Source of the DNA: Selaginella moellendorffii
Taxonomy: Eukaryota; Plantae; Lycopodiophyta
Direction of reading: 5' to 3'
NCBI RefSeq assembly: GCF_000143415.4
Contig: NW_003314315.1
Span: forward strand, 991,514 to 1,055,513
DNA: 64,000 nucleotides
The stretch's first letter is position 1; each line of letters starts with the position of its first letter. Positions 1 through 64,000 of the stretch are shown in pieces. Made by a program: the position numbers and the translations under genes. Below the pieces are notes generated by a model. The model worked only from the letters and a program-made list of their open reading frames with translations, searched no databases and was not told the origin of the DNA.

Positions 1-166
1 GGTAATAATTTATTTTTATGAAATAATTTTAAATTATTAACCTATATTTATGTATAGGCTTTTTAAATTCAAGTATGATAAACATAAAAATAATTGATTA
101 AAATTAGCAAAAATTAGAAGTTTAAGGTTTGGATAAACAGATTTTAGGGTTCTTTGGAGCAATGCG

Positions 167-2107
167 ATGGTTGGGGCGGCATTGCTGCTGCTACTGCCTG
201 GGCGGGAGGCCTTCAGGTACTGCAATCTCCGCCTACATTCCTCCGGATTCAGGGGTGCTCGCAACGCCGTCGAGTCGGCGCAGTTCTCGCGGGTACTTAG
301 GAGCAGCAGGATCAGCCACGCCGTCCTGGGGAGCGGCGAGGGATTCCAAGAGCTGGACGAGATGCTAGAGAAGATCGCCACGATGCCCGATCCATCGCAG
401 GGATATGGCTTCGTTCTCAGGCAGATTGGCGAGCGCAAGGCGCTGGCACAGGGCAAGCGCGTCCATGCTCACATCTTGAGGACCAGGAAGTGGAAGTCGA
501 GCACCGTCGTCTCCAATCTCCTCGTCCAGATGTATTGCCAGTGCGGCAGTGTGGATTTGGCGCGCGAGGTCTTCGCCGGCACGATCCATCGCAACGAGCA
601 GTCGTGGAGCTCGATGATCGCGGGCTACGTCCACCATGGCCGCCACGGGGAAGCGCTCGATCTCTTCCTCAACCTGGAATGCGAGCAGCGCATCCAGCCT
701 AATCGATCCATCTTCGCCAGCGCTCTCGCGGCTTGCACCCACTTGGGCGATCTGGAACATGGTCGAAGGATCCACGAGCGCATTCATCACTCCAAGATCG
801 CTGGAGTTCACGACGTGGTGATCGGGAACGCATTGGTGACGATGTATGCCCGGTGTGGGGATTTGGTGTCGGCCCGTGAGTTTTTCGAGGGGATGCGAGA
901 GAAGAATTCCATGTCGTGGAACGCTATCATCTCGGCTTACGTCCAAGGCGGCCATCCCCGGGAAGCTCTCGAGCTCTTTGCGAGGATGACAGGGAAGTTA
1001 AACAGCTTCGTTTTCGCCAGCGCTTTCACTGCTTGCTCGATGGTGGGAGAGATTGATCTCGGTAAGAAACTCTATGCAAGGTTTGTCGAGAGCGGACTAA
1101 AGCCGGATTTGATCGTGCAGAACGCTCTGATGAGCATGTATGCCAAGTGTGGAGAGTTGGACGAGGCGAGGAGGATTTTTTTCGAGCTTCCAACGCGTGA
1201 TGTCGGTGCATGGGCGTGTCTCATGGCCGGATATGCTCAGCACGGAGATGTCGCTCGGGCTCTCGAGCTCTACAACAGGATGAGAGACGAGAAGGTGGAG
1301 GCTAACGCGGCCATTTTCTCCACGCTCATCGCGGCTTGTTCCACTCTGAAAGAAGGTGAGCTTGTGAGAGACCTTGCCTTTGCTTGTGGATTTGAGGCTG
1401 ATCCAATCGTGCAGGCTTCTCTGGTCGGAATGTATGGGAAGCACGGCAAGATTGAGGAAGCGAGACGGATTTTTGATAACATTCATGGCGAAAACAAAGA
1501 CGTGGCTGCCTGGTCGAGCATCATTTCGGCTTACGCTCGGCACGGGTTGACGGACGAGGCTTTGAGGCTGTTTTGGAGGATGGTTTCTCGAGGGGTGGAG
1601 CCGAATGCCATGATTTTCAAGAGCGTTATATGCTGCTGCGCGAGCGGTGAGGCTCTGGAGCAAGGCAAGGCCGTCCATGCACGGCTGAAGGAGAGCCCGA
1701 GCAGGGAAGACTCGGCAGTCCAGAACGCGCTCGTTGGGATGTATTGCAAGTGTGGGAGTCTGGACGATGCAAGAGCCGCCTTCGACGTGACCAAACGCAG
1801 AGATCGGCACACCTGGACGACCTTGATCATGGCTTACGTCCAGAAGAGGAAGCCGGAGAAAGCGCTGGAGCTTTATCACGGCATGGACGTGGAACCCGAC
1901 GAGTTTATTCTTGCCAGTGTTGCAGCAGCTTGCTCCAGCTTAGGTTCTCTCGAGCAAGGCATGGCTGTCCACTCTCGAGCAAAGTCACTCGAGCTTCTCG
2001 GGTGTGAGGTCCTGGGAACTGCACTGCTTGACATGTATGTCAAGTGTAAGAGACTGGACGAGGCCAGGAAACTCTTCTGGGAGCTCCAGGCTACGAACGT
2101 CCCCTAA
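167..2107 (+). CDS. PLS-class pentatricopeptide repeat protein, 3'-truncated (probable pseudogene)
   Basis: Intronless 646-aa ORF with repeated PPR motifs (NALVTMYARCGDL, SWNAIISAYVQGG, NALMSMYAKCGEL). It stops mid-repeat (TNVP*), the next motif MVGGYAQPG continues out of frame, and there is no E/DYW domain. Confidence 0.85.
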   Translation: MVGAALLLLLPGREAFRYCNLRLHSSGFRGARNAVESAQFSRVLRSSRISHAVLGSGEGFQELDEMLEKIATMPDPSQGYGFVLRQIGERKALAQGKRVHAHILRTRKWKSSTVVSNLLVQMYCQCGSVDLAREVFAGTIHRNEQSWSSMIAGYVHHGRHGEALDLFLNLECEQRIQPNRSIFASALAACTHLGDLEHGRRIHERIHHSKIAGVHDVVIGNALVTMYARCGDLVSAREFFEGMREKNSMSWNAIISAYVQGGHPREALELFARMTGKLNSFVFASAFTACSMVGEIDLGKKLYARFVESGLKPDLIVQNALMSMYAKCGELDEARRIFFELPTRDVGAWACLMAGYAQHGDVARALELYNRMRDEKVEANAAIFSTLIAACSTLKEGELVRDLAFACGFEADPIVQASLVGMYGKHGKIEEARRIFDNIHGENKDVAAWSSIISAYARHGLTDEALRLFWRMVSRGVEPNAMIFKSVICCCASGEALEQGKAVHARLKESPSREDSAVQNALVGMYCKCGSLDDARAAFDVTKRRDRHTWTTLIMAYVQKRKPEKALELYHGMDVEPDEFILASVAAACSSLGSLEQGMAVHSRAKSLELLGCEVLGTALLDMYVKCKRLDEARKLFWELQATNVP

Positions 2108-2157
2108 TGGTGGGAGGATACGCCCAACCTGGGACTCGTCTTAAGCTCGAGAGACGT

Positions 2158-2499
2158 GGGGAGGATCAAAACGTCTCCGGGCTTGCAGCAGCTCATCACC
2201 GCTGCTTGAATTCCACACGTAGAGCCGTTCACCAAGGACCACGAGTACCCTGCTCCGAAAAGCTCGGCGGCCATTTGCTGCGTCGGCTATGGCTTCTTGT
2301 GGCAGTGCAAGTTATCTAGGCCTGGGAGCTCCGGGAGATGAAACTGGAAGACTTGAGCTCCGAGAAGCTGGGAAATCGAAGAGGGCGTTGAGGAGCCGCG
2401 GCCGTGGCCTGGGAAGTGAAACGCAGCGGCACGCTCCCCGCCAGTTCTCTTGAGAGCTTCAAGCAAAGGAGCTGAGGAAGAAGGGACCGTCGTCGGCAT
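2158..2499 (-). pseudogene. N-terminal fragment of a PLP-dependent Orn/Lys/Arg decarboxylase (class I, SpeA/YaaO-like)
   Basis: PLLEALK..AFHFPGHGRG..LPELPGLDNL, then after a frameshift FGAGYSWSLVNGSTCGIQAAVMSCCKPGDVLIL. Truncated where it meets the PPR. Confidence 0.75.
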
Positions 2500-2683
2500 T
2501 GGCCCTCCTGACAGGGAAAGAAGCACGGATACACGATACTGTTTCAGGAATGCGAGATCCAGAAGCTGGGTAGAATGCACAATACAGCACCCCCTTTATT
2601 TAAGGTGCTTATTTGGATTTATATTATTTTCAATTATTTTTAAGTATTTAAAAGTTACTATAAATTGAAGATTGTTCTAGTAT

Positions 2684-2856
2684 TGTGAGTGCATTGAATA
2701 TGGAAAGGGAATACAGAAATGTGCATATCAATTAACCCAAAAACCCTAGCTTATATATAGGAGCGAGTGGTCCGGATTGAAACCAATCCGACGGCTACCA
2801 AAATCCACTACGCTAATATAGTATACGGCATTGTAACCGTACACTTGGCCCTCACA
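2684..2856 (-). repeat. 3' LTR of the gypsy element (173 bp)
   Basis: TGTGAG...CTCACA, near-identical to 8637-8810; adjacent purine tract AGAGGAGGGGATGA on the - strand. Confidence 0.95.
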
Positions 2857-2888
2857 TCATCCCCTCCTCTCGGAATAATGGAAGGCCG

Positions 2889-4012
2889 TCAGGGTTCTCT
2901 TGTAGATGGGCCGGGATCTAGAGGAACGTCAGGAGGAGGCATCGGTGGATCTGTAGACGGTATTAACTGCTCCTGATCCCTTTGTATGAAGCGTTTTAAC
3001 CGCTGCACATGCACAATTTCCGGAGGATCGGCCTGCTGAACGTCATGCCAAACCTCATAAACTTGTGGTCCAACTTGCCGCAACACCCGATACGGTCCTT
3101 TCCACTGCGCAAGGAGCCCCTTAGATAAACTACGTACCGTAAGATGGGGAAAACAGACTAACACTAAATCATCCACTTTGTACTCCGCTGGTGGACGATG
3201 ATGGGAATTGTAGCGCCGTTGTTGTCCCACTTGTACGCGGCCTAAGTGTTCAGCAAACTCTGCTCGGACAAGTGGAAGAATGCTTGTCAAATATTGATCC
3301 CATGACCTAGCATCAGGAGCTCGTGGCAATTGTGAAGGTAACCCCAGCTCTGTTGGTAATATTGGATCATGACCATATAGAAGTTTATATGGTGAAGCAC
3401 TAACAGAACTCTGCACCCCTGTGACATAAGCATACCGAAGAGACGGCAAATAACCATCCCAATCCGAATGTTGAAAGTTCACATACTTCGCAATCATCCC
3501 TTTGAATGTCCGAACGAGCCGTTCCACCAGACCGTCTGATTGTGGATGATAAGCACTCGTAAAAGTGTGGCGTATCCCCAACCGAGATGTCAAAACATGA
3601 AATACCTCAGCCATAAATGCAGGACCATTATCCGAAAGAATCCGTTCTGGACAAGAATGCTGGAACACCACTCGATTGAGGAGGAAGTATCCAACAGCAG
3701 TTGCAGAGGCACTAGCAAGAGCACCAACTTCCACCCAACGAGTCAAGTAGTCAGAAGCAATAATAACATACTCATTGCCAGCAGTCGATCGCGAAAAAGG
3801 TCCCATAAGATCAAACGCCACCAACTCAAACGGACGAGAAACTGCAATTGACTCCAACCGTCCTTCCGCAGCACAAGGGGGAGTATTACGAGCTTGGCAC
3901 CAAACGCAGCTACGCACATACCAGATAATATCACGTCGCATCTCTGGCCAATAGAAAGATCTGCGCAGCTTCTCGGTGACACGACGGTGTCCCATATGCC
4001 CACCTAGAATAG
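2889..4012 (-). CDS. Retrotransposon integrase (second half of HHCC, DDE core, GPY motif; no chromodomain)
   Basis: GHMGHRRV..YWPEMRRDI..CVWCQ; FDLMGP; SDNGPAF; YHPQSDGLVER; WKGPYRV..VHVQRLKRF. Confidence 0.92.
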
Positions 4013-5204
4013 TGTAAGGAACCGACTCCCCGAGATGTCGTAGGCTAAAGGATCCCCAAAAGCTTGACCGAAATGACAAAGAGTTCATCGGATAGGACCA
4101 AGTCGAGGATCGAGTCCAAGACCGACTCTAGGACTGAGTTCGAGATAGAGTCCGGAATCGAGTCCGAGACCGACTCGGGGACCGAGTTCGAGTCCGAGTT
4201 CAAGACCGAGTTCGAGACGGAGTCCGAGATCCGAAATCGGGTCCGAGACCGAGTCCGAGGTCGAGTCCGAGGTCGGGTCCGAGATCGGGTCCGAGATTGA
4301 GTCCGAGGTCGGGTCCGAGATCGGGTCCGAGATCGAGTCCGAAATCGAGTCCGAGACCGAATCCGAAGTCGGGTCCGAAATCGGGTCCGAGATCGAGCCA
4401 GAGACTAAGTCCAAATACTAATACGGGTCAAGGGGTGAAAGCCCAAAGCGTGCGTCTCCCAGGGGGGGGGCTGCAGGGGGTTCCAAAAGTATAGTAGGGA
4501 TAGTGAGGTCCAGGAACCAGTTTTGAAGGGACTCTCCAGTTGGGCTTCCAAACCGACTTGAGGTTGAGACTGGGACCGAGGGGCCTTGGGTGGGAGTGAG
4601 CATGGACTTGGCTGGTGCCGGAGGGGCCATCCAAGGAAGTGCTCAAGAGCAGCTCCCACTCCTGAAAGGGAAACCGACTGCGGTGCTCCCGGCTCAAGTG
4701 GAGTGGTGCCCCACTTGAGTACCTTGTGGCTCATTGGTCCTCACCCTTCCGGGGGCTTGGGCCTTCCCTTCGGGATGGAAGAGGGGGGGTAGAGGTACCC
4801 ATACCGGGCCGTTAGGCCACGGTGTTTCGCCTTGACGTCCCGAAGCAAGTGCTGCACCCAAGGCTTGGGATTTAGAGGGTCCCATGATCAAGTCTTGTGG
4901 TACCAAGGGGTGTTAGGAATCTGGAGGCTTAGTGTGCTTGGCTGCTTGTGCCTGCCGGGAGTGTAGCCGAACCTTAAGTCCAGTCTAACCCGGGGAGGGG
5001 GATTGGGAGAGATTTGGGAATCCGTAGATGAATGGCTAACACTCCGTTGCTCGTGCAGTAAGTAGCTGAAACCAAGTAGGACCAAGTAGGAGCTGGTACC
5101 ATAGGCGAGAACCTTGGCGAGGGAACTTAGCACAAGCCAAGGCAGAGTTGGTCGGATAGGCGAGGTAAGCTGGCAAATTGAAAAGGAAAAATTTGTGGCT
5201 TACA
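4013..5204. mobile_element. Solo LTR (1192 bp) nested in the gypsy integrase
   Basis: TGTAAG...CTTACA termini with a 5-bp TSD AATAG (4008-4012 / 5205-5209). Removing it restores the integrase motif HDSPILGGH. Confidence 0.9.
4100..4400. repeat. Degenerate hexamer/12-mer tandem array (GTCCGA/GATCGG) inside the solo LTR
   Basis: Repeated gtccgagatcgg / gtccgaggtcga units are visible directly. Confidence 0.85.
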
Positions 5205-7574
5205 AATAGGAGAATCATGGTAGGCATGGAGAAACCGCGGAATAAACACCGAAGGCACCACCAGCCGTAAATGAGCATCAGGATCCGTCCCCACAAAATA
5301 AAGAAGGCCATCTTCAAGGCGATATTGAGAATGTAAATGCCGAAAAGGCAAGTCATCAGCAAGTGATGCAGGATTCTCAAACCCATCTCGAAGCCTTCGA
5401 ATCCACGGCTCAATCTTTTGAGCCTCGCGAACCTCATCCAGAGAAGGTAGATCTTGCTCTACGCCCTGTGGACACTGAACGTCAAGGACAGCAACCGCCG
5501 ACGGCACAGAATCCTCATCTAGAAAATCCACAGATGCTGGAACAACAGGTTCATCAGAAACATGAGAAGTGAGTGGAGAAGGAAGAGGAGCTCGAGAAAG
5601 GGCATCAGCATCAGCCATAAAACTCCCTGGGCGATGAACAACATCGAAATCATATATCTGAAGCTTTAAAGCCCATCGAGCCGTACGACCAACTAGGTTC
5701 TTCCGCTTCAATAATGAAGTAACAGCAGCATGGTCACCTTCAAGTAACATCCGAGAACCATGTAGATAGGCATGAAGTTTCTCGAAACCCCAGACTGCTG
5801 CTAAACACTCCTTCTCCGTCGTGGAGTAGTTCATCTCCGCTGGTTGTAATGTACGGCTTATGTATGCAATGGGATGGCGCTGACCAGGCACACTCGAGCT
5901 CTCTTGCATCAACACACCTCCAAGACCAATGTCAGAAGCATCCACGCGCAAAATAAAAGGTCGAGTGTAGTCAGGATATGCCAAAACCGGAGGAGTCGTC
6001 AATAGCTCTTTGAGATTCACGAACGCCCGATCACAATCGGGAGACCAGATGAAAGATGACGTTGATGACTTCAGCAACGCTCACAATGGTATAGTGCGAT
6101 CGGAAAGATGATCCACAAAACAACCGAGATACTGCACCTTACCCAAAAAGCACTGCACATCATTCACACACTTCGGAGTAGGGAACTTTAGAACAGCCAC
6201 AAGTTTGTCAGGATCAACTTGCAAACCCTCACGAGAAATACGGTACCCAAGATAAGTTGTGTCCTTGGACCCAAACACGAACTTCGACCGCTTCAGCTTT
6301 AAACCAACATCGCATAGCCGATCCGACACTTTACAAACATCACAAACATGCTCCTCCCACATCCCCTCCGAGTGGATCAAGACATCATCAATGAAGTCAG
6401 CCGTCACCTCCGGCATATCGCAAAGAACTTCGTCCATCATCCGCTGAAAAGTTGCTGGAGCATTGTTCAAACCAAACGGCATCACCAAAAACTCGTACAA
6501 ACCAAATGGTGTACGAAAATCAGTCTTAGGAATATCGTCTTCAGCCATCGGTACTTGCCAATACCCAGAAGCAAGATCTAGCTTGGTGAACCAACGACTT
6601 CGCCCCAGACGATCCAAGAGATCAGCAGTGTGAGGAAGAGGGTACACATCCGGGATTGTCACTTCATTTAACGGACGATAGTCGATGCAGAAACGAATAC
6701 TTCCATCAGGCTTCGTCACAAGATGAGGTTCACATGCCCAAAGACTCCGTGACTTCCGAATAACACCCTTCTCCAACATCTCCTTGACGTTTGTACGTAA
6801 AATCTTGATCTCCTTGGGTGACCGACGACAAACAGGAACCTTGATTGGACGAGCATCCCCGGTTGGAATGGGATGACGTGTGGCAATCTTGGCCCCAGAC
6901 GATAGGTCAAATTCAAAGAGATCAGAATACTCCTTCATGAGCTGGTCAACAGTTGCAACACAAAGATCATCGGAGGGATCGGAAAAGGGAAGAGCAGAAC
7001 AAGATGGAAACACAAGAGGAAATAATGGGAGAACAAAAGTAATGGAAGCAGAGGTAGAAGTAGAGGGACGAAGAGGTACGGAAGTGAGAGGAATGGATGA
7101 AACATAAGGAAGTATGAGACAAGGGGGAAAAGCCTCAAAGTCACACTTGGCATGATTGTGCTGCAACCAATTCATACCAAGAATGAGGTCAAAAGCTTGA
7201 CTCGGCACCACCCGCAACGACTGCAACTCAAGCTCGAGATCGCCCACACGCACAACCAGGTCCGCCTCATCTCGTGCACATGCATGTGTACGGCCGTTGC
7301 CATAAAGAATGAAAACTGGATCCACCGCACGACGCAAGTGTAGACGACAATGTGTGGCAACAGGTCGAGCAATAGAAGATAAACTCGAACCTGTATCAAC
7401 CAACACGGAGAGAAGAATAGGAGACCTCTTGTTATAAAAACGAGCTTGGAAAGTAAACACTGGATGAACCGGTGCCGAGTGAACCCCTTGATGATACTCC
7501 CAAAAGAAAGATGGAGGGGTCACTAACTTATTCGCGCAAGGTCCCTCCATTACTCGCGCGACTCCTCGTTTCCC
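5205..7574 (-). CDS. Gypsy pol: aspartic protease, reverse transcriptase, RNase H, start of integrase; one in-frame TGA at 6081-6083
   Basis: LVDTGSS; RFCIDYRPLN, KLDLASGYWQ, VMPFGL, FIDD; VDASDIGLGGVL, NYSTTEKE, ADALSR. Confidence 0.92.
7511..7574 (-). promoter_or_regulatory. -1 ribosomal frameshift signal (G_GGA_AAC plus H-type pseudoknot) at the gag/pol overlap
   Basis: Slippery heptamer in the gag frame at 7574-7568, 6-nt spacer, stem1 TCGCGCGAG/CTTGCGCGA, stem2 ATGGAGGG/CCCTCCAT. Pol is in the -1 frame. Confidence 0.8.
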
Positions 7575-8482
7575 GAATGCACCTCGGTATCCAAACCTTC
7601 CACCGCAGCAACACCAACGGGACATTGCTGACGCCAAGGTCTCCACCCAGGAAATGGAGGTCGCCAATCCGGAAAGCGCCGACAACGCCGATAAGTATGA
7701 CCAACTTCATCACACGCCCAGCAACGAACGTCACGGCCACGACCACGTCCTCGCCCTTGTCCTTGGACTCGAGTAGCAGCAGCATCAACCTCCATGGGAA
7801 CAAGACCATCACTCATAGGAAGTGGAGCTGAAGGACGTGTAGCAAGAAGTGGAAGAGGCAATGTCTCATAACGTTGTGCCAAGCGAAGAGCATCGTCAAG
7901 AGTGGCAGGAGCAAGTGCATGCACAAGTCCGACAAGATCTTGACGAAGTGCTGGCCACAGCATTCCTAGCTTGATCCGCTCCGACATATTTGGCTCCGCA
8001 CGAAGCAAAAGACTTCGGAAACGAACGCCAAATTGCATCACCGACTCAGATGGCCCTTGGCGAAGACGATGCAATTGTTGGAAGGCATCATCACAATCGT
8101 CGGCATGTCCGAAGGCGCGTTTGAAGACGTCCGGAAGAACACTCCAATCGCCACGAGTAACTGCGCTCAATCCATTGTACCACTGCAACGCCGTCCCTTG
8201 AAGACATGTGGGGAACTCACGCAAACGTCGAGCATCATCCCAAAAATGATATGTGGCAATCACTGTGAAGTGATCGAACCAATGGTACACATCATCCCCA
8301 GGATTCCCACGAAAGAACTCCGGCCGAACGCGAGGATTGGCACCAAAAGCAGGAGGAGTTGTACCATGTGCCGTGAACGCCGCCATCAACTGAGTTTGGT
8401 TGTTCAATTCCAAGCGCATAGCATCAAGCAATTGAACCAACTGCTGCTCTAGAGTCAAAGGAGGAGATTGCGGATCGGCCAT
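7550..8482 (-). CDS. Gypsy gag (retrotransposon capsid plus CCHC zinc knuckle)
   Basis: LQGTALQWY, LRQGPSESVMQF, CWACDEVGHTYRRC. Confidence 0.9.
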   Translation of the reverse strand: MADPQSPPLTLEQQLVQLLDAMRLELNNQTQLMAAFTAHGTTPPAFGANPRVRPEFFRGNPGDDVYHWFDHFTVIATYHFWDDARRLREFPTCLQGTALQWYNGLSAVTRGDWSVLPDVFKRAFGHADDCDDAFQQLHRLRQGPSESVMQFGVRFRSLLLRAEPNMSERIKLGMLWPALRQDLVGLVHALAPATLDDALRLAQRYETLPLPLLATRPSAPLPMSDGLVPMEVDAAATRVQGQGRGRGRGRDVRCWACDEVGHTYRRCRRFPDWRPPFPGWRPWRQQCPVGVAAVEGLDTEVHSGNEESRE

Positions 8483-8636
8483 GAAAATGAATGAGAAAGA
8501 AAGAGCAAAAGAAGAGAAATGACAAAAAGCTGGAAAGAAATGGTAGATCTAGACAATGCAAAAGCTAGATCTAAACCGAAATCCCAAATCCAAGCACTCC
8601 CCAGGGACAATCAAAGGTGCCCCTCATCTCCACCAA

Positions 8637-8810
8637 TGTGAGTGCATGGAATATGGAAAGGGAATATAGAAATGTGCATATCAATTAGCCCAAAAACCCT
8701 AGCTTATATATAGGAGCGAGTGGTCCGGATTGAAACCAATCCGACGGCTACCAAAACCCACTACACTAATATTAGTATACGGCATCGTAACCGTACACTT
8801 GGCCCTCACA
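8637..8810 (-). repeat. 5' LTR of the gypsy element; PBS TGGTGGAGATG (tRNA-Ala-like) follows at 8635-8625
   Basis: Matches 2684-2856. The PBS is complementary to the CATCTCCACCA 3' end of plant tRNA-Ala(AGC). Confidence 0.9.
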
Positions 8811-8959
8811 GTATATTATTTTCAATTATTTTTAAGTATTTAAAAGTCCAAAATCAAATATACTATTTATTCTACTATAACGGCATTGTCTTGATTGTAC
8901 AGCTTAATATGACTGTATAGAATTTAAATGCAACTTCCTTTCTTTCAATATATATTTTT

Positions 8960-9800
8960 TGTTAAATATATTCTTGAAAGTAAAAGTTGTATAATCCTCT
9001 TGTTGTACCATAGTGAGGAAGGGATCTTCTTCACTGCATTCCATATTGATTCAATACGATTTGTATAAACTTTAGTCACGGGATCAACAAAATTCTTGGA
9101 GTGGTTGACTGTATAATGAGTGAAGTTTAATTAATTCAACCACTCTGAATCATAACCAGCCCAAAAATCACTATATATAATTGTTCCTAAAAAATTAATT
9201 ATAATTATTAGTTAAGAAAAATAATAAAAATAGAACTTACCTGGTACAACATATGTATATAATATATCAATTAAAGTTTGTGTAGTACGATTGGACACTG
9301 AAACCATAAACATTCAATCTGAATCATGTTCAATTCCTCTAAAGACCCATTGACCTTCTAAAGCAGTCCACTGCTCCACCCCCTTGCAAGAGACCCTACC
9401 ACAATAATATTTCCACTTACCAAACTTACTTTCATCAATTTCCACAATTCTTCCTAGACCATCAATCTTTTGACTACTTTATTGTAATGTGATAATACAA
9501 ATATCATGACAAAAGTTGTACCAATTTGTTGTCATGTGCTCACTTTTAATACTACACTTGATACAAGCTTGATTTTGTGGCATTTTAATGCACTACTAAT
9601 ACATCACTTTAAGCATTTGAGCAAATGTGAGATTATTATTTGTAAACCATGTATTAGTTCTAAGAGATCTTGTGGTATTGCAATTTTTACAATTCCACTT
9701 TAAATCATCTTTACAACCTCAATTATCAAATTGATATCTCATTGGTTGATGGTATTTTTCACATTCTCTCTCTTGTAAAAGACGACCAAATGTAATACAA
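8960..9800 (-). mobile_element. Decayed Merlin / IS1595-family DDE transposase with a spliceosomal intron
   Basis: Manual translation gives WYNFCHDIC..KIDGLGRIVEIDESKFGKWKYYCGR..EGQWVFRGIE..NRTTQTL..VVPG/TIIYSDFWAGY..HYTVNHSKNFVDPVTKVYTNRIESIWNAVK. GT-AG intron at 9240-9187. Several stops; TIRs not found; outer boundaries approximate. Confidence 0.85.
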
Positions 9801-10399
9801 AAAGTAAAAGAATTTACTTTACTATTAGTTCTCTCAATAAGATTAGAAAAAGAAAGAATATTATCTTGAGTATGATCTACATATTCCAATCTAGCCAAAA
9901 TACTATTAAATAAAATTAAATCAGTCGTAGGTTATATACTTATAAATTATAGTCGTTCATTCACTGGCTAATCATAAAATTATAGTCGTTAACATATCCA
10001 TTAACAACATCTATTAATTAAATTTTAACGTTACTAATTTAGTGTTAGTCATTAAACATTTAGAGCTAGGCATGACTAAGCACACGACGGAGGAAGCGAG
10101 GAGTGAGCATGGCAAAGGGGCAACCACATAAGAGAAGGGGGTTGCTATATTATGCATTTCTCCCCAGAAGCTTTCATCTAATAACACAAAAGACTCTAAC
10201 CAATTCTTCTCTTCCACAAAAGTGTGGAGCAAATTCCTCTAGAATAAGATGCTTTTTGATTATGATTGAGGGAACAATGCCAAAATCAATTTAGAGTGAG
10301 TAGTGTTACAACATAAATAGTCAAAGTGTTTACATGAGTTTATATGAGTTTCTAGCTATTTAGCTTCTCTAATATGTTCAACACTTGCAATTTTCTTAA

Positions 10400-10948
10400 G
10401 CAAATTACTTATCATCTTCAATTCATAATACTTATGCCCTTTCTTATTTTTGAATGCATGAATAACAATTCCATTCTTGAGTTGCAAGCAAAAGGACTCT
10501 GGCTTGTCGTCCACAATCACCATATGTTTGAAGTCCTACCCTAATCTTGAGAGATCCTCCACAACCTTTTTCCTTTGACTTCCTTGGTCGAGTACGAATC
10601 TCTATAGAGATGATGGGCAAAGAGATTCCTAGCTAAGTTAAGCTTGTCCAAAATCTTGTCTATATATAGCTTCATTGTTCAATTAAAAACCACGATCTTA
10701 TATATTTTACTCATCTCTTTTAGAAAGTCATTCATACCTAGCCTCTTTGCCACAAGATAGCACTGCAGTGAAATAATTTTCACACTAAAGAGCTTGAGGG
10801 ACACTATAGCCTTGTAGGCATGGATTAATGTTTCATCCATGTTCAACACAAACATGGGTTTCTTCTCCAAAGCTGGTAGCAGTAGTAAAGAATGGTTTGA
10901 CCACTTCACTTTTTTCTTCTTCTTTTTGGTGGTGATGTCAAGTGTCAC
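10400..10948 (-). pseudogene. Degraded SCP1/NIF (FCP1-like) CTD small phosphatase
   Basis: KKPMFVLNMDETLIHA (from LVLDLDETLVH), YLVAKRLGMNDFLKEMSKIYKIVVF; stops and frameshifts downstream. Confidence 0.65.
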
Positions 10949-11006
10949 AAAACTCCACTCCTTATACTCTCATGGTCCTAACTTAATCATAACAAACCTT
11001 TATATT

Positions 11007-12701
11007 TCAAGTTAATACACTTCCATAATTCTGGCTGAGCAACACATAGAAATTCGACTGTAATACCAACCCTAGTGTTGAGAGTCTCTGGGCAGCTCGA
11101 ACTCCACGCTCAGGATCCTTGTGGATCTTCTGGCAAGCAGCCAACAACGAGACCCAAGCAACACTCTCAGGCTCAAAGGGCATACTGTGAATGAGCTCTT
11201 CAGCCTTGTCTAGCTCTCCGGCCCTTGCAAATGCGTCAACAAGCTCACAGTAGTGTTCTCTCGTGGGCTCGACGCCATAGTCCCAAATCATTGACTGGAA
11301 GTAGTTTTGAGAGATCTTCACCACGCCCGAGTGGCAGCACGCCGCAAGCACACTTGTAAAGACAATGTGATCAGGCATCATGCTCTCCTGGATGATCCTA
11401 TGGAAGGCTTCCAAGGCCTCGGTTACATGCCCGGTGGAAGCATACATGGCCACCACTGCTGTCCATGAGACCAAGTCTTGCTCTGGCATTCTCTCGAACC
11501 AAACTTGAGCTTCCAAGAGGAGTCCCTTGCGAGCAAAGCCAACCACCATTGCCATCCAGGCAATTGCATCACGCTCCTCAATCGCCTGGAAGAGGCTTAT
11601 CCCTTCTTGGAGGTGGCCATTCCAGAGATAGGCCGAGAGGAGCGCTGTGCTCGCCATCTTGCTATTATAAGGTATTTGATCGAAAATAAACTTTGCATTT
11701 TCAAGATGGTTTCTAGAGGCGAGCATATGGATCATTGTTGTCCAAGAGATCTCGTCACAGTAAGCCATCTTTTGGAAACAATCTAGTGCTTCATCCAAAT
11801 GCCCATTCGCGGCATATGCGCAAAGCATGGAGTTCCAAGCCACCACGTCTTTGTTTGGCAGCCTCTCAAACAAGGCTTTGGCCTCTTCCACGCATCCATT
11901 AGATGCGTAGCCGTCCATCATAGCCGTAAATGCCACCTCATTAAGATCCGGAGCATCTTCAAAGAGAATCTTTGCTTGCTCCATATGCCCTGCCTGGGCA
12001 TATGCTGTGATCATGGTCGTCCATGTTACTACATTCCTTGTGGGCATTCTATCAAAGAGATCCTTAGCTTCATCCAGCCGTTGGTTCTCGCAGTGGCTTT
12101 GGATCATGGCCGTCCACGCCACCACGTCCTTTTGGGGCAGGGAATCGAACACCTCAAGCGCGAGTGAGAGATGCCCGTTATGGGCATATGCCACGATCAT
12201 GGCGGTGCTAGAAACGAGGGTTTGCTCCGGCATGGAGTGGAATACCGCCTCCGCCGCGCCGAGATTGCCAGTCTGCGAGTACATCTCGATCATCACGTTC
12301 CAGGTGATGGAATTCTTGGCAGGGATGCGATCGAAGAGCTGCTTGGCGCGCTGCACGTCTCCGGCCGCGGCGTATGCCGAGATCATGGCGTTGCTGGACA
12401 CAATCTCCTGCTGCGGCATGCTTTCCAGGACCGATCGCGCCTGCTCCAGGTCGTGGTTGCGAATGTAGGCCTGGAGGATGAGATTCCAAGAGAAGAGATT
12501 GCGATCCGAGGTGGAATCGAAGACCGATCGCGCTTCCTCCAGGCAGCCGCAGCGGCCATACATCTGGACGAGGAGATTTCGCAGGAAAACGCTGTTCCTG
12601 TGGTCGCTGTGAAGGATCTGGGCGTGGATCTGGCGGCCATCGCTGGGATTGTCGCAAGATCTGACGAGGGCGGCAAGCTCTTGGACGCCAAGAACGCGCA
12701 T
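11007..12701 (-). CDS. PLS-E class pentatricopeptide repeat protein (organellar RNA-editing factor type)
   Basis: Intronless. Many short PPR repeats (VVAWTAMI, VVTWTTMITAYAQAG) and a C-terminal E domain (HYCELVDAFARAGEL..MPFEPESVAWVSLLAAC..YVLLS). Confidence 0.92.
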   Translation of the reverse strand: MRVLGVQELAALVRSCDNPSDGRQIHAQILHSDHRNSVFLRNLLVQMYGRCGCLEEARSVFDSTSDRNLFSWNLILQAYIRNHDLEQARSVLESMPQQEIVSSNAMISAYAAAGDVQRAKQLFDRIPAKNSITWNVMIEMYSQTGNLGAAEAVFHSMPEQTLVSSTAMIVAYAHNGHLSLALEVFDSLPQKDVVAWTAMIQSHCENQRLDEAKDLFDRMPTRNVVTWTTMITAYAQAGHMEQAKILFEDAPDLNEVAFTAMMDGYASNGCVEEAKALFERLPNKDVVAWNSMLCAYAANGHLDEALDCFQKMAYCDEISWTTMIHMLASRNHLENAKFIFDQIPYNSKMASTALLSAYLWNGHLQEGISLFQAIEERDAIAWMAMVVGFARKGLLLEAQVWFERMPEQDLVSWTAVVAMYASTGHVTEALEAFHRIIQESMMPDHIVFTSVLAACCHSGVVKISQNYFQSMIWDYGVEPTREHYCELVDAFARAGELDKAEELIHSMPFEPESVAWVSLLAACQKIHKDPERGVRAAQRLSTLGLVLQSNFYVLLSQNYGSVLT

Positions 12702-13270
12702 CACATCATGGCCGCTGGATGATGGGGACGTCCGAGGTTCAAATCCTGGCAGGTTCTAGCTTCCAGACGAAGTTTTTATGGTACGCGGCGAAAACTCTTC
12801 CCCCGTCGCGCAGCCTCACTCCAAATGCCGGAGGCAATCGCAATCGGGAACAACACAATTAATTTCCATTTTTTCTTGCGGCTTTGGATGGATTTCTCTT
12901 GCTGCAAGTGCCCAGACCCAACTGCAAGCAGTGTAAAATCAAATGCTCTATTCATCCCCTTTTTGGATCAGATTGCAAGAAGGCACACTACTCCTCTTTA
13001 GAAAAATCCAGATGTCAAAGTTATCAGCTTTGATGTTTTTGGGTTCTTGTTGTTGTGTTGATAATGGGGAGCTGTTCTGATGGTATATTGTTAATAGTTT
13101 TTGCAAGCTTGTGGAGAGAGCATTAGAAATATAACTTGTGGTTGGCACTTTGTCATTGTATATAGTCCTGTGTAATTGATGAGGCAACTTTTATATTAAA
13201 TTTCAAACCCAAAGTTCTTAGGATTATATCAATACAAAATTCAAAATAGATCCATTATATTCAAGTAAAT

Positions 13271-14563
13271 TGAATTGGTGTTGAGTGAACCCCTTAATAA
13301 TATTCTAAAAAAAAATTAAAGGGTCATTAATTTATTTGTGTAAAAATTTTTTGCTACTCATGCAACTTTTCATTTTTAAAAAGCATCTCAATTTTCAAAC
13401 AACAGCACCAACAAAACATTATTAACACCAAAACCTCCACCCAGGAAATGAAAATCGTCAATCTAAAAAATGTTAATAACACCAATAAATGTGATAAATT
13501 TCATTACACACTCAATAAGAGCTAAATTACATCTTTGCCCTTGTCTTTAAACTCAATTAACAATAGCATCAACTTCTATTAGAACATAACCATCTCCCAC
13601 ATAAAGTGGAGTTAAAGGATGTTTAATAAAAAGTGGAAAAAATAATATTTTATAATATTGTGTTAATTGAAAAGTATCATTAAAAGTGGCTAGAGTAAAT
13701 GTATGCACAAATTTTGTAAGATTCTAACAAAATGCTAGTAATAACATTTTTAACTTGATCTTCTTTGACATATTTGGCTCCACAGGCTTTAGAAATGAAT
13801 GCCAAATTACATCCCTCACTCAATTGCCTCTTGATGAAAATTATATAATTATTAAAAGGCATTATCACAATTGTTAACATGCCCAAATGTGCAATTTAAA
13901 ACATTCAGAAGAATACTCTAATTTACATGAATGACTACATTCAAACCATTATACCATTATAATGTTATCCATTGAAACTCATTCAAATGCGAAACATTAT
14001 CCCAAAAATGATATGGTAATCACCATAAAGTAATCAAACTAATGATATATAACATCCTTAAGATTCTTATAGAAGAACTTTACCTAAACATGAAAATTAG
14101 CAGCAAAAGCAAGAAGAATTGTACCATGCACCGTGAATGTTGCCATCAATTGAATTTAATTTTTCAATTGCAATTATATAGCATTAAACAATTATACCAA
14201 CTATTGCTTCAAAGTCAAAAGAGAAGGAGGCTATTACTCTATCATGAAAATGAACCAAAAAGAAAAAGTAAAAGAAAAGAAATTGAAAAAGCTATAAGAG
14301 AAAGACAATATAAAAGTTAGATTTAAACCAAAATCCCAAATCCAAGCACTTTTCAGAAACAATCAAAGCTACTCCTCACCTCCATTAATGTGAGTGTATG
14401 AAATATAAAAATGCAATATAAACATATATATATCAATTAATCCAAAAACCTTAGCTTATATACAAAAATGAGTGGTCCAAGTTGAAATCAATCTAATGGA
14501 TATTAAAATTCAATTACACTAATATTAATATATGGCATCATAGCCATAAACTTGAACCTCATA
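13271..14563 (-). mobile_element. Old, heavily AT-mutated partial copy (gag plus 5' LTR) of the 2684-8810 gypsy family
   Basis: Collinear with about 7466-8810 (e.g. cccaaaaatgat, aaatcccaaatccaagcact). LTR remnant at 14389-14563 (tgtgagtg...cctcata). Confidence 0.85.
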
Positions 14564-16009
14564 AATAGACCTTTTTTTAAAATATATAGTGTTCTTAAAA
14601 GAATGAAATATATTTATTGATTATATGCAATTCAAAAAGAAGGAATTTACAATTTCATTTATGATGGTGGTAGGGTATTTGGCATAATTGTAAAATGGTA
14701 TTGCTTTGTTATATAAAATATATAAAAAATACATCTTAATACTTCTAAATTTAAAATTATATGAATTATCAGACATTAAAGTATTACACAAAGTCAATTT
14801 CTTCAAATCGAAGTTAATATTAATTAGTGTTTAAAATACAATGCTAAGCAATTTTTCCTAAAGAAAATAAAAATTTAAAAATTAATCCATGCTAAATACT
14901 ATATGAATTTAATATGTGAACAAATGATAAAATCATATTATAATTCCAATAAATTGCTACATGTTACATGCAGGAACACTTGGTTTGCTTAATAGTAGTG
15001 TTATTCTTACTTATTAATCCAATTGATCAAATAAAGTTTATAATTATAAGTATGTTTATAAATTATAAAATACAAGATTAATCTAAATAAATAACAGCCA
15101 TTAGATGGAAGAATATCCTAGAATATCCGAGCATATTCTAGGTATATCCACTACCATCTCAGTCCCCTACAGGTTTGTTTAAGCAAACCAAAAAATTAGT
15201 CATAAATAATAGAATAACTATATAAATATCATTACAAATAATAAATCTACTTCTAAAATTTGCAAATAAATTAAATTATTATTCAAAAAATTATCTCAAT
15301 GTGCATTTTTGTGTTGCAATTAAGATATATAAGGTGGTTAATCTCATAAGGGGAACCTAGCCCTGACCAAAATTTTGAAAACATATTATACCAAACTTAA
15401 TAATTAAATGACATAGTGTACATTATCCTCATTTAGATATTTTTATTTAAAATTTAAGAATAAATACTTTTTCAAATTAAAACTATTACCTCCCATTTTT
15501 CTTAATAATCTTACCCCATTTACTTTAACTATAAATTTTAATTGTAAAATAACATAGAAAATTAAATATAAAATTTAGATTAACTTTAGAGTTAGTTTCT
15601 TTATGACTTAATTATGTTGATTTAAACTTAATTCCACCTAACTGAATCATCATTACACTTAGAAATGTTAATCTCTGTCTGCATTTGAAATATTATAAAA
15701 TTGACTATATAAAGTTTTTTGTATCTTAAATTATTATATTATTTATTATATAATGCTGTAAGTATAAAATAAGAAATTATAATGATAATTTTGGTGCGAT
15801 TTAATTAAAAGATCTTGAAACAATATTTTTATTTATGGAATGTAAATGATCGTGGAGTAAGTCCAAAATGGCCACTCTTCCTCCACCTGGTGTGCCAGCC
15901 GTTTGCTCCCACCTGGGGGATCTGGAGCCCCGGGAAGTCTCCAGCGATGATGACAGAGAAGGTAAATCGCCAGTGCTTGCTCCCACTTGAAGCTGGATTT
16001 GATCGTGGA

Positions 16010-16640
16010 TGGGCATGTATGAACTGCGGAGGATGTTACTCGGGCTTCCGAAGCGTCGGCCGGTGTCGCCCGGGCTCTTGAGCTCTACGACAAGATGAGA
16101 GGCGAGAATGCAGACATTTTCTCGACGCTCTGAAAGAAGGATCGAGGAAGCAAGACTAGACCTGTTTCGCGTCGATCAAGACACTTGCTATACATGCTGA
16201 TGAGCGCATTGCCCAGCACGGACTTCTCCTCGATATTATCCTCGAGCGGCCTTTGACAAGCTTTGCCTCAGAGAAACCGTCGCGTGGAACGTGATCCTCA
16301 CGGCTTACGCACAGCGGCCAAGTTTTGGAGCTCTACATCGACATGGTCCAGTTGGAAGCCAGCTCTTCCATCGCCATCCTCTCCTACGGCCACGCCGGGA
16401 AAGAAAGCTCTACTTTGGACTCATGACTTTGGAGCACGGGACTCCTTTCGGCCCGGAGCACTTCCAGTGCGTAACCGATCTCCTCGCTAGAGTTGAACAC
16501 TGCCGACGCCGAGGACTTGCTGGTCAACGAAAGCGGTGGCCTGGTTGACGCTGCTCGCGGGCTCTAGAGATCATGGGGACGCCGATCGACGGCAACGTGT
16601 GCAGCACTACACGTTTTCGAGCTGGATCCACTTTGACGCT
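16010..16640 (+). pseudogene. Fragmented PPR remnant
   Basis: cgggctcttgagctctacgacaagatgagaggcgagaa resembles 1256-1293 of the first PPR. Peptide scraps WNVILTAYAQ, EHFQCVTDLLAR, WLTLL. Confidence 0.6.
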
Positions 16641-16692
16641 ATGCAAGGAGGAGAAGAGGTCAGTTTGTGTTTATTTTGTTATATGCTGTTTG

Positions 16693-16785
16693 TTAGCTTT
16701 GAGAAATATCAGCGTTCTTTACAGTTGATGGCTTGCCAGCCGAGGAAGACGAAATAGTTACTCCCTTTCGAGCTTTGGTGGCTTG

Positions 16786-16818
<33 letters not shown>

Positions 16819-18549
16819 CGAATTGTTGGAGGTCTTGGACATGTTGCTGGCGAGATGGATTGGCATCAAGCAGAGGCCTTTGTTTTGGAGGTACTGCATC
16901 GCGGAGCCCATGTCTTCCTCCATGAGTTTCGCGACTTGTCTCTCGGTGAGAGCGATTCCGTCCTGCGCGCCGTTTTGTCCCAGAGCTGCGAGGAATTGGT
17001 TTGAGTCCTGCTCGAAAGATAAAACAACAGGCAAGTGACTCCATTTCCTATTGTATGATCGTTCTGATTATATTCTTTTCTCTGTTACCTCGGGTGGAAG
17101 ATCGGTCATGACAGCTCCAGCGTTTCCCAGCCTGCTCATGCTAAGAACCTGACAAGAAGGAAGGAATTAAACAAGTCGAGTGGATCATGTGACGACGAAG
17201 AACTACTGTACCTTCACTTGGAGTTGCAAAAACTTGACGTAATCGATGATCTCATCCAGCATGGACGCCTTATCAGTCTGTAGAGAAGCCAAGAAAAAAA
17301 AGGAAGAAAAACAAGAATCAAGGTGGTGAGTTTTTTCAAGCAAAGCAGCAAAAAGTCAACCTTGTTGGAATTGGGAACGAGCTCTTGCAGCGATTTCATC
17401 CGCTCGGCGATTCTCTCACGTCTCAGCTTCACGAAGGTGGAAGAAAGATTATAGCTGGAAAGAAAGAATGGGAGCTTGAGAGATTTCTACTCACTCTCTC
17501 GGCGATGCTGTGAGGATCGGTGGCTTGGCCACGACGAGCACGAACTCGAGGCCTTGCTGCTCCACCCGGAATCGCTGCTGCTGGTTGCTGCTGGGACACT
17601 GGCGGTGGCACCTCCTGGATCTCGGTTCTCAATCCTTGGCAAGCCTAGAAGGAAAGAAAAATAGATCACACTCACTTAGAACACCAAGCATGCAACAATG
17701 CTCTAAGATCTTCCTTGGACTCTCGAGAACAAACCAAGTTACGTCCAAAACACAAGAACTTATCTTCTAAGAGATCCAATATCACGAATTTCTAAGCGAC
17801 CACTGTCACTCACCTGACCGGATTTTGTTCTTGCGAGGTTAGTCTGTCCCGGATGTCCACCAAACGTGTTGAAAATCCCAGCGTCTTGTCCCTGGATGGA
17901 GTAGCAAAAGGAATTTTTATCGAGAAAGCTTCCATTTTTGTAAAGAACTCACCGAGATTGCCGAGAGATTCTCCATCAGCGACGCAGCTTGCTGCTGCTG
18001 CTGCTGCTGCTCGTCGCGGATTCTCTTGCCGAGCATCTGTGCTTCCGTGAGAACATCTCCTCCGGATCCTCCTCCAGGCTTTCCAAAACTTAGCGGGAGA
18101 TTGGACGCGTACTGCTGGCACCATGTCGAGTCGGACCTCTCGAAGACCGGGGAGGAAGAGTCGCCGTTGTTCTTGTTGGAAGAGATGGAAGAAATCCTAC
18201 ACGAATCGTGCACGAGGTGGTGGTGGTGCTCGTGTTCTTGCTGCTGCTGCTGCTTGAGCTGCGAGAGGAGCGTAGATCCATGATCCTGGACTTGCAAGCT
18301 CCCAGGATCCAGCAGCGACGACGAGGAGATGATCCCATTGTTGATGCTAGAACTGGTAGTGGTGGTGTTGTTTGTGTTGAGAAGCGCCACCATGGTCTCC
18401 AATCCCGCCATGCCGCCCGAGAAAGAATCCCATGGAGCAGCACCAGCCACCCTGCCGGAATCGCTCCACGATGGCATCGACAAGATTTGCTCCATCATCT
18501 CGTCCATGACCAGCTGCTGCTGCTGCTGTTCTTGGAGATTGTGAGCCAT
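16693..18549 (-). CDS. LRL: bHLH transcription factor, LRL/UNE12 (subfamily XI) type; about 7 exons
   Basis: [72 protein letters not shown], plus LRL domain [31 protein letters not shown]. Short GT-AG introns; 3' end approximate. Confidence 0.92.
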
Positions 18550-18781
18550 TTTCCTGAATCGTTCTTCTCTCTACCCATGCGCTCTCATCCTCCTGAGCAA
18601 AACCGAAAGAAATTGTCACTCACAACGTACATTCTCGAGATCCCGCCTCGCAATTCCTCCCAGATGGATCAAACAGGAAAAACCCACCAAGAACCCGCGA
18701 CCCAATTCCTCCCGGACGATCCTGGGCAGAGTTTTAGGGTTTTCTCGTGTCATTGACAATGTCTAGCTTTTCTTCATCGTC

Positions 18782-18828
18782 CTCTTCCTCTCTTCTTCTT
18801 CTTCTGCTTCTTCTTCTTCTTCTTCTTT
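18782..18828. repeat. (CTT)n microsatellite upstream of the bHLH gene
   Basis: cttcttcttcttctgcttcttcttcttcttcttc. Confidence 0.8.
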
Positions 18829-19607
18829 TATTCCTCTTCATTAAATTCCTTGTAAAATTCCTTGATTTAGCCTAACAGTTTTCGCCCAGTAAAAACTCTT
18901 GCCTGTACTTATTACCGTCTGTTACCGTATTTACGCGGGCCTTTACTTTACCGATGGTAACTCCTGGCGATGGTAACTCGTTACTTTTGCGATCGTGGAG
19001 TTTTCAAAGGGGTGCATGATTCGAGTCCACGTCACTGCTGCCATGGCCGTCCGTGTACTATAATTTACCAGCGGTCAAATCCCTTGGAAAGGCCCTTATG
19101 AGACATTGACGGCCGACGACGACTTTTTACCACCCGAGGTGAAAGAATACTTCGTACAATAGTAAAATATGTGCGATCGATTGTCAATACGATGTGATTA
19201 TTTAGGACTAATCGAGATGATGGATAGAAACTTCTGTTGGGACCCCAGCGATTTGCTCCAGGATCTTAGGCGTATGGGGACGTGAGGTTTTAGAATAGTT
19301 TTCGAACCTTGGCTGCGATGACCAGATCAAATTAACGAAAACAATGCCATGGTCTATGGGTCCAATCCAGCTGCACGAACTCCACCACGCCGGGGACTAA
19401 ACAAGATTATAAACTAGATTAAAAAAATGCTAAACACGTGTTTTTCGTTCACGCATGTCATTGAGCGAGGGTGTGCTGGCTTTCAGACAAAAGACGAGCT
19501 TGATCTGAATGGACTTTCCGTGTTTTTTTAATGAAATCCCAAAGCTTGTGACTGATAATTTGTCCTTAATTAAGTTCTATAAACATGAAGGTAAGTAAGT
19601 AAAAGCA

Positions 19608-20026
19608 ATGTCTAAGTTTTGGGCTTTCACGATGGCAGTCGCCACGGCGATTCTAGCGCATAGAGCTGTAAGATTGGTTTTCCTATTGAAGAATGAATGC
19701 TATGATCTTTCCGGATCTTGCAGGATGCTTGCGCTGGATTCATTAATTCTTGCGAGATTTTCGATTACGAGGATGGAGTTCTCTATGCGAAGTGCAAAGA
19801 CGAGAAGGGGAACCCTGCATGGCCAAACATCGATCTAAAAAAGTTTGTAGGGACCAGAAATGGAGAGATTGGAACCGGCCCTGGATTTACAAACTTCTTG
19901 GATGGATGCTTCGGCTATGGCCTCAACTATAAGGGGGTCTTGAGGGGGACATGCAATGGAAGGGGAAACGCTTTCGACCTCAATAATTACATCTCCAACG
20001 AGAATGGACAGCTTAACCTGTGCTAA
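19608..20026 (+). CDS. Secreted cyanovirin-N homolog (CVNH) lectin; exons 19608-19667 and 19724-20026
   Basis: Signal-peptide exon and phase-0 GT-AG intron, then two CVNH half-repeats: GFINSC..GVLYAKCKDEKG..IDLKKFVGTRNGEI and NFLDGC..VLRGTC..FDLNNYISNENGQL. Confidence 0.8.
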
Positions 20027-21208
20027 ACTTTGTAAGAAAATCTTTCTAAATAAAGGACTAACGGTCCAGATTGATTAGGGATGAGGTTATAGTTCAGGGT
20101 TCATCAGCAAAGTTTATGGAGAGAGAATCAGATTTGCAACTTGAATTTCCAGGTGCTCCCGAGCGACATCGAAGTTGAGCGCTGCAAACACAAGCTCAAG
20201 GCAAACTCCAAACTCCTTCTTCATGGTTTGCAGAACAGTGATTTCTTCCCGAGGTTTTAGGCAATAATCTTGGTCTTGCAGGATGTCAAGTGCCGAGGCT
20301 GCTTCAGCATGTATTCAACTCCTCGTTTTCATTTCTTTTGTGCATCATAACTTTTTTCTTTCCTTTTCTGTAGTACGACTTTCTTTAGTCACTCTCAGGC
20401 GGTCATTTCTTGTTCGAATTGCTCGACGGTGTTGTGCCAGCCGACTGGTGGCAAACCCTTCCTCACAGTGGGCTGCGAGTACAGGAAGAAGGGAAACTAA
20501 ATCAATCGGCTAAAGTAAGTTTTGATCACGGTGGAATAAACTATAAGATCGTTCTTTGAAGCCACGAACTTAAACGAGAGAGAGAGAGAGAGAGAGAGTA
20601 AACGATGCCGGCGAGATCCACGCCGTGCCGCAACCAGGCGTCTTGAAAGCTCTCTCGATCCATCCACAGAAGTTTCATTCATTCGCGCGGGTCAAGAAAG
20701 AAGAGAATTGAAGAGGCCACACCACAAAACCAGCGTAAGTATGTTGTACACGAGTGTCTGGAAATCCTTTTCTTCCCTGAAAGAAGAGCACAAAAGCTGG
20801 CTGCCATGTGATGGGACTTGATGAAGCTCTTGAATTCAACAAAGGTGGTGGCTTTTATCTTGATATCAATCCATTTTTTTATGAATTGTTTTGAAAAGGA
20901 ATTCTATGATACTCTGTCGGTTCGGCGATGAATGAATGGATCGGTCGTTTTCTTGAGGCTGATGAATGTCTATTATAATCAATACAACATTGTCAATACA
21001 TGGATGCTCCTATCTTTCACGACTCCATCTCTTTTTCCTTTCTCTCTTACATATAATCCTTGCTGCAGCTGGAATTTGCGAGACTGCGATGGGCATGTCA
21101 TTGAATTTCGATCGGAACCTCCTTTTGTGGCGAGCGATGAGAGAATCAATCGTTTGCAACTTCTGGGTTTAGTCGTTTTGGGTTTGATCTTCCCTGCAGG
21201 TGAGCGAG

Positions 21209-21325
21209 AGCGATATTGGCTCTGCTCAATCGCATGACGCTGCTGCATCGCACGAAAAATTTGCGATGGGAAAGGATCGATGGAGTCGCAGCAGAGGCAT
21301 GAGATTGAGCCGTGCCAATATCACT
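21209..21325 (+). ncRNA. MIR171: MIR171 precursor hairpin (mature about 21305-21325, TTGAGCCGTGCCAATATCACT)
   Basis: The canonical miR171 sequence on the 3' arm pairs with the 5' arm AGCGATATTGGCTCTGCTCAATCGCATG (21209-21236). Confidence 0.92.
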
Positions 21326-21579
21326 GGTGTTTTTCGCTTTGTGAGTGACGGATCTTCAAGCATATTCTAAAGGGACGGCCCAGATTGACGGACAACGGTC
21401 ATCGTGTTAGGGCTCTTCATCTTTCACCGCGCGAGGCGATTCCTCCATCGGCACGCGAAGTGACCAAGAAATCTGTGATAGAACGAGGCGCTACACTGCC
21501 TGGTAGGAATCATATTGCAAAAAGACTTATTACTATACCACCAGGGCGATTTCTATCGAGCGGAGTGGACGCATAGCTC

Positions 21580-23567
21580 GCGGCTACAGTTGTAGAGCAC
21601 TCTATCGGCCATGAGCACGCCGCCGTCAAGGCGCTCCAGTGGCTTCTCTCCGCAGAGCATTGTCACAACGCTAGACAGAAGCTAGACAGAAGTTTGAGCC
21701 CCACGCTTATCACTCTCTCCACTTGTTCTTCGTCAAAACTTGGCCCAGGTGAGCTGACGATTCTCTCGTCTAGCAGCTCCGGTATCTTGTTCTATTCGTG
21801 TAACTTACAGGCCTGCGATGGGATCGCTCCAGCTTTCTCAAGGAGGAAAAAAGTTTTTTTCGATCACTCACCCATTCCAGAAGGTACTGGGTTGATCCCA
21901 ATCCGTGCTCTTTCGACCACTCACGATTCCCAGGCTCAGGATTCCAAAGCTGAAAACATCTGCTTTGTCCGTCAAGAGGCACTCCGGTGCCATATATCCC
22001 CTGCAAAAACAAAGGTTTGCTCTCGTATCTGAAGAATGTGGTGTGACTTTGCTTACACAGTTCCTGCGATTTGTGTGTTGATGGATTTCTCATCCAAGTA
22101 CAGTTTCGCCCAAAGTCCGCAATCTTTGCCTCGAACCGTTTGTCCGAAAGTACCTTCCCGGCTTTGATGTCTCTGTGGATGATTTTTCTCTGGGAATCCT
22201 GGTGCAGGTAAAGGAGTCCTCGAGCTACATCTAAGATGATATTGTATCTTTGCTCCCAGGAAAGGCAAGGTTCTCCTGGATCAGCCGGTACGTAAGTGGA
22301 GCATTGTCAAAAGCTTTCAAGAGATGGGCTTGGCCCTTACCAAACAGGACTTTGGCCAGGCTGTTGTTCTCCAGGAGCTCGAACACCAGCAGCCTTTAGA
22401 TTCCTCGGTGCCGTATAGCTTGACCAGGTTCCGGTGCTGGACACTGCTTACAAGCCGGACCTCGTTGAGGAACTCGTGTTTTCCTTTTCGCAACTCCGTG
22501 GTAGGTCTTTTGATGTCTATCTTTCTACCGTCTTGCAGAATTCCCTGATTAAAGATCTTCTCGATCATACAAAACTTTTCCCAAGGCAAGTCACTGCTCA
22601 CCTTGTAGACCACTCCACATGTAGTTTTTTATCATCGCTGAAGGCTGCTTTCATGGGTAGATGGTTGCTCCCTGATGAATGCTCGTCCTTGTCCAACAAA
22701 TTATAGAAAACGAGCTTCGAGGTAATAGTTCTCTTTCGTAGCAACGTACCTACGTTGACGCAAGTCCTTCCAGGATTTAAGTATCGGTGCTTGATCCTCA
22801 GGCAGCAGAATATCATAATTCCCAGCGAAACAGTCCCACCCGTGGCGACGCCGAGCACCATCTTGAGAATCGTCTTCCTGCTGCCTCTGGATCCGGATTC
22901 ACGACTGAAGCTGCTGTAGAACAGGAAGGTGTCGAAACGAGCATAGCAGGTCTGGAAGAGGATGAAACCACTGGCACTGTGAGGACACCTCTCGGTGCAA
23001 GTTCTTCGTCGCGACGGCCATGCAAGTGTTACACTGCTCGGCGCTCATGTCCCGTCGACACTCGCGCAGCCCGAAGACTCGCGACTTGCCGTCTCCAGAA
23101 GTGACAGTGGTGGAAGATCCATGGCTAGACAACACCACCATCGCGGAGTTTACATTCTGGCCATTATACAATAGTCTCGTCCAGGACGGAGAAGAAAGGA
23201 TGGTTATCGTAGATGAGGTAGCAGCCGTAGAGGAGGATCCGAGCTTCAAAGCTTCCGGGGCTGGCGGCCTGGGCTGCGTCTTGGTCACAGGAATCTCGGG
23301 ACAGGTCCTGGCGGCACTGGAGGACTCCGTAAGCTGTGAGTTTGCCATCGCGGCTGGGAGCGGAGCTCCGGAAGTGACCGGTGAGGGGGGCAGAAATGCG
23401 AGAAGATCGTCGAGAGCGGTGGAGTAAGAGAGAAGAAGTGGTGGTGCTCTGGAGTACTTCTCTCGGCCACAGTTCCAGCACGAGGACTCGATCAGTGTGG
23501 CAAGCGTTTGATGGTGGTGGGAGAAGATGAAGCTTGTGAGGAGGAGCATGGTGTGGAGGAGCGTCAT
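21580..23567 (-). pseudogene. Cysteine-rich receptor-like kinase (DUF26) pseudogene, tandem duplicate of the adjacent CRK
   Basis: Collinear with 23697-25856, but DUF26 and kinase motifs ([38 protein letters not shown]) are split by several frameshifts and deletions. Confidence 0.85.
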
Positions 23568-23696
23568 CTCATTGCGTGAGTAAATTGATATCGTTGACAA
23601 AAGGAAAAGATTTTTAGGTTCTTCGTTAAATAAAGATTTTACTCTTCGCTCATTCTCGTTAAAGGTTTTAACTTAAAGATTTTTAGGGTTGTTCGA

Positions 23697-25856
23697 TCAT
23701 CGCGCCGAGGAGATGCATTGCGACGAGTGGAGTTCCTGGCTGCTGTAGCTCGAGTTTAGCGTGTCCGCCTTGAGCACTCCATCGACGAGCTCTACCATCG
23801 CCGGCCGCGACACTTTGCCCAGCTTGGCCTCTCCACAGATCATCGTCACGACTCGTGACATGCTTGGGCGCTGCGATGGCGTAGCTTGGGTGCACAGGAG
23901 CCCAACGCAAATCACTCTTATCGCTTGCTCCTTGTCAAAGCTTGGAGGTACAGTGTTGAGTCCCGCGTCTACAAGGTCCAGTTGTTCGTTCCTTTCGTGT
24001 GACTTCCAGGCCTACGATGCGAGAAAAACTCTTTCGATCCAAAAAACGAATGAAGAATGCGATCGCTACTCACCCATTCCAGAAGGTATTGTCGCTCGAT
24101 CGGTTGATTCAAGTCCGTGCTCCTTCGTCCACTTACAATCTCCAGGCTGAGGATCCCAAAGCTGAAAACGTCTGCTTTGTCTGTGAGGTGGCCGTGGAGT
24201 GCGTACTCCGGTGCCATGTATCCCCTGCAATGCGGTAAGAGATTGTGAAACTTTCTCAAGAGATTTGTTCTTACAGAGTTCCTGCGATCTGAGTGTTGAT
24301 AGATCTCTCGTCCGAGTACAACCTTGCCAGGCCAAAGTCTGCGATCTTGGCCTCGAACTTTTCGTCGAGAAGTACGTTCCCTGCCTTGATGTCTCTGTGT
24401 ATGATCTTTACCTGCGAATCCTCGTGCAGATAGGCAAGGCCTCGAGCTACACCAAGGATGACATTGTACCTTTGCTCCCACGAGAGACAAAGATTTCCTG
24501 GATCACAGGTAACTACTTAGTTCGTGATCTTTTCAAACTTTCACGAAGCACGTACCTTGAAACAGGACTCTGGACAAGCTGTTGTTCTCGAGAAGCTCGT
24601 AAACGAGAAGCCTTTCGGATTCCTCGGTACAGCAGCCGTATAATTTGACCAAGTTTCGATGCTGGACGCTGCTAACAAGCTTAACTTCGTTGAGGAACTC
24701 CTGCTTTCCTTTTTGGGACTGCGTCGTGAGCCGCTTGATGGCTATTCTTCTTCCGTCTGGCAAAGTGCCCTGCATTTCTTCGAGGTAAACGAATTTGGAA
24801 CTCTACATAGTTTTTGCTTACCTTGTAGACGACTCCGAATCCTCCCTGGCCTAGTTTGTTGTCATCGCTAAAGCTGTTTGTGGCTGTTTTCAGTGCATGA
24901 TACGAGAAGATGGTTGCTCCGTGGTGAATGTTGGCTTGCAAGTCGAGATCTGCCATGTAGAGGTAAAAAAGAAGGATCTGTTTCAGAAAACACACTATAC
25001 CTTCTTTAAGCTTCTTTCTTGCAGCAGGAGTCAACCGATGCCTGTTCTTGACACAGCAAAATGCAAAGATCCCCAGCAGCAACGCACCTCCAATAATCCC
25101 AAACACCAACTTGAGAATTCGATCCCTGCCCGACCCGGATCTGGATTCACGGTCGAGGCTGCTGTAGAACTTGAAGGCGTCAAAGCGCGTGTAGCAGCTG
25201 TTGAGAAGAATGGATCCACTGGTGTTCCCGATGCATCGATCGGTCATGTTTCTCATCGCCACTCTCACGCACGAGTCGCACTGCTGGGAACTCAAGTCTC
25301 CTCGACACTCACCGAGCACGAAAACTTGAGACTTTCCACTTCCAACCGTGGCTGTGAACGAAGATCCACGCCGAGACAGCGTCGCCAGTGCGGACTTGAG
25401 GTTGTCGTCATATCCGGGAGACGAAGCTATGCTGCTACAGTTCAGACAGAGCAGGGACTCGTCCAGGACGGAGAAGAAGGGATGGTTTTCATACCGCAGG
25501 AAGCAGCCGTAGAGCTGGATTTTGGCTCCAAGGCTTGAGGAGCACCTAGATTTGACGGCCTGGCCGATGTCTCGAGCGCACTGGTCGCAGGAGTCTCTCG
25601 ACATGTCTTGGCGGCACTGGAGCAGTCCATAGAGAGTGAGCTCTGCGCTTTGGACGGAGCTCTGGAAGAAGCCAGTGACCGGAGCATTTGTGATGAGAGT
25701 TGCGAGGAGGTTGTCGAGGGCGGTGGAGTAAGAGCTGCCGTTGGTGAATTTCTCTTCTCCGCAGCTCCAGCAGGAGTACTCGATTGGTCCCGGGACTGGA
25801 GCAGCATTTGATGCGATCGAGAGAGTGAGGAAAAGCGAGATGTGGAAGAACACCAT
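23697..25856 (-). CDS. CRK: Cysteine-rich receptor-like kinase (2x DUF26, TM, Ser/Thr kinase)
   Basis: Signal peptide; C-X8-C-X2-C twice ([28 protein letters not shown]); TM; [35 protein letters not shown] across GT-AG introns. Confidence 0.92.
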
Positions 25857-27179
25857 GACAAAGTGCGAGTGATCAATGGACGTTGTCAACCATCTTAAAG
25901 TCAAACATATTTGAACTGAAGTATCGGACAAAGGTGTGCTTGTTTATACTTTCAAGCTTACACCATGGACAAATCAAAAGAATCGTTATCATTGTTATCG
26001 AGAATGCGATGTCTCAACACAAATGAAAGAGTTGCCTTTGTCAAGAAAAGACCATGTTGGCATTGCATGATTTAATGGAAAACGCTAAGGTCATCAGGAC
26101 CTGGATTGGCAAAAGTGGTTTATGAGTTTGGCTTTGTACGCCCATGCTTCGATGGCAGTATAAAGCTAGCTCGCCTAGCAAGCGGAAAGATCAATCCACT
26201 CTCCTTGCTCTCTTATATGAGTTTTTAAGGAACGATGATGTCACAAGTGCTCCTCCTCCTCCTGCTGCTGTGCGTCTCGACTTTCAGTGCCTCGGGGAGT
26301 GCAAGCGAAGGTTACTCTCAGCCTGAGAAGCCGGGCATGCATCCCAAGAGATCCAGCACCGTAAACATTAGTAGTGGCAAAGCTTCTTCAATAACTTCGG
26401 TTCTGATGTGAATGGCAATATCATTTTTGGGATCTTCCTGACGAGCTGGCCTGAAGCAATTGAGTCGCCATCGGCGAGCTTGAGCGAGAGAGATGCCGCC
26501 CTCCTCAATATCGTCATGAAGACCATTCATCGCCAACAGGAGTGGCAGCATAGCTCCAATGGCAAATTCTTCGCAGCCCTCCTCTCTGGTTCACGGGATG
26601 GTGGTGGAATTCAAGGGCCATCAGCTCGACCACATGAGGTAGCTATAGTTCTCGTTGAAGTTGTGATCAATAGTGGATGGTTTGCTGCAGTGCACTTGCG
26701 AACAACAGTGCTATCAGGGCGCGACGCATCAACGTCGGGCAGCAAACTTTCGCTGGGATCATCGACGCTGCACTTAGTCAGAAGTTATCGCCCAGCATGA
26801 TCCCACGATCAAATCCAGTTATAAAATGAGAAACGAATCTATATCTATGCTGTTTATAGTTTCACTGTGCGCAGCTTGAAGCATGACACAAGTGACTGCA
26901 AACTTAAAGTTAACCAGATAGAATGCACGGAGAGAGATTCCTAACGGTCCAACAACAAAAAAATCTAACTAAGATGGATCTGTATGACTTAATAAGAGAA
27001 ACAAATTGAAACATTAGCCAAAGCTTGACTTTTTGATTAAGGTTGACTTGCTCTTGCTATTCTCAACAAAAAAAAAAAAAACAAAGTTATGGCTGTTTTT
27101 CAAATAAATGGATGTATTCAAAAGCTTCCAAAACAAATATGTATGGAAGGATCATGCAATGAATGAATTTCTGAAGCTT

Positions 27180-29235
27180 CTAAGCTAGGATTCCGAGGTT
27201 ACCAAGCACATTAAACACGCCCATCGTACCCTGTCTTGCAACCATCTTCACTGGCTCCACCACCATCGAGTTGTCTTGGCTCAAAGAGGGTGAAGCGAAC
27301 GGCTTTCCGGCACACTCATCGCTCAGGAGAGCCAAAAGCTGGCGCAGCTCCGTGATCTTGCTGGAGAATGCGCCCACTGTCATTGGAAATGGAACGACTT
27401 TGTTCTCGCTCATTGAAATTAGAATCGTTCTCACGGCCGCGTCCTCACTCGTCAGAGCTCTCAGCATTCCTGCCACGATCTGTGTACATGCACAAAGAAA
27501 GACAAAGAGCAGGGTTTAGATCTTGATCGACAGAGATGGCGTGTTTTACCGCCTTTGAAGCCTCGTTTTCCAGCTGGGGAAGAATCGCCTCAGCAAGCGA
27601 AGGTGCCATAGGGGACATGACAAAAGATGCCAAAAGAACTCTCTCGGGGCTTCCAAACGCATCGAATTCGGGTGGAAGTTTCTGGCCAATCGCCGCCTGG
27701 AGGATTCCAGAGAAAGCTTGCCTTCCAACGTTCATGCGTGGCCTTGCAACAGCTCGGGTTTTCAAGAACTGGGACAGCACACTGCACCCAAGGAAGAAGA
27801 GGGAAAAGTAAGAAACAAAAACACAAAATTTGACCAACCTGATGTGATCTAGCTGATGAACAGCAAATTCGTTCATTAGCTTGTGCACCAGCGAAGAGGT
27901 TTGGGAAGAATTGTGGTTACTCATGTGAAAGGTGCCACCATTGGCTACCGTCATGTAAAACTGGGAGAGTATGTATTCCATCTTGAGGAGGCTGTTGAGA
28001 AGTCGGGTATCAGTGTCACTCAATGATGTTGGTGTTTCCAAACGCCTACAGCTGGTCGTTCTTCCGCCAAGGGGGTTGTAACTTGGTGGCGGTGGCGAGG
28101 GTAACTCATAACTGGGCGGAGGTGGTGGCGATGAAGGCTCATAGCTTGGTGATGGTGCCGGTGGTGGCGGTGACTCGTAGCTCGGTGACGGTGGTGGTGG
28201 ATACTCAGGCAGTGGTGGACTGGAGTAACTTGGTGGCGGAGTTGCATATGGTGGCGGTGGTGGACTGGAGTAACTTGGTGGTGGAGCTGATGTTGGTGGT
28301 GGTGAATACTCAGGTGGAGGTGGTGGACTGGAGTAATTTGATGGCGGAGTTGGTGGCTCATAGCTCNNNNNNNNNNNNNNNNNNNNNNNNNNNNNNNNNN
28401 NNNNNNNNNNNNNNNNNNNNNNNNNNNNNNNNNNNNNNNNNNNNNNNNNNNNNNNNNNNNNNNNNNGGTGGGGGTGGACTGGGAGTAACTTTGTGACGGT
28501 GGTGGCGGGTGGACAAGAGTAATTTGGTGGCGGAGTTGGTGGACCATAACTTGGTGATGGCGGAGGTGGTGGACCATATCTTGTTGAGGCGGTGGGGGGT
28601 GGATACTCAGGTGGTGGTGGTGGACTAGAACTTGGTGGCGGAGTTGGTGGTTCATAGCTTAATGACGGTGGTGGTGAATACCCAGGTGGTGGTGGTGGAC
28701 TGGAGTATCTTGGTGGCGGAGTTAGTGATAACGCTGGCGGTGGCGGTGGACTGGAGAAACTTGGTGGTGGACTTAGTGATAATGCTGGTGGTGGCGGTGG
28801 ACTGGAGTAACCTGGTGGCGGAGTTGGTGAGCTTGGTGACGGTGGTGGATACTCAGGTGGTGGCGGTGGACTGGAGTAACTTGGTGGAGGAGTTGGTGGC
28901 TCATAGCTTACTGACGGTGGTGGCGGTGGACTGGAGTAACTTGGTGGTGGAGATGGTGGCTCATAGCTTAGTGACGGTGGTGGTGGTGGATACTCAGGTG
29001 GCAGCGGCGGACTGGAGTAACTTGGTGGCGGTGTTGGTGGCTCTGATGGTGGTGGCTCATAGCTTGGTGACGGTGGTGGTGAATACCCAGGTGGTGGCGG
29101 TGGACTGGAGTTACTTGGTGGCGGAGGCGGTGGGTCGTCCTTCACTAAGTGTGTTAGTCGAGCTGCACTGCCTGCAACAGAAGATGTCACACACAGCACT
29201 AACAGCAGCAACCTGATCATAGAGAACGACTCCAT
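27180..29235 (-). CDS. Secreted extensin-like (SP3-5, YSSPPPP) protein fused to a PCC13-62/ferritin-like desiccation-related domain
   Basis: Signal MESFSMIRLLLLVLCVTSS, a long Pro/Ser/Tyr repeat (100-N gap at 28367-28466), then LLKMEY..HQLDHIR..RPRMNV..FDAF..LLASF..EDAAVRTIL..VVPFPMTVGAFSSKITELR. Confidence 0.8.
28367..28466. other. Assembly gap (100 N)
   Basis: Run of n inside the extensin repeats. Confidence 0.99.
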
Positions 29236-29716
29236 GATTCGACACGGAATGGTGTGATGCCGCTCCTCCAAATGAGCCACGGTTTTATACTGCGTAACAC
29301 CATGCACACATTCCACAATTCAACATTACAAGCATGGAAAGTCATCCGCATTTAGCAAAAGTAGTGAACGGTCTTTACGTTTTTGGAACTTCCACTTTGT
29401 CAATCTAGGCATCCTTGCTTGAATATCAAGAAGTTCTATGGAGCTTCATGCCATGAAGGCTTTATCGACGAACTATGTGATGCTAGATCACGCCCCTCTT
29501 TACATTAAAAGTCACGTCCTTCAGTTTGAAACAAATCCCACTAAACGATCTTTTAATTTCATCCTTGCTAGCAAACTGGATAGTATAAGCTGGTCGTTTT
29601 TTCCTCGTCCCGACCCTGTGTGTATGTTAAAACTCGGAGAAACAAAACTCCATTGGCCGCTCTAAAAGAAAGATGACTATAAAAACTTCCCTGGCCTTCG
29701 ATCTTTTGTTAGACTT

Positions 29717-31709
29717 TCATTGTATGGTGCAGCTACCTTGCTGGCTTCTGTACGAGAAAGAACAAACCTCAGGTTGGAAGACAACTACTTGTGACACTTA
29801 CTTTGGTCTGGGATGATACTCCGGGAGCGTGTCCAGGTATTTTAGCCAGAACGGCCCAGCTTCAGCACTATCTACACACAGAGGCCCACCTCTGTACGAC
29901 TGGACGATGAACTGGTCACTTCTCGTCCTGCCTTGCTCAGAGTTAGACATGGAAGTGGATGATTCTTTCCACACGAACCTGTTCTTGTAACCTGCTAACC
30001 AGGAGACATACGCCGCTCCAAAATACATCGACACAAAGGGCTTAGTTAAGTCTTCGCATGATCTTAGCCTGTATGACTTGTACCCCAAATCTCTGACAGG
30101 GAGAACAAAGCAAATAAAAAACATGTAAGGAATAATGGACATTTTGCTTACGAGTAGAGCCATAACGCGGTGGTATATGGCGTCTGCATTAGTCCTGTCG
30201 GAGATTCCAGCCCGAACAAAAGCCTTTTACTGCTGATATCTGCTAACGTGCAAAGCATAGCCTGACAAACAAAATCAAGCATAGATTTATAAAGGCATGA
30301 AAGAAAATTCCGCTTACTGGGCTAATTCCTCTGTCAGTAAAGTATCTCGATACGATTATTCCTGCAATGGCCTAGAGGAACATAGAGATTTAGACACGCG
30401 AAGTAAAATACAGATTTTACCTTCAACTCCGTCCTTGTAACAAAAGGTCGCATCTGAGTATCACGGGAAAAGCGCACTTTTCCTGGTTTTTCTCCTGCCT
30501 TGGTCCATTCCTTTTTCACATCTGGTTGTCTCCACATTTCTGCCATGTCCTGTGCCGAAGTTCTTTCCTCCCAATAAATCCACTGGCGTCCTAAAACAAC
30601 GCAAAAACAAATAAAATACTCTGGGGACGTAACAACAAAAGTTTACCTGGCGAAGGACTCGGTTGCACTGCAGCGGAACCCAGATGAGCAGGAGCTGGCG
30701 TTGAAGCAGGCGACTCAAGAACAGGCAACTCCCTGATGCAAAACGAAAGTAAACATCTGATCCTGATCCATGTCGTTTGAGATAGTATTACCTTCCAATA
30801 GGTAGGTTCTGCTTGGCTTGTAAGTAACGGTTCCAATAACCGAGAGTGAACTTGCTTGTCGCATGCTTCGGTCCTGAGTTATATGCCCGAACCATGAACT
30901 CTTCACTCCGCCTCCTACAGTGGCATTGTATAAGTCAAAGAACCGCTAGCTAAAAACTATTAGCTTACTTATGCTCGTAGGTAGACAACCATTTCAAATA
31001 TGCCGCTCCAAAGTAGACACAGACAAAAGGTCTGTAGAGCATGTCAGCAGAATAGGCATTGAAGCTCATGTCCCTATGGAAACAATTTTATTTGCGTTCG
31101 GTTACGAGGAAACCAAGGAGAGCTCAGAAAACAACACTTACTTGACTAGCCATTCAGCCGTGGACGCTAACACTTGCATAAGACCCGTGCTTGCTTCCTT
31201 TAGCTTCGGCTCATAGCGATGTGCTAGAGGTTGACGATGGCTCTCGATCTCCGCAATAGCGCAAATCATCGACTGCATTGTCAAACAAAGACGAAGAAGA
31301 AAAATCCATCAATCCAGCAACAGGCATAAAAAAGAGCAAGAACTTACTGGACAAAAATCCATCAATCCAGCAACAGGCATAAAAAAGAACAAGAACTTAC
31401 TGGATCGAGCCTTCGCTTGAAGTGCCTTCCAATGATAAGCTCCGCCACAGCCTATACCAGAAAGCACGGACAAGAAGAGCTTGCGTTAGCTATGGTAGCG
31501 TGCAAGAGAAAGTAAGAAAGGAGATTTCTTACCCGCATTTCCGTTTGAGTGAGGTATGGATGGCCGTCCGGATTTCTCGACATATGAACCTTGCTTCCTG
31601 GAGCTTCCCCGGCGGCGATCCACTCCTTGCGGACATCGACATGCGACCACATCGCGAGCATGTCCTCGGGATCCACACAGTCATCCCAATATTTCATGCC
31701 CGGCGGCAT
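29717..31709 (-). CDS. Plant protein with duplicated soluble lytic transglycosylase (SLT)-like domains; multi-exon; ends in CTIQ
   Basis: MKYWDDCVDPEDMLAMW..VRKEW..KVHMSR..PYLTQTEMR, AIAEIESHRQP..TGLMQ, and a second copy MAEMWRQPDVKKEW..KVRFSRD..PFVSMYFGAAY. Resembles the Arabidopsis AT1G16290-type family (from memory). Confidence 0.75.
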
Positions 31710-32292
31710 TTTCGAGCTCGCGATCTCAAGACGGCATTCAGCGCCGCGCTGCGACTGGCAAGATCCTGGAGCTGGAGGAGCCGGAGAGGCGCTTCCGGGA
31801 GCGCGGAATTGGGGAGAGATCGGCCTCGCCTACCTGATGCTGGCGCTGGTGCTGCGCAGCTCCGCGGCGCGCTGGAGGATTCCTCGCGAACCCTCGCTCT
31901 CCCCCTTCCCCCAAACCCTAAATACTTCCACACGCGATTTCCTCTTCATCGTTTTTTTTGCATGCGTCTTGTGCCCTTCTCGCTTCTTCCATGGCATTTT
32001 TTTATGCCAGAAATTTTTTCCACGGCACCGTTAGGGCAGGCCCGAGATCGTGCCACGTGCAGCCCCGGAACCGCCGCCACGTGGCAAAGTCTTGGCTTAG
32101 AAAGAACCACGTCTTTGTGGTTTTTTTAATGGAGTCATGGATCAACTCTTTCTTCCAAAGTGGAGCATTTCCTTGTAACCACTAAGAGGGAATTTTGACT
32201 TTACCATGAGTGTTTCCTTGCTATATAAGATTAGCTTCCCCAGGCAAAGAGTGTGTAACAAAGCACACAATTATAAGTTTTGATTGAGGAGA

Positions 32293-32505
32293 ATGAAGAG
32301 CAAGAGCATGAGCAAAAGTGCGTTTCTTTTGTTGTCACTGATGGCATTTTGGATTGTGTTGCTGCTTCTTGCACCAAATTTTGCTGCTGCTACTGCTAGA
32401 AATCCCACTAAGGATGCGGTTTCTGCCAGAGGAGCGCATGGTGCATCTTACCACTTGGAGCACAACGACATAAACGAGCGCGGCAGACATCCCCCACGCC
32501 CTTGA
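32293..32505 (+). CDS. Small secreted peptide precursor (70 aa), family unassigned
   Basis: TATATAA at about 32222, hydrophobic signal peptide, AAATAR cleavage-like site, Pro/His/Arg-rich C-terminus (NDINERGRHPPRP*). Confidence 0.6.
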   Translation: MKSKSMSKSAFLLLSLMAFWIVLLLLAPNFAAATARNPTKDAVSARGAHGASYHLEHNDINERGRHPPRP

Positions 32506-32716
32506 ATCCAGTGGGGCAACTCAATGTGTTGTCAAGGTTTTATAAAGATATTGACAAGCTTGCGAAATAGACGATACATAATCTGGCCACAAGTCAACAA
32601 AAATAAAAATTGGTTTAAGGTGTGAATGTCTCAAGTCTGTCAGTCTCTCCTCAAAGATCAAGATCTAGTCAACTGCCAGTCCACAAAGGTCAAAATGCTT
32701 GACTTAGCCATATGAC

Positions 32717-33024
32717 GCATCAATATAGTCTGGACTGGAGAAAAGAAGATCAACTGGAATGTCTCAGCCCTTTCAATTTGGAAGGCTGTGAAGAACTTGC
32801 AAGAAAAGCAAGCTCCACTTTTTCTACTACAGGGTGAGATATTTAGCTAGAACTACCTGAGGAATTTTCACAAAATTAATTAGAGATTCAATTTTTTTTT
32901 ATTTTATGAAGCATCAATATAGTCTGGACTGGAGAAACGAAGATCAGCCCTTACAATTTGGAAGGCTCCGAAGAACTTGCAGGAAAAGCAAGCTCCCCTT
33001 TTTCTACTACAGGGTGAGATATTT
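32717..33024. repeat. Imperfect direct repeat of about 120 bp (32717-32843 and 32911-33024)
   Basis: gcatcaatatagtctggactggagaaa...ttttctactacagggtgagatattt occurs twice. Confidence 0.85.
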
Positions 33025-34424
33025 GGTGAATTTTAGCTAGAAATTGTATACTACCGATTTCAAACATTGTAGTTTTCCAAGACAGGATATATGAGAATTG
33101 ATGCAAATGGAAAGATACCACCTGAGGAAATCAATTAGATTCAATCTCCTTTTTTTCTTTTTTCTTTTCAATTACGGAAATCTCTAAGAGAACTCAAAAA
33201 AGATGTGTACAGCAAACTCGTGAACTTTAGATTTGCCATATAAAATACTTTCTCCTATACACTTGCACTGTACAAATACAAAGGGCCTGGCCGTACGCCT
33301 CTTGCAAGCTGGCGGTCACAAGCATTGGTTGTGTCATATGGTGGTTGGCGCCTGGCGTCAGCGGCGGAGGGGACAACGTGGCATCTAAGTACGGAGGAGA
33401 CTTTCGTACGCGGGAATCTCCCCCGGATTCCCTGGGAATCTCCTGTCGCCCCTGCAACACCAGCCTTGTCGTTGCCCCGCTGAAGCGCAATAAAAACAAG
33501 GCGCAGGAAGAAACGAGGAACTTTGCGACACTGACAAACACAGGAAAAAGCAAAGCGACGGTTTGGTGGTGGCAATGGAAAACAATGCCCAAATTCAATT
33601 CGAGCTATAATCAATGGCTGCCAGGAGAAAAACATTATAAAAACAATGGTTTTGATACAAGGATTACATACATACCTTTAGTTTTTTTCATTCTTCTTCT
33701 CAGACTTCTTCTTCTCGGCTTGGCTTGGCTTGGCTTGAGAATCAAATCCCTGCCTGCAACAACATTACAATAAAACTAATGGCCCCTGCTGTGGATCTGA
33801 TATTGTTGGTGAGAAAAGAAGGGGCGCTTTGAAGCTTTTAGAATGAAGTGAAAAGAGAGGTTCGTTCTTATCTAAAAGCCATACTCCGGCGGGGCAAAAG
33901 GATAGATTTAAGTAGTTCTTTGATGATGTCGCTAGTTAAGATCCAAGCGCTGTTCCTTGACAATGGATCTGGATTTCCGGATGCAACCTTCTCCTTTTTC
34001 TTTTTGGCCTTCGGCTGTTGATTGTCTCGCCAGAAGCCAGCAAGTAGCGCAGCCAGCGAGCATCAATCAATCAGCTCACTAGAAAGGAAGGAATAAAAAA
34101 AAAGCCAAGAGAGGAGCAAACCTTTGAGCTTGGCTGCTGCCTACAGCACGACACATTTATAAAGCGACCTTCGTACGCGTGTATTCCGCTTCTTGCTTTG
34201 TTGTTTGCCTTTACTTGCTTGCCTTGGTGCTCGCTCGCTCGCTCCCTTCCACTAGAGGAGAGTCCCTGTGAGAGAAGGAGAGCGTAAGTTAGCAGTCGCA
34301 GTGAGAAACAACAAAAAGGAAAGAGAACTTCTTGCCTAGATTGCATTGTCGGTTTCATTCCTGTGAGAAGCGACCCGGTCTCTCGGCTCCACTTTTCTCT
34401 CATCATCATCACCGTAGCCTCGTC

Positions 34425-35798
34425 ATGGACTTGCGCCTCAACCAACTTTACAACAATTCCAAACGATCTCCGCCACCGCCTTCGTCGTCTTCACCGCTGC
34501 CACTCGACAGTTACGAACACCACGCAGAAGCAGCGGCGGCGTCAGCGGCAGCGGCAGCAGCAGCCAGGTTCTACTCGTCGGACCGTCCCCCTCCCACATC
34601 TCACAGAATGCTGGATCAACACACGGGCAGCACCTTCATTCCAATGGCTGCTGACTACGGCCACTTCTGCGACACCGCTCTGAAACAGGCAGGAGCTGCA
34701 GGTCCGTCATCAGTGATCTCACAAAGCCAAAGGAATTCTCGCAAGAGTTTACTCACCTGGCTGCCTTTTCTCGCTTTTGCAGGAGGAGACTTCCACCACG
34801 GCCACTTCCCTTTCACGGCCTCGCAATGGCTGGAGCTGGAGCACCAGGCGCTCATCTTCAAGTACATGCTGGCAAGAGCACCTGTCCCGGCGGAGCTCAT
34901 CATTCCCATCCGGAGGGCCTTCTCCCTCTCACCCAACAGTGAGTGTTTTTATAGATTTCCCTGATCTCCCGCGCCTCTTTGTTCGCTTTCGTTTCTCCCT
35001 GGCCACCGACATTGGCCTATCTTCATCATCGTCTCATCCTGTGGGTCCTTGGAACAGTTCAGCCACATTTTAGAGAGCCGCACCGCACTGTGCCGCTACA
35101 TGTTTTTCTGTTCCCAAGACTTGCGCCACCCACGGGAAAAACAATAATTGCTCATGTCCCTGCCCCTTCTTGTCATGCTTGCAGCCTTCCAGGTCGGACT
35201 TTGTCCGAGCAACCTCATGGACTCGGAGCCGGGCCGGTGTCGACGGACCGACGGCAAGAAATGGAGGTGCGCCAAGCCGGTGGTAGCAGTCGACCAAAAG
35301 TACTGCGAGAGGCACATCCACAGAGGCAGGAACAGGTCCAAGAAGTCCAAAGCCACGCTGACGACGGCCGATGCTCAGCCGCCTCAAAACCCGTCACCAC
35401 TTCCGGCCCCGGTCCAGCAGCACTCGAAAGTTCCCGACTTTGTCGAGCGTCCGACTGATAAGCACAACGAGGACCAAAGGTACTGACTGTCACGAACGAG
35501 TTCCGCTCGAGAGAGTATTCCCTGCCCCTTGACGAACTATTTTGCCAGAGGAAGCTGCGGACCACGGCCCGAGCAGGACACGGATCACGGCCACAGTCGC
35601 AAAACACCTGAAGCGCTGCTGCGGCATTTCTTCGATGACTGGCCCCGGGCCTCCGAAGGCAGGGAGCAGAATCCATCCCCCCATTTCGAAGAGGAAGAAC
35701 CACCTGTTGTTCAGAACACTAGAACCTCGTCCTGCTTCCCCCAACCAAACTGGCACTGGAACATGCCGACGAAGATGTCTATACTGCCAACTTTGTGA
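34425..35798 (+). CDS. GRF: Growth-regulating factor (QLQ + WRC + FFD)
   Basis: [26 protein letters not shown]; [29 protein letters not shown]; LRHFFDDWP. Confidence 0.93.
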
Positions 35799-35944
35799 AG
35801 AGCCAGCAGGACCCGGTACCTAGACTAGATCCACATATAATCCACAGGACACGGCACCAAGGGACCAAGGCACCAAGGCAAGCTTGTCATTCTTTGTCTG
35901 CAGACAACTTTATTAGACAACTTACAGACGTGTTCTTGGAGTAG

Positions 35945-37249
35945 TCAGTCAGGAATGACAACTTCCACGTATCTCTTGCCATCAATGTAAGGCCTATTTG
36001 GATTGTGTTCTTGTAACCACCGAGCGAACCATCTCTGCGTTCTGATCAAGGACTGCACGCAGGTAAGTGGAACATACAAGCTGAGAAGTAGAAAAGGATA
36101 CAAGCACTTTGAGCGGCTCCGAATAAGGCTTGGCTTTGCACAACGCTGTCAATCCCATTATCAAAGTTCGCTTTAAGGTCTTGTCGAAGGTGATCCGAGC
36201 CTTCGGTGGATCAGGTAGAGGATCCATAACCACTGCACAGGGAAAACACAATTTTATCCATTTTTGAAGCTCTCGCTTCTCAGAAGTCCAGGCATTTACC
36301 ATTGGGAAAAATAAACTTGATCTCCTGTCTTGCACGTGCTGCATTAAAGCTACCATGCACTGCATTTCGCAGGATATCCCTTCCAAAGCGCGCTCGTAAG
36401 CTGGAGCAAGAACGGCGAGTATGAGAGAAGTTCATAAATCCAATCAGCAAAACAAGCCTCAAAGGCGACTCTTTGCGAGCTTGCTCTGGATCTGTGGGAC
36501 CGATCACAACATTCCATGACCTTGCCGCTCGCTCCTTTCCCAAGACGAACCCGTGCACAGGTCCACTGAATTGTTTTACTAAAGGTTCATCAATACAACC
36601 ACACAAATCGAGAGTGTATTACCTGCTCATGAACCGAGTCAATCTCTGAAACCACGGCTTGCCACGGTGATGGTCATAAAATATGCCAGCTCTGACAGAA
36701 GTAAACTGCATAAACAACAGGGCCATCAACGAAAACGGTCCAAACAAGAACAACACTCACCTTAATGTAAGCCTCGTGCACTATGACAAAACCGTGAGCA
36801 TGCATTGCGTATCGTATCTCACGATCATGACCAGCTTTGAGAGCATCCGGTTTGATGAGTGCCAACGTCAGCTCGGTGTAAACAACTTTTGCGTGAGTCG
36901 GAGCTTGCTCCTTGAATTTAAGCTCTGTCTTGATGGACTCAGATACCATCTCCGATATAGATTCGTTGACGGCATCCTCGTGATCCTGATAGTACTCTTT
37001 TTCAAACTTTATGGCCTCCGAGACCACGACTGTCGTAGACTCGGCGGCCGCAGCCAGTTGATCCTGCTCGTAGGAGAATGTTTCTGATACCACACTGTCG
37101 ACGGCCTTAGTGACGACTGTAGTTTCTTCTCCAGTGAGTCCTCTTTCGACGTCAACTGCCTGGACAACCAAGGAAATCGCGCTGTCTACAGCCGCAGCAC
37201 TGTTCACGGAGAGCTCTCGAGGTCGTGCCTGCTCTGGAGATTCCGCCAT
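35945..37249 (-). CDS. NME5: NME5/RSP23-type nucleoside diphosphate kinase with C-terminal DPY-30-like domain (axonemal)
   Basis: TLALIKPDA, GPTDPEQAR, SLRARFGRDILRNAVHGS, LIMGLTALCKAKP, RWFARWLQEHNPNRP; multi-exon. Confidence 0.8.
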
Positions 37250-37387
37250 TGTCTTCTCACAGTAAAACTGTCGACCTAACTCAACACTGGAAACACGCTA
37301 CGTGGCAACCCCCGACGGTTATTTGGAAACGAAAAGAAAAAAACAATACCTTTTACAGTAGTAGATACAGAAGAAGAACGCCTTTCA

Positions 37388-38741
37388 TCAGACAGTGCTC
37401 TTCGATGATTTAAGGCTCTTGGTTTTCCCAAGCAAGGACATGAACATGTTCTTGCTACGGGAAGGAACTGAGCGGAGATCCTTTGTAGGACGCTCTCCAT
37501 CAGTGGACATGAGGGAAGACAATGACTTTGATTCCTCTGCGGGAGATCCCTGCCATATAAATCAAATTACTCGACCAGTGACTAGTTTGAAAAAGTTCTT
37601 CTTACTTTGTTGGATCGTGGCGTTCCGCCTGATACTACTTTTGGCGACACCGGAAGCGTATCTATTCGTGATGTTAGAGAAAATAAACACAGTAACTGGT
37701 TCTTACCATGCACGACGTCACGCCTTGTTCCGTTGCTGTGAAGACGCAGACGGATGAATACAAAAATCAGTGAGTGTTTGGGCCGACTCACCTGCTTGCC
37801 ATTGGTTGAGGTGATCCAGCCTTAGAATCCACACCAGCACGACCTGGAGTACCATAAGTAGAAGCTGGGAAGAAAGAAGCACGCGAATTACGTAAAGTAA
37901 CGGGGAGATTTAGAAAAACACACACACATACCGTCTCTCTCAATTTCTTGCACCCGCGGACTTTTACCAGTAGAGACCATTCGAGGGGAATCATTCTGAC
38001 TTTCAGGTCCAGTCACGGGTGATTTAGGCAACTCGACATCGCCATTCTCTAGAATGAAAAAAGAAAAGAAAAAAACGATCAGCTATCAGCAATGCACGAC
38101 AGTGTTTGTAATTATAACCTGCCTGGGAAACTATAATGCTTGTGGTGCCGAGGATATGTTTTGTAGAGGCACTGCTGTTTGAGAGCTTCACGGTCCGTGT
38201 ACTCTTGGCAGGTTCGATAGCGCTATGGAGACATAGAGATCCATAAGTTCTTATTCTTATTCCAGAAACGAGATAAGTCTACCTGAGCGAGCGATGAAAT
38301 CCGGAGATCGGCAGATACGATTTCGGAGTTTTGCTGGTCGAGAAGATCATTGAGCTTGCACGCTACGGTGCCGAGATGATCTACTGCATTGACGAGCGCT
38401 TTCACAGAGTAGTCCTTAAGATTTTCCAAAACGCTGCAAACAAAAATTCCCAATCTCACTACCCCAAGAAGATAAGAAAGATCTTACGCTTGCTTTTGCT
38501 CGCTGTAGAGATACGAGGATTCGCAGTACTCCGCGGCAGAGTGTAATTGTGGTCTCAAATTCTTGAGCTCCTAACCAGCAGTCCAATGCGCGCACAGATC
38601 GAGCCACAGCGAGTGGAAGAACAAGAACAATACCTGCAAAGCCATGACGAAATGCCGGCTCCGATGCATCGAGACCTCATCGTATGTCAGCGCCGTCTCT
38701 GTAACAGTGGAGATCGTCGGCGAAGGAGACGAAGGCTGCAT
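37388..38741 (-). CDS. ABIL: ABI-like protein (SCAR/WAVE complex subunit)
   Basis: TYDEVSM..ALQELKNLRPQLHSAAEYCESSY..VLENLKDYSVKALVNAVDHLGTVACKL; multi-exon. Confidence 0.88.
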
Positions 38742-38848
38742 TGCGATCGATCGATCGCGATCGAATGAGGAGCCCTAGAGCATAAATTAAACATTAGGGC
38801 TCGGGGTTTAGTTGCCTAGTATATTCACCTTAGATTCTTTTAGGTTTT

Positions 38849-40063
38849 ATGGAGCGCGAGTTTGTGATCTCGGCTTCCCAGGAGGAGATTCTCAGCGCAA
38901 TCCCTGGATTTTGCCAGCAAGAAGAAGCTCCTGCTCCAGCGGATGCCAATGCCGAGGTTCTTTCTCCTCCCCCTGCTGCCCTTGCGGTAGATCTTCCAGA
39001 GAGCAGCTTGGATTCGCAGCCGGTGATTCATCCCGTGGTTTTCAGCTCGCCGCCGGACACGCAGCCCTCGCAGGAGATTCGCGAGGGCGAGGGCAGCGAT
39101 GATGCCGAGGGTAACAACGATCGGCTGGAGGTAAATTTCAATACCCAGGGATACATCCAATCGCCGGCTCCTCCCGCGACGAAGAATGCGGCAAGAGCAG
39201 TGGGGACTCCGCCAGACAGCCAGCGCAGCGACCGAAGCTTCAACGGGGCTTTCGAGAGCGATCGATCGCAATCGCCGTGCAGGCCATTGCACTGGCCGAA
39301 TCTTCCTGGTGTGGGCTTGACCACGCAATCGCCCAGCATTCGTGGAAGGGATTGCAGTAGCTCTAGCCCGAAACAGGATGGAGGAGAGAGTGCCAGTCCA
39401 GGATTTGACACTGGTGGAAGGCGGTCGAGCGGTAAAAGGGGAAGAGAAGAAACAACGATCGCGTTGGAAAGCCTCAATTTTTCTCAGTTCGTCAGTCCAG
39501 CGAAGAACAGAGAAGCAGCGGCGACGACACCGCCACCTCGTCCATCCATTGTTGGCGATCGTCATCCAACACCGCCAGCCATTGTGGGCGATCGTCACCC
39601 AACACCGGCTCCATCTCCCGGGATTGTGACACCGCCTCCAAGCTCGCACGACGTCGAGAAAGTGCTGTCGAATCCCCGGTCCATCCCCGCTCGGGATCTC
39701 ATTACCACAGTGGCTTCGAGCTCCGGAGGAAAGAAGGCGAGCACCAGGCTCGCCGAGGCTGACGAGAACTTCATCAGTCCCAACTCGGAGCTTGTGACTT
39801 TGAGGAGGAGGAGGAGATTGCTGAGCAGCAGCTCATCGACACCCCAACCAAGTGATGGCGGTGGCGATGGTGAACATAACGATTATCACGATCATCACAC
39901 GAGCAGCTCGAAGAAAGCGAGGACTGGAGCTCCAAGGAGCGTGGAAGCTGTGATAACTTCTTGGATGAGGCCTTGCCGGGAGGTGAAGGACTTTGGAGTC
40001 GCGGAGTTCTCGGCAGCACTGCAAAGGATTGGATACAGGCTGCCTGGTTTTGGAAATGACTAG
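38849..40063 (+). CDS. Intronless, largely disordered Ser/Pro-rich protein of unknown function with an NLS-like RRRRR
   Basis: 404-aa ATG-initiated GC-rich ORF with an internal repeat (IVGDRHPTP x2). No recognisable domain. Confidence 0.6.
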   Translation: MEREFVISASQEEILSAIPGFCQQEEAPAPADANAEVLSPPPAALAVDLPESSLDSQPVIHPVVFSSPPDTQPSQEIREGEGSDDAEGNNDRLEVNFNTQGYIQSPAPPATKNAARAVGTPPDSQRSDRSFNGAFESDRSQSPCRPLHWPNLPGVGLTTQSPSIRGRDCSSSSPKQDGGESASPGFDTGGRRSSGKRGREETTIALESLNFSQFVSPAKNREAAATTPPPRPSIVGDRHPTPPAIVGDRHPTPAPSPGIVTPPPSSHDVEKVLSNPRSIPARDLITTVASSSGGKKASTRLAEADENFISPNSELVTLRRRRRLLSSSSSTPQPSDGGGDGEHNDYHDHHTSSSKKARTGAPRSVEAVITSWMRPCREVKDFGVAEFSAALQRIGYRLPGFGND

Positions 40064-41019
40064 ACAAAAAGCTGGTTCAAGTGATCTTCGCCTTTTGGAA
40101 GGGACGGACGCGATTTGCGCACCCTTTTGGAACGGACGGCAGGAAGAGTATTAAAGAGTTATTTAGGTAATTCATTTCTTACGATGGCGAGCCAGAAGTT
40201 TTTGGTGACAATCGCTGCTGTGAGCGCTGCAGTCTTTGGAGCTGAGCAAGAACACAAGTATCATCAACAAATCGGGACGATGGCATCGTTGAAGAGAGGA
40301 TGGTGTTTAACGGGAGGCGCTCTAGAGCAGGAAGAAAACAGATTGGAACAAAGGGTGCTCCAGTTTTTTCGCTTCATCCCAGGCGCTAGATACTGATCTA
40401 CTGAATCCTGTAACATTTAGAGAGTAGATAGAACTCTCGTTGTATGTAAGTACACTCCCCGGAACTCAAGAAATACTTTCTGAGTTATTGGGGTTGGATC
40501 TCACGTGACCAGTTAAGCATGGAATATAATTTCGTGAACGTCCACCTGCTTGTTAAAGGTCGTGGTTTCTCTTACATCATTGAGACGAGGATTCCTGTTT
40601 GTTGCTACTCACTGCAAAGATACCAAGGACAACTTTAGAGAGGCCACCACTGCAAAGGACGCACTCGTGCAAGTTTTCAGACAATAAGTGTGGAAAAACA
40701 TTGCGGGGCCATTTCTAAGCTATACGAGAAGATTGTGCTGCGCTTGGATTGGCCTCCTAAGACGCGAGAGCTGAGCGCAAAAAGATGAAAAGGATTTGTA
40801 GAATGTAGACGAAGACATGCATGTGGTTGTGGCAGGCCCAAATCAGCTTCTTAAGATGCACTGGATCACCGCATTCCAACCAGCATCACAATAAGCAATT
40901 GCACCTTCCAAAGCTTTTGTTGTCGCTTTTCCAGAGTGTTGCCACAACAACAATGTGAAACTTGTCGCGCGTCCCAATTTAAGGCTCTCCAGAAAGAAAT
41001 GGAAGCCAAGGAGCAGCCA

Positions 41020-42345
41020 CACTACTAGTTTGTTGTTCTCTACTTGTATGACTTTTGTTTCATCAGCGTTCAATAACTCCAGTCTTTGGGCACTCGCTCG
41101 GTGAACTGCCACACCAGTCCCTTGTGAAGCTCTCCAAGAAGCTGGGAGTGGTTCCAGCGCTGATGATCGACTTGGCACAATGCGCACTAGAGTTTCTCAC
41201 CATACACATGAAAAGAATGGGAGCGACAATGGATGGGAAAGAATTATATATAACAAGAGGAGAAAGGGTCCTCACTCATGACCCTCCAGTGACAATCTGG
41301 GTATAGGAATCTGGAAGGTGGCAAAACATATGCCACTTGGATGTCATGAGGAGAAGAGCATATCACCTCAAGAATACAATATTGCATTTGCCTTAAATAC
41401 AAACTCGAACTGTTTGTTCTTTGGCAGCAGGGGGCGTTGAATTCTCCTGCTGGTGACCACTGAAATATAGTGACGAAACTGGTCACTCTGGAGCTCTTCA
41501 CTTCCAAGAACATGGAGGTATTCAAACCTTTACGTGCCGAGGGGATTCTCCAGGTGTTGAAATCCATCACTCGCCAGGAGGGAAGCGTAGTCAGCATATG
41601 GAACCGGCTCCCTGTGCTCAACGTGAACAACATAGCTCAGATGGCTTTCCACAAGCAGGTGATTGGCCATCCAATGTTTGAGAGGTTCCTGATGGTATTG
41701 GAAGAGTCATTGGATCTCGCGGCTGTTTCTGTGCCTGGAGAATTCCTTGATCCTTACGGCACTGTTGCAAAAATGAAGGCTTTGATCAATGAGATATACC
41801 AGATGATTGTCGACGAGCACAAGTTAAAGAGGAAGGTAAACTACAATGCCGGTCCTGATGATCGTGTTGATATACTCCTTGCAGAAGGTGTGGACGAGAA
41901 CACAATCAAAGGAATGGTCATGGTAAATCATCATTTTTGCTCACATCCGAGTGGGCTCTCTCCTCGCTCATAAACACTCCGAGCTGCATGGAGAAAGCCC
42001 AAGAGGAGCTCGATAGAGTTGCTCGAGACAGCCGTGTGCAAGAAGAGGATCTAGACGAGCTCGTCTACTTGAAAGCCAAGGAAACGTTCCGGCTGCATCC
42101 GCCACTGCCGCTGTTGCTGCCACGCGAGTCAACGCAAAAGTGTACCTTCCAGGGCGAGTATGAAAACCCAAAAGGTTTGACAGTTTATTGTCAATCTCTA
42201 GGCAATCGGGCGGGATCCCAGCCTATGGGAATCCCTGAACAGTTCAAGCCCGAGGGGTTCCTGGAAAGCTCCATTGTCATTGTGGGGACTATCTACAGAC
42301 CATGGTGGAGCTCACCCTTGCTAGTCTACTCCAGGCTTTGATTGT
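41020..42345 (+). pseudogene. Cytochrome P450 pseudogene, paralog of 48395-49904
   Basis: FGHSLGELPHQSL, ELFTSKNMEVFK, SEWALSSLINTP, KETFRLHPP. Stops and frameshifts, an insertion near 41200-41390, heme motif missing. Confidence 0.88.
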
Positions 42346-42356
42346 AAACATGAAAT

Positions 42357-45300
42357 TGTTGTATTATGAAACGGTGTTGTGTTATTATTATGACGGTTGA
42401 TACATGGTTAAATGTATGGGTTTATCGTGACGATCCGTGGCAGCGTCTGGATCGCTCACGTGGCTGTGTGCTGACGTGGTCTTGTTCACTCCCACACTTC
42501 TCAAGGCCAACGTCTAAAGTCAGCCCAAGAGCCTTCGTGAAGACTTCATGTTTAACACGAGGAAGTGGTTTGTTAGCACGTCCGCTAGCATGGAGTTTGT
42601 CGGGCAGAACTCCAGCTCGATCATTCCTCTCTGGATCTGCTCTCGTATAAAATGGAAGCGCAGCTCAATGTGTTTAGTACGAGAGTGGAACCTGGAGTTC
42701 TTGGTCAAAGCTATTGCAGACTGGTTGTCACACAATAGCTTGACCACGCCCGTGTTGATTTCTAGATCCTGGAGAAGTCCCTTCAGCCATGCTGCTTCCT
42801 TGATTGCAGCTGCTGCAGCTATGTGCTCAGCCTCGGTACTTGACATTGCTGTAATAGCCTGTCGTTTGCTGCACCAGCTTGCGACATTTCCATTTAGCAG
42901 GAAAACGTAGCCTGTGGTTGACTTCCTGTTGTCTGGATCCCCGGCCCAATCAGCATCAGAGTAACCAGCCAGCTTGTTGCCGCTCTCGCCTCTGGAGTAC
43001 TTTAAAGTTATCTGGTTTGCCACGTACCTCATAATACGTTTCAAAGCCTGCCAGTGTGCTGTGGAGGGACGGTCCAGGTACTTCGCCACTGTTCCCACAG
43101 CATACGCAAGGTCAGGCCGAGTGGAGATTACCAGGTAGATCAGGCTGCCGACCATAGAGCGATAGACTGCTCTAGATGCTTTCTCCTCCTCGGGAGATTG
43201 ATCAAGGTACTTTCCACGCTCAGCAGATAATTTCGTGCCTGTTTCCATGGGAGTAGCAACTGGATTAACATGAGCAAGGCCATACCTCTGGAGCACGTCG
43301 GAAACATATTTTGCCTGGCTTAGCTCCAGAGTGCCTCGTTCCCTGTTGCGCGTCACCTGGATACCGAGGCAGAAATGCAACTCACCGAGGTCTTTCATGG
43401 CAAATTTAGCGCCAAGGTACGTTTTAAATTTGTGGATCAAACGTAGCTGATTTGCCACGAGAATAGCATCGTCCACATATAGCGCAAGGAACAAATAGCC
43501 CCAGCGTCAAAATATATGTAGAGGCTACGCACGAAAAATTAGAAAAGAATTTATTTTCGTGTACCATTGGCGTGGCGACTGCTTGAGTCCGTAGAGAGCT
43601 TTGTGAAGCTTGCAAACGAGGTGTTCTTCTCCAGGCTGGATAAAACCAGGAGGCTGGGCCACATACACCTCTTCATCGATGTGGCCGTTAAGGAACGCAG
43701 TACAAACGTCAAGTTGATGGAGCTCGAGATCCAATTCTGCAGCTAAGATTAGTAGCATACGAATGGTTGTGAGTTTCACCACAGGGCTGTAAGTCTCCGA
43801 GTAGTCCAGCCCATGAACTTGAGAAAATCCGCGTGCCACAAATCTCGCCTTGTAGCGCTCAATGCTTCCATCAGCGTTGTACTTTTTCTTAAACAACCAC
43901 TTGGATGAGACGAGCTTTCTACGAGCTGGAAGTTCAACCAGCGACCAAGTGTTGTTTTTCTGGAGAGAATCATACTCCTCCTGTATAGCTGCCTGCCAGT
44001 GCTCAGCTTCTGGTCCGTGTAGAGCCGCCTGGGGACCGAGAGAGGCAGGTGGAGCCGTCAGAGCCCAGAAGTAGGCACGCTTTCCTATAGGCATCGCCTC
44101 CTTGGCTTTGAGAGATGGTTTCACGACACGACCCGAGCGTGTCACCACCGCTGTGCCGGCTGGAGGAGGTGGTAGCTTAGGAATGCTGGAAGGAGTGGTG
44201 GCATCTTGATATAACTCGTCGCCAACGAACAGGTGGAAAGATCTGGCTGTTCCAGGTCATTGGTGCTTGAGGATGCAGCCGCTGTGGCCTGTGGAGTCGT
44301 CAGAAGAGGTGTCGAAGGAAGAGAAGTAGCGTGATCAGCTCCTCCTGCCAGATCGCCTCCTTCGGGCGCTCCTTCAGCAACTCCTGGCTCTGCATCAGCT
44401 GGATTGTCTGGTGCTGGGTGGAGATGTGGAACGTCGTCCAAAATCTCAGAAAGATCCACCAGAGAAGAAACAGGAGGGAGTCTCAGGGTATCTCGATAAA
44501 GATGAGCTTCATCAAACACCACATCTCGGCTCACCACCAGCTTCCTGCGCTGGCAGTTATAGAGCCGATAGGCTTTTACCTGGGTGTGATAGCCCATGAA
44601 GATGCATTTCTCGCTCTTGGGATCGAACACTTGTGAAAAGCTCTCTTCAATGGTGTGAGGTGCATCGAGGCTCCAGAATCCATCCAGAGCACTTCGGCTT
44701 CGGACACAGTGGATGAAGATGCAGCGAGCGTCATCATCAACATCGTGTCAGGTTGGCGTGAAGAAGAGCTTCTTTCAGCGCGAGCTTTCTCTGCGGCTTT
44801 CTTGATCCGGCATTCACGCTCCACGTGGCCAGCTTTGCCGCAGTAGTTACATGGGCCCTTGCGTTTTTTATTGGTTGCAAATCCAGGGCTTGGAGAAGGG
44901 CTCTTTTGTCCTCGAACAGGGTCATCTCGTCTCTTCCCACCCGATTGCTTTCCCATGATCAAGGCCTGCTCCACCCGAGCAGCCTGAGAGGGCGCCTTTT
45001 GTCTCCGCTCGTTCTGCTTGCGTTCTTCCTCGATCAGGTCCGAGTAGAGCGAGTCCAAGTCCTTTCCAGGCACAGCCGAGAGCATCGATGCGAAAGGTTG
45101 GAGATCAGGGGGGACAGAGCTCAGAAGGAATGCCTTAGCTTGATCAATGGTGATTGCTGCTTCCGCGTCCTTCAGCTCGGTGATCATCGCTTTCAACTTT
45201 CCAATGTAAGTGGCCATGGTGTCATCAGGTTGCATTCTCATCGTGAAGAACCTTTGTGTTAGCACCACCTTAGCATTGGCAGCTTTGGCAGCAAAGATTT

Positions 45301-45870
45301 GTGTAAGGGATGTCCAGTTCTGGTGGGCTGTTTTGGTAAGATCAAGCATCCCCAAGACCTAACCGCTTTTCGATTCTTGGAGTCCCAGTCGAGCCGTTGG
45401 GTTACATCCGCAGCAGCCGGACGTTGAGTCGTTCCATCCACTATAGGCCAGCAGTCCTTGGCCAAAAGGATAAGCTGTACTTTTGTTTTCCAAGTGGAGA
45501 AATTCTGTTCCCAGTCCCCCAGAGTCCCAAGAATTTCCTGCTGCGTTAGCAGAAGACATAATCTAAGAATAGATTAAAAGGGAATTTACGCAACAAGGGC
45601 ACACCTTCCGGCAGGCTGGGCAAAGAGCTTGTTGGCTGGATCTTCACCCGCGCCAGCACTGCCCGCTCCTGAGCCAAGGGTTCCTGGCCCCTTTGATTCT
45701 TCCTCTGCAACTGTCCTCTTGGCATTAGATCGTTCGCTGCTCCGATACTATGAAACGGTGTTGTGTTATTATTATGACGGTTGATATATGGTTAAATGTA
45801 TGGGTTTATCGTGACGATCCGTGGCGGCGTCTGGATCGCTCACGTGGCTGTGTGCTTGTTCACTCCCACA
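42357..45870 (-). mobile_element. Ty1/copia LTR retrotransposon, internally deleted (integrase core missing)
   Basis: LTRs at 42357-42496 and about 45749-45870; 5-bp TSD GAAAT; degenerate Met-i PBS (GTATCGGAGC). gag CNYCGKAGHVEREC, protease WMDSGAS joined directly to FDPKSEKCIFMGY, RT YVDD, RNase H YSDADWAGD. Confidence 0.93.
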
Positions 45871-45940
45871 GAAATTAACATAACCTGATTCTGGAAAGGT
45901 AAAAGTGCTCTAGGAAAATCGACTTCGACAGGTTTTCGTC

Positions 45941-47502
45941 ATGGATTCCCAACAAGCTCACATCTTGGCATTCCCTTTCCCAGCGCAGGGCCATATCAAT
46001 CCTATGATGTTGCTGTGCCGCAAGCTTGCCTCGATGGGAATCGTCATCACCTTCCTCAACATTCGCAGCCGCCACAACAATCTGGAAGAGGGCGATGATC
46101 AGTTCAGGTACGGTTGTGAGAGTTTCTTTCCTCCCCGCAAGATCTATTTGGAACCCCAGGTTCGTGAGCATCTCGGATGAGTGCCTACCAACGGGGAGGT
46201 TGGGAAACAACGTGATGAGGTATCTAATGGCTTTGGAAGAAGGAATGAGGGGTGAATTTGAGCAGATACTGGCGGATCTCACGGCCGACTCCAGTCGCCC
46301 TCCATTGACTTGCATCCTCTCCGATGCTTTCATGAGCTGGACTCACGATGTAGCCAGCAAGTTTGGAATCTGCCGTGCAGCGCTCTGGACGAGCTCTGCA
46401 ACTTGGGCTCTCTTGTCTCTACGCATCCCATTGCTCAGGGATAACGGAGTCCTGCCAGTGAATGGTAGGCCGAGAAATCTTTCGTTTTCTTTGGTTATAC
46501 ATCCGTATGTATTCCACAGGGATTCGAAGTAGCAAGATCCTAGACTTCTTACCCGGACTTCCACCAATCCCAGCACGGTATCTTCCGGAGACGCTGCAAC
46601 CCGATGAGAAAGACCCGGACTTCCGGTTGAGGATTCGAAGGAACAGTGTCATGCAGAAGGACGCGTGGGTGCTGCTCAACTCGGTCTACGAGATGGAGCC
46701 ATTGCAGCTGGAGGAGCTTGCCAGCAGCGACAATCTGCACTTCATCGCCGTCGGGCCCTTGCAATGCCTTATGCAACCCTCGAAGGAACATGCTTCTCAG
46801 TGGCAGCAGGATCGAAGCTGCCTGGAATGGCTGGACAAGCAAGCTCCGGGCTCGGTCGTCTACATCTCGTTTGGAAGCTTGGCCATCCTATCATATGATC
46901 AGGTGGAGCAGATACTGACCGGGCTGGACAAGAGCGGCCATGCATTCTTGTGGGTCATCCGGCTTGACCTTTTCGAAGGCGAGGAGATCCGAGCCAAGTT
47001 CCTGGAAAAGATCAGTCTCATAGATCGAGGTATTGTCATCCCATGGGCCCCTCAACTAGAGGTTCGTTTTATCATTTGATGATTCTCTAGGTGATCAACA
47101 TTGAAATTAAGAATCCCTCCCCAGGTACTACAGCATCGATCCGTGGGAGCGTTTCTCACTCACTCTGGATGGAATTCCGTCATGGAGGCACTTGCAGCTG
47201 GTGTTCCACTGCTGTGTAAGCCTTGCTTTGCCGATCAGATCCTAAACACCGCTCTTGTGGTGGATCACATCAAAGCTGGCCTTCGTGCCACCAAGCCAGA
47301 CGATGACAAAGAGGTGAGTTCAAGCCGCATTCACGAGGTGGTGAGTTTTGCCATGGGAGATGACGGGGCTGAGCTCAGAGAAAGAGTTAAACGGTTGGGT
47401 CAGACTCTGGCAAAAGCAGCCGAGCATGGAGGATCCTCGTTGTTAAACTTGCAAGCTTTCTGCCAGGACATGAAACATAGACAGGCTGCCAGAGTAGGAT
47501 GA
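45941..47502 (+). CDS. Family-1 UDP-glycosyltransferase (4 exons)
   Basis: AFPFPAQGHINPM, CLEWLDKQAPGSVVYISFGS, PSPG box [29 protein letters not shown]..ADQ. Confidence 0.93.
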
Positions 47503-47558
47503 TAAATCTTTAAAATTATCAATCTCATGTTGAGATCATTAACAAATCCTGGAAAAGT

Positions 47559-48148
47559 GGCAGAAGTCGCCATTGGTGGTGACATTGCAACGTGGGCAAA
47601 TTCTGATCACCCATATGATACTGCTGCAAAAGTTGCTGTTTTATTTGAATTGGCAAATAGTTGGTGGTCTTTAGATCTAGGTGGTATGTCCTGACATCGC
47701 ATTGGCCTCGTATATTGAAGACAATTTTTGCCAAGCTGTTGAAGATTTGTCAGCTGAAGATTCAAAAAGAGACAAGTTCTTTGTAGTTCCTGCTGTACCT
47801 ATGGCAACTGAAAAGTGATGTGGTGATAATGTTTGTGGGGTGTTGGTTCATTGCATTTTTTGCATATGAATTTTAAAGTATCAATAAGCCACCCAATAAA
47901 ACATTCATATCTAGGGTTCTTCTTTAATTGCAAGTTGAAAAGAATGATCTGATTAAGTTCTCCAGAATTTTCCATAATAGGCAGAAGTCGCCATTGGTGG
48001 TGACATCTCATCGTGGGCAAATTCTGATCACCCATATGATACTGCTGCAAAAGTTGCTGTTTTATTGAAATTGGCAAATAGTTGGTGGTCTTTAGATCTA
48101 GGTGGTATGTCCTGACATCGCATTGGCCTCGTATATTGAAGACAATTT
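47559..48148. repeat. Near-identical direct repeat of about 170 bp (47559-47727 and 47980-48148)
   Basis: ggcagaagtcgccattggtggtgacat...gtatattgaagacaattt occurs twice between the UGT and CYP. Confidence 0.9.
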
Positions 48149-48394
48149 ATAGTTATCCTAAAATATCTAAGTCTATTCTAAATATATTCAGGATATTATT
48201 ATTATTAAATGGTTATGTAAAACCTTTTGATCTTTACGTGTGTGCTTGTGGTGCCAAAAACCCTCCCCCACACTTGAAAAGCAGGTTAATCGGCATTGTC
48301 TACCGTACTTACCCACACCTAGTTGAGCAGTCTTCTTCATTTTCTTCCACGAACTCGCCATAAAAGGGATCATGCTGCTGTGCAAAACAGAAAA

Positions 48395-49904
48395 ATGGAA
48401 GCCCTGTCTATCATCCTAGTGGGAGCAGCTACACTAGTTCTATGCTCGCTCTTTGCATCGCGCTTCTTGTATCCGCTTCCACCGGGTCCATGGGGTACTC
48501 CACTCTTTGGGCATTTGTACTCGCTCGGGGAATTGCCACACCAGACTCTCTCAAAGCTCTCCAAGAAGTATGGCCCGATCATGACTGTCAGGCTGGGAAT
48601 GGTTCCAGCACTGGTGATTGACTCGCCGCAGTGGGCACGAGAATTTCTCACAACACATGATATTGCATTTGCCTCTAGGCCTCAGAATACAAACTCGAAG
48701 TATTTGTTCTTTAATGGCAGCGACGTTGGGTTTTCTCCGTATGGTGAGCACTGGAGGAATCTGAAGAAACTCATCACTATGGAGCTCTTCACCGCCAAGA
48801 AGATGGAGGTTTTCAAAGCTCTACGTGCCAATGGGATCCTCCGCGTGCTGAAATCTATCGCTGCGGAGGAAGGCAACGTAGTCAGCATAAGGAATTTGCT
48901 CTCTATGCTCAACATGAACAACATAAGTCAGATGGCTTTCAGCAAGCAAGTCATTGATGATCCAATATTTCAGAGGTTCCTGGCGGTATTGGAAGAGTCA
49001 CTGGATCTCATGGCAGTCTTTGTTCTTGGAGATTTCATTCCATTCCTTAAGTGGTTTGATCCTTACGGTTATGTCGCAAAAATGAAGGCCAACCGTAAGG
49101 AAATCAGCGGGATATACCAGATGATTATTGATGAGCACAAGTTGAAGAGAAAGAAAAATTGCACTCCCACTGATCTCGTGGATATACTCCTCTCACAGGG
49201 GGTGGACGAGACCACAATCAAAGGAACGATCATGGTAATCACCATTTGTGTGCATTGTATGTTTCATAAACCCACTCTTTCGAATCTTGTTACAGGGCAT
49301 GTTCGTCGCAGGAACTGACACATCTTCACTCACGTCCGAGTGGGCTCTTACCTCGCTCATAAACAATCCAAGCTGCATGAAGAGAGCCCAGGAGGAGCTC
49401 GATAGAGTTGTGGGGCGAGAGCGCCGTGTCCAAGAAGAGGATCTATCCAGTCTTGTCTACCTGAAAGCCATTGTCAAGGAGACCTTCCGGCTGCATCCGC
49501 CCGCGCCGCTTCTGCTGCCACGCGAGTCAACCCAGGAGTGTACAGTCAAAGGCGGGTACAAAATCCCCAAAGGTACACGACTCATTATCAATACCTGGTC
49601 AATCGGCCGAGACCCCAGCCTGTGGGAGTCTCCTGAAGAGTTCAAGCCCGAGAGATTCCTTGAAAAGTCCATCGATATCAAGGGACAAGACTTTGAGCTC
49701 ATTCCTTTTGGTGCCGGGCGGAGGATTTGTGCTGGTTTGCCGCTGGGACAGACCATGGTGGAGCTCACCCTGGCTAGCCTGCTACAAGCGTTTGAATGGA
49801 AGACAGACAAAACGCTGGATATGGAGGAGTCCGAAGGGCTGACAACCAGGATGAAAGTTCCACTCGCGGCACATATGACATGCAGGACTTCTCTCAAGTT
49901 CTAA
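48395..49904 (+). CDS. Cytochrome P450, CYP71 clan (A-type), single intron
   Basis: TM anchor plus LPPGPWG, AGTDTS, KETFRLHPP, FKPERF, FGAGRRICAG. Intron at about 49235-49295, the conserved A-type position. Confidence 0.93.
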
Positions 49905-50298
49905 ATCTCTGCATATCAGATTTGGTCCTCCTATTATAAAACGGTTGTTGTGAGATTATAATATTGTCAAAGGCATATCTATCATAATTCATCCTTTGAT
50001 TAAAAACAAAGATTTTATTATTAGGGTTATTCAACTCTGCGTTTTCTTGCAACCATACGTACCACAAAACAGCCAGTCCAAAGTTGCGTTAAGTCCGCTG
50101 GTGGTCTCCAAGAAACGTGGAAGCTTTGACAACTTCTTGGAGGAGACTCTAGAGTCGCCACCGAAAGTATAGGATTCAAGCTGCCCCGCCTCCTGAGGTG
50201 GAGAACTTTTGCTCGGTTTCTCGAAGTGTTGGAAATGACTAACCTCTTTGCTTCCATACTGCTTGCTAGATCAACACAAAACTCTTATCTCCTGCCTG

Positions 50299-52895
50299 TC
50301 AGTAAGAAGAGGACGAAGGGGGACGATTTCCCGGTGGATACGGAGAGCCTCTCTCCTGCGGTGGAGCTGACGTCCCGTCCTGGTTGTACTGCTGATGCTG
50401 CTGTGATGGATACTGCTGCTGCTGCTGCGGTGCGTACTGCTGCTGTGGAGGGTATTGCTGCTGCGGTGGTGGCGAGTTTTGATACTGGTTGTACTGCGGC
50501 GGTGGCGCGTTTTGGTTATACTGTTGCTGCTGGTATGGTGGTGCGTTCTGGTATGGCGGCGGGCTGGAAGGACCGTTCTGGTACTGTGGAGCTCTCGATG
50601 CTGGAGGAGCCTGAGAGTAACCAGCGCCATATCCTCCGGATTGAGAGTAAGGTGACCCCGCTCCCTGGGAGTAGCCACCGCCGCCAGCCGGTGGAGCTTG
50701 TGTCCCTGCTGCTGAATATCCGCCTGGAGCAGCCGAGTATCCTCCCTGCCTTGGAGGCTGCTGCGAGTAAGGTGCCTGACCACCACCTCCTGCGGCCGAG
50801 TATCCTCCCTGTGCTGGAGCTTGTTGCGAGTAAGGTGATTGACCACTTGCGGCTCCAGCAGCCGAGTATCCACCGGGAGCTGGAGCCTGCGAGTAAGGCG
50901 ACTGAGCAGCTCCGTATCCGCCTTGCTGCGAGTAAGGTGGCTGGCCGCCTTGTGCGTAAGGTGACTGGCCAGTCCCTGCTGCTGCGTATCCACCTTGAGA
51001 TGGAGCTTGCGAATAAGGTGACTGACCATATCCACCACCCGAAGCTGGAGGCTGCGAATAAGGAGACTGAGTGGCTCCATATCCACCTGGAGCTTGCGCC
51101 TGTGGTTGCGTCCCGTATCCAGTTTGCGGCTGCGAGTAACCACCCGGAGCTTGGGACGCTTGAGCTGGAGCTGGAGTTGGAGCTGGAGCCGATGCTGCTG
51201 CTGGGGTTGGTGCTGGTTGGGAAGAAAGTAGTCCCCCGGAAGCGTCTGAAGTTGCTGCTGGAGCCGGAGCTGCCGGTTGCGCGTCTTCTGCTGGTGGAGC
51301 CCCTGCCGATTGCGCTCCCGGCATTGGATATAGTTCCGCAGGTGTAGTTGGAACGCCAGGAGCCGGTTGAGTCGCGGCTGCTGCAGCCGCTGCTGCCGGA
51401 GGGAGGTGATCAGTCGTTCGAGGAGCCATTGCCGGCACTTTGATAGTTTTCTTCTCCTTGATGACTTCCAGTACCTTGTTAGCTTCGTCGATGAAGGCCT
51501 CGTAACCTTCAATGTTTCGGATCACAATGTCGATCTGACAGAATGCATGTATCAGAATCAGCGTAAGAAAGAACAGAGAGAAAAATAAAGGAAAAGAGAA
51601 GAAAGAAAAGGAAGTGCTTACTCGCTCAAAGCCTTCGCAGCTGTCTTTAAGAGTTCGAAGCGCAACTTCTGCGCCATCCGCATAGGGGTACCTGAGCGTG
51701 ATTGTTAGTAACTACCCCAAATAAAAGAAATGCCATACCCGTATATATTGCAAGACAAGGGCGGAAATGCAAGATATTTTAACTTCTCTTTGCGAGCAAC
51801 CAAGAGAGCAGTCCTGCAGAAGTAGACTTTCCGTGAGAACAAAAAAACCGGAAACAGAAATGCTGCACCTGTAAGCTTTTTCTAGAGTTGGATCAGACTC
51901 TCGAACACCTGTTTTCTCGTTTTTCTTGTGAACAGCTCCGACTGTATGAATGACACGATGTACAGGAAGATCAAAGGCTCTAATACAAGAAAAACGAAAA
52001 AACAAAACGAAAAACTCAATACACAAACTAGAAACAACGACAAAGGTACCTCGTACTGATAGCATCACCCATTTCAGCCTTGATTCCCTGAGGAGCAACA
52101 TCCGGGAGCCTTTGAGTGCATTCCAAGAGCTTCGAACCAGCAGCTTTGAAAAGAACTACAGAGAAACACACACACGCATTGGAACTATTAAAATGCATTT
52201 GGAGTAAAAGGTGCGAATTACCTGCATTCACAGCTGGTCCAGTGTTGAGCTTCTTGTTTGCTGGAGCAATCTGCGAGGCAGGAAAAAAAAAACGAAAAGA
52301 AGAACACGAACCTTACAAACGAAAGAAGAGAAGCATAAGAGAGACATACCACTGCATCCTGCTTGCCATCCACAAACCACTTGGACAAGTCCCCAAAGTA
52401 AATGGTGCACAGACAAGTTGGCGAGAGCTTGAAGTGTTCTCGCTGCAAGAGCTCCGTCGGTGGCTTTGGCGGTGTCAGCCATTCCATCACCTTGGACTTC
52501 TGCTTGGTGGGATCATAAGGCCGCGGAGTTCCGGGCTTTGGACGAGGCGAGCCTGGCAATCCAGGAATCTGGCTCCCTGGAAAGTTGAGTCCCAAAGACC
52601 CAGAAAATCCCGAGAAGGGAGGCGGCCGCGAGAACTTCCTATCGGAGGTAGCCGTGGACGCCGTTGGCCTGGTTGGGAGCTCTTTGGGAAGACTATCGGC
52701 AGTGCCATTTGTTCCAGACGGCGGTGGCGAGCCTGGAGCTCCAGTGCACGCCCTCACACTGAGAGAGAGCGACGAATTCCTGGTTGCGGCGGGCAAATAC
52801 GCGAAGTTCCCGGGCCTCACATCGCCAAAGAGGCCAGAGGAATGGATACCTAGCGGAGGCGAGACCCTCGCCTGGCTCACAGCCGCGAGCTGCAT
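50299..52895 (-). CDS. Macrodomain (Appr-1''-p/MacroD-like) protein with predicted transit peptide and long Q/G/Y/P/A low-complexity tail
   Basis: GDLSKWFVDGKQDAV, APANKKL, AFDLPVHRVIHTVG, LAFPPLSCNIYGYP across about 6 introns. The final exon carries repeated GGY..QSPYSQ units. Confidence 0.8.
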
Positions 52896-53407
52896 CGTCC
52901 AGGAATCCCTGCGCGGCCGGGAAGCTCTCAGCGCCGGATTGCGAGAAAATGCGTCACGAATCTCACGGCCATACCTCGGAGAGCGCGGAGGAGCACAGCA
53001 CCTTATCCCTTCGCGAGAAATATACGTAGGGCTTATAGCAGGGTTTATGAAAGATCTATCTAGGGGCAATCCCGACCGTCGGTTATCAAGCATCTGAAGC
53101 CGTCGGATCTAGATATTTCTTTTTTAAAACGAGGCTTTCCGCGCGAAATGTTCTTGGATGGTTTGATCTAATCACATCGATTTTTTCCCAGGAGATCACA
53201 TCCCAGCCACTAGAACTAGTGGCCATTGCTCGAAATCGATAGAAAGAACCAGGGCATGGAATTCGTCTATTTGGACCACGCGAGAGGATGATTCGCGGAA
53301 TCAATCTCTTTTAAATATAGCTCCCACACCACGATGCGATAAGATTCTTCTGGAGTTCCAGGTAGTGTTCTACTCGAGCCCTTGGTAGAAGAGATATTCT
53401 AGCTCCC

Positions 53408-55243
53408 ATGGCCACCATGAATGGATCGCCCAAGGTCGATCCAGACGCCCTCGTCGATGCCTGGCTCGCGCGATTGGATTCCTCTCTCGCCTCCGGCGAT
53501 GCATCGGCCGCTGCCAATCTCTTCGAGGAATCCACTTCGTTCTGGCGGGATCTCATCGCGTTCACCTGGAACATCGTCACGGTCGAGGGCCGGTCACAGA
53601 TCCACGCCATGCTCCAATCCACGCTCGAATCAGTCGCGCCCAAGGGTTGGGTCCGCAACGGTACCGCCAGCTACAGCGCGGACTCGGGCGTCATTGAGGC
53701 CTGGATCAAGTTCGAGACGCGCGACGCGGTATGTACGGGGCATTTGCGCCTAGTGGCCACTACTTCCCTCTGCCGTACGCTACTCACCGCCATGGAGGGG
53801 CTCAAGGATTTCCCAGAGAAGAAGGGCCATACGCGGCCCAAAGGTGTGACGCACGGCGTCATACGGCACCGCGCGTCATGGCTGGACGGGCGCAAGGAAG
53901 AGGAGCGGACGCTGGGCAGTACCGTGCAGCCCTATTGCGTCATTGTCGGGGGCGGGCAGGCGGGTATCGGGCTTGCCGCGCGGCTCCGGCAGCTCGGCGT
54001 GCCGTGCATCGTGGTAGAGAAGAACCCGCGGCCGGGCGATTCGTGGAGGAGTCGCTACAAATCGCTGTGTCTCCACGATCCGGTGTGGTATGATCATCTT
54101 CCCTATTTGCCATTCCCGGAGAACTGGCCGATCTTCACGCCCAAGGACAAGATGGGAGATTGGCTCGAGGCTTACACCAAGATCATGGAGATCAACTACT
54201 GGACCTCCAGCGAGTGCCTGGGAGCTCGATTCGATCCACAGTCCGGGGAGTGGGAGGTGAAGATCCTGCGGGATGGGAGCAAGGAGGTGACCTTGCGACC
54301 CAAGCAGCTCATCCTGGCGACCGGGATGTCAGGATTTCCCAATGTGCCACGAATTCCCGGGCAGGAGGAATTCGTGGGCGATCTCCATCACTCGAGCAAG
54401 CATCCGGGAGGCGAAGCTTACAAGGGGAAGAGAGCGGTGATCCTGGGATCCAACAATTCGGCCCACGACATCGCCGCCGATCTCTGGGAGAATGGCGCCG
54501 CGGAGGTGACGATGATCCAGCGATCCTCCACCCACGTAGTTCGATCCGAGTCGCTCCTCCAATTCGTGATGAAAAACACCTACTCGGAATCGGCGGTAGA
54601 GTCGGGGCTCACGACTGACAAGGCCGACATGATCTTCGCGAGCGTGCCATACAAGATCATGGGCGATGTCAATCGACCAACCTACGATGCGATCCGAGCC
54701 CACGACAAGGATTTCTACGCCGCGCTCACCAAGACTGGATTCATGCTCGACTTTGGCGACGATGACTCGGGGCTCTTCATGAAGTACCTCCGCCGTGGAT
54801 CCGGCTACTACATCGACGTGGGCGCATCCCAGCTGTTGATCGACGGCGAGATCAAGCTCCGCAGTGGCGTCACCATCGCGTCGCTCAAGCCGAGCTCGGT
54901 GGTGCTGAGCGACGGTACGGAGATCGCGGCCGATGTGGTGATTCTGGCCACGGGGTACGGATCCATGAACCAATGGGCCGCGAAGCTAATCTCCCAGGAG
55001 GTGGCGGATCGCGTGGGCAAGTGTTGGGGGCTGGGATCGAACACGCGCAAGGATCCCGGGCCGTGGGAGGGGGAGCTCCGGAATATGTGGAAGCCCACCG
55101 CGCAGGAAGGGCTGTGGTTCCATGGTGGGAATCTCCACCAGGCTCGTCACTACTCGCTCTATCTGGCGCTACAGCTCAAGGCGAGGATGGAGGGAATCAC
55201 GACCCCGGTGTATGGCATGCCCAAGGTCCACCACCTCAGTTAA
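53408..55243 (+). CDS. Intronless bacterial-type (type II) flavin-containing monooxygenase with N-terminal SnoaL/NTF2-like extension
   Basis: FWRDLIAFTWNI; GGGQAG; WRSRYKSLCLHDPVWYDHLPY; LATG; FVGDLHHSSKH; GSNNSAHD; LATGYG. Confidence 0.92.
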   Translation: MATMNGSPKVDPDALVDAWLARLDSSLASGDASAAANLFEESTSFWRDLIAFTWNIVTVEGRSQIHAMLQSTLESVAPKGWVRNGTASYSADSGVIEAWIKFETRDAVCTGHLRLVATTSLCRTLLTAMEGLKDFPEKKGHTRPKGVTHGVIRHRASWLDGRKEEERTLGSTVQPYCVIVGGGQAGIGLAARLRQLGVPCIVVEKNPRPGDSWRSRYKSLCLHDPVWYDHLPYLPFPENWPIFTPKDKMGDWLEAYTKIMEINYWTSSECLGARFDPQSGEWEVKILRDGSKEVTLRPKQLILATGMSGFPNVPRIPGQEEFVGDLHHSSKHPGGEAYKGKRAVILGSNNSAHDIAADLWENGAAEVTMIQRSSTHVVRSESLLQFVMKNTYSESAVESGLTTDKADMIFASVPYKIMGDVNRPTYDAIRAHDKDFYAALTKTGFMLDFGDDDSGLFMKYLRRGSGYYIDVGASQLLIDGEIKLRSGVTIASLKPSSVVLSDGTEIAADVVILATGYGSMNQWAAKLISQEVADRVGKCWGLGSNTRKDPGPWEGELRNMWKPTAQEGLWFHGGNLHQARHYSLYLALQLKARMEGITTPVYGMPKVHHLS

Positions 55244-56240
55244 GTCAAATCAACTAGTCAAATTTGTCAATGATAGTCAAACATTTAAAATTTGAAAAAA
55301 GTAATCCGGTATGATCAGCTTCTTAGGTTTTGCTAGCGCCCGTGGTTGCAGGGCGCAGCGCACATCTGAAGCATCACTTCCTGGGGAACGATGCTCGTCC
55401 CACAGCAATCAACGTTACGCAGCGGATTTTTGTCAGCTGCAAGAGACGAGGAGCACTCACTGGAGGGATTGCGGCCAGGCCGGAATCATGCAGATGAAGC
55501 TGAATTAGTGGCATCGCTTCTTATCCACTACTTCTGGCGCTAAGACGAATTATTTTCCATTAAACAAAGTTTAGGTGGATCTTTTTGTTGGCAGTTGTAC
55601 CATCAGGAAAAAAAGGAAAGTTGAATCTAGTTCTTTGTTTCCTTGATTGGGATGAGCTAGAGAAAGAAGACAAAGAGTACACATGATATACTCATAACTC
55701 CCCTTATATATAAAGAAATATATAACATATAACACAGCTCTTCAACTGATTTGGAGGGCAGTAACAGAGCAAGCATATTAGTGAGCACCTCATCAAAGGT
55801 TTTGGTTGTGACATGCCCAAAAGCAACAAGCTTGAACAGGCACAAGTCAATTTAAAAGCACTATTAGAGAGTTACTTCAAAACTAGTTTTTAAACCTCAT
55901 TATCCCTACTATACTTTTGGTACCCCCCCTCCACAGATCCACCGTGAGATAGGATGTGCAGTTCCCCAAAGAGGAGAAATATTTTAGCTCACCAGATCCA
56001 GCGCGGGGGTAGAAGGCGCTGAATTTGCCTTCCAATTCTAGTTTCTTACCAGACAAGGAAATGGCCAGGCCTCGCACGAATTTCTGAACCGCTGGAACGA
56101 TCGCCAGCGCTCCCAGGACGTGCGAGAATTTTTAAAGAGACCCCTCGCGAATCAAGACCCACCATAAATCCAAAGTAAGCTGAGCATAGGCTGGATATCC
56201 AGATCTAGGGCTGGGCGATTTAGGAGGAGAAAGGGTCGCT

Positions 56241-59200
56241 ATGGCGAGTGATGAGGATTTTGTGGTTCTTCTCAGGGCCAAAGGGCCAGATCTACCAAAG
56301 GGAGTTCTTGATCGAGATGGTGAGGGTGTGGAATACTCGTTCGTGGGGCCTCGGCGCTATGCAGATGGAAAATCTCTCTTGGAGTACTTAGGCGATGGGC
56401 AGTATTACGTTGCCAGGGAACATCAGGGGAGGTATGGATGGCAGGAGCTAATAGCGGAGCTACAGCGTGTGCCAAGAGTTGCGGATTGTATCCATGTCTT
56501 CGAAAAAGGTATAACGTCTTTGTGTTTCTTTTGATCTTAGAGGGGATCTTGGCTTATTTTGTTGTTGGAAATCTGATGTTCTTCTAACGCACAGGTAAGA
56601 TTGGAGCGTGGCTATCGCTGTGGTGCCTTGATCTTTTGTCTGACTGCATCGTTTGTCGTTCCTTCTAAACACTATCTTTTGTGATTTTGCAGTGGCGAGA
56701 AGAGAGCCCATTACCAAAGGTACTGAACGTCTGTTCAGTAGCGTCCTTTATCAATACCGTTTGTTTGTTTTGCAGGGCTTCTTCAGAAGTTTGGAGATAA
56801 ACTCTCCTCTGTCGTTGCTGTCGTCCAACGCACAGGTAGGATTATTTTTGTCTGATTGCGGTTTGTCTAAACTGTTTTTTAAAATTTTTTTATTTTGCAG
56901 TGAGAAGCAAGCCCATTACTAAAGGTATTGAACGCGTGTTTGTCCTTTATCAATAGCATTTGTTGTGCAGATGTTGTGGAAGCTATACTACAGACGTTTG
57001 GCGATGACCTCTCAGACAGCATTTCCAGCATGACCCCTGCGCACGCGTTCAAAAGAAAGTTCTCGCTCACCAAGGTTCCAATTTGCCAGATAAACGTTTC
57101 GGGACGTTGGCAACCGAGTCTTTTGTGGCATGGTCTGGAGCAGCCTCTTGGTTCTAGAGATATTCTTTCATTGTTGAGAATCAGCAACCCCAGTCTTTTG
57201 ATTCTATTCGACGTCTCCGGAGCCGGAAAGACGCGTTGCTTATACGAGATTGCGGCACAGCAGACCTGTCTTTACTTCACTGGCGTGTGTTCCGGTTCTC
57301 CTACTGCTGATGGCTCCCGGGACCTGTTGGTCGTGTCCGAGACACTGCAGAGGCTGTATCCAACAGGTCCGATTCCAGTTTCATCCCTCAAGACCTGTTT
57401 GAGGGCGGTGCTCCTGTCAAGGCTTTTCATTCACCGCAAATGTGACGACCTCCTCAAGCCACTGAGCAATTTGACATTTCTTTTCAAGCAGGTTATGCAC
57501 CAGCAGCTCAACTATACTCAGGCTGACCCTTGGGCCCATTTAACCGGGTGCATCTTGGCGCTGGCGACGTCAGTTGATGATCTTCCTGCATTGGAGTCCG
57601 TGTTGAGCAAGATGCTCCGTGCGTACACCTGGGACTGGCCGATTATTTTGGACGAGTGCCAGGAGGTGAACAGATATCTGAAAGACAGGTTCATGGCAGG
57701 AGATGGGGAGACGGGCAGCCTTAGACGATCAATGCTTGATAAGTTTGTTATTGCTCTCCAGGATGCTGGGTTCAACAACAAAGTAATCTTTGCTGGCACT
57801 GGGAGATCGCTGTATCATGTGGCCACTCACATCTCCGAGGTATATTGTATGCGTTCCTGCGTTTTATGGCTAATGTTTGTGTCCATAGACTATGAAATTC
57901 CGTGTGAGCATCTATTGGTATACAACCTTTGGCGAGTTTCGGGATGGTCAGGCCCTGCGGCAATATGCTAGCAACATATTGGAGGATTGCAGCATCATTG
58001 ACTTTGAGAGGCTCGGGGTGCTGTACAGAGGAAGATATCGGACGTTTGTTACTGCTCTTGAGCAGTATATCCTTTTTAACCCGCCTGCAACCGCAGCTAC
58101 AGAGTTTTTCTTGAATTATGCCAAAGAGACAACATCCATGAGGTATGTGAAATTTCGCCAAAAGCGGCAGAGCTTCTCGACTGATGATTGGAATGTTACA
58201 GGGGTGTATCTTGGACGGGACCAAGCAAGAGGATAAGTCCTGCAGATATTATGAACACAGTGAACAGGACAGTGCTTGATGATGTCTACCGATTTTTTTC
58301 AGGAGTCCCGAGTGATGAACTGGCGGCAGTGAAGGCTCTAGTTCAATCAGTTGTTGCGAACCACTTCTTCGGTACAGGAAAGATGGTCGTGATGAATCCA
58401 ACGTTATCACTGGTGGAGTTTGGACTTGGGAGAGTCCAGTATAAAGGACACAGGCTGATGAAGTGGATGTATCAACATCAAGACGGAATTATTGGCCATT
58501 CTGACACAAGTGAAAAATGCCGAGCTGTAGAGATCTTCGAGCCGCTGGTCTGTCGTGCCCTGTGGCACTATTATCAGGAAAATTCCTCCTTGCAACGGAT
58601 CCAGCAGCATCGTTTTCTGGAGAAGGCCGAAATATATGCCAGTGCTACAGGGGAGGTTTATGAAACTGCAGTTGCTGAGATGATTGGGGAGCACTTAGAT
58701 GGAAGGTGTCTGGCCGACCTTTTCTCATCGTGGAACACGGAGCCGATTCCGTCCATCTACAACAACACTGCAACTCTTGCTAGGCCGAAGATTGATAACC
58801 AGAACCTCATCGGGACAGAGACGGAGGACTTTCGATTAATCGATTGGATAAACAGCGTTACTAGTGGTAAAGACAACTTCTTTACTTTCTTTTCGACAGG
58901 CATGAATAAGACTTGCGGGCCAGATATATGGTGGTTTCTGACAGTTACGGAAGTGGCAAAACCGGCTGTAGGTGAGCACGCAGACAAGCTTCAATGCACC
59001 GGTGTGCCAGTGACAACTTTCATCATATGTGCAGCGCAATTGAAGACTCTCCAGAAAATGGCAATGGGTGACTATGTGTCTTCGTTGGATTTCAACAAGC
59101 TCTTTTTGCACAAGGGTGGTCAAGGATATAAATTAGTTGTGAAGAGAAAAGAGGATGAGGAAGGTGCGAAGCGAGTGAGGGAACTTGCAAGGTTTGGGTG

Positions 59201-59399
59201 TCTCAAGCTTGTGGTGATGACAGATTTTGTAGATTTGATGAAGTTCCAGCCAAAGGTTCAACACGCAGCAAAGTTGGAAAAATTGAACACACATTGTGAA
59301 CAGGAACAAATTTCGGCATTACTTGGGGTTATTGATGGTACAAACATTTGCATGTTTGACGAGGAATGGTTGATTGACAGTGTTAAGCAATGTAATTGA
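56241..59399 (+). CDS. Crinkler (CR)-like protein: N-terminal header, P-loop NTPase, C-terminal PD-(D/E)xK-like nuclease; multi-exon
   Basis: Walker A DVSGAGKT, Walker B PIILDECQ, VIFAGTG, GRYRTF, IFEPLV, GEVYE..GPD..AQLK. GT-AG introns join the ORF blocks. Confidence 0.7.
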
Positions 59400-60249
59400 A
59401 TAAAAATCTTTCTTTCTTTTAAGGTATATCTAACTATTACTTATTTTGCATAATATTGGACATTAAAAATGTGGACATAAAAACTAAAGCTGGTGTTCTT
59501 GGAAATTAGAGCAAAGAAAACCACTTGGAATTCAACACAAGAATTGAAAGTTGAGCTTGGACATCAATCCCAAAGAGGAGCTTGCAAAGAACAAAGTTGC
59601 ATTTTCAATGGTGATCTTGCATCTGAAGCATTCTAGATTAGGAATGTGTCTACAATGTTTTCTTCATCACCTAACTTAGTATGAAGAGGTTGGTGTTTTC
59701 AAGGCACAAAAGGTGGTGATACTCAAGGGAGATTTGAGGATGACCATATGGTTTCATTGCCAATGAAATACTCCTTTATCCCCTCCTTGAAGGAAAAGAA
59801 AATTTGAAACACTAGCTCTATTTGGACTAGTTATGTTGTTTTTACCTTATTACCTATATTCACCCTCACTCCATTATCATATTTGTTAAGGTTAAATATT
59901 CTGTTTGGACTAACTATGGTTGTCTTCACTCCAGAATTTATATAATTCATCCTCACTTAACTACTATATTTTCTTGTCCAAGAGTCTAACCCCAAAGATA
60001 AAGTGTATCCATCCTTTCTAACCCTTCCTTCAAAATATAAAAAGTTTGAAGCATTAAGGCAAAGAGGAGAAAGTGAGAAAATTGAGAAAGAAACATTGAG
60101 AAAGAAAAAAAGTGGATAAAGACGCATTAAAAAAGGAATTTTTAAAAGAAAAAATGAGAAATAAAAAGAAGGAAATATGAAAGCCTGAAGAATAGGGAAC
60201 CTATTATAAATACTTCACACCACAAGCTAAGTAGGAGATTCATACTGTT

Positions 60250-61500
60250 GAAACTCCTCAATACACAACTCAATAGTTAAAATGGAAAAATCAATAGAAA
60301 AGTCCACACTTTCAATAAAACATATAAATTCCTTAACAACAACGTTTAAACAAAAAGTTTTCAATAGCACTTATAATTGGGAACATGCACTCAATTTGAA
60401 ACTTTGGTAAAAGTGACTCAACCTTTGGAATAAATTCAATAAAATAAAAGCAAGATTCTTAATCTCATGCATATGCTCAATATCCGAAGTAGTATAAGGA
60501 AGACAAAATACGCTCAACTCAACACTAAATTAAGAGTGAGAATCATAAGTCACAAATGATCAATATGCTAGGAAAATGAAATATTACAATTGAGAAGGAA
60601 ACACTAGGAACATGAGAAGGTGGTTTATGCCAAGAAATAAAAAAAGGTTGGGAAAGAGCATAAAGCAAAGAGAAAGGATCAAGTGGCAAATTAAATAATT
60701 AACACCTACTCTATAAAATCTTTAACTCATCTCTTAAGCTATTCTCAAAGTAATCAAATTCCTTGTTAGTAGAAATCCACTTAAGCTCATAAATAGCATC
60801 TTTTTATAATCTTAATCCTCAAACATTCTCCAAAAAATGGATTTCATCATTCATTGCTTTCTAATTGATGTCACAACACTCTATATTACTAGGAGACAGC
60901 AAGACATTGAGAATCAGAGAAGCTATGTAATCATGTCCTATAAAAGCTGAACATGGCAATACACCAAGGATTGAAGCAGCACTAATTGGATCATGTTATT
61001 TGGCACCAAAAGCTTGATCTAAAAAGGATATAACCACAAAAATAACATTTTTGGGTGATAACAACAACATATCATCTATAATCTTGGATGACAAACTCCT
61101 AAATCAATAATAGCATGGCATCGTAGAAGAAGAGAATGCAATGAAGATAAAAAAAAAGAATAGATTAGATAGTTACAATCCTAGATCTGAGAAAAAGCTA
61201 ATGTAGATCTATCTACATTAGCTTTTTCTCAGATCTAGGATTGTAACTATTGTATCCAAAAGTGAAAGAACAAAAAATATGATCTTGAAAATTGAGGAAA
61301 ACACTATTGAAAAGCTTTGCTCTCTAGGATAAATTGCAATCCCCCTCACTTGCACCAATGTGAGTGCTCAAAATATGGAATAAGTATATCAATTGTGATT
61401 TAGACCCCTTGGACAATATAATACTATAATTAGTGGATTATCTATGCAAAGTAAAACATTAATATACATACATATATATTTATAGACCTTACAATACCTA
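60250..61500 (-). mobile_element. Highly decayed relative of the 2684-8810 gypsy family (PBS/LTR junction near 61350)
   Basis: caccaatgtgagtgctcaaaatatggaa resembles caccaatgtgagtgcatggaatatggaa (8631-8658). AT-rich, no ORFs; boundaries approximate. Confidence 0.55.
61169..61250. repeat. Perfect inverted repeat: 40-bp arms, 2-nt spacer
   Basis: 61169-61208 is the exact reverse complement of 61211-61250. Confidence 0.97.
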
Positions 61501-61759
61501 ATTCTTACTAAATAATTTAAAATTTGAAAGTGTAGAAGAAAAAGAGTGATTTGTAAGGAAAATAGGCTATCTCAATTGATTTTATTATGCCAAGCATAAT
61601 GTCAAACTCCCACTCCTTGATAAACCATCTACTATGGGAACTCACTTACAGTAGAGTCATTAGAAGATTGCAACTGTGATTAATTCCTTGGCCTTAGACC
61701 AAAAGAGCTTCGTGCATTATATGCATCATACAATACCTCAAGCAGCCAAAAAAGAAATA

Positions 61760-62500
61760 CTTGGGGTTCATCACCCTAGGGGATTTTGATGTTCCAATGT
61801 AAATTGCTTAACAATCTAGCTCATGGTCCACAAGTTCTGGGTAGCTAAACTCACACAATTAAATTGTTGTTATGTTGGGGAAGGATCCATCCTTGTTATG
61901 ATTCGGCATTAAAAGACAAAGATCTAGTCTTCTTAAACTATGCTATGCTTCTCTTTTAAGTTTCTCACCACCTAACCACCCCCAAACTAACTCAAAAGCT
62001 CCACTACACCACTACAGGTTAAGTTCGTTACCCTACTGAAGACCTTAATATACCCTTGTGTTATGATCCATTGTGAAAAAACAAAGAACTAATCTCCCTA
62101 GACTATGCTATGCCTTTTCTTGAGGTTTTTTACCACCCAACTCCTCAAAAGCTCCATTACGCCACCATTCCATTATGAGCCCTCAGGTAAGTTTAGTTCC
62201 TTACTTTAATATGCCTTAATATACCCTTGAGCTTCTTTTTAACTGACATTGACCATGTGGTCAAAGCTCGTGCCTAACAATTCTTCCCCCCTAACAAAGT
62301 CCTTGTCCCAAGGACGATGTCCATTTTCTACAGCCATATACATCAAAGAGGCATTATGCCCATCACTCCAGGATAGTATACCTTTCAATTGGCTGATATA
62401 AAATACCAAATATATTGGTAGCCGCATCTGATAAGTCACCTTATCAATGCACTCCAATGAGAAAGTTTATCACTCTTCCCATTCCACAAAGGCACTAAAG
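61760..62500 (-). mobile_element. Decayed gypsy 3' end (integrase tail, PPT, LTR starting at 62279) with an internal repeat of about 120 bp
   Basis: IDKVTYQMRLP..VFYISQLK; purine tract AGGGGGGAAGAA before TGTTAGG; repeat at about 61939-62058 and 62103-62230. Left boundary uncertain. Confidence 0.6.
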
Positions 62501-64000
62501 TGTTCTACCGCTCATTTGACGAAAAGATCATTGGCACAAAAACGATATCACACACCTTATATTCCCGAAATTGGCGATGTTCATTAGCAAACTTCTCCAC
62601 TCTATCCCTTTATCCTATGGCGATTTACCATAGGATACCACCACGAAGCGGAACCTAAACCCTCTTTGTGCCACGTGACAGATGCCACGTGTCACATACC
62701 ACGTGTCCATAGGAACCCGAGGTTCAGGGCCTTGGGCCACTGAACGAAGGAACGGTGCCAAACTCCCAAGCGTGACGCCAAGGAGTGATGGAACCGGACC
62801 ATGGAGCAACTCCCGAGCATATAGCCCAAGGAGCGAAGGGACAGGAGCCCGGAGCGACTTGGAATAGTCCTGGAGCAACCAACATCCCAATGCCAAGACC
62901 AGCACGCAAAACGGAGCCAAACAAAGTCTGGCGCTATTTCGGCATACCGGTGGCCTAACACGAGGATATGGGTACTCCACCAGCTAGCATGGAATGGAAC
63001 TTGGGCTTAGACCCAAGCCGGACGCAAAACAAGGACAGGCACGCAAGCGGGAGCTAGACTATGCCTCAGGTTGGTCGGCCATGCCCGACCTACCCACTAT
63101 CCCTACTATACATTTGGAACCTCCCATAGCCCCCCCCCCTTGAGGAACACATGCTTTGGGCTTTCACCCCAAGCCTCCCTTAGTATCAGGAGTTAGTCTC
63201 AGGGACAAACTCGAAACTTACTAAATATGGAATGTCCTTAGATTGCGAATTTGGACACGGGACGAACACCATTGTGTTCAGGTCGATCTCTACATTCCGT
63301 AGATATGCCAAATGAGCAAATCTGGACACTTTCCATAAATAGCATTTGGGACCGAATGAGACTAACACAAAGGGCATGATAGCGAGGGTGTTTGGCAGAC
63401 ACGGTAAGCTATCATCCAGCGATATTGAGGGACTAATCTCAATACGCGTGAGTTCTTGCCAAGCCAGTGCAAGACAGAGCAAAAGAGAACTAAGAGCCAG
63501 GCTGAGAATGCTCAGCTAGAAACACATAGGAGTTCCTACCTTATGTTCATCTGGCTAAGTACAGATGCAAAGCCCAGTAAGCTAACACTTGGACAAGAGG
63601 GGCTAATAAAGGGAACCAGCAATACCGACCTCCTGCCATCATGGCAGTAAGGTAAGAGTGTCCGTAAGGACTAGCCGACAGGTAACTTTCAATACCCGAA
63701 GTCACATTCGCGACACTCTCCCCCCCTTGGGAAAATCGACGTCCTCATCGATGCATACTCGAGTCTAGAATACCGCCAAGGAAACAACTCCAAAAAAAGT
63801 TCACGGTACTCACACTATGTGAGAAATGCACCAACTTAAATGAGTTAGGGAGCAACCTCTTTGTCTAACGCGGATGTGCTACCAGCTCAGACACCTTCCG
63901 GCCGTCGCCGACAAGGAAATGACCAACGGAGTCAGCCACCCTTGCTGCTCTGAGAGTCACCCAGCTTACAAAAGTGTGATATGCCCTGCCCGCGGGAACA
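62501..64000 (-). mobile_element. 3' LTR (about 62501-63715) plus PPT of a younger LTR retrotransposon continuing beyond the window
   Basis: On the - strand, CAAGGGGGGGAGAG precedes TGTCGCG at 63715. The core at 63085-63170 is homologous to 4430-4510 of the solo LTR. Left boundary is inferred. Confidence 0.65.

Follow-up and report, generated by a model that had tools for sequence, protein, structure and literature searches.

LOC9661707 of Selaginella moellendorffii is the annotated gene at positions 53408..55243 (+) of the window, the 64,000-nucleotide stretch of DNA that was analysed. It very probably represents an intact, functional single-exon nuclear gene for a soluble class B flavoprotein monooxygenase (FMO) of type IIb, from a family that is likely derived from bacteria. 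In plants, this family has been named type IIb FMO (PMC7570161), sYUC (PMC10015382) and Seedless FMO (PMC13557801). The gene therefore belongs to a plant enzyme family that is already in the literature and is not new in plants.

Gene structure, transcription and genomic context

The open reading frame runs unbroken from ATG to TAA and encodes 611 amino acids (Table 1), whereas the RefSeq model has 651. The encoded protein was 100% identical to NCBI protein P0485 across 608 amino acids. RNA-like contigs spanned the gene from ~53178 to 55587 or 55740 with zero splice joints, covering positions 53178-54274 and 54276-55587 (X1), 53477-55740 (X5), and 53398-55155 (X7). The RNA-like depth at 53002-53168 was zero. 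The contigs indicated a 5' UTR of ~230 nt and a 3' UTR of ~350-500 nt. LOC9661707 is a transcribed gene and, as there was no joint in its RNA-like coverage, it is intronless. This agrees with the first-pass annotation, which had described 611 codons without introns. Its description of strongly G/C-ending codons was also accurate, with a GC3 of 0.784 for the FMO reading frame (overall GC 0.611) compared to 0.49-0.60 for five neighbouring reading frames. The GC content of the window on both sides of the gene was ~0.45-0.50.

The genes on either side had been taken for spliced plant genes, and the RNA-like contigs confirmed this. The minus-strand gene upstream showed CT..AC joints at 52155/52222, 52270/52350, and 52907/52974, while GT..AG joints were present in the downstream gene at 56506/56593, 56717/56774, 56832/56898, and 56922/56969. 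The spliced upstream neighbour shows that the FMO gene sits in ordinary plant chromatin. Positions 43408-64000 of the window were 100% identical at the DNA level to scaffold GL377619.1 (1.39 Mb), which carries UDP-glycosyltransferase (UGT), cytochrome P450, and further spliced genes around the FMO gene. Two reading frames of the window (48.3-49.9 kb) share a cytochrome P450 between them, and fragments of copia gag/RT occur at 42.5-45.4 kb. Because the FMO gene adjoins a UDP-glycosyltransferase and a cytochrome P450, its recruitment to a specialised-metabolism cluster particular to this lineage is conceivable.

Given its bacterial-looking sequence, its lack of introns, and its high GC3, the gene could be suspected to be a bacterial contaminant or an assembly chimera. 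We consider this extremely improbable. The gene lies on a 1.39-Mb scaffold with spliced plant genes on both sides, and one DNA-run contig extends from the upstream flank across into the FMO reading frame. In addition, a second, allelic scaffold holds both this gene and its paralog, bacterial proteins are at most 66% identical, and RNA-like runs of at least three separate studies contain the unspliced FMO transcript beside spliced joints in both neighbours. The gene is thus a physical part of the host genome and is expressed. The linkage to plant DNA raised in the first-pass annotation is borne out for the upstream flank by the DNA-run contig and for the wider surroundings by the scaffold.

The paralog is located ~56 kb away (dS 0.078). 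The FMO gene was duplicated after its arrival, and the substitution pattern indicates that the paralog pair is under purifying selection (dN/dS 0.36). SELMODRAFT_422043 is a paralogous locus with flanks unlike those of the FMO gene in the window.

Table 1 Features of the FMO gene, its product and the adjacent genes (positions refer to the window)
Feature	Position	Strand	Basis
Upstream neighbour: annotated spliced plant gene, 730 aa, without Pfam domain	50299..52895	-	Gene call on GL377619.1
Unspliced transcript, approximate extent	53178..55740	+	RNA-like contigs; exact ends not fixable from contigs
Complete single-exon CDS, 611 aa + stop, type IIb FMO	53408..55243	+	ORF; P0485/GL377619.1 identity; PDB 8acs match
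N-terminal SnoaL/NTF2-like domain and linker, residues 1-175	53408..53932	+	Aligns with JsFMO chain residue 25 onward
FAD/NAD(P)H two-dinucleotide-binding monooxygenase domain, residues 176-611	53933..55240	+	Pfam; 8acs alignment
FAD-binding Rossmann motif GGGQAG, residues 181-186	53948..53965	+	Motif search
GDSWRSRY, residues 210-217, predicted FAD diphosphate contact	54035..54058	+	Motif search
His223-Asp224, equivalents of JsFMO catalytic His216/Asp217	54074..54079	+	8acs alignment
FMO-identifying motif FVGDLHHSSKHP, residues 322-333, fits FxGxxxHxxxHP	54371..54406	+	Motif search
NAD(P)H-binding motif GSNNSA, residues 347-352	54446..54463	+	Motif search
Tyr467, equivalent of JsFMO catalytic Tyr458, in GSGYYID block	54806..54808	+	8acs alignment
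Downstream neighbour: annotated plant gene, 914 aa, several GT..AG introns	56241..59509	+	Gene call

Protein architecture and predicted catalysis

The protein matched JsFMO from Janthinobacterium svalbardensis (PDB 8acs) with an E value of 1e-255, residues 13-611 aligning to chain residues 25-618. JsFMO is an NAD(P)H-dependent type II FMO that performs Baeyer-Villiger oxidations and sulfoxidations (PMC10028610). Both proteins have the same two-part build, in which a SnoaL-like N-domain is joined through a linker to a monooxygenase domain. They also have in common the catalytic His, Asp, and Tyr, the Arg that occupies the NADPH 2'-phosphate site, and a C-terminal VHHLS. Unlike JsFMO, the Selaginella FMO belongs to a plant host and is encoded by a eukaryotic transcript with UTRs. 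The full-length alignment supports the view of the first-pass annotation that this is a type II FMO of roughly 600 amino acids with an N-terminal extension.

The SnoaL-like fold of the JsFMO-type N-domain has been described previously (PMC10028610). In the Selaginella FMO, this domain carries the conserved block FWRDLIAFTWNI (residues 45-56). Searching the window protein against Pfam (E ≤ 0.01) did not call SnoaL_2, which is recorded in many close relatives; residues 178-418 matched Pyr_redox_3 (2.3e-21) and FMO-like (1.2e-17). The protein also contains LHDPVWYDHLPY (residues 222-233), YLRRGSGYYIDVGAS (460-474), KDPGPWEGELRNMWKPT (548-564), and LWFHGGNLHQARHYS (569-583). Together with the N-domain block, these are the motif strings that had been quoted at first reading, all of which are present.

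The individual motifs are those of type IIb enzymes. GDSWRSRY has one conservative substitution relative to the Seedless FMO family motif GDSWRNRY (PMC13557801). FxGxxxHxxxHP, the pattern of the FMO-identifying motif, is the type IIb consensus in which His-Pro replaces Tyr/Phe-Lys/Arg (PMC7570161). The NAD(P)H motif carries Asn in place of the second Gly, which is the usual state of type IIb FMOs (PMC7570161), and Ala in the third position; it is followed by QRSSTH (residues 371-376), where Arg372 aligns with the 2'-phosphate-binding Arg363 of JsFMO (PMC10028610). The type I Baeyer-Villiger fingerprint FxGxxxHxxxW(P/D) does not fit the protein, which has His332 at the Trp position. The PAMO and CHMO structures were weak matches (E 1e-9 to 1e-7) that covered the Rossmann parts only.

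YUCCA enzymes have the class B FMO fold and the FAD and NAD(P)H Rossmann motifs in common with the Selaginella FMO. However, they are devoid of the N-terminal domain and carry the motif FxGxxxHxxxY/F-K/R, whereas the Selaginella protein has a 175-aa N-terminal region and a motif ending in HP. We concur with the first reading that the protein is neither a YUCCA nor FMO1. The reported identity between YUC and sYUC proteins is at most 23% (PMC12659883). The automatic NCBI label 'YUCCA5' on Selaginella paralogs is a misnomer, and the FMO is not an auxin-making YUCCA.

According to PMC13557801, no plant Seedless FMO has been enzymatically characterised. The reaction and substrates given here for the Selaginella FMO are predictions drawn from the bacterial homologue. 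By homology to JsFMO, the C-terminal domain would bind FAD through GGGQAG and NAD(P)H through GSNNSA and Arg372. The reduced flavin would then react with O2 to form a C4a-(hydro)peroxyflavin, which may oxygenate a ketone (Baeyer-Villiger oxidation) or a compound with sulfur or another heteroatom. His223, Asp224, and Tyr467 are predicted to line the substrate tunnel; in JsFMO, the residues equivalent to them are reported to be catalytic (PMC10028610). The SnoaL-like N-domain would be structural or dimer-forming rather than catalytic. Since the N-terminus does not extend past the JsFMO alignment, there is no apparent targeting peptide, and the enzyme is probably cytosolic.

A comparable activity is described for FMO-E, -F, and -G of Rhodococcus jostii RHA1 (Riebel et al.), which PMC7570161 and PMC10028610 cite and which are the founding members of the characterised type II FMOs. 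As these citing papers describe them, the three enzymes have an N-terminal extension of ~160 amino acids and perform Baeyer-Villiger oxidations and sulfoxidations with NADH or NADPH; our likening of the Selaginella FMO to them follows those descriptions. They also fit the bacterial type II FMOs named in the first-pass annotation, which use either cofactor for Baeyer-Villiger oxidations.

The plant family and its bacterial relatives

Published work records the family in algae (charophytes and chlorophytes), in liverworts and hornworts, and in lycophytes and ferns; four sequences of S. moellendorffii had previously been assigned to it (PMC7570161, PMC10015382, PMC13557801). We found homologues in the liverworts Marchantia polymorpha and Riccia and in the ferns Adiantum, Pteridium, and Ceratopteris. 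Plant Seedless FMOs and the Selaginella FMO have a common architecture and the motifs FxGxxxHxxxHP, GxNxxA, and GDSWRxRY. The family genes of Marchantia and Adiantum are single-exon like the Selaginella gene, and every plant member checked is intronless. The Marchantia member, located in AT-rich flanks, has a GC3 of 0.78, equalling that of the Selaginella gene. Hence, intron absence and high GC3 were both rejected as evidence for a recent transfer, and the first-pass annotation was mistaken in reading them as signs of a special event. The absence from related plant lineages that a lineage-specific transfer needs was likewise contradicted by the liverwort and fern homologues. Because the family spans algae, liverworts, hornworts, lycophytes, and ferns, the objection that homologues throughout green algae and land plants would speak against a transfer applies in part, on the strength of the literature and of our matches in two liverworts and three ferns.

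The best matches outside Selaginella were proteobacterial proteins with 63-66% identity, compared to 57-58% for liverworts and 52-62% for ferns; no bacterial protein more than 66% identical to the Selaginella FMO was found. Relatives at ≥50% identity collapsed to one representative, which was bacterial, and the nearest clusters in a protein atlas were also bacterial. A first comparison had set Ceratopteris at 47% against bacteria at 65% identity, but this contrast is overstated because Ceratopteris is a fast-evolving outlier. As the slower fern proteins reach 61-62%, we dropped raw identity as decisive for the origin of the gene.

Phylogenetic analysis placed the Selaginella FMO among bacteria. 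In the main maximum likelihood tree (LG+C20+F+G4 PMSF, 64 rows), it fell into a 7-row Halomonadaceae-type clade with Salinicola, Modicisalibacter, P0034, P0075, and P0121 (support 99/96), which was in turn part of a 17-row gamma-proteobacterial clade (98/93). The liverwort and fern sequences formed a separate clade (100/99), and Selaginella was outside this clade in every unconstrained tree. The Logan transcripts P0297 and P0312 branched as sister to the ferns. The same neighbourhood was obtained for Selaginella with the N-domain alone, with the monooxygenase domain alone, and after Dayhoff-6 recoding. As both halves were placed alike, we rejected a mosaic gene with N- and C-domains of different origin. 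A compositional artefact behind the Halomonadaceae grouping was not backed by the recoding or by the amino-acid composition, which was nearly alike across groups.

A bacterial ancestry of the whole plant family is likely. The rooted tree put the liverwort-fern clade next to the close bacterial group rather than clearly within it, so that we infer the direction and antiquity of the family-wide transfer. The bacterial origin proposed in the first-pass annotation is thus probable, with the closest relatives being proteobacterial, whereas a transfer specific to Selaginella is unproven. The nesting inside bacteria that was to support such a transfer was recovered, but the grouping of all plant sequences as one clade was not rejected by AU tests (p 0.104 and 0.301).

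One or two probable acquisitions from bacteria

Taken at face value, the trees point to an independent, lineage-specific transfer in which a Halomonadaceae-like gamma-proteobacterium gave the Selaginella lineage its gene in an event apart from the one behind the liverwort and fern genes, and the new gene took the place of a plant-type copy. The well-supported position within the gamma-proteobacterial clade, its recovery from each domain and from recoded data, and the higher identity to proteobacteria than to liverworts and ferns argue for this. Furthermore, all six S. moellendorffii family entries are of one single type, and Selaginella has just 4 of 13 liverwort- and fern-specific residues, while true members have 9-11 of 12-14. 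Such clade-specific signature residues were set aside as a discriminator, being too few (7-13 columns). We regard a separate transfer as possible, with a probability somewhat short of even. Besides the AU tests, it is opposed by the long Selaginella stem (0.6-0.75 substitutions per site), which no other sequence breaks up and which therefore makes the placement vulnerable to artefact. Donor-like sequences also top out at 66% identity, and the scenario needs the loss of the plant copy and the regain of the same rare family.

Insertions provide a further argument against a separate transfer. Relative to most bacterial members, the Selaginella FMO has one additional residue at position 42, within the N-domain, and at 364, as well as two at 91-92. 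The first two insertions are shared with every liverwort and fern sequence and the third with ferns only. The additional residue before FWRD occurs in all 15 liverwort and fern rows and in Selaginella but in only 1 of 71 bacteria, and the 'GAA' insertion, which Selaginella has together with liverworts and ferns, in 3 of 71. A separate transfer would require convergence of three insertions. We advance only tentatively, and with rather more doubt, the full scenario of a second independent capture in which the ancestral plant Seedless FMO was lost and replaced and the shared insertions are convergent.

The alternative is a single ancient origin, bacterial or older, of all streptophyte members followed by vertical descent, the gamma-proteobacterial position being a long-branch or weak-signal artefact. 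We give this reading about an even chance. The insertions at 42 and 364 support it, and the one at 91-92 matches the tracheophyte species tree. AU tests leave open not only plant monophyly but also a grouping of Selaginella with ferns (p 0.093). When the plant sequences were constrained to one clade, this clade adjoined P0391, which is of beta-proteobacterial type, carries the 'GAA' insertion as well, and shares 4 of 13 plant-specific residues. A single origin is also consistent with the intronless state of the Marchantia and Adiantum genes, with the high GC3 of the Marchantia one, and with the literature, in which lycophyte sequences belong to a single plant family whose basal members are algal (PMC7570161, PMC10015382, PMC13557801).

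On the other hand, a single origin was never recovered in unconstrained maximum likelihood trees, and the constrained trees were worse by 14-46 log-likelihood units. At 393-400, Selaginella retains the bacteria-like 'YSESAVESG', whereas the liverwort and fern proteins have a deletion of 3-4 residues. Moreover, liverworts and ferns exclude Selaginella with 99-100% support, which conflicts with the species tree unless there is hidden paralogy. Two members of the family are reported for Marchantia (PMC13557801), which makes an old paralogy possible. Under a single origin, the Selaginella genes may accordingly represent a divergent orthologue or else what survives of an old pair of paralogs.

Together, the comparisons with other plants indicate that 'intronless, GC-rich, bacterial-looking' is the normal state of this entire plant family and not the mark of a fresh transfer. 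As the nearest relative among characterised enzymes carries out Baeyer-Villiger oxidations and sulfoxidations, it suggests a concrete assay for a plant family without a characterised member. The choice between one and two bacterial acquisitions offers a tractable case study of the frequency with which plants take up the same bacterial enzyme again.

Gene structure, expression and locus

The flavin monooxygenase (FMO) open reading frame runs through 611 codons with no interruption, bearing out the one-exon protein of the first-pass annotation, and all motif strings quoted there were located in it. The bias towards G/C-ending codons was likewise recovered (GC3 0.784 vs 0.49-0.60 in five neighbouring ORFs), and GC along the window climbs to ~0.6 across the gene. 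Spliced plant genes lie on either side, as had been described, and the eukaryotic sequence 5' of the FMO includes a cytochrome P450 split over two ORFs, together with copia fragments. Window 43408-64000 agrees at 100% identity with GL377619.1 at the locus of XP_002982568.2 (LOC9661707), and the S. moellendorffii entry P0485 is 100% identical to the FMO protein across 608 aa; the sequence is thus that of the published S. moellendorffii assembly.

Features of the FMO locus (window coordinates) and of the FMO protein (residues or motifs)
Feature	Position or motif	Strand or molecule	Remark
UDP-glycosyltransferase	~45941-47502		annotated neighbour
Cytochrome P450	~48395-49961		annotated neighbour
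730-aa gene, no Pfam domain, spliced	50299-52895	minus	annotated neighbour
FMO ORF, 611 aa	53408-55243	plus	
914-aa gene	3' of FMO		annotated neighbour
Catalytic residues	H223, D224, Y467	FMO protein	kept as in JsFMO
2'-phosphate-site Arg	R372	FMO protein	
FAD motif	GGGQAG	FMO protein	
Type IIb FMO motif	FVGDLHHSSKHP	FMO protein	
NAD(P)H motif with Asn	GSNNSA	FMO protein	
Family motif	GDSWRSRY	FMO protein	

The stretch is contained in 20 public runs from ten studies, four of which were examined across 52000-57000. Three of the four were RNA-like: their contigs show CT..AC joints in the minus-strand gene 5' of the FMO and GT..AG joints in the gene 3' of it. FMO coverage in these three was continuous and free of joints from ~53178 to 55587-55740, and the spacer 53002-53168 had zero depth in two of them. 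Linkage to plant DNA, a concern of the first-pass annotation, was provided by a DNA-run contig (52618-53434) that bridges the upstream flank and the ORF. Bacterial contamination is excluded by this contig and by the unspliced RNA-like coverage beside spliced neighbours.

The RefSeq model XP_002982568.2 (651 aa) splices from ~55225 to 55397, whereby a 45-aa tail replaces the C-terminal VHHLS, which is conserved and common to JsFMO (PDB 8acs). Since RNA-like contigs of two runs read through 55225-55397 unspliced and the RefSeq splice would drop VHHLS, the 611-aa ORF is the homology-supported product, and it, not the 651-aa model, looks like the real one.

The minus-strand 730-aa neighbour has three CT..AC joints, with RNA-like contigs across it in all three RNA-like runs; its exons read in six frames as low-complexity and Pro/Ser/Gly-rich. 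It alone intervenes among the UDP-glycosyltransferase, P450 and FMO genes, which lie inside 10 kb (window 45941-55243) and represent a possible specialised-metabolism gene cluster.

The top protein match, S. moellendorffii SELMODRAFT_422043 (94%), has a locus resembling the window over the FMO gene alone, not the flanks. In the 90% cluster, two scaffolds account for six S. moellendorffii entries, P0485 among them. An FMO paralog lies ~56 kb downstream, and the second scaffold carries an allelic copy of each paralog. The pair differs at 72 of 1836 nt (dS 0.078, dN 0.028, dN/dS 0.36). The 34 amino-acid differences from the paralog (L001 10001-11836) are clustered, with seven in residues 384-391 and five in 421-426, a pattern suggestive of relaxed or diversifying selection acting on a loop, or of a short gene-conversion tract. 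At the paralog locus L001, the UDP-glycosyltransferase and P450 neighbours are not present. Window 62650-63850 matches L001 1-520 and 7787-8478, 5' of the paralog, at 80-90% identity in reverse orientation, and probably represents a repeat or a leftover of the paralog-generating duplication. The DNA-type run X14 (90-99% alike) shows a form without 385 bp just past the FMO stop codon (window 55239-55625) and a contig diverging 5' of window 53398; these represent alleles or paralogs whose flanks differ.

Enzyme class and published family

The assignment to type II FMOs was correct. Pfam recognises residues 178-418 as a class B FMO core, and over its full length the protein can be aligned with 8acs (E 1e-255), the dimeric type II JsFMO of Janthinobacterium svalbardensis. 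JsFMO catalyses both sulfoxidation and Baeyer-Villiger oxidation and accepts NADPH or NADH; its SnoaL-like N-domain lies outside the active site, and catalysis relies on His216, Asp217 and Tyr458 (PMC10028610). The catalytic His/Asp/Tyr and the 2'-phosphate-site Arg are common to both proteins. No targeting peptide is apparent, as the protein does not extend N-terminally past the JsFMO alignment. The product is predicted to be a soluble monooxygenase that depends on FAD and NAD(P)H and oxygenates ketone or heteroatom substrates via a peroxyflavin. Three S. moellendorffii entries (P0001, P0484, P0487) carry the NCBI/UniRef name 'probable indole-3-pyruvate monooxygenase YUCCA5'; their motifs and N-terminal domain demonstrate that they are not YUCCAs.

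Turnaev et al. 2020 defined 'type IIb FMOs' by the same motifs and a ~160-aa N-domain, including four S. moellendorffii sequences, Klebsormidium GAQ82387.1 and R. jostii FMO-E/F/G, and reported further homologues from green and red algae and from transcriptomes of liverworts, hornworts, lycophytes and ferns (PMC7570161). The plant clade was named sYUC by Carrillo-Carrasco et al. 2023 (PMC10015382) and renamed 'Seedless FMO' in a 2026 Plant Journal paper, which describes the SnoaL-like domain, a GDSWRNRY motif and JsFMO as structural match, and states that no member is characterised (PMC13557801). The gene is therefore already on record in the literature, as are its family and bacterial affinities; the loci are unnamed in the main texts.

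Origin of the plant genes

Exhaustive searching of representatives at 50% identity gathered all close relatives into one bacterial representative; the next full-length ones were at 35-47% identity, among them Ceratopteris (47%) and fungi (40-44%). Word searches added Marchantia, Riccia, Adiantum and Pteridium members. Identities among groups are compressed: the Selaginella FMO shares 63-66% with proteobacteria, 57-58% with liverworts and 52-62% with ferns, and liverwort FMOs share 64-68% with slower ferns and up to 66% with bacteria. The protein search returned no sequence at 66-94% identity to the window FMO. A EukProt transcript of Mantamonas plastica (P0002) shares 88% identity with a Marinobacter protein, with which it also nests in the trees, and is most likely bacterial carry-over in the transcriptome.

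Maximum-likelihood phylogeny, which the first-pass annotation had called for, nested Selaginella with gamma-proteobacteria. In FastTree (347 sequences) the liverwort+fern clade had support 1.0 with Selaginella outside it; in PMSF (98 rows including outgroups) the plant clade lay near the base of the close group and Selaginella within a gamma-proteobacterial clade at moderate support. A careful search of 64 ingroup rows grouped Selaginella with Salinicola, Modicisalibacter and sequences P0034, P0075 and P0121 (99/96) inside gamma-proteobacteria (98/93), and liverworts+ferns together (100/99), weakly anchored. Trees of the N-domain or the monooxygenase domain only kept the same neighbourhood, as did Dayhoff-6 recoding, and amino-acid composition was unremarkable.

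These trees would fit a bacterial transfer specific to Selaginella and separate from the liverwort and fern genes, a reading that we hold tentatively, at somewhat below an even chance. Against it, AU tests did not reject an all-plant clade (p 0.104, ΔlnL 45.7; p 0.301, ΔlnL 14.4) or Selaginella+ferns (p 0.093), and constrained trees put the united plant clade next to the same gamma clade and to P0391, a beta-proteobacterial type. A one-residue insertion before FWRD is present in Selaginella and 15/15 liverwort/fern sequences vs 1/71 bacteria, a 'GAA' insertion in Selaginella and every other plant sequence covering the site vs 3/71 bacteria, and a two-residue insertion at 91-92 in Selaginella and ferns only. 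Loop 393-400 is bacteria-like in Selaginella and shortened by deletions of differing length in liverworts and ferns; signature residues are too few to discriminate between origins. The long, unbroken Selaginella stem (0.6-0.75 substitutions per site) is the limiting factor in deciding origin.

Two supposed signs of recent transfer were discarded: the Marchantia and Adiantum genes are likewise intronless, and in Marchantia the gene combines a GC3 of 0.78 with flanks of only 0.37 GC. The Marchantia gene (L003 3001-4827) carries the loop 'E----GGPP', aligned with window residues 393-400, which is nearer the fungal/actinobacterial outgroup than the close bacteria.

One shared origin for Selaginella and the other plant members is evenly balanced in our estimate. 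Of the horizontal transfer proposed in the first-pass annotation, the part specific to Selaginella was not established, given the AU tests and shared insertions; bacterial ancestry of the plant type IIb/Seedless FMO family is likely.
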